Source: Zygnema circumcarinatum SAG 698-1b (Eukaryota > Plantae > Zygnematophyceae). Taken from it: a DNA stretch of 64,000 nucleotides. Below, piece by piece: positions 1 through 64,000 of the stretch. Every line of letters begins with the position of its first letter. Positions within the stretch are counted from its first letter, which is position 1. A program made the translations under genes and the position numbers. The notes below the pieces were generated by a model. It was not told where the DNA came from. It saw only the letters and a program-made list of their open reading frames with translations, and did not search any database. Location: NCBI GenBank assembly GCA_037447605.1, contig CM074816.1, positions 821,873 through 885,872 on the forward strand, given 5' to 3'.

Positions 1-3000
1 GGTGGCCAGAAGTGGATGCATCAGGTCTGGGGAAGGGTTAAGAGCAAACCACTCAATGGCGTCGTCTTGTCCCGGCGCCCCAACCGGCTACCCGGAAGCA
101 GCGGCCGGGGAATCCCGGACCCCTGGTTTTCCGCGGGGAGTCATAGCGGGGGGTGTGAACCACCGGCGATGGGGAGACCCCGTCGAAGTGCCTTTCTTGC
201 TTTGAGGCGGAGGGCTCGATCCTCCGGACTGCTCCTCCCGCAACCTCACGGGAATGCCAGCCCAGGCCGGGTAAAGGTGGCCCCCTCTTTCCTTTGAGGC
301 GAACATCCTACCGCGAATTTGCTCGATTGGCGGTGGTTGGAATCAAGCAGTTACCTTCTTGCGATAACTGTCCCCTCCAGTGGAAGTAGCTTTGCCGCAG
401 CACTTTCGAAAGGCCGCGCCGTGTGTATGAGGGGCCTCTCGATGAAGATTGGGGGCGATTGGGATAAGTTCAGAGATTAACTTATCAAACACTTTGGGGC
501 CTTGGATCCCGGCTTGGAGGCCCGGGATAAATTTCAGAACATGGTCCAAACCAGCAGTGTCAAGCAGTTCCTGCGAGACCTGCGTCAAGTGGTCCCTCAA
601 ATCACCACTCAAGCACAGTGGGGCTGAGTTCTTTCCGCCGGGAATGGCTTGAAGCCACGAGGAAGCGGTGAGAGCTAGCCACGGACTCTGAAACGTGGGA
701 CCCGCTGACTCTAAAATTTTGTGTACTTTGATCGGCATTGATTGGACACAGCCCTGCTTGAGGCGATGCAGGCCTTCACGGCCAGTGAGGAGGTGGGCGA
801 CATGTGGGGGCGTGGAAGGCGGGAAGGACCTGACTCTGCCAAAGCTGGCGAGGAAAAGAACAAAGCGGAAGCAGCGAATGGCGCCCGCCCCTGCTACTGC
901 GGCGCGGAAGTTGACTCCGGAGGAGGAAATGGAAGATGCGGCGGGAGAACAAGTCATTTCGTTGCCCTTGAGGGCATAAGGCCGGTGCCCTGAACTCCAA
1001 GGGCGGAAGGGGCAAGGGGCGAGCTAACCCTGATGGATTTAGAATTCATTGTTGGTGGAATGTGATTAGGGGATGGGAGGACAGTTGCCGTCAATGTTAA
1101 GGGACTTTTGTGGCTTAGGTCCACGGACATGCTTAACTTGTTGGGCAGGCCTTTGGGGGTGCACGATCTCGTTGTGTGTCATGCGCTTCCTGATTCCATG
1201 TCCTTTTCCCCTGCCACCGTGGTGACTCCCTCTAGGTTTATGGATGTATTGATGCGTGGCCAGTGGCATGTTTCAATTCTCAATGTTATGGGGGATGATG
1301 TCTTGATGAGATGTGCCATGGATGCCTTGCTTGTCTTGCGGGATACTTCCCACATACTTGGGCTGCATGTGCTGGTTCCTCAGCACTTGGCAGTTCGCAC
1401 TTTTCCCAACGCCAACTGGCGGTTGGTGAAACAGCTGAGAAAAGGGCACAAGTTAGTGCAAACGATGGAAGGATCCACCAGTTCACTGGTTGGATCCCCC
1501 TACACCTTGGTGTGGAGGACGGCTCGTCCTCACCCCTCGCATATAGTGCGATCTATGTTCCATCTTGCCCATCGTGCCATGACCTTCATCGGGTCGGCCA
1601 ATGGCCACCCAGCAGTTCTACTGCTAGATACTGGGGCAGATTCTAACTTTGTTAGTTCTGCATTCACCCAGAGATTTGGATTGACCACAGATCCCCATTC
1701 AGAAAGTGTTACTTTCGGGGATGGACGCAAGGGCCAGATCTCTGGTAGCGTCACACTCAAGATCAAGCTCCAATCCTACTCCGGGGCAGTCAAGTGTCTT
1801 CTAACACAACTGGCCCCTGGTACTGATGTTATTTTGGGGAGTGCTTGGTTAACCATGGTCAAAGCACAAATGGACTTTTCTGTCCCACATTGCATTCTGC
1901 ACAGTGGTGACAGGCGGCTTACCCTGCACCCTGGCAGAGCCACATCCTCTGCTATCAAGCAGCCTGCTACTCCTTATCTGTGCTCAGCTATGCAATTGGC
2001 CAAAGCAGTTAAAGAAGGTTGCACCTTGTTCATGGTGCATGTCATGGCAGCCACTGAGGATGTTCATGACGAAGATCAGGAATGGCAGATCACATCTACG
2101 GATGTGCTCTCGGCCGTTCCACCCAAAATCCAACCCTTGTTGGATGAGTTCAGGGATGTTTTCCCTGACGACCTTCCAAGAGGGTTGCCACCATCGAGAG
2201 GGGTGGGTTACACAATCCCTCTTGAGCCTGAGCAGAAGCCGCCTTGGCGGCCGATCTATCAGTTAAGCCCGAAAGAAACCGAGGAGATGCGAAAGCAGTT
2301 GGCAACTTTACGTGAAAAGGGCTGGATAGAACCCAGTCAGAGCCCCTTTGGGGCGCCCATCTTGTTTGTTGGGAAGAAAGATGGCTCGTTGAGGATGTGC
2401 ATTGATTATCGCGCACTCAACAAGATCACCGTAAAGAACCGTTTTGCTTTACCACGTATTGATGATCTGTTGGATCGTCTTCACGGCGCCAGAGTGTTTA
2501 CTTCACTCGACNNNNNNNNNNAGGTGTTGCCCTTTGGATTGACTAATGCTCCGGCGACTTTCCAGGCTGTTATGAACGAGATGTTCATAGGCATGGATGA
2601 GTTTGTGTTGGTTTACCTCGATGATATCCTTGTCTTCAGTAAGACGGAGGAGGCACATCTTGAACACGTTCGGAAAGTGTTTGAGACCCTGAGGGAACAC
2701 CAGTTTTATGCCAAGAGGAAGAAGTGTCACTTCATGCAACGTGAGTTGCTTTATCTTGGGCATATCCTCAATGATCAGGGTCTTCGACCTGATCCTGCCA
2801 AAGTTTCCGCGGTAGAAACTTGGGCGCCACCGACTGACTTGCATCAGTTGAGGTCTTTCTTGGGATTTGCGAATTATTTTCGTAAGTTCATCCAAGGGTT
2901 TAGTAAACTGGTTACCCCCTTGACTAATTTGACACGTTCCGGTGTCTCCTTTACAGGATGCATTCGAAGGTGTGCGCCATGCCCTTGTTACCGCACCCAC

Positions 3001-3968
3001 TCTCCGTTTAGCGGACCCGTCCAAGCCTTATGAAGTGGTTTGTGACGCTTCGGGATTCGCCTTGGGTGCCGTCTTGTTNNNNNNNNNNGTGAAAGCGTAT
3101 GTACTCGCTTGTCCAACTTGTCAACGAAACAAACCCCGCACTGGCAGGATCCCTGGCCAGCTGCATCCCCTCACACCTCCTTTTCGGAAATGGGATAGTG
3201 TGGGTATGGACTTGATCACAGATCTTCCTGTGACACCTCGGGGGCATGACTCCATCCTCGTCTTTGTCGATCGGCTCAGCAAGATGGTGCATTTTGCACC
3301 AACTACTAAGACAGCTGGGGCCGACGAGATTGCACGGTTGTATGTTGACAAAGTGTGGAGCCAGCATGGTCTTCAGTCAGAAATTGTGTCTGACCGTGAT
3401 CCACGATTCACCGGCCATTTTTGGACGGAAGTGCTCAAGATCGTTGGGACCAAGCAGGCGTTGAGTACAGCTTTCCACCCGCAAACTGATGGCCAGACGG
3501 AACGGGTGAATAGGATCCTGGAGGATTACCTCCGGCATTATGTGGGACCTACCCCGGATGGGTGGGACGAACTGCTCCCAGTGGCTGAGTATGCCATCAA
3601 TAATGCTTACCAGGAGTCCATTGGTACCACCCCTTTCTTCTTGAACTTTGGCCAGCATCCTCTAAATCCCCTGCAACCAAGGGATCAGCCCCCTGATCCG
3701 TGGAACATGGGCGTCCACAGAAACCCCGATCCTTGGAAGCTGAGAGGGACTGATGGGACTCAACCTCCCGCAGTCAGATCTTTTGTCCGGCTAATGTCTG
3801 AGGCGCTGCAGAGGGCACGGCAGACCCTGCTAGCGGCCCAGTCGCGACAAAAGGCCTATGCTGACCGTCACCGTACCCAACTCACCTTCAACGAAGGCGA
3901 TGAGGTGTTGCTAAGTACGGCGAACTTGAGACTCAAAGCTTATGGCGGAACACGTAAGCTGTGGCCCC
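1..3968 (+). mobile_element. Ty3/Gypsy LTR retrotransposon, internal region (gag-pol), both ends outside window or in gaps
   Basis: Frameshifted gag remnant at ~455-1030 (WDKF..LIKHFGALDP..EARDK..M.QTSSV; KLTPEE plus degenerate zinc knuckle). Pol order PR-RT-RH-IN: [65 protein letters not shown]. Confidence 0.95.
1108..3968 (+). CDS. Gypsy Pol polyprotein (extra N-terminal domain, protease, RT, RNase H, integrase), interrupted by N-gaps and a frameshift near 2940
   Basis: ORFs 1108..3033 and 2942..3968 carry the motifs listed for the element. Confidence 0.9.
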
Positions 3969-3978
3969 NNNNNNNNNN

Positions 3979-4188
3979 AGAAAACAAGGCGAGAAACGTT
4001 AGATTTGAAAAAACCGCAGCAAAACAGCAGCAAAACAACCAAAAACAAAAAACAAAAAACGAAAAGAAGCACAAACAACAAAAACAGAGCAATGCAGCAA
4101 GACACGCGACAGGAAAACGCAAGACAACGACAAGAGGCTGCCACGTGGCCGCGGCAGAGGCAGCGGCAGCAGGCGCAACGGTCGGAAG
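3979..4188 (-). mobile_element. 5' end/UTR of a non-LTR retrotransposon, second copy of ~53095-53304
   Basis: Near-identical to 53095-53304. Both copies end at ..CGGTCGGAAG with unrelated flanks, and the other copy is linked to RT motifs. Confidence 0.7.
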
Positions 4189-4749
4189 CGCCGTTGAAGT
4201 CTTTCTGTACTAAGAATCCTCTTTTCCATCGTAAAACTTTCACAGAAAAGAAGCAATTTTGAGTAAAACAGCTTACCTCTTGTGAAAGGTTAATTGTATC
4301 GAACCTCAAAGTGTATAATACGGATCTATAGTCCTGACGCGCTCTGAGACCCCCTTAAGCCGTCGTGAGCCGCCGTCCCCTCCCCTCCCCTCCCGTCCGT
4401 ACAGCGAGCAAGCGGGCGCGAATTTCATTGACCGCCGCTGATTGGTCCATAGCGCGCATTTTTTTTTGGCTCGCGGCCTCCTCTATGCCATGTCGGTAAC
4501 ATTATGTAAAAAATGTCGGTGGATGCATCTAGACCGTTCATTATGTCGATGGGTCCAACCATCCGTTCGAAGTATGGCTTACGCGTCACCGTCAGCCCGT
4601 CCCCGTCCCCGGCCATGGCGGACGGGAAGGAAGGCGCCCTGCTTCCCCGCGGACCCCTCCCCGCCCTCGCCCTCGCCTCTGCCCGCCCTCGCCCCCGCCC
4701 CCGCCCCCGCGTCCCGTCCCCTGGTGTCGCCGGCGGGCGCTTGGCCGCG

Positions 4750-7700
4750 ATGGCGCGCGCGCGGTCCCTCTCTCTCGCGGCGGCGGTCCTCCTCTTTGCC
4801 GCCGCCGCCGCCCCGCGCGAAGCCGCCGCTCAGGCCATCGACCCGCGAGACAGTGAGCCGCCGCGGCCCGCCCGCCCGCCCTCTATGGAAGAAGGGGAGA
4901 GGCGGCCTGCCCGCGGCGGGGCCTCTGTTTGTGCTTTTTGAAGCGGACCGCGGCCTCAATCCAATCCTGCATCTGCTCGCGCTTGGGCGCAGGGGACACT
5001 CTTCTCGCTGTCAAAGCGGCATTCAACAACGTACAACAACTCAAGTCCTGGAAAGCGAGTAACCACAACTGCAGCAAATGGCATGGGATCACATGCGATG
5101 CAAACGGCCGCGTTACTGCGTTGTGAGCCACACTTTGACTGAACACAGCTTTTGATGTTGGAGGCTCCATGGATTCCATAGCTGCTGAACTGCAGGCTGA
5201 GGCTGCGAGGAGGGTCTGCGGGAAGAAGGCTCCTCAGAAATCGGCTAAAAAGGGCCACCCGGAGCAGTCTTTCTACTGCCCGCAGCCCTTTCTTCTTCTT
5301 ACGCTCTCACTGCTAACTGCCTAATGCAGAGATGTAGGGGGCTTCGACGTTCAAGGAAGCATTTCACCAGCCATCGGCAATCTTACGAATCTGAGATACT
5401 TGTAAGTATTCTTCCCCATAAATCTGAGATGCCAGTGATAGAAATGCTAGTCGTGGCAGCATGTTTATTCACTGTCGATTTTTTTTATTTTTTGCAGAGG
5501 CTTTGGTTTCAATTCCCTAACGGGATCTATCCCGGATTCTATCGGCAACCTTGCGAATCTGTACTACTTGTAAGTGGTGTTCCCCTAAAAATTAAAATGT
5601 AAGAGAAAGAAATGTTAGACAGAAAAATGCCAGTGATAGAAATGCTAGTCGTCGCAGCATGTTTATTCAGTGCTCATTTTTTTTTTTTTTGCAGATACTT
5701 GCAATCTAATTCCCTAACGGGGTCTATCCCGGATTCTATCGGCAACCTTTCGAATCTGTACTACTTGTAAGTGGTGTTCCCCAAAAATTTAAAATGTAAG
5801 AGAAAGAAATGTCATACAGAAAAATGCCAGTGATAGAAATGCTAGTCGTGGCAGCATGTTAATTCAGTGCTCGTTTGTATATTTTTTGCAGATACTTGCA
5901 ATATAATTCCCTAACGGGGTCTATCCCGAATTCTATTGGCAACCTTGGGAATCTGTACTACTTGTAAGTAGTGTTCCCCATAAATTGAAATTGTAACTGA
6001 AAGAAATGTCAGACAGAGTAATGCCAGTGATAGAAATGCTAATCGTGGCAGCATGTTTATTCAGTGCCCTTTCTTTATTTTTGGCAGATACTTGTCTGCT
6101 TGTTCTCTGACGGGGTCTATCCCGGATTCTATCGGCAACCTTGCGAATCTGAAAGAATTGTAAGTATTTTTCCCCATAAGTCTGAAGTGAAAGTGATAGA
6201 AATGTCAGACAGAGGAATGCCAGTGATAGAAATGCTAGTCGTGGCAGCATTTTTATTCAGTGCCAATTTATTTTATTTTTGGCAGAGTCTTGGGTTCAAA
6301 TTCCCTAACGGGGTCTATCCCGGATTCCATCGGCAACCTTGCGAATCTGTACTACTTGTAAGTAGTTTTCCCCATAAATCTAACATGTAAGAGAAAGAAA
6401 TGTCAAACAGAGGAATGCCCGTGATAGAAATGCTAGTCTTGGCAGCATGTTTATTCAGTGCTCTTTTTTTTTATTTTTGGCAGATACTTGTCTGTTAACT
6501 CCCTAACGGGGTCTATCCCGGATTCTATCGGCAACCTTGCGAATCTGCAAGAATTGTAAGTATTTAAGAAGCTGAAAGCTCCTCGCCCCGTATCAGATCG
6601 CACTGACTTGTCGAAAATTTTCCATCCAATCACGTCACAGTGTCAGATACGCTTCATATCCTTCCCTACGCCACTCCTCCGATCCGTCCGCTGCCGTACT
6701 GCACTCTCGTACTTCCTCTTGCCCGTGCCGGCCTGCGAGCGGCCTTCTGCCGGGCAGATACAGCATGTTTAATCAGTGCCTGTTTATTTTAATTTTGGCA
6801 GAGGCTTGGGTTTCAATTCCCTAACGGGGTCTATCCCGGATTCTATCGGCAACCTTGCGAATCTGTACTACTTGTAAGCATTTTTCCCCATAAATCTATA
6901 ATGTAAGAGAAAGAAATGTCAGACAGAGGAATGCCAGTGATAGAAATGTAAGTCGTGGCAGCATGTTTATGACGAAAGCACAAACAGCCTTTTTCGGCAT
7001 CTCCTCCTCCATTCCATGCTGTTTTCTCTCCCCCTCCCCCATCCATGGAGGAGGAGATGCCGTGAAGCTTCTCATTGGTCGTTTTGCACGTGGCAACTTC
7101 GAGCTTCGGTTTGCATTTGAGCAATCATTCTTCATATTTTTTTTTTCGTTTTGCCGCAAAACATTTGCCGAGCTTGCGAAGCTTTTTATGAAGATCAGTC
7201 GATGCTAATTCACATGCAGACGCTTTACTAATTATAAGGGGCGGCATCCCGAACTCAATTGGGAACCCGTGCAGCGACTTATTGCATCTTGCAAAGCAGC
7301 AACGTTCGATGATGTGTATCCATGATTGCGTGGCAAATCTTTGCCGTGTAGTTTTTGTCAATTTTGGTGTCTACATGCGAGTAAAATTTTAATCTCGCAC
7401 TGCTTTTGTGAGACTGCGTTTGAAAATTCTACTATAGAACGTGGAGTTGAATACTTGATTTATTCCTGTTCAGTCTAGAACCAGCCTTATCCTTTTCGTT
7501 GAGCTTTTGTCGTTATGTATGTGTGTAGGGACCTAGGCAACAACAAACTGGAGGGGAGAGTGTCCGGCTTCATCTCTAAACTCACCCGAGTGTACTTACT
7601 GTAAGCACCGCTGCATCGATAACGTTGTAGTTACAGTTTGAATTTTTGTTCTCGGCCGAGCATTTGTATCTCTCAAACTATTTGCATGAGTTTTAAGTTT

Positions 7701-10700
7701 ATCTCACACTTCTGTCATATAGTTGGTCACTTCTGTCACGGCGGGGGCTTTTTTGACGCACAATAACACGCACTTTTGCATGCGAGAGATTGGACTTCGT
7801 TGTTGAGATTTAAGGATTTCGAGTTTACGGATTAGGGTTAGGGGTTGAGGGGTTAAGGTTTTAGGTCTTAAACTCGAGGGGTTCAAGGGCATATGAGTTA
7901 AAGGGTTTAGAGGCCACGGGGGTTTAGTGGGTTCACGGTTTATGGGATTGCAGGTAGAATGGATATCGGGAAAGGCTAAGAGATTTAGGGGTGCAGTGTT
8001 TGAAGGCTGAAGTTTGCGTAGGGTCGTGAAGATGGCGTCATAGACTTTGCAGACAGCACAAGCGAATGTTTCAGTGGTTGGGACATAAGGAAGACTTGAA
8101 CGGGTTCCTCTCTCTCTCTCGCTTTGTCTCTAACGCGCCACCCTTAATGTCATCAGGTGGTTAAACAACAACAAGTTGACTGGCTCCATTACTCTTGCAG
8201 TCGATATCCTTAATGACCTGGGGTTGCAAGACAACTACTTCTCCGGGCCAATCAATTTTACAGGGAACGGGCAACCTTACTGCTACTCCAACTATACCAA
8301 CAACTGCATTTATCACGACGTCGCAGGGTGTGGCCCAGCTCAAGAGCAGAGACCTCCGCAAGAGTGCGCGGCCTTCTGCCATAGCGGTTCTCCCGAGGGA
8401 GCGTGCGGGGGCCGTGGCACGTGCGGGTACGACACGGCCACGTGCACATGCGACAAGGGATATGCGCTGACATCGGGCACGTGTGGTGAGTTGCAACCTG
8501 CTGTTTGTGGATACTCGTAAGAAAGGAAAAGAATAGGGCGGCATATGTTGTGGAAACTATCGCACTGCTATCAACTTTTACACTGTCCTTGCTGTTAGAG
8601 TACACTGAATGCGGTCCATTTGATGCCGCCAATAGAAGAGGTTCAATTCTCGACCTTCTAGAAGCACATGGTAAGTACTACTTGGTGAACTCTGCAAGCC
8701 CATATATATGGTGCAGAGTTTATTGGGATATATCGAGTGCTGCTCCCATATCAGGGTTTTAGCTTTCAATAATTTTCTCGACCCAATCCAATCCTGTGCA
8801 AGCCACAACATATCTTGTCTACATTTACAGTAGCTAGATAACCTGCGAGTTTGACTTTTCTGCTTCTCAAAGAGAATTGCGTAGCCCGAGAAATGACACA
8901 GGAATCTGATTTTCTGTGGAGATGCACATAGATGATGAAATATGATGTCAGAAGTCTCGTTCTGCACCCTCCCAGAACATTTATAAGGACGTGTTTCGAT
9001 TAGAAAATGTAAGTTATGGACGAAGTGAGTTCGCCTTTAATTATGAACGGGAACTCACACAATGCCCTGCATTCCTGCAGCTTCACGATCCCCTCCTCCG
9101 CGTCCACCTCCTCCTCGTTCTCGGCCCCCTTTGAAAAGCCCCCCTCCACGTAAGCCTCCTCCCAGCCGTCGACCCCCTCCACGTAAGCCTCCTCCNNNNN
9201 NNNNNGTGGAGTTGAATACTTGATTTATTCCTGTTCAGTCTAGAACCAGCCTTATCCTTTTCGTTGAGCTTTTGTCGTTATGTATGTGTGTAGGGACCTA
9301 GGCAACAACAAACTGGAGGGGAGAGTGTCCGGCTTCATCTCTAAACTCACCCGAGTGTACTTACTGTAAGCACCGCTGCATCGATAACGTTGTAGTTACA
9401 GTTTGAATTTTTGTTCTCGGCCGAGCATTTGTATCTCTCAAACTATTTGCATGAGTTTTAAGTTTATCTCACACTTCTGTCATATAGTTGGTCACTTCTG
9501 TCACGGCGGGGGCTTTTTTGACGCACAATAACACGCACTTTTGCATGCGAGAGATTGGACTTCGTTGTTGAGATTTAAGGATTTCGAGTTTACGGATTAG
9601 GGTTAGGGGTTGAGGGGTTAAGGTTTTAGGTCTTAAACTCGAGGGGTTCAAGGGCATATGAGTTAAAGGGTTTAGAGGCCACGGGGGTTTAGTGGGTTCA
9701 CGGTTTATGGGATTGCAGGTAGAATGGATATCGGGAAAGGCTAAGAGATTTAGGGGTGCAGTGTTTGAAGGCTGAAGTTTGCGTAGGGTCGTGAAGATGG
9801 CGTCATAGACTTTGCAGACAGCACAAGCGAATGTTTCAGTGGTTGGGACATAAGGAAGACTTGAACGGGTTCCTCTCTCTCTCTCGCTTTGTCTCTAACG
9901 CGCCACCCTTAATGTCATCAGGTGGTTAAACAACAACAAGTTGACTGGCTCCATTACTCTTGCAGTCGATATCCTTAATGACCTGGGGTTGCAAGACAAC
10001 TACTTCTCCGGGCCAATCAATTTTACAGGGAACGGGCAACCTTACTGCTACTCCAACTATACCAACAACTGCATTTATCACGACGTCGCAGGGTGTGGCC
10101 CAGCTCAAGAGCAGAGACCTCCGCAAGAGTGCGCGGCCTTCTGCCATAGCGGTTCTCCCGAGGGAGCGTGCGGGGGCCGTGGCACGTGCGGGTACGACAC
10201 GGCCACGTGCACATGCGACAAGGGATATGCGCTGACATCGGGCACGTGTGGTGAGTTGCAACCTGCTGTTTGTGGATACTCGTAAGAAAGGAAAAGAATA
10301 GGGCGGCATATGTTGTGGAAACTATCGCACTGCTATCAACTTTTACACTGTCCTTGCTGTTAGAGTACACTGAATGCGGTCCATTTGATGCCGCCAATAG
10401 AAGAGGTTCAATTCTCGACCTTCTAGAAGCACATGGTAAGTACTACTTGGTGAACTCTGCAAGCCCATATATATGGTGCAGAGTTTATTGGGATATATCG
10501 AGTGCTGCTCCCATATCAGGGTTTTAGCTTTCAATAATTTTCTCGACCCAATCCAATCCTGTGCAAGCCACAACATATCTTGTCTACATTTACAGTAGCT
10601 AGATAACCTGCGAGTTTGACTTTTCTGCTTCTCAAAGAGAATTGCGTAGCCCGAGAAATGACACAGGAATCTGATTTTCTGTGGAGATGCACATAGATGA

Positions 10701-11075
10701 TGAAATATGATGTCAGAAGTCTCGTTCTGCACCCTCCCAGAACATTTATAAGGACGTGTTTCGATTAGAAAATGTAAGTTATGGACGAAGTGAGTTCGCC
10801 TTTAATTATGAACGGGAACTCACACAATGCCCTGCATTCCTGCAGCTTCACGATCCCCTCCTCCGCGTCCACCTCCTCCTCGTTCTCGGCCCCCTTTGAA
10901 AAGCCCCCCTCCACGTAAGCCTCCTCCCAGCCGTCGACCCCCTCCACGTAAGCCTCCTCCCAGCCGTCGACCCCCTCCACGTAAGCCTCCTCCCAGCCGT
11001 CGACCCCCTCCACGTAAGCCTCCTCCTAGCCGTCGACCCCCTCCTCGACGTCCCCCTCCGATCCGTTCTCCTTGA
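4750..11075 (+). CDS. Secreted LRR protein: signal peptide, LRRNT, about 10 LRRs, Cys-rich EGF-like module, basic Pro-rich tail; no TM or kinase domain seen
   Basis: Exons with GT-AG sites and matching phases: 4750(alt. ATG 4615)-4852, 4993-5122 (LRRNT: TLLAVKAAF..LKSW..NCSKWHGITCD), 72-nt LRR exons at 5330, 5498, 5695, 5892, 6088, 6286, 6484, 6802 and 7529, 8157-8485 (LRR cap plus QRPPQECAAFC..GACGGRGTC..CTCDKG), Pro-rich terminal exon 10846-11075 (partial copy from 9081). Confidence 0.85.
5330..6973 (+). repeat. Tandem array of ~197-bp units (72-nt LRR exon plus ~125-nt intron)
   Basis: Seven near-identical exons (..NSLTGSIPDSIGNLANL..). The introns are also homologous (ATGCCAGTGATAGAAATGCTAGTCGTGGCAGCATGTTTATTCAGTGC). 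Confidence 0.97.
7441..10960 (+). repeat. Apparently identical 1755-bp direct duplication (offset 1765) flanking a 10-N gap; probable assembly overlap
   Basis: 7441-9195 matches 9206-10960 and both copies give identical ORF translations. Confidence 0.85.
10900..11050 (+). repeat. 33-bp coding repeat, about 4 copies, encoding RKPPPSRRPPP
   Basis: Unit CCCTCCACGTAAGCCTCCTCCCAGCCGTCGACC within the terminal exon. Confidence 0.9.
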
Positions 11076-12580
11076 GCCCCTCCTCCCGTTACTGATGCTG
11101 GTACTCTTCGCCTTGTCCCTTGACACCTCCTATGGCGTCTGCTGCGTAGTGTTGTCTTTCTTCTTATCATTTTGGAATGTCTGGATTCGACTCTGCACAA
11201 TCGTTGTACTTGAAGATGCGTTGCTCCCAATACTTGTTTTGTTATCATTAGGCTTTCTGATGGGAAGTCAGCTTTTGCTTTACGAGAGATCCGTTATAAT
11301 CCTCTTCACAAGACATTAAGAGTTATCTTACTGCATCAAATTCCTAGAGAGGTCATTTGTTGCTTTAAAATAACGGATACTTTTCATGCTTTACTTAAAA
11401 TCTCCTCCATTCGTGTTCCTGCTTTCTTTCAAGATTCACCTACCTTCATCGGCCTGCTCCTGACGGTCTCCTTTGCATGCAGGCGTGCCTTGAAGCGGCG
11501 GATTGGGGCCTGCGTGATGACAAAACACCGACCGGCCGCGGCCTCAGCGAGTGCACGTAGGTATGCGACTTTTGTCGCATGCGAGAGCGGCCCATGGGCC
11601 GCGTGACGCCTCTCCTCCCTCCTTCGCACCTTCAGAGGAGGGTGAGGCGGTCAAACTTAGTATGGCTCTCCAATAGTGTGCGTACCTGCATATGCATGGC
11701 ATGATGAGGGAGTGGACGCACCATGGCAGTGGCATGCACAGGGGATGCATAATGGATGGATGGATGGATGGTTCGTCGTCGGCTTTCGTTTCTCGTTGGC
11801 ATTGCGGCGTCATGCGGACAGTCGATCGCGGCCTTTGGTTGGGCAGCAGACTATGATCGCGTTTCAGTATCGAGATATGTGATAAGTTGAAAATCGTGCT
11901 ATGGAATGTTATGAGCTGCCTTTGTTTTTTTTTATCTTCTTTTTGGTGTCTGGCACTTCGGGTCGATCTGCTCGAAGTAGAATGGGCGAGAGGGGGTCAG
12001 TCCCGTCACGTCTCGTCATGTCTTGTTTTGTCGCGTCGCGTCACCTCGCCACGTCTCATTATGTCGCGTCGCGTCACGTCACGTCACGTTACGAGTGCGT
12101 CCACGGACGAGGCCAAATCAATTCCTTCCTGTTTAGGGCTGCGCGCTCGCGTGGTGCGGCCGAGGGATGCCATCAGCGTGGCCGCGGCTCTGAAAGCGGC
12201 GGCAGGGCGGTAGCGTGATGTTGCGGCGACGCGGGCAGCTCGAGAAAGGTTTTACCCGCTCAATCCGTGCGACGATCGCTTCTGAATGGCGGGCTAGATT
12301 CCGGGCAGCCATTAAAACGTTTGGCCGCGACAGCTCGCGAGTCGCGACGCGCGCGACGCCCCTTTGTAGGGACTATATTTTTTGGCCGGGCTCGCACATG
12401 CGACAAATTGGACCGTTTGCGCCAGTGGCGCGCGCCGACTGGCTTGCTGCGGATGGGAAAAAAGAAAAAAAAATGACGTAGGCGGGCCTGCGATTTGAGA
12501 CATGGTCCTTGTGGTGATGACGTCATCCAGGTCTGCTCCGGACCAGAAATGGCAAAAGCAGGGCGATATTTTTTTCTCTC

Positions 12581-12630
12581 AAAATGGGGGGTATCCAAAA
12601 TGGGGGGTATCCAAAATGGGGGGTATCCAA
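12581..12630. repeat. Three tandem copies of AAAATGGGGGGTATCC
   Basis: Read directly; abuts TGTTAGTG at 12634. Confidence 0.9.
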
Positions 12631-12633
12631 AAT

Positions 12634-15600
12634 TGTTAGTGTTAGTGTGCTATAGTTAGACATTGTATGGGTTCACACTAACATTGTTGTGGTTCTCAGT
12701 TGGGAAACATGAGATCTGCTAGTAGTAGTCCTAGGAAATATGGACGGGCCAAATGTCGGTGGCCCATACGCTTTTTGGGCGCGGAGAATGTCGGTGATGT
12801 CGGCGGAACCGCGTCAGACCCTTAGTGCGGTCCGCGGACTCTGACGAGGTCAACTATGGAGGAGACCAAGTCAGCAGCCACGCGAACGGGTGTGAACAGC
12901 GCGTAAATGCGACGACGGAGATTTCGTCGCGGACGACGCGAATGTGTACAGCGCGCGCAAATCGAACATGCGCGTGCGGGCGGTAGACGCGTACAGACGG
13001 GCGGCGGAAGTTCTGCGCTCGAACGGACGACAAGTTCAGATGGGTGGTGGAACTGTACGGACGACCTAACTAGGTCGGCGCTGGCGTAGGTTTACGAAGG
13101 ACCGCAATGCTGGATGTTGAACGCGTACCCGGCTGCTGAACGCATGAGGGCGGCTGTGACGTGACATCGTGTTGGTGCAGGGACTCCTCCACTGCTGCCG
13201 TCCGTTCCTCCATTCGGGTCACCCTCCATCGGAATTCGCGTTCCAATCGACGATGACATCTTCAAATCTCTCACATTCACTCATAGCCCATTTTACTCAC
13301 AGAGTGAATCACAGCAATAATGCACAGCGGAATAACAGAGAGAAATGAATAGGNNNNNNNNNNNNNNNNNNNNNNNNNNNNNNNNNNNNNNNNNNNNNNN
13401 NNNNNNNNNNNNNNNNNNNNNNNNNNNNNNNNNNNNNNNNNNNNNNNNNNNNNNNNNNNNNNNNCGCGTTCGCGCCACGTCACTTTTCGATTCGTCGCGT
13501 TGCGCCTCGTCACTTCTGACTCCGTCGCGCCGCGCCTCTCCACCGACCAAAGTCCGTACCTCCGCCCGTCAGTCTAGGCGCACATCGCCGCCAAGGGCCA
13601 CACACAACACACGCACACAAAACTAATGTCCCAACAACAACTTGTCTAGTGACTAACTACTATACACTAACACATCGGTCAACAAGGAAGATGTCACGTA
13701 ACACGGCCATGGCGGTATATAGGGTTTAGCTTGATTATGTAGGATAACCACATTAGTCTACTATAGTCCCGTGACTTATTCTGTGCATGCTCGTGTTGCT
13801 GGGCTGCCCTGCTTGTGTCGCAAGGTAGTGAGTAAGGGGAGAAGTAGCTAATGAGAGGGGGAGAACTTCATGTGGGTGACATTCTTGTTATAAAGGAGTT
13901 TTAGAGCCGTGAGCTTTCTCCTACACTTTCTCGTGTGTGATTTTCGCTGTGCTTGTCTCTGTTTTCATTCTGTGAGTTATGGGCTATGAGTGAAGTGGGA
14001 TAGAGTGGGGAGAGTGAAGATGTCTTCATCGGTGGGAACCGGGGTTCCAATGGTGGGCGATACGCGAGGTGGCGCCGGGAGCAGCGAGCAGATCCACGCT
14101 CCAACACAAAAAGCCTGTCCACGTAGAGAGGGATACGCGTAGTTCACCCACTCCTCCGGGGGACAGCGGGTAGCGTAGAGGTAACCCTCGGTTTGACTGA
14201 CCCACTATTCAAAAGGGCAGTCGGTGGCGGGTCGCTCGCCCCACAAGGAGATGGGTGGGACCTTGGCGCGGTTGCGCAACCCCCAATCAGGGGGAGGTGC
14301 CATCGTCTACGGGACCAGGGCCACTAGGCCCGCCCCGCCCAAAGGGGTACCAGGTGGGGTGTCTCCCACAACGGGGAGGACGACCCCACCGGATATTGCA
14401 GGGGCCCTTGCCCGTGGGGCAGACGGGTCGCCGACCGACGCACCCGGAGGTGGTCCGGCCGGGAGGGGAGGAGGAGGTACCACCGGTAACGAATTCTCAG
14501 AGGTGGCACCCCCTAGTGGTACCCCCTGAGGAGGACCAGGCTCACTCTGGGTACGGTGGGGCTGACCTCTTGTCTCCCGATGTCCCGCCCAGACCTCCGC
14601 GAGGTCCCGGCGGTAATCGTCTCTGAAGTACTCCTGCAGGCGACGGTTCTCGTTGTTGGACCGCCGTAGGAGGAGCTCCAACGAGGCGATCTGACGTTCC
14701 AGCCGGTCGGCCCGCTCCTCCTGAGCGGCCAAACGCAAGAGGAGATCGTTCCGCTCCCCAAAGACGGGACCGAGGTCTGTTGATGTATAGGTACATCAAG
14801 GTGTTNNNNNNNNNNCGGAGGTCTTTGGCGTGAAAGGCGGATCTGCACTAAGCGACATGATTGGTCGCGCCAGAGTGCAGATCGCGACGCAATCTCCAAG
14901 CGGGACATGACTCATAATTAGGTATGTACTTTGGAGGTACGGATTATGGTCGGTGCTGAGGCACAGCGCGGCGGAGTCAGAAGTGACGTGGCGCGACGCG
15001 GCAGATTCGAAAGTGACAAGGCGCGGCATCAGAATGTCGGCGCAGTGAATCAGGAGTGAGGAGGCGCTGCATCAGCAGTGTCTCATGTGGAGGACAGTGG
15101 CGAATCGGAAGGCGCCACGTGTCAGATTCGGGGTAAGGCCTGTAGGGCCTAGGTCGGTGGCGACCGTAGGCTTACGGGGTCCCACATGCAGCTGAGTTAG
15201 TGAGGAGTCAGATCGTACGGTGCAGGACGAGGATCAAGATGAGGCTGAGTTGGATCCGACGGGCTGAGGAGCTGGATCCGTGTAAGCCAAGGAGGATCCG
15301 ACGGAGCACGATTAAGATCAGGATAAGGCCCTTGCAAGGCGCTGCATGGGTGGCCGTGACATGAGAGCGTCACGTGACAATGGCCGCCATAGTATATGAG
15401 GGAGCAAGCTTGGCTCCCTACTTACTCACTCATACTCACTCACTCTGAACGTTATGCTGCTCAACCTTCGTGTTAGGAAGAGTAGGCAGAGGCTGAGGCC
15501 TTGAGGAGTCCGGCCTTGTGTAGGGGGTCGTGAAAGAACTATCTCTCATCATGGTTAGCTCTAGTGAAAGAGTTAGAGATGTGTCCCTCTCGTGTTGAGG

Positions 15601-15732
15601 TAGAGGAGAAGTTCAAGCAAGCATATAGTGCTTAGCTACTGCAGTTGGGGTGTAAGCTGCCTATCAGAGGATAGGGTAGTGCTCATGAGAGGAGGAGAAT
15701 CAAGCATAAGGTTATATGTAGATTTCCTAAGA
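12634..15732. mobile_element. Nested or degenerate LTR-retroelement-like fragments
   Basis: TGTTAGTG start at 12634 and CACTAACA end at ~13672. 13470-13560 (minus) resembles 14930-15010 (plus). TGTCAC..GTGACA unit at 13692-13881 resembles 15365-15400. Low-complexity coiled-coil/Pro ORF at 14307..14738(-). Gaps are present. Confidence 0.45.
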
Positions 15733-15816
15733 NNNNNNNNNNGTCGGTACGGACGAACCGTATTGAGATCTCTGTGGTGCGCATAGCAACATTGGTGGCT
15801 GTAGCGTTTCGCTACA

Positions 15817-16225
15817 GTGCTTTACCATTAAAAGGCAACCGCGGATGTAAGCACTCGGCCATACAACCCATGTATAGCGTTTCGCTACATTCCTCCCCAC
15901 CTAAACCGGGCTCGTCCTCGAACGCAATCAAGGTTTTTCACGAGCAGCATTCAAGCTCCTCCAATACATGGACCTACGGCCTCAGACCCTCTGGTCATAG
16001 TTGACTGCCTGGCCTCAGTCAATCCGTACCATGCTCAGAGATCACGGTGTTTTTAGGGTGGATTGCAAATACCAGTCCTTAGGCTCTGATACCAATGTAA
16101 CAAACCCGCCTCTAGCAGGGTTCGAACTCAAGACCTCCCGGTATTCACCTAAGTGCTTTACCATTAAAAGGCAACCGCGGATGTAAGTACTCGGCCATAC
16201 AACCCATGTATAGCGTTTCGCTACA
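15817..16225 (-). mobile_element. TRIM copy (one complete 130-bp LTR 16096-16225, one truncated LTR ending 15889)
   Basis: PBS TTGGTATCAGAGC on minus strand next to the LTR and purine tract next to the other LTR. The distal part of the left LTR is replaced by the palindrome TGTAGCGTTTCGCTACA (15800-15816). Confidence 0.9.
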
Positions 16226-16244
16226 GAGTCCGCCAAAAAGAAAG

Positions 16245-17562
16245 CCGACCTGTTTGCGATTTGGCTGTGCATCGCATGGTTCTTCTGGTTTGAATGCGCT
16301 GTTAGGAAAACATGCTATGTTGCTGATTTTGGGTTTTTACTAGAACCAGTTGATGCTTTTACTTTTTGTGATTTCTGTGGTATAGGCTGGGGGTTGACGA
16401 GCCTATACTTTGTGAAGATGAATAGCAAAAAAGGACGAATCATTTTCCTTGACAGCTTCAAACAGTATCAATTTGGATTTGCTTTCATGCTGGTCGTCCA
16501 AATCCTAGTTGCTTCTTATTTATTCTTCGATAGATCTTGGGACAAGGTGAGCCCGACTTACCGTTATTCCCGTCTTTCCCCTTTTTCGTTTTTTCCTCAT
16601 TTTCTCCACTCCTGTCCAGTCAACTGTATGCTGTTGCGTGCAAGGAATATACAATCTCTACTGTCTTCTCACGGCTCCGGATGGTCTGTAGGAGATTCCG
16701 GATGATCCTACTGGAGAGCTGAGAAAGGTGAAGAAATTTGTTGAGAAGAACATTGCTATCTTGAAATGGTTTGGCCTTGGAGTTCTGATTGTTCAGGTAA
16801 GATTGTTTTTGTCTTGTTATAGGTTGCCATGACGGATGAATTTACTGCATATGTGCTGAGATGCTCGAAAACCTCTGAGAATGCTTCAAAGCTCCTAAGA
16901 AACCAAAACTATGTGCGTGGTCTTTCGTAGTTTTTCTTGCCGCCTCACCGTTCCTGTGCAAAACGCACTTATTGAAAGGATGCACTTCTTTCCCCCTTTT
17001 TTCTTTTCTTCTTTTTTGCTAATGGAATGCTTTGTGCAATTCTTAAAGGTCATGTTCGTCCACTTCCGCTGGCCTCCATTTCTTTTGGAGGCATTTTGAG
17101 TTTTGCAATTCCGTTTGAATTATTGTTTCTTTTGCTGAAGGCTGCACGATATGCCCTCAATGTTCAGCTGTCAAATGTACTGCTCCTTCGTAGCTCTTCT
17201 TAGCTTTATTGATTTTTTTGCAAGCACGTGCCGCTGCCAGATTATTGCGATTATCCTTGCGATGAGCCTCCATGCTGTCCAAAAGAAAAGCGACGAGCAT
17301 GATCGCCATGGAGACGAGGAAGTTATTGTGCGTAGACTGCGGGAGCCCCTGCTTCCAGCAGATGCGCCCCTTGGCCAGGTTTGTATTTGATGCTAGCAGC
17401 AGTCGCGTTCGGCCATCGTTATGCAGCATGCCTTTCGTGACTCATTCAGGTGTGGAAATATCTCATCACCAACATAACTTGGTGCACCCTGTTGGTTGTG
17501 TGCAGTACATCATTGATCGCCCTGCAGAAGACCACTCGAAGAAGTCGAAGCAGAACCAGTAA
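16245..17562 (+). pseudogene. 5'-truncated inverted duplicate of the TOM2A-like tetraspanin
   Basis: Homologous to ~33330-31997(-). Has the FFDRSWDK, IPDDPTGEL and LREPLLP exons but lacks the first two exons. Confidence 0.85.
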
Positions 17563-18054
17563 TCTCGCCATGCAAAGGATAATGCGGCTGTTTCAGAGGA
17601 TAATCGTGTACATAGGACGTCATTGTCGTGCCAAATCTCTGTGCGGTAGAAGCTAGCCGGAATTTTGGCCTGTTTGAGTGGGGGGAGGTAGTGTTCCAGT
17701 GGGGAGGTAGTGACAGCCCCTCAGCTCACTGTGAGATGATGTAACTGTCCGGTCGGTGAAGTTGGCTGTCTCGTTTTGCGGTCTGGAGACTTACGAGTGG
17801 AATAAAGTTCCAAACTCTGTAGTACATGCCGAGTGTTGGGAGGCATTGCCGGTGTTGTACATATGGAACGCGACACTACGCGCCATCTTGCTTGTCCGAT
17901 TTTGCTTTTTCTACTTATGGGCAAATTGAATCTATACTGAAATTGCATGTAGTGCATCACAAGCAAGCAGAACATTTGCGATGGTTGTAGTCAATGGTCT
18001 GAGCAAGATATCTGATCTGGTCTGATCTTCACACTCAAAACAAAGGACAACGAA

Positions 18055-18498
18055 TGTAACAAACCCGCCTCCAGCAGGGTTTGAACTCAAGACCTCCCGG
18101 TATCCACCTAAGTGCTTTACCATTAAAAGGCAACCGCGAATGTAAGTACTCGGCCATACAACCCATGTATAGCGTTTCGCTACATTCCTCTCCACCTAAA
18201 CCGGGCTCGTCCTCGAGCGCACTCAAGGTTTTTCATGAGCAGCGTTCAAGCTCCTTCAACATATGCAGCAGCGTATGGTTCACACCCTCTGGCCAACCGT
18301 ACCATGCTCAAAGATCACGGTGTTTTTGGGGTGGATTGCAAATACTGGGCCCTTGACTCTGATACCAATGTAACAAACCCGCCTCCAGCAAGGTTTGAAC
18401 TCAAGACCTCCCAGTATCCACCTAAGTGCTTTACCATTAAAAGGCAACCGCAGATGTAAATACTCGGCCATACAACCCATGTATAGCGTTTCGCTACA
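18055..18498 (-). mobile_element. Complete 444-bp TRIM (LTRs 18055-18184 and 18369-18498)
   Basis: TG..CA LTRs, tRNA-iMet-type PBS TGGTATCAGAG, PPT AGGTGGAGAGGAA, 5-bp TSD ACGAA (18050-54, 18499-503). Empty site with a single ACGAA in the paralogous block near 31555-31565. Confidence 0.97.
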
Positions 18499-18826
18499 AC
18501 GAACGCCTTGAAAAAAGATGAGCAAAATGAATTGTTATGGCGCTATGCTCCTGGTTCGAATCGCTATGCTTCGCAATTTTTTCTTCCAAGCCTTCACACG
18601 AGCCCTGCAACGACAACGGGCTACGGCTTGCGGCGCAGGAGGAGAGGCCATTCCTGAGGATGATGAAAGGCCTGGCGTGATCCTCGAACGATGATGATTC
18701 AGAGGACATCGATGGCATGCCCACCAAAGTTTGCCATGCATGCATGCCGTCCCACGTGGACAGCAGCTTAGATCACAAGCGTTACCGGGCGTCCTTGACA
18801 TTCATTCCCACCAATTCTTAGGCCTC

Positions 18827-19092
18827 CAGCGGCCACCCTTCATCTCCCCAACTGTACGGCCCGCCAGGCAGTGTGAATACTGCACTATCCTCAACGACGA
18901 ATTCCCTCTCATCAAAATCCAAGTGTGAACGGACCCAAAAAGCGCCCCTCCCCCCCCCACAGCGGCCACCCTTCATCTCCCCGAACTGTACGGCCCGCCA
19001 GGCAGTGTGAATACTGCACTATCCTCAACGACGAATTCCCTCTCATCAAAATCCAAGTGTGAACGGACCCAAAAAGCGCCCGCCCCCCCCCC
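18827..19092. repeat. 133-bp tandem duplication just upstream of the small Cys/His-rich gene
   Basis: CAGCGGCCACCCTTCATCTCCCC..GGACCCAAAAAGCGCCC starts at both 18827 and 18960. Confidence 0.9.
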
Positions 19093-19109
19093 ACCGCCCC
19101 CCGGTGCAG

Positions 19110-19828
19110 ATGCAGCCCTCGGCAGCGCGGCCCGCCAGGTGTCGGACGATGAGCGCGCCACGTGGCAGCAGCGTGTGCAGGCGCTGCCGGGGGGCTTTCC
19201 TGCCCGCAGAGAACCACGCGGCGGCCTGCCGCTTCCACCCGCAGATGTACGTCACGCGCCGCCATGACGACCAGCGCAGGTGCGCTGAGTGAATTGGGGA
19301 GAGGGAGGAAGAGTACTGAGAGGGGGAGAGAGGGGCGCAGAGTATGAGGTAGAGGTAGAGAGGGAGAGAGAGGGGGAAAGATGGAGGGGGGAGAGATGAA
19401 TTTAGCTGGGAGGGGCGGAGCTTCCCGTTGAGGGGGCTGAATGCCTACAGGAGCTGAAGAGGTGCAAATAAAGTTTATGGTAATGGAAGCATGGACGGCG
19501 GCCTTGCAATGTGTGTGAGAAGTGAGAGGAAGATGTCCTTGTTTTTTTGTTCGTGGTTTTGCAGCTATACGCTAGTTTTAGCTCACTGGTTTGTTCGGTA
19601 TCAAGAAATTTCCGGTGGCGGCAGGCTTTGTCGGCTCATTTCTTATCTTATTATCTATTTATGTTTGGACGAGGGTATCTGACAGGTGTGCTTTGGTGCA
19701 GATACTATGAATTGAAGGAAGGAGATCCGCCGTATGAAGCGAAGTTTTATGACTGTTGCGGTTCGGAAGACCCTGCAGCGCCAGGATGCCGCATGGAGCG
19801 CCACGTGTCATACGACGAGTCAGGATGA
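19110..19828 (+). CDS. Small Cys/His-rich protein resembling a conserved uncharacterised plant family (putative Zn-binding)
   Basis: Exons 19110(or 19149)-19279 and 19702-19828: CRRCRGAF..NHAAACRFHP..RRHDDQRRYYELKEGDPPYEAKFYDCCGSEDPAAPGC..RHVSYD. Confidence 0.8.
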
Positions 19829-20036
19829 GTTGTCAGCCGGACAGCTGAGAGCTCCAGATTTCGACTTTCTTCAGGAAACAAAAACATCGGAGGTCACATG
19901 TTCACCAAGTACTGCGATTGAAGCTGGACTCACAGCTTTACAGACTCCCCTGAAGAGAATGGAGGTTAAATGAGGAAGTCCTTGGAAGAAGTCTCCTTTG
20001 AAATTGGTCTTCAGGCACTTATTACCCGTCAATGCA

Positions 20037-23000
20037 ATGGACTTGCAAGTGCAGCACGTGGCTGCCAAGGACTGCCATGTGAGGCTTCCATACAGCCTCG
20101 TGCAGGCACTCTCAGTAGACTTCCCCCCCGCTCCTCTTTTCTTGGAGCTCCGAGCGGCAGGAGCTTTATCCAGAAGTTTGGTGAAGGAACCTGCTTTGCA
20201 GGAGGAAGCAAGTGCAGAGCAGCGCTGGTTTTTGAGCTGGATGGGAGAGATGGCTCGGAGTGACTGTTTAGAGGTTCCATCGGCTTTGGGAAAATGCATC
20301 AACCTGTCAAATGGTAGTATGGTTCGAGTGCGAGTAAGGCTGCCGGAGGAAGTTGTAGCTGCATCGTCTGTCGAACTCGAGCCGTCCGGACCAGATGACT
20401 GGGAACTGCTGGAAACGAATCAAGAGTACTTGGAGAAGAGTATTCCGAGTCAAGTAAGTTGTGCTGAACTTCGTAAACAGGACTATGGGGAATGGGCCTG
20501 TAATTTTCTGCCCCTGTGTCTCTTTTTTTGGTTGCAGAAACGTGTAAGAGGTGGCCGAACTAAAGAGCTAGGCCTTTTTAGTATACCACACAAAGTTCTA
20601 TCGGAAAAAAGGAATCGCATACATCGTATGCTCCATTCTTTCTGATTTGCATGCTGAGCACTGTGGAATATTCTTGTCGTACGTTTCAGGTCTCAGTGCT
20701 CCACGAGGGGCAGCGGATTGCCATCTGGGTAAGGCAGCAGTCATTCATCGTGCTGCAAGTTCTTCGATGTTCTCCCCAAAAGGTAGTCCGCCTTGTTAAT
20801 GGCTCGGAGCTCAGTGTGACGCCCAAGGAGAGGTCGGCGAACCCTTCTCACCCCGAAAGCGTTGCAGCAACCGTCTGGCCCATGGAAAAAGGCATTCCTA
20901 CTATCCCTTTGGAAGATTTAAATCATCGAAGGGAAGCAAATGCACAGCGTGTACATAGCAGTGATGCTGGCGGAGGAGGTAGGAATGGAGAGAAGAGAAC
21001 TGCAGAAGAGGCAAGGTCGAAGGGAAGATTTATTGCGAATTTGAGAGTGCAGGAAGTTCACCCTTCACTGTCTAAACATATGTTTATCGGCGAGAACATT
21101 CACGCAGTAGCAATGCCATCCTGCATTTATCTCTCGCCAATTACAGCTTGTCAAATTAAGCTTTCACATTGCCAGTTGGTTTCAATATCTGCCCCTTCCC
21201 AGCGTCACCAAGGAGGTCATCAAGGAGCTCCCACTCCGACATCAACAGAACCTGCAAGTGCATCAAATATTCAGGAAAGCTCTACAGGCATTGGTGGCAC
21301 TTTGACTCCGTGGACATCTCATAGTCCTATCGTTGTTCAGGTCAGACTCTGGGGAGGCGTTGCTCAGGGACATGCAATGGTAGGACCCACTCTTCGTCTG
21401 CAAGCGGGTCTCCACCTTCTTGGCCAGGTGAAGCTGCACGTCTGCCATTGTGTTCCAGGAAAAGTACCCAGCTCCTTTATCCTATCTCCTCTACATTTCA
21501 AAGGGGAACAAGGTGCTGGGTTTGAGAAAGGAGCTGATATAGCAGAGTCAAAAACGGAAGGAAGGGGGAAGAGTTCAGCCCTAAGCTGGGGCTTCCATCG
21601 GGATGTATTGACTGCCGCTAGGACCTGTACAGGTAACATGGAAGAGGGTGAGCTTGAAAGCGGAAAACGATGGGGGGAAGGAGCTTTACTTGCTAGCTGG
21701 CTTGAGTCGCAATCTGGAAGAGAGGACGAGGAATTGGGAGGAGGGGCACCCCTTCACAACGGGATGGTACTTCACGTGAAAGTTTTGCGTAGAAAACGAA
21801 CTTCACCAGACTTTAAGAGCAAAACCATGGGTGAAGATCTCGGTAACCAGCAGGTTCAAATGAGGCAAAGCGAACACGAGCAAGACAATTGGAAGAAGGT
21901 GAGGGAAAGTGGAGGGGAGATCTGTCAGGACACTGATAAAGGTGCTGATACATATTTTTTGGTTAGTTTTGGAGCAGATCAATCGGACGTTTCTCAAGCT
22001 ACAGGCGAAACGAGTAGGCGGCAATCGGAACAAAAGCCGAGACTTGAGCCAAATGATTCAATAACAGCAGCCAGTTACTGCAATCTGGCAACCGTTAGCG
22101 CAGCATTGGCTGCAGGAAATGTAAAAGTGAAATTGGGGAAAGCTGTTTTAGGACATCTGGCAGTGCCTGTTGAAAGAAATGAACAGAACATAGATGATCA
22201 CATGGCCAGGCCAACGCTTAGTTGGCTTCGACCAACTGCAGAATCTATTAAAGTACGTTTGCAAGCAGTTCTTTCAGAACCTGCTAGACAGATGCGATTG
22301 TTAGTGGGTACACCACGACCAGGGGGGGTTTTGCTTACAGGGGCTCAGACAGCAGAAAAGAAGAAACTGGCATTGGCTGTTGCACAGGAACTGAGGAGGG
22401 ACCCTACATGTCAGGCATTTCCCGTTTACATCAAATGTGCCGAACTTGTAGGGGAGCCCTTGAAGGATGTTCGGAAGACGGTAGAAAGGCAGGTGGGAGA
22501 AGCCTTAGAGCATGCACCAGCTATCATTATTTTGGATGATGTCGATGCCCTATTGCCCGCAGAAAGCGAGGGAGATGGAGGGATGGGCCGGGCTGCCGTT
22601 CTTTTATATTTGGCTGATATAATTGATTATTGTCAGGTAAGGGACTTAATGATAAATTAGTTACTCTTGCCAAGTTCTGTTAGATATCTCTATGAAAGGC
22701 TGGAATGTAAAGGGGCATACTCACTTTGCTTTGTCTACAAATTTTCCTATTGCTATAAGAACAGATGGGACACTGTTTTCCGTCAGATGTTTGATCGAAC
22801 ATTCTGCGATTGTCACTCCCGTCCAGCAGTGGAGAGTTGATGATTAATTTAGTCATTTGTCATTTTGTAATTTTGGCACATTTTGAAGCTTCACCTATAA
22901 CAATAATTCATTATTCTAAAACTTGTTCACGGGTCTCTTGCAGAGTGAGATCTGTCCCCCTGTTGCGTTCTTAGGTGTAGCTCAGAGCACAGCTTCTCTT

Positions 23001-24335
23001 GCTCACGAGCTGCAGGTTTCCGGTAGGCTCGACTGCAACATAGAGCTCCCTGCTCCGTTGGAACACGACAGGCTTACCATCATCTCATCAGTGTTAGAAG
23101 AGAGAAACATGATCTGTTTACAAGAGGTTTTGGCTTCCGTGGCAGGTCGCTGCCAAGGCTTTGATATTACGGACATGGAAGTCCTTGTAGACCGCGCAGT
23201 GCATGCAGGTGCAGCTCGACTATTAAAGAAACTGTCAGTCAAGACGAGAGAGAGAGAAGGGCAGGGAGACAATACAGAGCTGAGGGGGACACTAGAGCTT
23301 TTGGAGGACGACTTTCGGAAAGCCGAGGATGGGTTCGTTCCTGCAGCCATGAGGGGCATAGTCAATGCAGGAAAGGCGAGCAAAGATGAGAAAAAGGGGT
23401 GGCAGGACGTGGGGGGTCTCAGAGATGTCAGGAAAGCTCTGGAAGAGATTTTAGATATGCCCGCAAAGCACTCAAAGCTATTTGCAGGTGCTCCCTTGAG
23501 GCTGAGAACTGGAGTGCTGCTTTATGGCCCTCCCGGCTGCGGGAAAACTCACATTGTTGGTGCAGCAGCTTCAGCCTGCGGTGTAAGATGCGTTTCAGTT
23601 AAGGGACCTGAGCTATTAAACAAATATATTGGAGCATCAGAACAGGCCGTGAGGGACGTGTTTGCGAAAGCCTCTCTTGCAGCCCCCTGCATCCTTTTTT
23701 TTGATGAATTTGATGCGATTGCTCCAAAGCGTGGGCATGATAATACAGGAGTGACGGACCGAGTTGTTAATCAACTGCTTACAGAGCTCGATGGTGTAGA
23801 GGGCCTCACAGGAGTGTTCGTTATTGCAGCTACCAGTCGGCCCGACCTCATAGACGCAGCTCTGCTGAGACCTGGGCGACTAGATAGACTCCTTCTCTGC
23901 GACTTTCCAACCCAGAGAGAGAGAGTGGAAATCTTGGAGTCTTTAGCTCGCCATTTACCTATGGCTCCGGATGTGGACTTGAAGGAAGTGGGGTTGCTGA
24001 CCAATGGATTCAGTGGGGCTGACTTGCAAGCTCTGCTTGCTGATGCGCAACTGACAGCAGTGCATGCAATTCTGGAGGCGGAGGAACGGAATGGAGACAC
24101 AGAGGGACCGCAGACGGAAGCAGGAGGGCAGGGGGGGAACCAGAAACTACGTTCTAGTGACTTGCAAGCACCACTGATCACTGCCCCACTCCTCCGGCAG
24201 GCTGCAGCAGCGGCGAGGGCGTCAGTGCCCCAGTCAGAGAGGACACGGCTTGGAGCCATTTATGAGAATTTCGTGAGTAGCAAGAGCGCAGGGGCAGCGA
24301 AGGATGTGAAGGGCAAGAGGGCGACTTTGGCTTGA
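20037..24335 (+). CDS. PEX1: Peroxisomal AAA ATPase PEX1
   Basis: Exons 20037-20453, 20690-22636, 22944-24335. N-terminal DCHVRLP..VELEP..DDWELLE. D2 [47 protein letters not shown]-terminal GKRATLA. Confidence 0.95.
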
Positions 24336-25706
24336 GTCTCTGCAGACTTTTACTGCAATTGGCAAGGCAGAGAACGAATGAGTTGTTGGCAGTCGGCCTG
24401 AAGTGGAAGGTGACACTTGTTCACAACAGAGGAGATTGTTTTTCTGCAATCACTGTAGCCTGCATGCTTTTCCCCTCTTCACGTACATTGTGACAGAATG
24501 TAAAAGGAAGAAAAAGTTTTCAATACAACATGCATCTGCAGCCTATGGTGTGCGGGGAGTGGCTGTGTGCCTATACTTGTCATAACAATAAATGCATGCG
24601 TCCTCGCACCGATGTTGTGGTAAATGCACCTTTCTTTTTTTTAAAGCACGTCAAAAAAAGGGTAAACGAGGGTAAGTGCTGCATCAGTCAGTCTGAAAAA
24701 ATGTTTCGAGAAGGAGAGACATTTGAAAAGGGGATTGGCTTCGCAAGCGCATCAATAGCCTTGGGACAATGCACAGAGACTTTTGTTGCCCCGCCGTGCA
24801 CATGCTGGGATTGAGAGAAGCAGTGATTGTCCGGGCAGTGGCAGCTGAAAGTGAAGGGGAGGGCGTTTGAAAATCGAGGGATATCGGGGGTCTATGAACT
24901 TTAAAAATTTAGAGCTGATGTTGAAACTCTTACTGCAAAGGCAGAGACTGGAGACCTCTCCCTCACGCGCGTACAACAAGTCTAGGTGTCGGTCGGTCTT
25001 TTCATGGTTGAACTTCAGACTGTGTCGTGCCGGAACGTCTTGTTAAAGCTCTTTCTTGTGAAAACCATAACTGATCCCACGTAGTTTGTTTCAGGAACTG
25101 CTGAAGATTGGATGATTTTGAACTTGGTTTACACCAAGACATCGAGGTTGCAACGCCAGTGTTACTTTTGACTTCCATTACATGATGTCCTATTAGGGCA
25201 TGTCCGACTTAACAAAATCGTGCGAATATCGAGTAACTTCACGAGAAACTTTGAAGTTCGACACGCCGTGTTCGTTACAAATGAATCGCATCACGCCTCC
25301 AACAAACTGGAAATCGAACTGGCAATGGCTGCAAAGGGACATGTGACGAAGCGGGAGAGGGGACAAGTGACGTCTGGACTATTCCTACCCTCTGTATAAC
25401 CCTAAGCCCACTCCTACCACCAATTCTAACAGTAACCCTCACCCTGAGCCCAACCCTACCACAAGCACTAACAGGAACCCTAACTCTAAGCCCTGTCCTG
25501 CCACCAAACACCCACGCAGCCTGCGACTGTCCAGCTCGAACAGATTCTTGGACCAAGCTCAGTTTTTCTTTAAGCTCAGTTTTCTTTTCTTCAGTCATCT
25601 TCAGTCATATAAGAAAAAACGAAAGTATGTAGATCTGCTTCAAGCCCACACCCTCGCCTTCCAGAACCATCATAACTTTGCATTTTTACCATCCTGCTTG
25701 CTGCAG

Positions 25707-28622
25707 GGCGTGTTTGATGATCCGGATTGCTTTTCGAACGGAGTGGATCACAGCGTGGCGGTGGTCGGATACGACCTGAGCGCGGATCCACCCTTTTGGA
25801 TCCTCCGCAACTCGTGGGGGCGCAACTGGGGCGAGCAGGGTTACATGCGCCTCAAAATCGCCGGCGGTGCGGGGATATGCGGGATCAACAGCCTGCCCAC
25901 GCTCATGCCCGTCGTCAGACCCCAAGGTAAGGTACTTTGTGTTGCATGTGAGAGTGGGACTTGAGATGGATGTTATAGATTTGATGTGCGTTGTACTTTT
26001 GGGTCATTCACAACGGGTGATTGGAGGGGGTCGTATGCGAGCATGCAATTAGCAATTGGAAAGGCCCCTGCATTATGTTGAGAGTCGTCGTTACTTTCAC
26101 TGTAGCAGCGGTTCGCACTTTTCTGAAGTCCCCATCCTTCTCTGGGCTGACCACTGAGCCTCAAGCTATGGTAGAAGAAGTGCTTTCGCTACCCATTTCT
26201 GCACCTTACGGCAAATCTTGGGATTGGAAGCGTCGTCTCATGTGACTTCTCCCTTCGGCCTTCGTTGAGTGCAGTTGGCGATCCATGCTTCAGGAATAAC
26301 TATGCGAGTGTGGTCCTGAAGAATGTGAATGGCCCCGGCGGAGTGAACCCCTGTGGAAACGGCATCTGCATTCCTGCGGGGTCGACCAACCTCTGCCACT
26401 GCTCGGAGGGCTTTGTGGCGGTCACTAACAACGACTACTCGCAAACCTGCGCACCCCGTGAGTGCTTCCTTCAACAAAGGGTGTACCGTTTCACTGCTTA
26501 GATCATTCATTTCACTTAGGAATTTCTCCTTCTATTGCCTCCGCGAGTACTGTCACACGGTGAATACGGGCACATCAGGACCCCCCTATGCCTGTGTGTG
26601 AATATTCTCCCCATCTTCACAGAGCCTTGTTCTCAAGTTGTATTGGCGGTCGTGCAGTGTCTCCATGCAAGTTTGCGTCACGGAATCCGTGCGGCGTTGG
26701 AGAGTGTTTGGATGCCGCGGCGCCTCTGGGAACGTACCAATGCTTGTGCCCCATCGGCTATGCGCCCGACTCCCCGGAGGGCACGCTCACGTGCTTGCCA
26801 GGTAGACATCTCCTCGTCACTCGTAAACTATGTCAAAGAACTCCATTCTTGTATCCGGTATTATTAGCCCAAAACAGATGTGCCCCATTTGATTATCTTA
26901 AGCATAATTTAGCCGTTTCTGGGGCCCGTCGGTACCTCATCCTAACTGAGCAACTTGTCAAACAAGGGAGGGCAGTCTGTGAGACTTCTCCGACTAACGG
27001 CTACCAACGTTCTGTGCAGCGGCTATGGTGGACGGGCAGCAGAACTTTACAGTGCCCATTGGCACAAACATAAGTTGCCCTACCGTTTACAACATGTATG
27101 GCATCAGCAAAGCCACGTTTTTGGACCAGAACAAAGTAAGTAATGGTGAACGCTTCTCGTCAACTATAGCTCAGTCGTGCAGAAATGCTTCTGAATTGGT
27201 CAGTGTGGGCACATCAACCCTCCAAAACATGAAAAGTTATCTCCGCTGAGCCAAACCAACATTGCCTCTCACAATATGACTTCCAAGGGGAATATGATGC
27301 TGACGCAGAACTTCGCATTGTGCAGAACTTGAGTTGCCAATCGCCACTTCCTGAAGGCACGGTTGTGAACGTCACAAATTTCCAAAACTGCTCCGTCGTT
27401 TACGCCGTCAATGAGGTGAGCTCCGTTTGCATGCTCAGCTTTCTGTTTATACTTGTCTCCGTTCTGTGTGCCTACAGCTCGCTTTTACCTCATTGGTCTG
27501 CACTCATCTTAAAGCACTATGAGGCGGGCGAGGGCTGCTTTTAAGCTCACCTTCTGTCCTATCCATGCTGCAGGGTGACACGTGCGACTCCATCGCAACA
27601 GTGTTCAACGTGACTTCAATATCCGGCCCCGATTCACCAAATCCTGATTTGGACTGCTCACAGCTCATGCCCTTCCAACAGGTATGCCTGCTTATACCTG
27701 TCGTAGTAGGGAGACATTTTGCTGCAGAGCATTTCATTTCCTGACTCACTGACGCATGGCAGTTGTTGAATATGAAGAAAATGGGTTTTGGGGTCGTTAC
27801 TAAAGATCCCAGTGGGAGTAACCCGTGAGTTACTATGCAAGAGGTCAGCTTTACTTCTTTTGAGATTGATAGCATGTGAGCTCGTCGTGCAGGTCTGCAT
27901 TCAAAGAGGGCCCCTCGAATACACTGGGCCATGCGTTCTGCCATATGATGTTCAGCCTGGCGAGTCCTGCTATTCGATAATATCAGAGTATCTCGATGAT
28001 GATATTTGGGAGTTTTATAAGCTCAATCCTGGCGTCTTTTGTGGCAAACTGCTGCTTCCTACCAGCGGCAGCAGTGTGCTTGGCCAACAGGTGAGATGCT
28101 GCTCAAAGCAAATGCATGTTCAACACCACTCAGTTTCATACTCATGTGATCTCAATGTTGGAGTATCGCACTACATGCCTCGAGTCGTCTGTCCCGTAGG
28201 GAGACCTTCTCATGGAAACTGAACAAGAGATGAGTAGCTGACTTCAATGACTAGTTGGCAAGTTAGACCTGCATGGACGGTCTTACTAACATAGTTAATC
28301 GCCAGGATTTACGATAGTTTTACTTTTTGAGGCCCTGAGTGAACTGTTTGGTTCATTTGTGTTTTCTATAAATTTATTTTTTAATATCTTGTGCTGTCAT
28401 TGCGTGCCTGTGCAGGTCTGTCTGGCAGCAGCGGATGTGGGACTGAGTGCGACCTGCACGCAGAAATCCATCCTCCGAAAATTAACGGACACCTGCGCCA
28501 GTCTGTCAAAGTGCTTCACGAAAACATTGACCTTCAAATCATTGAATGGCTTCGCGTGCACTGCAGCAGCATTGAAAAAGGTGACGCGTTTGTGTGTTCC
28601 GAAGACGAGTACATGTAGCTGA
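25707..28622 (+). CDS. 3' part of a split gene: papain (C1A) C-terminal half, 2 EGF-like, 4 LysM-like
   Basis: Exons 25707-25926 (VDHSVAVVGY..WILRNSWG..WGEQGY), 26275-26457 and 26658-26801 (EGF-like), 27020-27135, 27326-27415, 27574-27681, 27893-28090, 28416-28622 (GDTCDSIA, GESCYSII..LNPG, DTCASL). No start codon or N-terminal half upstream on this strand. Confidence 0.85.
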
Positions 28623-29217
28623 CAGTATGCAAACAAGAGTATGTAATCGAGGGAGGGTATGTACGCATAAACAGGATGCAATTAAGGATATGTCTGTAGT
28701 TGAGGTTATGTTAGGATCGTTTATGCCGACATGTAGAGGCGATTTATTTATTTTAGGCTTGCAGGTTCTTTGTTTGACCTTGTTAGGAGGGGTAGCTTTG
28801 GATTAGTTTGGCCGGTACAATGCAGGTAGGGATTCTTTTTGGATTCTTTTTTAGAGCATCTAGTGCTGTACTTTGTTTAGAGATTTTGTGTTCAGTAGGA
28901 AGCGCGTGAAGGACAGGTCAGACAGCTTCAGGCCATTCCGATCATTTGTCAGTTTCCTCATGTTCTTTATAAAACCGCGTCACAGGAGGAATCGCGATGA
29001 AAAGAAAGAAGGAGATGATAGCTCCTGCATGTCATATTGGCTATCAAGAAAGCTCGAAACCCTAAAACTCCCAAAGGCTTGGCGTTTTGTGTGTAGCTGC
29101 CTCATAAGGTTTACATTTTCCTCCTGTTATTCGTGAATATTGCAAATCGCTGCCATCCCCAGTTCAGATTTTCAGTGCCTTAAACCGAAAGGGCCGAACA
29201 ATGGGACTTTTTAAGGC

Positions 29218-31240
29218 TTCGTTTTTTCTAAAATGACTGAAGATGACTGACGGAAAAAAAACTGAGCTTAAAAAAACTGAGCTTAAAAAACCTGAGCTTG
29301 GTCCAAAAAACTCTTCGAGCTGGACAGTCGCAGGCTGCGTGGGTGTTTGGTGGCAGGACAGGGCTTAGAGTTAGGGTTCCTGTTAGTGCTTGTGGTAGGG
29401 TTGGGCTCAGGGTGAGGGTTCCTGTTAGAATTGGTGGTAGGAGTGGGCTTAGGGTTATAGAGAGGGTAGGAACAGTCCAGACGCCACTGGACCCCTCTCC
29501 CGCTTCGTCACATGTCCCTTTGCAGCCATTGGAAGTTCGATTTCCAGTTCGTTGGAGGCGTGATGCGATTCATTTGTAACCAACACGGCGTATCAGACTT
29601 CAAAGTTTCTTGTAAAGTTACTCGATATTCGCACGATTTTGTCAAGTCGGACATGCCCTAATAGGACATCTTGTACTGGAAGTCCAAAGAAACATTTGCA
29701 CTGCAAACTCGATGTCTTGTTGTAAACCAAGTTCACAACCATCCTTTGTCACAATTCAGCAGTTCCTGAAACAAACTACGTGGGATCAGTTATGGTTTTT
29801 TACAAGAAAGAGCTTTAACAAGACCTGCCGGCACGACACACAATCTGAAGTTCAACCATGAAAAGACCGACCGATACCTAAACCTGAACGCGCGTGAGGG
29901 AGAGGTCTCCAGTCTCTGCCTTTGCAGTAAGAGTTTCAACATCAGCTCTAAATTTTTAAAGTTCATAGACTCCCGATATCCCTCGATTTTCAAACGCCCT
30001 CCCCTTCACTTTCAGCTGCCACTGCCCGGACAATCACTGCTTCTCTCAATCCCAGCATGTGCACGGAGGGGCAACAAAAGTCTCTGTGCATAGTCCCAAG
30101 GCTATTGATGCGCTTGCGAAGCCAGTCCCCTTTTCAAATGTCTCTCCTTCTCGAAACATTTTTTCAGACTGACTGATGCAGCTCTTACCCTCGTTTACCC
30201 TTTTTTTGACGTGCTTTAAAACAAAGTAAGGTGCATTTACCACAACATCGGTGCGAGGACGCATGCTTTTATTGTTATGACAAGAATAGGCACACAGACA
30301 CTCCACGCACACCATAGGCTGCAGATGCATGTTGTATTGAATTCTTTTACTTTCTTGTACATTCTGACACAATGTACGTGAAAAGGGGAAAAACATGCAG
30401 GCTACAGTGATTGCAGAAAAATAATCTTCTCTGTCGTGAACAAGTGCCACCTTCCACTTCAAGCCGACTTCCCACAGCTCATTCGTTCTCTGCATTGACA
30501 ATTGCGGTTAAAGTCTGCAGAGCCTCAAGCCAAAGTCGCCCTCTTGCCCTTCACATCTTTCGCTGCCCCTGCGCTCTTGCTACTCACGAAATTCTCATAA
30601 ATGGCTCCAAGCCGTGTCTTCTCTGACTGGGGCACTGACGCCCTCGCCGCTGCTGCAGCCTGCCGGAGGAGTGGGGCAGTGATCAGTGGTGCTTGCAAGT
30701 CACTAGAACGTAGTTTCTGGTTTCCCACCTGCCCTCCTGCTTCAGTCTGCGGTCCCTCTGTGTCTCCATTCCGTTCCTCCGCCTCCAGAATTTCATGCAC
30801 TGCTGTCAGTTGCGCATCAGCAAGCAGAGCTTGCAAGTCAGCCCCACTGAATCCATTGGTCAGCAGCCCCACTGAATCCATTGGTCAGCAGCCCCACTTC
30901 CTTCAAGTCCACATCCGGAGCCATAGGTAAATGGCGAGCTAAAGACTCCAAGATTTCCACACTCTCTCTCTGGGTTGGAAAGTCGCAGAGAAGGAGTCTA
31001 TCTAGTCGCCCAGGTCTCAGCAGAGCTGCGTCTATGAGGTCGGGCCGACTGGTAGCTGCAATAACGAACACTCCTGTGAGGCCCTCTACACCATCGAGCT
31101 CTGTAAGCAGTTGATTAACAACTCGGTCCGTCACTCCTGTATTATCATGCCCACGCTTTGGAGCAATCGCATCAAATTCATCAAAAAAAAAGATGCAGGG
31201 GGCTGCAAGAGATGCTTTCGCAAACACGTCCCTCACGGCC
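29218..31240 (-). repeat. Diverged inverted duplicate of ~23645-25625
   Basis: Collinear reverse-complement match with scattered substitutions. Confidence 0.95.
30525..31240 (-). pseudogene. PEX1 3' fragment
   Basis: Starts at AVRDVF within D2 and has a frameshifting 25-bp tandem duplication at ~30839-30889. Confidence 0.92.
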
Positions 31241-31996
31241 CAAGGTCTCTGCAAGAGACCCATGAACAATTTTTAGAATAATGAATTCTTGTTATAGATG
31301 AAACTTGCTTGAAGCATGCATGGCAAACTTTGGTGGGCATGCCATCGATGTCCTCTGAATCATCATGGTTTTCAGGATCACGCCAGGCCTTTCATCATCC
31401 TCAGCAATGGCCTCTCCTCCTGCGCCGCAAGCCGTAGCCCGTTGTCGTTGCACGGCTCGTGTGAAGGCTTGGAAGAAAGAATTGCGAAGCATAGCGATTC
31501 GAACCAGGAGCATAGCGCCGTAACAATTCATTTTGCTCTTCTTTTTTTGAAGGCGTTCGTTCTCTTTTGTTTTGAGTGTGAAGATCAGACCAGATCAGAT
31601 ATCTTGCTCAGACCATTGACTACAACCATCGCAAATGTTCTGCTTGCTTGTGATGCACTACATGCAATTTCAGTATAGATTCAACTTGCCCATAAGTAGA
31701 AAAAGCAAAATCGGACAAGGAGGATAGCGCGTAGTGTCACGTTCCATATCTACAACACCGGCAATGCCTCCCAACACTCGGCATGCATGACAAAGAGTTT
31801 CACCGACCGGACAGTTACATCATCTCAGAGTGAACTGAGGGGCTGTCACTACCTCCCCACTCGAACACTACCTCCCCCCACTGAAACAGGCCAAAATTCC
31901 GGCTAGCTTCTACCGCACAGAGATTTGGCACAACAATGACGTCCTATGTACACGATTATCCTCTGAAACAGTCGCATTATCCTTTGCATGGAGAGA

Positions 31997-34025
31997 TTAC
32001 TGGTTCTGCTTCGACTTCTTCGAGTGGTCTTCAGCAGGGCGATCAATGATGTACTGCACACAACCAACAGAGTGCACCAAGTTATGTTGGTGGTGAGATA
32101 TTTCCACACCTGAATGATTCACTAAAGGCATGCTGCATAACGATGGCCGAACACGACTGTTGCTACCATCAAATACAAACCTGGCCAGGGGGCGCATCAG
32201 CTGGAAGCAGGGGCTCCCGCAGTCTGCGCACGGCAACTTCCTCGTCTCCATGACGATCATGCTCGTCGCTTTTCTTTTGAACAGCGTGGAGACTCATCGC
32301 AAGGATAATCGCAATAATCTGGCAGCGGCACGTGCTTGCAAAAAAATCAATAAAGCTAAGAAGAGCTAAGAAGGAGCAGTACATTTGACAGCTGAACATT
32401 GAGGGCATATCGTGCAGCCTTCAGCAAAAGGAACAATAATTCAAACGGAATTGCAAAACTCAAAATGCCTCCAAAAGAAATGGAGGCCAGCGGAAGTGGA
32501 AGAACACGACCTTTAAGAATTGCACAAAACATTCTATTAGCACAAAGAAAGAAAAAAGGGGGAAAGAAGTGCATCCTTTCAATAAGTGCGTTTTGCACAA
32601 GAACGGTGAGGCGGCAAGAAAAAATACAAAGGACCACGCACGTAGTTTTGGTTTCTTAGAAGCTTTGAAGCATTATCAGAGGTTTACAAGCATCTCAGCA
32701 CATATGCAATAAATTCATCCGTCATGGCAACCTATAACAAGACAAAAAAAAAAACTTACCTGAACAATCAGAACTCCAAGGCCAAACCATTTCAAGATAC
32801 CAATGTTCTTCTCAACAAATTTCTTCATCTTTCTCAGCTCTCCAGTAGGATCATCCGGAATCTCCTGCAGACCATCCGGAGCCATGAGAAGACAATGGAG
32901 ATTGTATATTCCTTGCACGCAACAGCATACAGTCTACAGGACAGTCTAGGGGTGGAGAAAACGAGGAAAAAACGAAAAAGGGGAAAGGCGAGAACAACGG
33001 TAAGTCGGGCTCACCTTGTCCCAAGATCTATCGAAGAATAAATAAGAAGCGACTAGGATTTGGACGACCAGCATGAAAGCAATTCCAAATTGATACTGTT
33101 TGAAGCTGTCAAGGAAAATGATTCGTCTTTTTTTGCTATTCACCTTCACAAAGTATAGGCTCGTCAACCCCCAACCTATACCACGAAAATCACAAAAAGT
33201 AAAATCACAAAAAGTAAAAGCATCAACTGGTTCTAGTAAACACCCAAAATCAGCAGCATAGCATGTTTTCTTAACAGAGCATTCAAACCAGAAGAACCAT
33301 GCGATGCACAACCAAATCGCAAACAGGTCGGCATCGAAACAATGTAAGAAAAAAAGCCTCCAAAAGAGCAAGTCCAAAAACCAGAATACAAAACAAAACT
33401 TCAACTTTCCAACCGCTTTGATCAAAGACTAATATTGTAGCCGCCAAGGTGAATGGCGCAACTAGTTGTGTGGATACAAAAGAGAGGCAGAATTTGCTGT
33501 GAATCTCAGTTGCCACTGCACCGGCAAAGGTCACTATGCAGATGACAATGCCTGCTCCCAAAAACGCATAAATGAACCTGCCAAAGACCGCAAACTTCCA
33601 AGTTAATGTGGAAGTATGTGGTCAACTTTTTGCGCCAAGTGGATGCATGTAAAGCCTTGAAGGAAATCATTCATACACTACAAGAAAAAATATGCCAATT
33701 CCTCTTTGCAACTTCCAATGGTTTTACAAAGAACTCGCACTCACCAAGGAGCAGGAAGTTCGACGGTTGTGTCTCCAAAGCGTAAGTGAACATTGGAAAG
33801 GGAAACAACTGTAAGCTGCTTGGCCACATTAATTGCAGCATGTGACGCGGAAGCCACCATGTTGTCATCTGCGGAAGGCGGTGAATCAGAAGACTCTGCG
33901 TTTTTCCACCACTCATTAAGCACCATGAACGAGTAAAAAACCATCATCACACCCGTGATGGCCAGTACGAAATTGACCAGCTTCAGGAGGCATTGCAAGA
34001 GCCCTCTCACAGGCGCAGGCGCCAT
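31997..34025 (-). CDS. TOM2A/TET18-20-type tetraspanin
   Basis: MAPAPVRGLLQCLLKLVNFVLAITG, LPAPW|FIYAFLGAG..FCLSF, VQILVASYLFFDRSWDK, IPDDPTGEL..WFGLGVLIVQ, LREPLLP. The last exon and stop are uncertain. Confidence 0.8.
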
Positions 34026-34766
34026 CTTTCTCTCTTCCAAATATCAATCAAGACCTGCAGACTGGTCTCATTCCCTGCTCAAAGCAGGCACTCCGACCGA
34101 CCGCCTGCTCACCCTTCGCCTTTCTGCTTCCAACTTTTTCCTCCAGGGGCTGGTCCCCTTGAAGGGTCGCGCATGTTAAGCGACGTGGCAGAGTGCAGTG
34201 TTCGATGGACTCCGGCCCCGAGCACACCTTCAAGAAGCCACTGCCACGTGGTTGGCGGCTGCTTGTGGCACGGGTGTCCAGCTTCCACGTGGCGGCCGCC
34301 GGCTTGCGTGGCAGGTCCGAACACTTCCAGGTGGCACTCACCAGGGAGAGCCGTTCGCACTGGCTCGTCGGAGCGGTCCGATAGACCGCTCGGATATGTG
34401 AACAGAGCAAAAGGGTTATATATATGAGTCCTTGTTGGTGGCTAGGACTGCCCTTCTGGTCGATGGCTATGACTTTGCGACCAGTTAGATCCTCGTGGTT
34501 TTCCACGTTGATGTTGTCCATGTACATTTGATGGCATCGCTTTCCATCGTGAGATCAATGCCACTTCCATTTCTTCTATTACTTTTTATACAAAGCTGTT
34601 AATCGCTGGTGCATATGGGAACGGTTTTAGTCGGGAGTTCGCGTTCAAGGACCAGTTTCTCAAGAAAAAAATCCTATATTTGTGAACATGATTCATATAG
34701 AGAAATAAGTAATGAATTCCTGATTTTTTTTCTCAATGCGTTTTTTATCGAGAACCAATTGAACAT

Positions 34767-35347
34767 TAGGGCGTGTCAGACTTAAAAAATTCTCGTAATA
34801 CTAAAAACTCGATATTCGTAACATTTCGAGTCAACGTCAGTAAAACTAAAATTCCCGAGCGTAGTTTTTCGCACTCGCGGCTCGGTCCTGTTCGCACTCC
34901 GCGATCTCCGTCTTCGCACTTCTCCAAACGCCGTCTTCGCAACTTCGCCCTCGCGCGGGGCCCTCAGACTTAGAAACAGCGCCGGCGCGGCGCGCGGAGA
35001 CCGCTTGTCGTTGTGTCGTGTTGCGCGTCACGGGCGGGCGCGGGCGCGGCCGGGAAGCCGGGAAAACAACCATGACGTCACGTTGACGCGATTTTCGCCA
35101 GTATTTTCTTCGCACGTCCATTTCGGCGCCTCTTTTGGGTGCGAACAAAATCGTGCGAAGAAATGCAATTTCAGTAAACCCCACGGGTCAATCTTCGCAA
35201 CGTTGACCCGTTGACTTAGCACAGTTGACTTCCGTTCGGTTCGGTTTAGGTTCGGGGGCGCGATGATTTTTAGTACTTAGTAACCTCGATTCTCGTAATA
35301 CTAAAAACTCGATATTCGTAACATTTTGTTAAGTCTGACACGCCCTA
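34767..35347. mobile_element. 581-bp non-autonomous TIR element (hAT-like MITE)
   Basis: 19-bp TIR TAGGGCGTGTCAGACTTAA; 8-bp TSD with one mismatch, TTGAACAT/TTGAACAA. Confidence 0.88.
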
Positions 35348-35397
35348 TTGAACAATTAATTATCGTTCGTGTTCATTTTTCCCTGATCGCCGCGCAG

Positions 35398-38103
35398 GGC
35401 CTGTGGGTGCTCGCGCAAGGGCCCTCCTCCTCCTCCTCCTCCGCCTTTGCGTTCCGGCAGGCGCAGGGAAGCAAGTGCTTCGGCGTGCCTGGCGGCAGCA
35501 AACAAGGGAACCTTGTCATACAGATTTTTGGTGCGTCTCCTGCAGCTTGTACTGCAGAATACTGAGACCGAATCATAGCTTGATTTTGAAGCGGAATTAG
35601 CGAGTAGAATTTCAGCTCTTTTCCTTGTAAGTTTGTATGTTTTGGATTTTAAGGTCAAACTGAAAGATGTAGCTCCGTAAACAATCACGATGTCCACAAC
35701 CATGTCCTTGCAGAAAAGTAAGAAGCAAGGCGACAGTTCAAAATTTATAAAAGCTGCTGTTGCATTTCTTCTTGTCGTTCAAACATGGTGTCATCTGGAG
35801 CCCTCTTTTTGGTGATTACTGATTCGTCTTTTTTGCTATCTGTGCTATGTGATGTGTAGAGTGCGATTATGGCTCATCCCAAATGTTCATTCCCATATAC
35901 CAGCAGTCCGCAGGCCTTGCTGTGCAGTGGCAAAATGTGGCGTCGGGAAAGTGCCTGGACTCGAAGACTGGGACTAAAGGAACCACTGTAGTTCAAAAGG
36001 CCTGTGCTGCTTCAGAGGCTACAATGACAAGCCAATTGTGGAGAGCTCTTTCTCTCGCTAGTTTCCAAATGCTGTGTGAGTACCTTCTCCCTTCCCTCTC
36101 CTTTTCTCTCACTCACCTGTATCTCACACTCCTTTCCCTCTATTTCCTCCCCTCCCCTCTCCTCTTCTCTCATTTTCCCTTTCAATCTTCTTTCTCCTTT
36201 ATCTTCCCTCTCCTATCTTCCTCCCTTTCTCTCTTTTCCCTCTTCCTTCTCTCCCGACCCGGCCGCATTGTTGGAACATTGGCAGTAGTGATTCTGACTT
36301 TGGTAATAGCTTACTAATGGACGGTCACCTAGTGCTTGTATAAATACTATCAACGTGAGGCCGGAGATTACGACAAATCGCCGAATTTAGTGAATCAGTG
36401 GGCGGTGAAAGTACCTCTTCTTCTTTGAACTCGACTGTCAGTGAATCAAACTGCGAGTCGAAAGCTGAACTGGACATGTAATCAGGATTCAGTCAAACCC
36501 GCGCCATGTTTGAGCCCTGCGCATGTTTGGAGTACCGCGTTATCTCGTCAGGGGAGGGGTCCTAAGTGGTGGAACCTGAAAGAGAACATGCGATTGTCTT
36601 GGTGCTGGATAGGGCGTGTAAGTCACTCCCAAAACGAATATTCTAAGAGTACATCAAGCATCTTGATGATGAATCGGAAAACATACTTTGGTCCTTACAT
36701 ATCACGCGTCCATTTCAACGATGACTCCTCGGAGTTCCATGATCGGCGTCACTGAATGAACAACTTTTGAACGCTTGCACTCCTTATTGAAACTTTTACG
36801 TCCTACATTCTCAGCAAAGATTTATCTTCAAACTCATTTCAAGCATTGAAAGTAGGCCTGTTGCCTCGTTTGAAAGTAGAATCAACGTTCCGCTTACTAG
36901 ATGAACTGACTTGAAGTTGCCAGTTTCAACCCTCGCCTTCTTCGTGTTCTATGATTGGATACAAATCCATAATCTGCTGAAAGGGACGGTATACAGTCCG
37001 AGTTCCCACTCCATTCCTGCGCGGATTTGGAGTTTTATGGTATTTGAAAGCTTCACGGCTTCTATCTTGATAGCATTTTCAGGAAAGCGTCATTCCAGAA
37101 AGGATTTCGGAACCAAGCCATGGCACAGGAAAGAGAGTGCAAAAAAAGAGTGGAAACGACGGTGACATCGTTTCCATCGTTCACCTCTTAGTCCACATGG
37201 GCAAAAATGCTTGTGAGACGCATGAAATTAGAACGACTTCATTCTGAGTCCAGAATTTTGACCCTGCTCCATTTTTCTGTTTATTTTCTGTTATGATTCT
37301 CTTGCTTGTGCAGTTATCCCACCTCCCCCTCCTCTGAGGCCTCCCCCGCCCCCTCCAAGCCCGCCTCCACCTTCGCCTCCACCTCGACCTCCACCTCGAT
37401 CTCCACCTCCACCTCGACCTCCACCTCGGTCTCCACCTCCACCTCGTTCTCCACCTCCTCTCAAACAAAGTCCACCACCAAGAATGCCTTCGCCTCCTCC
37501 ACCCTCGCCTCCACCCCCGGCTCCGCCTGCGCCTCCCCCGCCTGCCCCTTCTGCAGAAGGTAACGAACACCTGTACTTTGCCTTGAATTCGCCTTCCAAA
37601 AGGGATTCGTATTGTCAGTATGAAGGAAGAAGCGTATTCTCGCATCTATGCATACATAGCGAGTAAGTAGGGTACGGAAAAAACTTCCGCTGTGCCTCAA
37701 GTTCGTTTCTTCATTACCATCGTAGTTGTGGGTGCGTTATGGGATTGAGGATATTTTCTGCAAGACGAAAAGAGGATATCAGAAATTTGCATGTAGCGCG
37801 GGGTATATGCGGAACTTAGCTCGCCCCTGTTACGCTCCAGAACTTGAGGAGGAAAGCATTGACCTTCATATTTGAAAGGGGAGGATGACCTGGCCATATA
37901 TATTAGCAAGGAAAACGAAGTTGCTGGTTTTCTAAAGTGCTGAGAGATCTTCCTGGTAATTATGCAGTGATGGCGCTACTTGCGTTCCAGCAGGCGATCA
38001 CAAACGATCCTCAGAATGCTCTGAAAAACTGGAAGGCACAGGTGCCTGTGTGCGCTTGGAAGGGTGTAGACTGCAACTCCCAGACGAAGGCAGTGACTAG
38101 GAT
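35398..38103 (+). CDS. 5' part of a split gene: ricin-B-like subdomains, Pro-rich stalk, LRRNT
   Basis: Exons 35398-35530, 35914-36075 (QWQNVASGKCLDS..QLWR), 37314-37559 (SPPP/RPPP-rich), 37968-38103 (ALLAFQQAI..DPQNALKNW..CAWKGVDC). Start exon not identified. Cut off at ~38273 by the LysM duplicate. Confidence 0.75.
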
Positions 38104-38273
38104 GTAAGATCACTCTTGCTTTTCTGCTCGATGGTAGATTTGATGCCCTACCATGTACATCTTCTTTTTCTCGAATTGAAGCTGAATCCTAGACAGTAAC
38201 ACGGAAACGACTCCGACTGGCTAACGCAGTGCACTTGTCCCAACTGGTGCTATATGTTTCAGGGACGAAGCAA

Positions 38274-39939
38274 AGGTCTGCACTCATCTTAAAGCACTAT
38301 GTGGCGGGCGAGGGCTGCTTTTAAGCTGACCTTCTGTCCTTTCCATGCTGCAGGGTGACACGTGCGACTCCATCGCAACAGTGTTCAACGTGACTTCAAT
38401 ATCCGGCCCCGATTCACCCAATCCTGATTTGGACTGCTCACAGCTCATGCCCTTCCAACAGGTATGCCTGCTCAGACCTATCGTAGTAGGGCGACATTTT
38501 GCTGCAGAGCATTCCATTTCCTGACTCACTGACGCATGGCAGTTGTTGAATATGAAGAAAATGGGTTTTGGGGTCGTTACTAAAGATCCCAGTGGGAGTA
38601 ACCCGTGAGTTTCTATGCAAGAGGTCAGCTTTACTTCTTTTGAGATTGATAGCATGTGAGCTCGTCGTGCAGGTCTGCATTCAAAGAGGGCCCCTCGAAT
38701 ACACTGGGCCATGCGTCTGGCCATATGATGTTCAGAATGGCGAGTCCTGCTATTCGATAATATCAGAGTATCTCGATGATGATATTTGGGAGTTTTATAA
38801 GCTCAATCCTGGCGTCTTTTGTGGCAAACTGCTGCTTCCTACCAGCGGCAGCAGTGTGCTTGACCAACAGGTGAGACGCTGCTCAAAGCAAATGCATGTT
38901 CAACACCACTCAGTTTCATACTCATGTGATCTCAATGTTGGAGTATCGCACTACAGGCCTCGAGTAGTCTGTCCCGTAGGGAGACCTTCTCATCGAAACT
39001 GAACAAGAGATGAGTAGCTGACTTCACTGACTAGTTGGCAAGTCAGACCTGCATGGACGGTCTTACTAACATAGTTAATCGCCAGGATTTACGATAGTTT
39101 ACTTTTTGAGGCCCTGAGTGATCTGCTTGGTTCATTTTTGTTTTCTATAAATTTATTTTTTAATAACTTGTGCTGTCATTGCGTGCATGTGCAGGTCTGT
39201 TTGGCAGCAGCGGATGTGGGATTGAGTGCGACCTGCACGCAGAAATCCATCCTCCGAAAATCAACGGACACCTGCGCCAGTCTGTCAAAGTGCTTCACGA
39301 AAACATTGACCTTCAAATCATTGAATGGCTTCGCGTGCACTGCAGCAGCATTGAAAAAGGTGACGCGCTTGTGTGTTCCGAAGACGAGTACATGTAGCTG
39401 ACAGTATGCAAACAAGAGTATGTAATCGAGGGAGGGTATGTACGCATAGACAGGATGCAATTAAGGATATGTCTGTAGTTGAGGTTATGTTAGGATCGTT
39501 TATGCCGACATGTAGAGGCGATTTATTTATTTTAGGCTTGCAGGTTCTTTGTTTGACCTTGTTAGGAGGGGGTAGCTTTGGATTAGTTTGGCCGGTACAA
39601 TGCAGGTAGGGATTCTTTTTGGATTCTTTTTTAGAGCATCTAGTGCTGTACTTTGTTTAGAGATTTTGTGTTCAGTAGGAAGCGCGTGAAGGACAGGTCA
39701 GACAGCTTCAGGCCATTCCAAATCGCGATGAAAAGAAAGAAGGAGATGATAGCTCCTGCATGTCATATTGGCTATCAAGAAAGCTCGAAACCCTAAAACT
39801 CCCAAATGCTTGGCGTTTTGTGTGTAACTACCTCATAAGGTTTACATTTTCCTTCTGTTATTCGTGAGTATTTCAAATCGCTGCCATCCCCATGTTCAGA
39901 TTTTCAGTGCCTTAAACCGAAAGGGCCGAACAAAGGGAC
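38274..39939 (+). pseudogene. Direct duplicate of ~27496-29206 containing the last three LysM exons
   Basis: Collinear match with few substitutions (e.g. LPYDVQPG to WPYDVQNG); stop at 39401. Confidence 0.9.
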
Positions 39940-40152
39940 GTAGACTTCCACTCAAAAAGGTTTGATGAGAATGCGAAGGATTTTTGTGGGTTCCATGACC
40001 AACGTAAGTTTTTTTACAAAAGGTCGCTGAGGCATCAATGTTGCAATGTCGGACCTAGGTCTCGATCTTCGGATGGTCAAGATTGACTGATTAAGTAAGT
40101 ATAGAACAAATATTTGAACCGAAACTAAGTGAAGTATTCACACTGATCTTAC

Positions 40153-43097
40153 TCCGTTGTAATTGATGAAGCTATCGCCGGACGCCTCAATAGTGACAAC
40201 GGCCACTTGCTGCTGCAGGATGAGCAGGAGGCCGAGCCAACCGTTGAACTGCACCTGCTCGTAGGAGGACACTCTCAGCGCATTGTCGCCCTGCAGACTC
40301 CGCACACAAACTGTAAGCTCGGGGAATAGCTGCCTATTACAGTTGGCAGGGCTTTTAGAGTCTGAGTAGATGCAGTGACAAAAGTTTGATCGTATCTCTT
40401 TTAGAATGTTCTTACCTGTCCGCAGCTGGAAGAGTCCACGAAGTTGGATTGCAGCAGTAAGTTGTTGCTCAAGGCATATTCGAGCGTCTCTGTGGGCCAC
40501 CCTCCGGCCCCGCACGTTTTGTTGCTCCCCGAGCAGGTCAGGACCTGATCCTCCGCCAATTGCGGCACCGGAGACTGCCCACCGCTTGCGATGTACAGGG
40601 CGCTTTCTATCGCAGATATCGGAGCGAATATCCAACATGTACCTACAATTATGCAAAATATGAAGATTGTGTTCAGCAGTAACGAACATTCATCAGAACA
40701 GGAGAAGCACTTGTGATGGAAGAGACGGTGCGGTATGCAGGAAGATGAGATCAGGATTAGAGGTTTGGAGGCCATTGATGAACATAGGCTAATTTGTAGG
40801 AAGGGATCAAAGGACCAGTCTTTCTAAAGAACTAAAAAACGAACAAGCAGTCGAGTTGAGCAAGAATCTGCTAAAAAAAAGTGCACTTACTGCAATTTTT
40901 TTGATCTTTGATGCTCTGAACAGCTCCCTCTTCAGTCCAGTTCCACGAAATGGCGACCTGCCACGAACCTTTGCCGCTTCTTCGCCTCAAATAGCCCGAG
41001 CTTACATACCGAAAATAGGGATTCACCTTTGTAATAAGGGTAGTCGTCAGATTGAGACCAGACCCACGCCCCTCTGCACAGATTTTTTTTCAATGTGTGA
41101 ATTCCAATAGCACATAAAAGTAAACAGACCTTCAACCTGAAAACTCAAAAAATGTAAGAACACCATCAAACCTGCCCATCTACAGATCAGGTTGAATGGT
41201 TACGTAAGCAAGTTAAAGCTCCCATCTTGACAAGTCTATGAGTAGAGAGCGAGTCAGAAGGGAAAAGAGGTATGTAGCACTCACCAAACACGCAGGAGAC
41301 ATTATTGGCGGAGGGTACAAAGCCGCTAGTGCATGCACATGTGGGTTGGCTTCCGTTAAGATAACAAAAGCCGTTTCCTCCGCATGCGCCTTGAGGCTGA
41401 GTCGCATTGCAGAACAGAGCGCAGGAAGCTGCGTCTCTCTGAGGACTGCACGAACTCACATTTGAATCGGAAAAGCAGTTCATACCAATGCCAGTACACT
41501 GTGCAACAATCCCGTTCACTTTGACGGTGTATTCACCCGACAAGTAGTTGTTACTGAAGTCGAAGGTTGCCTGTCCGATTAACCCGAAGTCGACAACTAG
41601 GGGTCCAATGAGCAGATTATTTGCAAGAGAACTGCACAGCACAGCACAGGATCGCGTTCTGAGCGTTCCGAATTTGACTTGGACTCTGAATTTCAGCGTT
41701 CGCGCATTGAGCTTAGCGTATGGGACGCATCGGTCAAGCTATGGCCTAACTCGCTTAAACTTTGGGGCCTAAGTCTGGAAAATCATTTGCCTCATGAAAG
41801 TTTAGCTTCAGCTACTTCAAATGAGTTGAGCGTTTGATTGCACAGTTCGTCCTCAGTCAGCTTACATCGTCTTGATAGCCGAAAGCCCACCGAGGCTTGC
41901 AGGAACACCACCTGTAAGTTGATTGAAGGATAAAGTCCTGTGGACGACAAAAGAGCCAATGAAGAATTCCGGATATTCCAGAAATCACTCGAAATTGACC
42001 TCATGTGCTTGACTGAGGTGCAGACTGCCACGCAGGCCTATAGTCACAGTTTTCTGCTCCTTCCTCCTCTACATTCTCTTCCTGGAAACGAATGCAAAAT
42101 GCACGAGAGATTATTGCCATGTGAACAGGCCACACACACTTACAAGTACTTGAGGCTATTGAGGGTCCCAATTATTGGAGGAATGGCGCCGCTCAGTAAA
42201 TTGTTGCCAAAGTTTCTGTAATCATGCGGCAAGTTGTCGATTTTCGTTAAGCCAAACGTAGAAAGATCAAGATCATCCAATCCATCTCTATATGCTATGA
42301 TACTCATGAGAATGCCTTCAGCTGGTCCCAGCAAGTGAAAGACTTATGCAAAAGATGTACACAATTGAAACCTGGAGGCAGTTCAAAATCCTTAAATGCC
42401 CTCCAAAGAACTACGAATTTCGAGAATTAACATTTCCGATTGATTCCCCTTCAAGAACTAAAATTCTGCACCATCAGTGTTACAGATCACAGATAAAAGC
42501 AGAGTGATGGTTAGAGACCGGTTTGCCACTCACAGGGTCCTTAGAGCAGTGGCATTTCCAAGGGAAGAGGGAATGTTCCCAGTCAATTGATTATTTGACA
42601 AGTCCCTGCAACAAGTGGGAAAAGAAAAATGTTACAATAGCTCCGTCATGTTATTTTTGCCTGACGTATTCGTTCAGAAGGGAGTACTAAAACAAACTGC
42701 CATGGTGCATCAACATTTTATGGCTCGCCCCAGGCGGCTGCATCCAAAGAGTACTTTTAGCTATCTTTGGAGGAAACCATTCAATACGATTTAACACCCC
42801 ACAACTGCTCAGTATGCAACAGATTGGCATTAGAAGGAAGCCAAATCCTTCATTTCTCAAAACACCTTCCTACTGAACTAGCTTTTCCATCCTATCACGG
42901 ACTCGGCTAATCATAGGAAAACAGGCAGGCTGTAGACAACGTTGCAACAAGATAAGAGGCCATTCCAGCAGATCATTTTGGCACCGGATTGACTTGGAAG
43001 TATTGGGTGAAACGGAGCAACATACAGTAGTTTCAGGCTTTGCAGACCTCCGATTGAATCCGGTATACTGCCTGTGAAGTTATTGTTTGACAAATCC
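40153..43097 (-). CDS. Middle part of a split gene: LRRs, Cys-rich EGF-like module, papain N-terminal half
   Basis: 72-nt LRR exons 43097-43026, 42605-42534, 42215-42144; exon 41631-41285 (QRDAASCALFC..GACGGNGFC..CAC); C1A exons ~40958-40892 (SWNWTEEGAVQSIKDQKNC), ~40642-40415 (STCWIFAPISAIES..GGWP), 40290-40153 (..SFINYNG). Confidence 0.85.
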
Positions 43098-43541
43098 CTG
43101 CATGTTGAATGAAACACACGGAATTTTAAGGGCTGCGTCGCAATATGTCAACCGCGGTGATCTCAGATGCAATCGTGAACAGTTTGACAAGCAAAGCGAA
43201 TGATTCAGAATTCCGCCATGTGGGCAGACGGCAAGGCACCTTCCTCATCGGGTGTTACTGTTAAGGGGTGAAGCGAGCTTNNNNNNNNNNNNNNNNNNNN
43301 NNNNNNNNNNNNNNNNNNNNNNNNNNNNNNNNNNNNNNNNNNNNNNNNNNNNNNNNNNNNNNNNNNNNNNNNNNNNNNNNCCATGCCGGGTAGGGGTTCA
43401 ATCTGGGAGCTTTAGGTCAGCGCTCGGATGGGAGACCATCCGAGCTCTTTGTACAATCATTGAGCTCACGCTCCTCTGACTCTCTCTCCTTCTCTCTCTT
43501 TGACACTTAGACTTCGCGAGCAAATGGGGGCAGCTGTTACA

Positions 43542-43884
43542 TTGGTATCGTGAGCCGCTGCCCTGTGATTTGTAATCCACCCTAAAACACCGCGGATCTC
43601 TCGAGCATGGTATCGAACTCCGTTCCTTTGGGCGGCCTCGAGGGGCTAAGGCCGTAGTCCATGTGTTGAAGGAGCTTGAACGCTGCTCGTGAAAACCCTT
43701 GAGTGCGCTCGAGGACGAGCCCGGTTTAGGTGGGCTAACGCTTAGGTTTAACGCTATACATGTGTTATATGGCCTAGTATTTACATCCGCGGTTGCCTTT
43801 TAATGGTAAAGCACTGGTGTGGGTACCGGGAGGTCTTGTGTTCAAACCCTGCTGAGGTCGGGTTTGTTACATTGGTATCAGAGC
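43542..43884 (+). mobile_element. TRIM-derived unit (PBS, TRIM internal region, TRIM LTR, PBS) between the Gypsy LTR and gag
   Basis: Homologous to the reverse complement of the 15890-16225 and 18055-18498 TRIM copies. Confidence 0.88.
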
Positions 43885-46800
43885 CGCGTTTAGATCGCGG
43901 GTTTTTCTTTTGGGTGGGGCTAGCAAGCTCTGCCAGGCGATGCCGAGGGCGCGGCCAAAGCAAATGGCGTCACGCCATTCACCTCCTCCCTCTCCCGATT
44001 CGGAGGAGGACGTGGATATGGGCGCGAACCAGGGGCGCGACTTCGGCGACCCCATGGACACGGGCCCCGGGCCTTCGGCCCCACCTCCGGCTCCCCCTTC
44101 TTCTTCACGGGCCGAACTTAAGGCCAGCCACGCTGTGGGAGCAGCCGGGCCAGCCGGGCAGCTCGCGACTGGGTGGCGCAACCGGGCCTTCCACTGAGGC
44201 GGCCCGGATGTGAGGTCTAAGGGGCTGCCCCCTCGGGCGGCAGAAGACCCGGGACACCCCTCGGGCAGCATGGGGTGCCCATCCCCGCGGATGGGGATGA
44301 AGTCCTCGACGAGCTGAGGCCAGCGATAAGCCGTTTTCTCCTCAAGGCTGAGGAGGTGCCGCCTGTGAGTGGCGAGCCACAGACGCCGCCCGCCAGGACA
44401 CCGGGCGCAGATCTTTGAGCAAGGCCGGCAAGGTAACCGCTGGGACCCCTCCCCCTCCGTACCACGGTAAGCTCATTAACCTCCCCGTGAAGGTCTAAGG
44501 TGATACAGTAGAGAGGCTGCCAATTCTGGGGGGTGATGAGTCACCATAAAGTGACATGTATTCCTTATTTCGGCCCCATGTGTTCTCGGCAATGACGGGC
44601 CCTACTGCGCTCCCCACTCGAAATAAATTCCCCAAGGCCGCTACCTCTTCGTGAGCAAAATGTGCCGCTCCTTTTGAAGTAGGCGACCGCCGCCAGCAAA
44701 ATTAATCCACCTCTCTCGCGCCTGGGCGGCGCCGTTGGCGACGGGCACCGCTAATGGTGGGACCGTTGGCAAGCGAGATCCTCCCCGGTGAAATCGGGCT
44801 TAGGTTCCCCATCTCCCTTATGGGGAGATCGACCGAATTCATCGGGCTTCCAATTCCACCGGCTGGTCAGCAAGCGCAGTACTGGTGGTAGTTACCCAAT
44901 GCCTCCCCGACAATGGGTGAATTCCTTGCTTCACCTCGCCAGGGCGGTAATGGAGTGTCTTATGCCGCCGCAAGGCTTTGCTAAATCTAAAAGATTCTTT
45001 GCGAAGCTATTTGAGTCGAACTTCAAACATTTTGGCATCCTCGGGATCCCGTTGCCGCTAGACGCGTGATAAAAGTTCCGCCTACCGCGCAGACGCGAAG
45101 CGCGCTTCACCCCTACCGAATCATGCGCTAGCTGCTTGGCTTCCACTACTGTTCCCACCGACCCCAAATTCTTCTTCCGGTTCACCATGGCTCAGTCAGA
45201 CGCTCTGGCAAAATTTCGCCTAACCTCGCATCTTTGGAACCTTGGGGACCTATGGATGATGAGCGATGTTTGCAACAAGCAGTTCAAATCGACGTCATTC
45301 AGGATGTGTAGTGGCCTTTCCCCGCCCCTCGCTGGAAGTGACATCTGGCCGCACGCCAAGAAAATCGGTGCGCCAGCGGCCGACCTATGGGAATGGGTGT
45401 GAGGAAATTTCCTTTCCCTCTCACCAAAGAAGAGCACTTAACTAGCCACAGCCAAGAAAAATCCGCCTCCACAGAGATGGAGGTGCCGGGCGCTGAAACA
45501 AGTGTTTCCGCTGGCAGAAAGCCGCATAGTGTTCTTATGGATCGCCTCTTTCAAGAAGGACGTAGCGGGAAGGGGCCGCAAGGAATGGGCCTCCCCACCT
45601 CAGCCAGCCTTAGGAGTCAGCCGCCGGTGGGCTCGCTGGTTGAGGGAAGACGCTGGTCGCAAATAATCGTATCGTTGTAGCCCCACTCGAGACATGACAT
45701 TCTCAATGTGATTGGGGAATTCTTCGTGGGGAACATGTTATTTCGTGAGGCAATCTTTGCCGATTATTCATATCGCTACCTTCCATCGTGCCTCGTGACT
45801 CCAACAATGTTTTCGAATGTTGTCTTTGGGAATAAATGGCATGTCATTATCTTGAATGCCATGGGTAATCATGCCTTAGTCCGCTGTGCATTTGATGCCC
45901 TCGGCGCTTTGCCGCGTCGGAGGATTCGGCGTGCTCACTCTGGCGGGTCTTGTTCCCTACAACATGTGGCAAAGTTGAGGGCTTATCCACGATCGGGATT
46001 GAAAGCTCGTAAACTACGTGGAAGAAGGGCTTTCCCCTTCTTAAGTGGATAACTGGAGATCCCACCAGTGCGCTGGTGAAGTCTCCTCATTCCCTTGTGT
46101 GGCGGATTGCGCGTCCCCACGCACCAAATGTGCTACGGTCCATTTTCCACTTGGCCCATCGGGCGATGACCTTTCAAGGGTCAGCCGACGGGCACTCAGC
46201 AGTGGTACTGCTGGACACTGGCGCGGACGCTAACTTTGTTAGTGCGGCCTTTGTCAGGACTGCAGGGTTTGCAGTCCAGACTCATTCCGATAGTGTAACT
46301 TTCGGGGATGGACGGACGGGTCAGGTTTCTGGCAGCGTCAGCGTGAAATTGAAGATTCAGTCATACTCTAGGGTGGTCAACTGCTTGTTGACGTTGTTAG
46401 CCCCAGGAACAGACTTCATCTTGGGGAGCAAATGGCTGACGCATATGGGTGCCCAGCTGGATTTTGTTGTCCCTAATTGCGTCCTCCGCAGTGAAGGTAG
46501 ACGCATAACGCTGCAACCAGGCAGTCCTTCCGGACCGGCCTCTTCGCAGTCGTCTTTGTCGTTTCTGTGCTCTGCCATGCAAATTGGCAAGGCCCTGAAA
46601 ACGAATAGCATCTTATTTATGGTGCAAGTCATGACGGCAACCGAGGATGCTCATGACGAGGATCAGGAGTGGCAACCCACTGCGGGTGAGGCCATGCCCA
46701 CTGTTCCAGCTATGTTTCAACCTTTGTTGAAGGCGTTTGAGGATGTGTTCCCAGACGATCNNNNNNNNNNAACCTCCTTGGAGGCCTATCTATAGGCTCA

Positions 46801-47089
46801 GTCCAAAGGAGACTGAGGAGATGCGAAAGCAGCTCGCCAATCTGCGTGATAAGGGCTGGATTGAACCCAGCCAGAGCCCCTTTGGGGCCCCTATCCTTTT
46901 CGTTGGAAAGAAGGATGGGTCTTTGCGAATGTGCATCGATTATCGAGCACTCAATAAGATCACGGTAAAGAACAGGTTTGCTTTACCGCGCATAGATGAT
47001 CTTCTGGACCGTCTGCAAGGGGCGAAGGTGTTCACCTCGCTCGACCTTGCGCAGGGGTACCATCAGATCCGTGTCACGGATGCTGATGT

Positions 47090-47324
47090 GTACTCCAAAC
47101 ATGCGCAGGGCTCAAACATGGCGCGGGTTTGACTGAATCCTGATTACATGTCCAGTTCAGCTTTCGACTCGCAGTTTGATTCACTGACAGTCGAGTTCAA
47201 AGAAGACGAGGTACTTTCACCGCCCACTGATTCACTAAATTCGGCGATTTGTCGTAATCTCCGGCCTCACGTTGATAGTATTTATACAAGCACTAGGTGA
47301 CCGTCCATTAGTAAGCTATTACCA
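47090..47324 (-). other. 235-bp inverted copy of 36301-36535 inserted in the RT coding region
   Basis: Reverse-complement match with one substitution noticed. It splits ..DADV / TTPIGHFQYKVLPFG. Confidence 0.93.
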
Positions 47325-50300
47325 CGCCAATCGGTCATTTCCAATATAAGGTGCTACCTTTTGGACTGACCAACGCTCCGGCGACATTCCAAGCTGTGAT
47401 GAACGAGATGTTCGTCGGCATGGATAAGTTTGTCTTGGTCTACCTGGATGATATCCTGGTATTCAGCAAGACGAACGCTGAGCACCTCGTGCATGTGCGC
47501 AAGGTGTTCGAGGTGTTGCGGAAACACACGTTTTATGCCAAGCGGAAGAAGTGTAACTTCATGCAACGGGAGTTGTTGTATCTTGGGCATATCTTGAACG
47601 ATCAGGGCTTAAAGCCTGATCCAGCCAAAGTGTCTGCTGTTAAGACATGGGCAGTACCGACTGATCTTCATCAGTTGCGATCTTTTCTTGGATTTGCAAA
47701 TTATTTTCGTAAATTTATCCAAGGCTTTAGTAAGTTGGTAACTCCGCTTACCAATTTGACACGCTCCGTGTCGCTATGCATGGACACCCGTGAGTGCCAG
47801 CGCTTTACGGTGTTGGGGACATGCGCTTGTGACAAAGACCTACGCTGGAGGTCATCATCCCACGCTACCATATGAGGTGGTATGCGACGCCTCGGTTCGC
47901 TGGGTGCCAACTGGCTCCAAGATCTACCAACCACTTGGCGCATGAAAGTCGCAGTAAGCATTTAAACCCAAACCGAGCTGAACTACTTCCTACCCATGTA
48001 GAGCAGAGCCTGTCATTGCTCACGCCTCGGTGACACGGCGTCGCTATTCGAGGGGGCGTGGCAAATACCGTCACGCGACCACCGCCCAATCGACGCTCCT
48101 TCCACCGTTGTAAACTCTTCTTCGCATGCAGTACCGGTTCTGAAATTCTCCGAATCCGCTCGACCGGGTAAGTGGGTATACAGCCCGGAGGTCAATGTAG
48201 CGACCCACTTTGAAGTGTGCAACCCATTCATCTAGCCTCGATGATGCCTTCTGGCCGACTGAAAGTGTTGGTGGTGGTTTGATGGTGGAGACGGGCGGCT
48301 TCCACAACCCGCTATACATCTCCAGCATGTTTTGTCATAAAACCCCCTCCACCGCTGACGCCAGCCAACCCTCCCTCGCTTCCTCATTTCGCATCGGATG
48401 ATCCGTGAGGTACACTGCGATCCTTTGTTCTCGACGCCAAGGCAATGGCTATAAGAACAAGCTCAAGGCCAAGGACGGTTTTGGTACCACGCATAAGCGC
48501 TAGTCGCATCTGCTACCGGATCCGGTGACGGCAATTACATCGAGCTAGATGCGACGCGACCGCATTGTGCTATACTGAGTTGCCAAAACCCGCAGCAATC
48601 GGGCCCGGAATTCTCAGCCCCGAATTACGCCGACGCCGAGGCATATACCGCATTTCTCGCGATGCCCAACTAAGCCAATCTGGGATAAGCCTCGCGACCG
48701 CGACCGTGCCCGGGTTTGCTCCAGCCCCTCGCCCCTCCTTACAGGAAGTGGGAAAGTGTGGGTATGGACCTGATCACAGACCTGCCTCGTGACCGCTCGG
48801 GGTTTTGACTCCATCCTCGTGTTTGTCGACCGCCTGAGCAAGATGGTGCATTTTCGCGTTCCACGCTAAGACACGGAGTCGACGCAGATAAGAATGGCTA
48901 TATGTCGGCTGTCCGAGCTCAACATGGACTTCAATCCGAGATCATCTCCCGACGTGGATACCCGACCACCGCCATTTCGAAAGAAATCCCTTCCGATTAC
49001 TCCGACTCAAGCTTAGCATGAGCCCTCCACCCTCTACGCATGGCCAAACCGGTGCCGGTGAACCGGATTCGAAGACTATTTGCAGATGAGGTGGACCCAT
49101 CCCGGATGGATGGGATGAACTACTCCCGGTGGCTGAGTATGCTATTAACAATGCATTCCAGGAATCAATCGGTACCACTCTTTTCTTCTTGAACTTTGGT
49201 CAGCATCCTCTAAATCCCCTGCAGCCAAGAGATCAGCAGCCAGATGTGTGGACCATGGATGTTCACAGGCTCCCAGATCCTTGGGGCATGAGAGGAGTTG
49301 GCGGGAGTCAACCTCCCGCCGTTAGTGCTTTACCGAAATGTCCGAGGCGCTACGTAGGGCAAGCGCGTAATCTCGCTAGCGTTCCCCGGGCCAGCGCGTA
49401 AAGCCTATAGCCGAGGTCGCCGCGGCCGCATTAACCTTCTCGCCGAGGGCGACATCGTGTACCGCCGAGCATCAGCCAACTTCGGCGTCAAGGCTTACGC
49501 TGAACCCGCTGAACCCGTGTTGTGGCCTCGCTCATGGGACCTTTTCTACTGCACCTGCGAAGTCGCCACCGTTGGCGCATCGCCCATGCGGCGCATCCGG
49601 GTCTTCATGGGTCTCCCAAGGGGCATACCGCTAGCCGATGCTGGGGAGAGTCCAACCACCTCCCCCTCCAGTGGAAGTTGAGGGTGACCTCGAGTATGAG
49701 GTAGAGACCATCCAAACCCACAGGACTGTGAGTAGAGGTCAGACTTCCCGCCACGAATATCTCGTGAAATGGTTGGCTATGGGGTTGAACATAGCACGGG
49801 AACGCGGAGAGCACCGACAAATTGCAAGGAGCTCCCGAGATTGTAACGGAGGCGTTTGCATCGCCTTCCGGTGAGCTGGCTAGGGCGCTAGGGGGTTCCT
49901 AACCGGCCCACCGCCATACTTGTAGCGACTTTGACCGATTAACGCTGAGCTCTCCGTGAAACCCCGCAGACGTAGACCTAATACCTCTTAAATTCGCGGG
50001 CCGCTGCTTGCTTTTCCCCGCTGAATCCAGGGCGCTCTCACATACCGCCACGCGGGGAGTAATGTAGCGAACGCCAGCGCAGCCGCGGATTCCCTCGGAG
50101 GGGGCGTGCAATTTCATAGTGATACTATGACTATCCTTTCATCTCTCACGCTTAGCTTAGATGTTAGACGCCGCCAAGACCGGGGCAAGAAGAGGTTCGG
50201 GGTCGCATCCTCGTTAGCGTGTGCAGTGGATCTCTTTTGATCGTATCGTCACACCGGTACGGGTGTACGGACGCATCGACGCGTGATCCCCGCAGCAGCC

Positions 50301-50739
50301 AGCCGCTACGCCAAGATGCCGCCGGCGCGTCACAAGCATCGCGGGCGCGGACTCATGTAGATGCTACGGCATCTTGATTAGTAACGCCCTCGCATCGGTG
50401 ACGGACTGGTCGGCTGTGTCCGGACTGCCGCATCTTAGCCGCGGCGCCGCCGCCAAGATGACGCGCTGCCGCTTCGCGACGCTGGGCCCCGTGAGATGCA
50501 AGCAGATTCACGAAGTTGTCCCCAGTCAAAACTCGGCTAAGAATCTTCACTACCGGCGTGGCTCTCGATTGCTAGCCCCGCCCCGTCCTCCATGCCGGGT
50601 AGGGGTTCAACTGGGAGCTTTATAGGCCGCGCCTGGATGGGAGACCATCCGGTGCTCTAGGCCTCAGCAGCATTGAGCTTCCACGCCCTCCCACTTCTCC
50701 TTCTCTCTCTCTTTCACACCAGATTCCTCGTGAGCGTAA

Positions 50740-53304
50740 AATACCGCCGGGGCAAAGTTGTTACGCTTGATTTGCACTCCAAACCTCACGTCAGGGAGCG
50801 CAGGCTTCATAAAGACGCGGCAAGCTGACCTCCTCCTGGGCTGATCGTAGTACCGTGACCCAAAAGGCGATGACATACGTAAAACAAACGCCATCGAAGA
50901 TCGGTGAATGACTCAAGCGAAAGGTGGTTGGGGAGAGGAGAGTTCGCAAAGGTACGTTTATTAAAGCAAAACAACGGTAAGCAAAAGAAAAGTGCTTTAC
51001 CCTCGAGATCCGCCAAAGATGTGGAAGCTCATCGACTCCGAGATCCTCAACCAAAGCATCATCAACAAAACGATCAACATAAGATGCACCAAAAGCGGGC
51101 GTTCTTTAAAACATCTAATACCAATTCCATCAAGACAAGTCCGATAACACTACAAGGGAGCGAAGGGTAGAAGGGATACCAACCGAGACCAAGCAAAACA
51201 CTTCGGCTAAATTTATCATTAAACGATACCGCCAATCGAGTAGTAAAATCAGTAAACGCGCAACGACCTCGGGTCAAGCAGGCCAATGATATATCGCCGC
51301 CATCGATGGAAAAGCAAGGCGTGCTCGAAAGCTCGTGTCGGCTCGGCGCGACGCACGTGCGCCAAAGCCGTAACAGCAACTTTAGTGGGTCGCCTTTGGC
51401 GTCCCGCCGGGCATCAAGGTCGCTTACCCACTAGATGCATCGCTAAGAGGAAAAAGGAGCGGCTCTAACGAGAATAAAATGCGACAAAGGAAAAAGGGAC
51501 GCAATCGGTGCAGGGGCCTCTCGTAACTCGCGAAAAATCTCATGACGATCCACCGTATTAAAAGCATTTGTCACATCAACCTGCAAAACAACCCAATCAG
51601 GGTGAAGATCCAACGTCGCACGAATGCCATGAACTACGGCCTCGCAGCCCCCAGGGGTCGCCACACCAAACTCCGTAAGTGTAAAAAATGATCCCCGAAA
51701 GCCCCTCGTGAATCGAAAACACATAGCGCCAGCAAACTACGCGATACAAAAACCTCCCCTACGTTATGGGGTTTAACTCCCCTCGCAGTTTGGCAAGGGC
51801 AACCAAACGAGCTGACGTAAAGAATATGATCAATGGACGAGGGAACACGCACTTCGCTTATATGACACAAGCAAGCCGAAAAGCAAACCAAACCCACTAT
51901 CCCCGTGTCCGGAGAAAACACATCACGGCAACTCATAAACCACATGCCCGGCTACCCCGCAGACAAATGAGGGGAGCGAAAGTAAGCTACTCAATGAAAG
52001 CCGCAATCGGATCAAGCACAAACGAAATGGTATTGTGCCTGCTAAAAGTGTCGATGAGGGACATTCAGCGGGCGATCCGATGGAGAGTCCAAAGGTGATC
52101 CAAAGTGTCGCTTGTTGGGTCGGGCGGCGTAAAGGGTCGGCGAGCTGTTAGCCATGAGACAACGATCGCCTATCTGAACCGGCTCGACGATGTCGCAGAG
52201 CGGAGGCATCCAAAGCGGAGGGCGGAAGCGGCGCAGACGCCGACAGGCAATTAACACGCGACCGTACGGGTTTCGCGAAAAGCCCCAATCCCCTACCCAA
52301 AAACGGGCGATATCAGCCGGGACCGGTCTCGCGAACGGCGCTGGCCCCACCACGAGGGGGCAAAATTAAAACCCAAAGGGGGAAAAGAAGAAGGACATGC
52401 CATGCAGCAACATCTGATGGATCACACGCAAGACGAGCAAGAGGCAAACGAAAAGCATCACTAACACAAACACGCAAAGCCCGTGGGATACGAGCTTAAA
52501 GACGAGGACGACGGGACCCAACAAAAAACGACCCAAGGACATCTAAAGACCGAGCATACGCCCAAGCAGCCGGACTAGGCCCAACATGCAAAGTAGACCC
52601 AGGGGTGGCAGTGACGGGTAGAGAAGAAGAGGGAGTAGAAGAAGGGTCGACAATGGGAGGAGGACGAAGAGGACACGCGCGCATATGCCCGGACAAACCC
52701 GCACCCTGACCAAAACAAATATCCACAAACATCACAAGGAACCCGGGAGAGGCCTGGGGCTTAGCAAATGGAGGGGAAGAAGGAAGAGGGGAAGAACGGA
52801 TGTGAGGGGGGAAGAGCAACACAGATGACAAGGCAAGGGGGTGGGAAGGGAAGGGGAACGCAGAGGATGGTCTAAGAGCCATGCGACGCATGAGAAGGGA
52901 ATGGATGAGGGAAGGGAAGCGGGGGGGCGGGGAGGAGAAAGGGGAAGGAAGGGTAGGGAAGAGAAGGGAAGGGACGGGAAGGGGAGGGAGAGGAAAGGAA
53001 AGGAATGGCGAGAGGAATAAGGGTACGGAAAAGAAGGGAAAGGGGAAAGGATAAGGGAANNNNNNNNNNAGACAAGCTACGGCAGAAAATGTCAGAAAAC
53101 AAGGCGAGAAACGTTAGATTTGAAAAAACCGCAGCAAAACAGCAGCAAAACAACCAAAAACAAAAAACAAAAAACGAAAAGAAGCACAAACAACAAAAAC
53201 AGAGCAATGCAGCAAGACACGCGACAGGAAAACGCAAAGACAACGACAAGAGGCTGCCACGTGGCCGCGGCAGAGGCGGCGGCAGCAGGCGCAACGGTCG
53301 GAAG
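50740..53304 (-). mobile_element. Degenerate CRE/RLE-type non-LTR retrotransposon (5' part and RT)
   Basis: GCEAVVHGIRATLDLHPDWVVLQVDVTNAFNTVDR at 51443..51724(-); 5' end shared with 3979-4188. Confidence 0.8.
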
Positions 53305-53399
53305 GTCGGTACAAGGTGTCCTAGAGCTGCCTTACGACTTGAAGCTTCAATTATTATAATCAATCTCCGTTTAATCGTTTTTTAGGGTTTTTAGGGTTC

Positions 53400-53690
53400 A
53401 TTTCCGTCGCTTTGCAGCGCTGCCTTGCTTCCACCATCCTTCGGCGTGCAGCGGTTGTTGGGACCCATTCCGGTGGTCTCCCGCCCCTTCCTGTTGGGGC
53501 TAGAAGCACATCGGCGACCTTCGCGGGTGCTTCTAGTGCCGTGTTGTTGAGCCTAGAAGTAGATTTCCGTCTCGAGGCTTTCTCTTTGTCCTTACGTCCA
53601 TTGTGACCGCTTCCTCTGGTTCCCTATGTCGATTTTATCCATGTACATTTGATGGCCTTGCCATCGTGAGTTCAATCAAGCATTCTTCTT
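53400..53690 (+). mobile_element. 3' end of an RLE-type non-LTR element
   Basis: SVALQRCLASTILRRAA resembles the RLE C-terminal motif. The tail TCCATGTACATTTGATGGC..CCATCGTGAG.TCAAT recurs at ~34516-34558. Confidence 0.6.
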
Positions 53691-54189
53691 TTAATTAGCA
53701 AGAAAACGAAAGAAATCGATACATATGGTCACATGGTCACTATAACGCGAGTAGCCTGTAAGAGGGTGGAAAATATTAGGGGTGTACGCATTTCAGTACG
53801 GATATGTACGGTCAGGACCCGGAATTCGTACAGTACACGAAATTTTGACTCTTAAGGAAAGTGTTATTAACACACCTTCGCTCACTTTTTCGCCGGGCAG
53901 CTTTTACAAAGGATTTTTTAGCGAAAAATGCTGTTTCATACTTTTGTAGAATAGATACAGACCTTTTTTCGTCGGGTGTACGAATGCTGATTTGAATGTA
54001 CGATCAAAGTATAACGGCGCGACACGTGGAGCGACATGATTGGTCGCGACAACATATGACGTGGCAAGTATGTTTGGGACCGTGACGTGACGAAACGAGA
54101 CGCGAAAAAGGTGGAGTCCGCGGACGGCAATCGGAAATGGCCGGAAAAAAAATTGACAAACCCTAAAAATGGGTTTTTAGGGTTATAGA

Positions 54190-54750
54190 GTGCGTCTGCC
54201 GAACCTCCTATGTACAGTTCGCGCAAGCCAGCAGGTGATGGAGTTCATTACGCGGGAGGAGTTGATCGAAGATGTCAGGAAGAGGTGTTTACAGGAAGGA
54301 GTTGTCCTCGCCATCCAGAGTAGTACGAGGAAACGGGTGGTGTTCAACTGTGATCGAGGTGGGGAGTATAGAAATGCTCTAAACCTGACAGATGGAACGC
54401 GCCAAAGGGAGACGTGCACCAAGAAAATAGGCTGTAAGTTTCAGATCGTTTGCACCTCGGTGAAGGGTTTGTGGGCGGTTCGGAAGATCTCCGGCAATCA
54501 CAACCACGAGGTGGCTTTGAACTTGGCAGGCCATTCAATCACTCGTCGCTTAGGCAAGTTAGAAAAGGCGAAAGTGCGAGAGCTGGTTAGGTTAGGCTTG
54601 GCGCCAAAGGATATTATCTGTATCCTTCGTAAGGAGTTTGCAAATAGCCACTCCAAAGCAAGAGACATCTATAATGAGATTGCGGCTGCTCGAAAGGAAG
54701 AGTTAAAGGGCCGCAATGCGTGTTTTCATCCAAAAGGTGAGTGTAAATAA
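54190..54750 (+). mobile_element. Mutator/MULE transposase N-terminal fragment (FAR1/WRKY-GCM1-type Zn DNA-binding domain), no DDE domain
   Basis: FNCDRGGEYR..CTKKIGCKFQI..W.V..ISGNHNH..RDIYN. Confidence 0.85.
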
Positions 54751-54808
54751 CACTTTCCTACTAAAATCGGGAATTTTGTATGGCTATGGTCAATGTCTGA
54801 CTCCCCCT

Positions 54809-55085
54809 AATGGTTGCGAACCAGCCATTGCGTCCAATGGTTACGAACCAGCCATTGCGTCCAATGGTTGCGATCCAGACATTGAGTCCAATGGCTGCGA
54901 ACCAGCCATTGCGTCCAATGGTTGCGAACCAGCCATTGCGTCCAATGGTTGCGAACCAGCCATTGCGTCCAATGGTTGCGAACCAGCCATTGCGTCCAAT
55001 GGTTGCGAGCCAGCCATTGCGTCCAATGGTTGCGAGCCAGCCATTGCGTCCAATGGTTACGAACCAGCCATTGCGTCCAATGGTT
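54809..55085. repeat. 27-bp minisatellite, 10 full copies plus a partial
   Basis: Unit AATGGTTGCGAACCAGCCATTGCGTCC, directly abutting, no spacers. Confidence 0.97.
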
Positions 55086-55448
55086 GGCCCGCGTTTGGCG
55101 ACCTTGACACCCCCGCGCCTCAGTCGCGCCGACACGATCCATCTGCCAATCGCGGCGACCGCCCACACGTGTGAAATGCACACGTGGCGAGCTCCCACTG
55201 TTCTTCTATCTCCCAGTGGCCCTTCCGCCTCCTCAAAGAGGCCCTCCCCTGCCCTTCTCCCCCACATTCTCTCTATCCCTCTCTCTCTCCTCTGGAAGTT
55301 CTGAACACCGAAAGCCCTCTTGTCTAATGTTTAAAGCCCTCACATTCAAATTTTTTCTGGAAATTTTCTTAAGGATTCCTCTCCTTTGAGCCCTGACCTG
55401 CGTCACGACGTCCATTCTCCCTCTGCAGCGCCCGCTTCCTTGGCCGCC

Positions 55449-57033
55449 ATGGACGAGCAATTGCGCGTCATGGCGGCGTACGGACTCGACGAAGAACTGA
55501 CTGCCGCCCAGCACCGCCTGGTGGCCCTCTCCCACCTGCACCTGCTCCCCGCCGCACTCTTCGCCGCCGTGACGCTCGGCATCCCCAACGTGCTGGCTGG
55601 GGCTGGAGGGCCCCTCACAGCAGAGGAAGTTGCCGCGAAGCTTCCGGGAGGACAGGGACGGGCGGAGTACACGTGGCGCGTTCTAAGGCTGCTGAGCAGC
55701 CATGGATTGTTTCAGCAAAGCGGGGAGGATGGGCCTACGACCGCCAAGTTTGGGCTTACAAAGATGTCGGCGCTCCTGACTACAGGTGAATTTAGGGTTA
55801 CGGTGAAGAGTTTTAGGGTGGGATTTTAGGGTTAGCGAATTTACGCTTTTAACTGTTGCCCGGAGGAATCGAAGTCAGCCGATTTTTTAAAACGCAAATA
55901 GGAAGGTTTTGTTTTGGAGCCGCACATGAATGGTTGCCGGCTTTTCATGTCGTGCAGGGCACAGCGGCCCCTCCATGGCTGACTACGTGCTCTCACAGGC
56001 GGCTCCGAGTGCCTTCCAGGCGGGAAGCCAACTGGTGGATGCGCTGCTGAAAGGGGGGGAGCCCTTCACTATGGCGCACGGAGCCAACCAGTGGGACTAT
56101 GGCCGCCTGCACCCCGAGTATGGCTTGCGCTTCAGTCGAGCAATGACTAATGTTTCACAGGTGAAGGCGACATCGCAAAGTTTTTCCTTGGTTGATGTTC
56201 GGCAAAATGGAGGCAACACTTTGTCTTTTCCTTTTTTTACTTTCTCACTTTTTTCAATGTTATTTGTATTATTATTGTTTCCAGGAAGAAGTTGGGGCAA
56301 TTTTGAGGGCATACGATGGATTTGGGGAGGAGGGCACTCTCGTGGACGTGGCTGGCAGCGTGGGCGTCACCGGAGCCGCCATTCGAGCGCGGCATCTGAA
56401 CCTTAAAATCGTAAATTTTGACTTGCCCGAAGTGATCGCTCGGGCGCCCGCATTGGAGGGTGTGACCCATGTTGCGGGAGACATGTTTAAAGAGGTGCCT
56501 GATGGCGACATGATCTTCATGAAGGTGAGAGGGATAGGGAGGAAGGAGCGGTGGGGGAGGGAGAGGGGGAGTAGCGAGCGGACGAGAGGGCGAAGGGGCG
56601 AGACAGGAAGAGAGAGGGGAAGAACGAGAGTTGTAACGCCAAAGTCAGTTTTGGAGTGTCCCTGGGAAGCGAGGGAAGGCGGAGCGCAATGTCATGACGT
56701 GGCTCCTGTGGTTGCATCGTTTTGCAGCACATCATGCACGACTGGGATGATGCAGATTGTGTCAAGATTTTGACCAACTGCCACAGGGCGCTTCCTTCCC
56801 ATGGAAAGCTTATAATCGCCGACTCTGTTGTCCCTTCGCCTGCGGATGCGAGTGAGAGGGCTCAGCGAATCAAGCTGTTCGATGTGGCCATGCTGGTCAT
56901 GACGGAACGGGGAAGGGAACGGACAGAGAAAGAATGGCATTTGCTGTTGGCGGAAGCGGGATTCGTTGTCACGCGAATTGTGCCGACTGCATCGGCCGTG
57001 GTCTCTGTCATAGAATGTACAAAGACAAGGTGA
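55449..57033 (+). CDS. COMT/ASMT-like SAM-dependent O-methyltransferase
   Basis: Exons 55449-55785, 55958-56160, 56285-56524, 56728-57033; LVDVAGSVG, FDLPEVI, GDMF, HIMHDWDD, GRERTEKEW. Confidence 0.92.
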
Positions 57034-57142
57034 ATTTTGGAAAAACTGAAGAATAACAACCATCCGGAGGAAAAGGAAGAGGAGGAGATAGATCGGACCA
57101 AAAAAATAGTTATCAACCCTGATTATTATCGGCCCTGATTGG

Positions 57143-60100
57143 CTAGACAGAGGCGGGGCGTTGCGGCATGAGCAGGTTGTAGAAAGCGTTCTTGAGGAAA
57201 AAGTCCTGCCCAGTCTCCGTTACAGCCCTCTTCCAGCCCACCCAGCCCCCTCCACGAATGCTCTTTGGGTCCTCCCCCCCCGTGTAGTGCGGGTCGAGGA
57301 TGAGGAACGCACACTCGCCCGTGCGTTCGTTATAGTCGACACCCAGCAGGGTGTACGCCAGCACTCCGCCCCCTGCACTCACATCCGACATGTAGGGACT
57401 GTGCGTGAGAGAGAGATTTGAAGAGTAAGCAGAAGAGTAATCAACAGAGAGGAACCGAAAGATGGGGAAGGAGCGTGAGGTGGGGTGGGGGGGACGGCGA
57501 GAGCATTTGTCAATAAAGCAACTCTTCAAAGAGTAACAAAAAAGGGAGTGAGATAGAGAGGGAGGGAGAGAGAGGGAGAGAAAAAGGATCGAAAGAGTGA
57601 GTGAGCTGCACTTGCCAATCATGATGGGCGTTCCTTGTGTCTGAAAATGGCGGGCCAATTCTCGTCCTTTGGAAGGCATGTCGGCTCCCGATTGGACGGT
57701 CAATATTTTGCAGCTCACCTGATCAATATCATCGAGATATTACCCAACAGCAAACCTTCTTGAGAACCCTATTCTGCCAAAAATTGAGAACCCTTAAGAA
57801 ATTCGCAGCATAGAGAACTTTGTTAACTGCAGCTTCCTCGATCTAAATACCTGCCCGGAAGGCTTTCACTGAAAAAGTGCACAAATGTCGCAAGGGAAAA
57901 TTCAATTAATTACAGACCTGTACCGACCACAACGCATAAGAACGTTGATATTTGACAAAATCGATGTGGAATACGCTTTTGAAGTACTTTTGATGTTACT
58001 ACTTAATTCACGGAAAATGTGAACTAATTCCGAGTTTCAGAAGGGTGAAACTTTACTAAGTCTGAAATCTCCTATTAGTAACATGCTTTGTTGAACAGAG
58101 GAAAGGTGATGTAAAAGCAATGACATATATGAAATGCCCCAAACAGTATTGTCTGGATAAAGGAGGAGCTCACCCCCAACAACTGGTCCAGCACATAACT
58201 CAGCTCTATGGCTCCAATCCACTGAGACGATCCAACAAACGCTCCCTCCTTGTCTCCCATTTCCACTAGCGTCTCTTGAATCTTCCTGCGAAAATGCTAT
58301 CGTGTCAAATCTACCTCAATGGTTGTAAGGAAACTCAGAATAAGATATAGGCAAACGAAGCGAATCCATTCATAATGTTGAATTAGCCCGTGGTAGAGAG
58401 AGCGAGAGAGCGAGGAAGGGAATACCAAGAGGGGGAAGAGAGACACAGCGAGTGAGGGAGAGAGGGAGAGAGTTTGAGTGATACAGGATGCTCCTGTCAT
58501 GCACCTGTGTGTGGGAACTGGCAGATTGGTATAGTGCTGCAGTTGAAACCACGATACAATTGTCTGAAGGGAGCGATAAGCACAGCCCCAACCCTGCAGT
58601 CGACCACCCTCCCAGACAATCCCTATGAAATTAACATCAGACCAAAACGTTAACAAGCAAAAAAAAAACTTTTCCTACTCACATCTTTCCCATGACAACA
58701 ATGACAGGGCATCCGCACCACACTCCGCATCTTAACCACACTTGAAACAACACGTGCATTTCATAATGAGGCAAATAGTGGTAGTGGGAGTGGTAGTATT
58801 AGAGAAACTGTTCCTTTTAAAAAAGTGAGAGGAGTATGTAGAGAGGGCCTTACGCTGTCATCAATGTGGTCCTGCATGTAGTGGAAGTATTCATATGATC
58901 CTTGCAGCAAAGCCACCTGCCCCCCACTCACTGCATGCCCCCCCATAATCCTGAATCCTTGTTAGAAATGAATAATTGACCACAAAATAAAATAAGTATA
59001 GAATGGCACACATTGGAGCACCCATTCCTCAAATCCTCTACCTCATCCTCTAAAGCCCGAATAGGATTAAGTGTCAGTAAGGAAATACCTCCGGAAGGCG
59101 GCAGAGCCACATGAACATCTCGCAGCCTTCTTCCTGCAGAGCAAACTAAAAGATTCATTAGAGAGATTGTGGCAGAACAAAGTGGGGAGGAAGGAAAGAG
59201 CGAGAGAAACAGTAATGAAGGAAAGGAAACGGAGCAACCTTGTGTGCTGCCGAGGGTGTTCGCACTGTCTAGTATGAAAGTAAGCGCATTCACAGTACGG
59301 AGTAGAGGACGGTCTCCGGGGAGACCTAGCCTTTGGTGAAGAGTTTTACGCATCTCCACTGCAAATAAAGGAATAAACCTTCACTCAACATGCTTCACTA
59401 AATGGATGATAAGAAGCTCGACAGCATATAAAATGGTATACCACACATCAACATGCCACTTGGAAAATTCCCCGGAAAACTCTTTCCATATATGCAGTTA
59501 GGGGAACTCATTCAGTCAAGAAAACACTTCTAAAGCTTCCCGACAACGGTGTATCTTCCTCCACTCCCCTGATTTTCTCCCCTCTCTCCTCTCTCCGTCT
59601 CCAAAAGCAGCCTCCCTCTATCCCGCAGTGCCTGTACCTGCACGTTTTTCCGATTCTCCGTAACTCAGTGAATAGACCGAAGTCACAGGGTGACAAAAAC
59701 CCGGTGGACAGAAGTGGTACGCTGAAAGCTGCAACCAAAGCAGTTCCGCAAATTACCGTCTCATTTGTCGAGGCTCGTTCATGGTTTGGCTAGTTTTGCA
59801 AGTTTAAGGCTTATTGAAACCCCAGTGGAAAAATGCAGATGCTCAATTTATGGCTTACCTTCACATCGCCCTTGCCACATTCTGCAAGAGCAATCCGTTC
59901 CACGTAACGGAGCTGCTCACATAGAGCAGGGATGACGAGGGTATTCACTGCCACCTCTGCTACCATGTCGGAAGGTGGTGCAGCCAAAACGTCGAGCTTT
60001 AGGTCAAGGCGACGTACAGTCACGCTGCTGTCTGCTGCAAGAATACAAAAGGGAGACTATCACTGCTTACAGAATGCTTCAAGAGCTACCTCCCCTTCCC

Positions 60101-61812
60101 ACCGGGCCCTTTCTCTCTCTGCCTATCGCTACAGTTCAACTAGGAAACGTATCGTTATTGATTCAATTTGAACATTTCCCCGCATTGCTTTCGTGGATAA
60201 AGAATAGAAGTTACCAGGAAGGTACTGCAAGAACGGGGCTGCTGCAGGGCCAACTTTGCGTGACTGGCGGAGACGAGGCCTCACATTTGCAGGAAGAGGA
60301 AGCTGCGTAAAGTCACGCCTCAGAATGAAAAGTCATGCTTTGTTCGTATTGAGAAAAGAAATGAAAGAAAAAAAAAACGGAAGTGGAAAGAACCTGAAGA
60401 ACGACTAACTTCTTAACAGATACATCTACGGCACTTATAATCAACCACTTTGTTCTATTCAGTGATATAAACGCAAGAGAATCAAGCCCGTCCGAAAGTG
60501 GGCAGAAACAAATTTTGTCTCTGCCCGCCTTTTTTGTTAGGGAAAGAAAAAAAAACGATCCACCCAATGCCCTCATCCCCGCCTTCCCTCCCAAAAAAAA
60601 AACGAGAAGAAAAAGCAGAGTTCGCTCAAACTGCAAACTTAGCAAGCACCCCCCTTCTTTCACCTGATCCTCATCTCCACAGCATTGGCTGGTAGGCCAC
60701 CTGGCAGCCTGAAGCTGTCTTCACTGCGTTCTCAGCCAATCGAAACTCTCCGCAAAGGGGATGGTCTACTGAGGAACTGCCACCTGGCACATCTCGTAAT
60801 CCCAATTGGCCGACCTGCACCAGGTGGGGCCCCTGCTGAGTGGAGCCGCCACCAGATGGGCCCTCCACTATGGCCACTGCCCAGTCGCTTCGGAGGTCCT
60901 TTTCAATACCCTCCAGGGCAGTTGAGATCGCTTTGGAAATTTCTGGAGAAAGAATAGAAATACGTTTAGCAGCATGCTTCTGTTGGGGAATACTTTCGCA
61001 TTGACATAGTAAGGCGCATTTGTAAAATGCGCATCGCATAACCTTACTCGCACATGGAGAGGTTTGGCAATCGTGAAAAAGGTACTACCGGTTAGAAAAG
61101 TTACTGTGGCTAGCAAAAAAGTCCACGGCAGGGATGCCGGATCCTTTTTCTATCTTTGACTCCAAAAGAAAGGATAGAAGAGAAATTCAACTCCACCCTG
61201 TGAAGAGGACTCACCTTCAGAAGTAGGCGTCGCTGCTCGGAGGTACACTGGAAGAGATACCGCCAGCTGGCAGCGCAGCAGCACGTGCCCTTCCCAGAGC
61301 TTCTGCGTCGCTTCTCGCACTCCTCCTGGTACTATCTCCACACGTCTCTCCTCCACAAGCCCTCCCACATTTTCCTCACAACATGAAAAGAACGCCAAAT
61401 TGCCGTCCTCCAGCCCTACAGCCGCCACAAGACTGCTTTTCCCCTTGCTTGTGCCACCTTGTACAGAAACATCCATACAATCCCTCATCTGCTTCACCAG
61501 GTTAAGGGCACTGCTGCCAGCTGCTTGAGCATCACTGAATTCTGCGCTGCCTGGAATGAATGCGCCGATTATTTGAAAGCCACGCGGCAGAAGGAGGCGC
61601 AGATCTGCAGCCTCCACACTCAGATCTTCAAGGGATGCCCTAGAGGACGAGAAGTGGAGCCATTTGACAGCGCTGACGGGCGTAACCGAGTCGTTGCTTT
61701 CAGCGGCAGCTGCGGAGGGAGCAGCAGAGAGGAGCCAGCCGGCAGAGCCTTCTGAGAGGCGCTGTCGGAGCGCCGAGTGGATGCCTTCATGCAGGCGTAT
61801 GGCCGGCGCCAT
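57143..61812 (-). CDS. UFSP2: Ufm1-specific protease (multi-exon)
   Basis: [63 protein letters not shown]. Confidence 0.93.
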
Positions 61813-61861
61813 GGCGCCTTCCAGCCCGGCCCTGAGCGAGGGCAGGGAGGGCAGAAGCCCC

Positions 61862-62272
61862 GGGGTTAGGGTTAGGGTTAGGGTTAGGATTAGGGTAGAG
61901 TTGGGACTGGGATTAGAGTTAGGAACTTAGGATTAGGAATTTGATTTGGGATTAGGGTTAGGGTTGGGATTAGGGTTAGGGTTGGGATTAGGGTTAGGGT
62001 TGGCTTAGGGTTAGGGTTAAGGGTAAGGATTAGGGTTAGAATTAGAGTTAGGGTTAGGGTTAGGTTTGGGGATTTGGGTTAGGCTTGGGATTAGGGTTGG
62101 GGTTAGGATTGAGGGTTAGGGTTCGGTTTGGGGTTAGGTTTGGGGATCAGGATGAGGCTGGGGTTAGGGTAAGGTTTAAGGTTAAGGTTGGGGATTAGGG
62201 TTAGAGTTAGGATTAGGTCTGGGATTAGGTTTGGAGTTAGGCTTGAGATAACGGTTAGGGTTAGGGTTGTAG
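61862..62272 (+). repeat. Degenerate (TTAGGG)n-like interstitial array
   Basis: Mostly 6-bp units such as GGGTTA and GGATTA, starting ~50 bp upstream of the UFSP2 ATG. Confidence 0.9.
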
Positions 62273-62354
62273 CTTCGGGTTTCCGGCCTGGTTTTTCCGT
62301 GTTGCTTTTAAGCGACGCACGAGTAAAGTGAGGTCCAGAGGGGACGGAAGGGAG

Positions 62355-62665
62355 CTGTCCACGTGGCACATCCAACGGCCATTAAATCTTCAACGGCCAT
62401 TAAACCTTCCACGTGGCACGTCCAACGGTCACTTTGCAACTGGATTTCTGCCACGTGGAACCCTATTCTGCTTCCTCCCGCGGGCGGTCCCGGCCAGCGC
62501 TTGCGCCCCACGTGCGACTCTGCGACCCCAGGATGCCACGTGGCGCTACCTCGTGGCCGGACCTGCCCGCCCTCCTACAGACTCGCCACGTGGCGGACCG
62601 CGCTGCCACGTATGCACGCCTCCCTCTCGCGCGCGTCTCCTTCCACGATGTCCACGTGGCGGCAC
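62355..62665. promoter_or_regulatory. Cluster of CACGTG (G-box-like) motifs in the divergent intergenic region
   Basis: About 7 CCACGTG occurrences in ~300 bp. Function is inferred only. Confidence 0.4.
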
Positions 62666-62725
62666 TGGTTGAAAGGCTGCCAGCTGGCAGCTCCCCGCAC
62701 TTTCTGGACGAGCTAGAGCTCAGCC

Positions 62726-64000
62726 ATGGCGGTGAGGGGAGGGAGAAAGGAGAGGGGGAGAGGGAGGGGGAGGGGGAGGGGGAGGAAGGTGGACCTCGAG
62801 GAGGAGGTTCTATGGAGGAGTGCGATTCCGTTGTGTTCGAGGCTGCGGAGGAGGTGCGTTACTTTTTTTTTCGGTTGCTTTAGGGTTGGGAAACAGCCAG
62901 CATTTGGCATTTGGAAGTTCTCGGATCAAGATTTTAGGATTTCTAGAGGTTGTAGGGTTTGAGGGGGCAGGGACTCAGGGTTTGCACGATGCTATTGTCC
63001 CAGTTTTCTGGTACCTTTGGAGGGATCCGTCAAATTGTGATTCAGTCTAGTTGGTCATAGCGATGGTTACAACTTTGCATATAGTAATAAGCATTTCTAA
63101 TGTAGTAGGTCGACCTACAATGACAACAATATTCCATGTTCACGCAAAATTGAATTATGGAAGTCCCTTTGATGCTGGCAAATGAAACTTGAGTCTCTTC
63201 TACAGTTGGGAAACTTATCGATCTTTTTAAGTATCATTGCACGTGCAGCCAATGCGCGATATATCCATATTGAATATTGTTTTTTCCTTCTGCCTCCCTT
63301 CTTTTCATCTCAGCTTCTTTCTGGATTGGGCAGGCAGAGCGCGTAAAGCTTATAGCCCTTTCTCTCCGTGCCCGAGCAGAAATGTTTGATGCTGCCCTAA
63401 GCACAGCCACCTCGAAATCTGATCCGAGGGAGGCAAAGTTCAGCCATACACAGATCAGCGGGCACGACAAAATTTTCGGATGCGAATTTTGCCTGCCCGA
63501 ACTCCTAAGCATGCTGCCTGTGTTGGCTGGTCGCTTCCCTTCTGAGTTCACTCCAGGTCTGAACTCAAACCTCTTTACTCTGCCCGTCTTTCCCTTGCTA
63601 AGTTTTGTTCCATTTTATTCTATTACTTAAGGTCTTTCTGACTTCATTGGGTGTGGGCTCTGCATGCAGAACGACTGGTAAAGGGCCTCCTCCTTGCGCC
63701 ACATGGCGCCATCCTATTGGTCGCCACCCTGCTACAAATTAGGGTTTTGCGAAGCCCCTCCATCTCTCTCCTTGCCGCCATATCGGAGGCCCTTCTCCTA
63801 CACCCCTTCCCAAGGGTAGCTCCGCAGCCCACCCTAACCAGTGGTGTGGCGACACCTGGCACTGTTGCAGGGCCCGTGCGGCCGCCACATCATCAAGGGA
63901 GCACCTATCCGGTCTTGCCAGGTGGCAGCCAGGGAGCAGCCCACGTGGGCCCCACTACAGCACTGGGACAACAGCATATGCCAACCTCCGGAGGGGGAGG
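62726..64000 (+). CDS. 5' part of an unidentified multi-exon gene
   Basis: Candidate exons ~62726-62853 (RG-rich start), ~63311-63557 (..CEFCLPELLSMLPVL..), and from ~63669 (ERLVKGLLLAPHGAILLVATLLQI), with plausible splice sites. Confidence 0.5.

Follow-up and report, generated by a model that had tools for sequence, protein, structure and literature searches.

An LRR gene of Zygnema circumcarinatum SAG 698-1b carries a tandem array of seven homologous exon–intron units, whose ligand-face codons fall into three discrete types. We read the locus, with a probability of roughly 0.6, as the product of germline tandem amplification within the LRR domain of one gene, in which the face codons changed in a burst between types and drifted neutrally within each type. 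It is a tidy case of a mode of receptor growth for which brown algae and ciliates provide precedents, rather than a novel machine for making diversity. The window referred to below is the whole 64-kb stretch of DNA that was analysed, and coordinates count from its first nucleotide.

Structure of the array

The seven exons, all 72 nt long and on the plus strand (Table 1), each have AG directly before and GTAAG directly after them. Base 3 of a Leu codon opens every exon, and bases 1–2 of the next one close it; because the Leu codon is split 2/1, the introns on both sides are in phase 2. Each exon thus encodes one plant-type LRR of 24 residues and is followed by a homologous intron of ~125 nt. 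Tandem Repeats Finder described the array as 5.8 copies of a 197-nt period with 86% matches. Searches allowing up to three mismatches found seven occurrences each of an exon core (33 nt) and an intron core (36 nt), where shuffled sequences led us to expect none. The array introns are still 82–92% identical to one another and therefore the amplification is young. In a single intron (6556–6801), ~190 nt of the middle (about 6565–6754) are replaced by a unique GC-rich filler. Neither the exon core nor the intron core has a copy elsewhere in the 64-kb window, and a transposon origin of intron or filler was rejected as the cores are confined to the array; likewise, neither the filler nor the stretch peculiar to the last intron has a second copy within the window. 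Exact-pattern scans of public metagenome contigs with both cores returned nothing.

The consensus LxxLxLxxNxL(t/s)GxIPxxLGxLxxL fits all seven exons once the junction Leu is included, with one Cys in place of Asn (Unit 4) and one Phe in place of Leu, substitutions that the LRR consensus permits. Single array exons matched Pfam LRR_1 below the cut-off, as expected for one repeat. The original prediction of a seven-unit modular array of exons and introns is borne out in full, since all exons lie where it had placed them, with the length and phase that it gave, and the translations agree with its exon starts, its YY, KE or QE exon ends and its framework SLTGSIP(D/N)SIGNL(A/S/G)NL.

Table 1 Features of the LRR gene, in window coordinates
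Feature	Position	Strand	Description
Exon 1 (putative)	4750–4852	+	Start codon (inferred) and signal-peptide-like N-terminus; donor GT at 4853
Exon 2	4993–5122	+	LRRNT_2 cap with Cys pair; ends TT, phase 2
LRR1 exon	5330–5401	+	72 nt, phase 2/2; eighth LRR exon, chimeric
Intron I0	5402–5497	+	Homologous to array introns, 30 nt shorter
Unit 1	5498–5694	+	Exon 5498–5569, type G, GFGFN...YY; intron 5570–5694
Unit 2	5695–5891	+	Exon 5695–5766, type Q, YLQSN...YY; intron 5767–5891
Unit 3	5892–6087	+	Exon 5892–5963, type Q, YLQYN...YY; intron 5964–6087
Unit 4	6088–6285	+	Exon 6088–6159, type S, YLSAC...KE; intron 6160–6285
Unit 5	6286–6483	+	Exon 6286–6357, type G, VLGSN...YY; intron 6358–6483
Unit 6	6484–6801	+	Exon 6484–6555, type S, YLSVN...QE; intron 6556–6801
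Unit 7	6802–6969	+	Exon 6802–6873, type G, GLGFN...YY; first 96 nt of last intron
Decayed LRR exon relic	7213–7283	+	In long last intron; peptide trace GGIPNSIGN
Next LRR exon	7529–7600	+	72 nt, phase 2/2; 40/72 mismatches against array units, unrelated sequence
Cys-rich exon	8157–8485	+	Two last LRRs and EGF-like module; ends in phase 1
Pro-rich last exon, start	9081–9195	+	Interrupted by 10-N gap at 9196–9205
Pro-rich last exon, full	10846–11075	+	33-nt tandem, PPPRKPPPSRR-like units; stop 11073–11075

Both edges of the array can be placed. On the left, the amplified sequence begins near 5370, inside the chimeric exon: its nucleotides 1–40 are unrelated to the array units (28/40 mismatches), whereas nucleotides 41–72 are homologous to them (7/32 mismatches, 78% identity), and the two halves differ in mismatch load (Fisher p = 6e-5). 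On the right, array homology stops at 6969, within the last intron. The exon relic farther along that intron is without a GT donor and its frame is broken.

An assembly error in the number or order of units is extremely unlikely. The scaffold does contain 10-N gaps, and directly after one of them 9206–10960 (+) repeats 7441–9195 over 1,755 nt with 100% identity. The assembly therefore contains joining errors, and this second copy, which takes in the 3′ half of the gene, probably reflects overlapping contig ends that were left unmerged rather than biology. Within 5330–6973, however, there is no run of N, the introns of the units differ by 8–18%, and the longest exact repeat in the array is shorter than 50 nt, so that ordinary reads place every unit uniquely. 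The natural, non-identical array edges and the unique filler in one intron also speak against an artefact.

Ligand-face codons and the three types

We defined the ligand face as the five codons (15 nt) at LRR positions x2, x3, x5, x7 and x8, the side chains of which line the concave beta-sheet. Divergence (pi) reached 0.47 at the face; the remaining exon sequence stood at 0.06 and the intron at 0.133. Counted on Units 1–5, variable columns made up 12/15 of the face, 11/57 of the rest of the exon (p = 2e-5, Fisher) and 34/126 of the intron (p = 1e-4), and the face still exceeded the fastest part of the intron (p = 0.008). Nei–Gojobori estimates gave a face dN of 0.85, against a framework dS of 0.12 and a framework dN of 0.045, a rate contrast drawn from 15 face sites and 7 units. 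Change is thus concentrated at the solvent-exposed beta-strand x positions, as had been predicted. The framework dN/dS of about 0.36, together with AG and GT sites and an LRR consensus that are intact in 7/7 exons, argues for a functional gene.

Face variation is discrete, not continuous, and behaves neutrally inside a type. Within types, the face diverges by 0.12 and the introns by 0.116; between types, the values are 0.58 and 0.142, respectively, so the neutral distance between types is just 1.2 times that within them. The earlier description of these codons as hypervariable was accordingly an overstatement: there are three types, with change at the intron rate within each. The two exon pairs that had been singled out for shared variants do share them, with 0/15 face differences between exons 5498 and 6802 and 2/15 between exons 6088 and 6484.

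A neighbour-joining tree of upstream intron plus framework, built with pairwise deletion and bootstrapping, grouped Units 2 and 3 (type Q) at 99% and Units 1, 5 and 7 (type G) at 63%, both in agreement with the face types. The type S pair (Units 4 and 6) was not recovered at these neutral sites (24–33% bootstrap). Face types thus largely follow the descent of units consisting of an upstream intron and its exon, and because of this the shared face variants can be explained by unit duplication, for which unequal crossover is a fitting route. The original prediction had offered gene conversion or unequal crossover for these variants; duplication of units fits their descent, and gene conversion is not specifically indicated. 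A 394-nt, two-unit duplication of S–G pairs also agrees with the face pattern; neutral sites favour neither a two-unit nor a one-unit offset.

Gene model and relatives

The gene in which the array lies was modelled with Pfam domain searches made exon by exon. The translation of exon 1 has a basic n-region and a 15-residue hydrophobic core rich in Leu and Ala; in-frame ATGs occur upstream as well, and the splice phase of exon 1 agrees with that of exon 2. Exon 2 matched LRRNT_2 (PF08263) with 34.6 bits (cut-off 20.7, E = 2.4e-8). In the Cys-rich module, 8 Cys are invariant in the alignment of relatives, and matches of its exon to EGF_2 and EGF_Teneurin were weak and below the cut-off. The Pro-rich tail had no Pfam match and contains few SPPP motifs amid KPPP and RPPP units. 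No kinase or transmembrane part follows the stop codon, and HRDxK and DFG motifs are absent downstream. With the frame ending after the Pro-rich exon and no kinase motifs in the gene or nearby, identity as an LRR receptor kinase was rejected; the same frame end led us to reject a ROC-COR GTPase or kinase effector. The predicted product would begin with a signal peptide and an LRRNT_2 cap, continue with about 11 LRRs of plant type, and end in an EGF-like Cys-rich module followed by a basic Pro-rich tail. It is probably secreted, and its putative domain order from signal peptide to Pro-rich tail suggests a wall-associated binding protein, which the tail may anchor in the wall.

A phmmer search with the 109-aa exon against 1.84 billion representative proteins found 16 distant matches, the best with 43% identity, and no close match, none falling below E = 1e-10. 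The nearest library relatives share 33–43% identity and include proteins of Mesotaenium endlicherianum; some relatives of the Cys-rich module bear a transmembrane helix and a kinase. Both the LRRNT_2 match and the Mesotaenium relatives support a plant-type, probably secreted context, in line with the green-lineage secreted protein that had been proposed. On the minus strand of the window, at 41866–43097, lies a second LRR gene with the same 72-nt phase-2 exons but introns of very unequal length, and hence a single LRR in each exon is the usual gene structure here, the array being a local event.

Alternative histories

The steps that we propose start from the gene structure of this genome, in which a 72-nt exon flanked by phase-2 introns is given over to each LRR. 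Replication slippage or misaligned recombination in homologous introns and exon frameworks could then have added or removed whole repeats with the frame kept, and would have multiplied the 197-bp intron–exon unit to seven copies between about 5370 and 6969. Three variants would have arisen through many amino-acid-changing substitutions in the five face codons (x2, x3, x5, x7 and x8), during which introns, synonymous sites and structural framework stayed alike; later duplications would have copied each variant, the face codons of which then drifted at the neutral rate. We infer that unequal crossover drove the amplification and that selection for new binding surfaces caused the burst between types. 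A history of pure duplication followed by point mutation needs an extreme burst, with no fewer than 14 face substitutions placed on internal branches that neutral sites hardly reveal, because the neutral distance between types so little exceeds that within them. Homogenisation of introns and frameworks by gene conversion, or the import of face patches, would yield an identical picture.

In the homogenisation account, which we regard as unlikely but not negligible, the face types are ancient, distinct LRRs whose introns and frameworks were kept alike by short-tract gene conversion or repeated unequal crossover, with selection removing the events that overwrote the face. The marginal excess of intron divergence between types beside the large face divergence is what such a process would leave, as are the failure of S-type units to group at neutral sites and the uneven intron: its core (alignment columns 58–104) has 6/47 variable columns and zero parsimony-informative sites, compared with 20/51 variable columns in the 5′ part (p = 0.005). 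However, the upstream intron co-segregates with the face type for Q and G, as whole-unit descent would have it, and framework dS equals the intron rate, which leaves no extra homogenisation of the exons. Third positions of face codons are also often common to different types where the amino acid allows (x5 is always C; x7 is T in Gly and Ser codons), an argument against conversion, which could not act at single-base resolution, albeit a weak one from five codons. Import of face patches is improbable; in this account, ectopic microconversion or exon shuffling, rather than point mutation, would have brought in the short stretches at the exon ends from LRR exons elsewhere in the genome. It would account for the difference of 2–3 bases between types in each of the five face codons beside nearly identical adjoining sites, and inter-locus exon shuffling is described for brown-algal LRR exons (PMC3341825); yet no donor sequence is known, and the one further LRR gene of the window has neither the patches nor the intron family in common with the array.

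Programmed diversification, by which exon skipping or somatic rearrangement of interchangeable cassettes would give many receptor forms from one gene, we consider very improbable. All array exons are 72 nt long between phase-2 introns with nearly identical splice sites, and every junction rebuilds a Leu codon, so that any subset of exons can formally be dropped in frame, as had been pointed out. Ectocarpus ROCO genes are reported to show alternative combinations of LRR exons (PMC11378527), and in Medicago one SERK3 transcript is missing its first-LRR exon (PMC3061892). The same properties are nevertheless found in any gene with one LRR per exon, including the non-repeated gene at 41866–43097, and the face types number just three. 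We saw neither a flanking cassette store nor a recombination-signal-like feature. The array intron shows no RNA structure (fold z-score 0.04) and Rfam gave no match across 4400–11200, and a structured or known RNA in the intron was rejected. To speak of a recognition repertoire was therefore too strong for what is one germline gene. It is likewise a long shot that the 72-nt LRR exon arrays of this alga form an exchange network, with face patches moving by ectopic microconversion or exons skipped in combination. Were this so, the near-absence of neutral divergence between the three face types would be the footprint of patch import, not point mutation, and a streptophyte alga close to land plants would have a receptor-diversifying system like that proposed for brown-algal ROCO genes.

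Comparison with known systems

Among the closest parallels are the brown-algal ROCO and LRR-kinase genes of Ectocarpus and Saccharina, in which 72-nt exons encode one LRR each, introns are in phase 2, duplications occur locally in one locus, and solvent-exposed residues of the concave face are under positive selection (Zambounis et al. 2012, PMC3341825; Teng et al. 2024, PMC11378527). The present locus shares the exon length and phase, the local duplication and the excess of face change, the last confined here to differences between the three types. The brown-algal papers likewise raise the idea of variable exon combinations (PMC3341825, PMC11378527). Unlike the protein modelled here, the brown-algal ones are intracellular GTPases or kinases of stramenopiles with another LRR class; the Zygnema product would be extracellular, with plant-type LRRs, an LRRNT_2 cap, a Cys-rich module and a Pro-rich tail, and lacks ROC-COR and kinase domains. 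Inter-locus shuffling and alternative splicing are described for brown-algal genes, whereas this locus is known from genomic sequence. The Ectocarpus precedent invoked in the original prediction holds for 72-nt phase-2 LRR exons under positive selection (PMC3341825, PMC11378527) but not for NBS genes: in Ectocarpus it is TPR exons that the NB-ARC genes carry, while LRR exons are found in ROCO and LRR-kinase genes.

In Tetrahymena, arrays of 90-bp LRR exons have been attributed to clonal expansion by unequal crossing-over (Xiong et al. 2019, PMC6564038). Equal-length LRR exons in tandem, phase-2 introns and a junction codon common to adjoining exons are shared with the Zygnema array. The Tetrahymena exons differ in their 90-bp length, in not holding one repeat per exon and in their LRR class, and they belong to thousands of genes in the ciliate germline with pericentromeric clustering.

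Among land plants, extracellular LRR genes such as the SERK family have the same LRR class and the same N-terminal cap, and SERK LRR exons are 72 nt long. These exons are old and their introns mutually unrelated, in contrast to the similar introns of the array. For the relative P0001, matches include the ectodomain structures solved for GSO1, FLS2 and PEPR1, and also LRX2 (6qxp) with E = 7e-28. The predicted order of signal peptide, LRR domain, Cys-rich region and Pro-rich C-terminal part, likely in the wall, resembles that of land-plant LRX proteins. Unlike in LRX, however, the Cys-rich module is EGF-like, has 8 conserved Cys and also occurs in streptophyte-algal receptor kinases, and the tail is basic, of the PPPRKPPPSRR type with few SPPP, rather than a classic Ser-Pro(3–5) extensin; we do not claim LRX membership. 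The locus also differs from the lamprey VLR type, for nothing is missing from the gene, its splice sites are canonical throughout, and the 64-kb window holds no store of partial cassettes.

Implications

The locus displays the growth of a plant-type extracellular LRR domain at single-base resolution. As 72-nt phase-2 exon junctions always rebuild the structural Leu, misaligned recombination adds repeats harmlessly, and the added repeats can then gain new residues at the binding face. The new detail is that the face codons come in three discrete types that are neutral within type, which sharpens the question of whether they stem from a selective burst, a homogenised scaffold or imported patches. 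Conjugating algae are the sister group of land plants, and the closest library relatives of the gene are streptophyte-algal, the conjugating alga Mesotaenium included. For this reason, such arrays may exemplify the raw mechanism by which LRR receptors later expanded in plants.

Structure of the LRR exon array

The original prediction placed a modular array of leucine-rich-repeat (LRR) exons at 5330–6973, and its exon positions, phases and repeat structure were all borne out, as were its peptide strings on translation (GFGFN, YLQSN, YLQYN, YLSAC, VLGSN, YLSVN, GLGFN and others). All seven array exons have AG directly before them and GTAAG directly after. Every one opens on base 3 of a Leu codon and closes on bases 1 and 2 of the following Leu codon, a 2+1 split at the exon edges that places both flanking introns in phase 2. 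Tandem Repeats Finder reported a period of 197 nt, with 5.8 copies and 86% matches. Two query patterns, a 33-nt core of the exon and a 36-nt core of the intron, were each matched seven times at up to three mismatches in the 64-kb window (0 expected from shuffles), always within the array; exact-pattern scans of public metagenome contigs with either core gave no match.

Coordinates of the array, its gene and a second LRR gene
Feature	Position	Strand	Remarks
Array exons (units 1–7, in order), n = 7	starts 5498, 5695, 5892, 6088, 6286, 6484, 6802	+	72 nt each
Start codon and signal-peptide-like N terminus	ATG at 4750	+	inferred from translation
LRRNT_2 cap	4993–5122	+	34.6 bits (cut-off 20.7)
Nine 72-nt LRR exons	5330–5401, the seven array exons, 7529–7600	+	
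Two LRRs and Cys-rich EGF-like module	8157–8485	+	
Basic Pro-rich tail	last exon, stop codon 11073–11075	+	
Second LRR gene	41866–43097	−	four exons (72 nt, phase 2, one LRR each), intron lengths very unequal

The 72-nt exon at 5330–5401, also between phase-2 introns, is chimeric: nt 1–40 show no relation to the units (28/40 mismatches), nt 41–72 share homology with them (7/32; p = 6e-5), and the intron downstream belongs to the repeated family except for a 30-nt gap. This puts the left boundary of the amplified DNA at about 5370; on the right, homology ends at 6969, within the last intron. In intron 6556–6801, roughly 190 nt of unique, GC-rich filler (about 6565–6754) stands in place of the middle. 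It has no second copy in the window and could stem from repair or be a piece of an element that originated elsewhere. A decayed LRR exon in the long last intron (about 7213–7283; peptide trace GGIPNSIGN, frame broken, GT donor lacking) may be a lost repeat. Finally, a 47-nt intron core (alignment columns 58–104, for example 5823–5870) shows the same degree of conservation as the coding framework, with 6/47 variable and 0 parsimony-informative columns versus 20/51 variable columns in the intron 5′ part (p = 0.005). It gave neither a fold signal nor an Rfam match; a role in splicing, a hotspot of recombination or conversion, or chance could account for the conservation.

Three binding-face variants on a conserved scaffold

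Exons were mapped to the LRR consensus, in which positions x2, x3, x5, x7 and x8 line the concave sheet of plant LRRs (PMC3341825); these face codons comprise 15 nt, some of them lying at the 3′ end of an exon and the others at the 5′ end of its successor. Mean pairwise difference was 0.47 at face codons, 0.06 at the other 57 exon bases (the framework) and 0.133 in introns. Variable columns were more frequent in the face (12/15) than in introns (34/126; p = 1e-4), and the contrast persisted against the fastest intron part (20/51; p = 0.008). Nei–Gojobori estimates gave a face dN of 0.85, and the framework dN of 0.045 against a dS of 0.12 indicates purifying selection on the framework. The face has thus changed at roughly five to seven times the rate of neutral sites.

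The ligand face had been described as hypervariable, and face codons do differ most; the variation is not continuous, however, and the units sort into three discrete face types: G (units 1, 5 and 7), Q (units 2 and 3) and S (units 4 and 6). Within types, face and intron differences are alike (0.12 and 0.116); between types, they are 0.58 and 0.142. The array is a set of three binding-face variants on a nearly uniform scaffold. A tree of upstream introns and framework agreed with the face types, grouping units 2 and 3 (99%) and units 1, 5 and 7 (63%), whereas the downstream intron tree joined unit 1 with unit 2 instead (99%). Since the upstream and not the downstream intron tracks face type, the copied unit is an intron with the exon that follows it. 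The variants common to exons 5498 and 6802, and to units 2 and 3, appear to be shared by descent. The 6088/6484 pair is clear in the exons, and neutral sites do not resolve it. The sharing originally attributed to gene conversion or unequal crossover in the 5498/6802 and 6088/6484 pairs is real, and gene conversion is not needed to account for it.

Origin of the array

The best-supported account is amplification, face substitution and recopying of the variants. Homologous introns would have served as sites of unequal crossing-over or slippage that multiplied the unit, each such event being frame-safe because of the 72-nt phase-2 exon design; amino-acid-changing substitutions in face codons would then have produced three variants, each of which would have been copied further. 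The weak point is that between-type branches are nearly invisible at neutral sites, so the account needs a very intense episode of selection and leaves room for two other histories: old, selected face patches around which short conversion tracts homogenised introns and frameworks, or patches imported from other LRR exons. Both would explain the missing neutral branches. Point mutation from a common ancestor is weakly favoured by two findings: third positions of face codons are often common to the types where the amino acid forces no change, and framework dS equals the intron rate.

Use of the exons as programmed splice cassettes is formally possible, as Leu is rebuilt at every possible exon junction and precedents exist elsewhere (PMC11378527, PMC3061892), but nothing at the array locus speaks for programmed exon use. 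Assembly error within the array is unlikely, given that it has no Ns, its longest exact repeat is below 50 nt and its units are 8–18% apart. Further along the gene, 7441–9195 (1755 nt, three exons) recurs with 100% identity at 9206–10960, right after a 10-N gap (9196–9205) within a 33-nt Pro-rich tandem repeat. An unmerged contig overlap is the most likely cause, and gene models would accordingly carry the 3′ half of the gene twice; the nine remaining gaps in the window all lack such flanking duplication.

Gene context and relatives

The putative gene model was read exon by exon, and no kinase motifs follow the Pro-rich tail. Just upstream, translation of 3002–4210 reveals an integrase-like open frame of Ty3/gypsy retroelement type, broken by 10-N gaps. 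The second LRR gene has no copy of the array intron core and, with its 72-nt phase-2 exons and unequal introns, indicates that genes of the Zygnema circumcarinatum genome generally devote one exon to each LRR and that the array is a local amplification.

The Cys-rich module follows an NYFSG-type last LRR, has 8 invariant Cys, is weakly EGF-like and matched no Pfam family above cut-off. Among 1.84 billion representative proteins, its exon found only 16 distant relatives (33–47% identity), including two Mesotaenium endlicherianum proteins and algal transcriptome proteins. Some are receptor kinases, with a Pro-rich stalk, transmembrane helix and kinase, and one has a Pro-rich tail alone, like the array gene. 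These relatives support a streptophyte green alga, probably a conjugating one, as the source of the sequence, as well as a family of extracellular LRR proteins in which a kinase may be present or absent.

Arrays of 72-nt phase-2 LRR exons, locally duplicated, with positively selected concave-face residues and alternative exon use, occur in brown-algal ROCO and LRR-kinase genes (PMC3341825, PMC11378527), and 90-bp phase-2 LRR exon arrays in Tetrahymena grew by unequal crossing-over (PMC6564038). A keyword search of the literature found no description of such arrays in streptophyte algae. The protein context in Zygnema differs, being a plant-type, putatively secreted LRR protein with a Cys-rich module and Pro-rich tail, and the gene lacks the effector domain that defines the ROCO family. 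The Zygnema array works like known LRR exon arrays, yet is not a member of their families.
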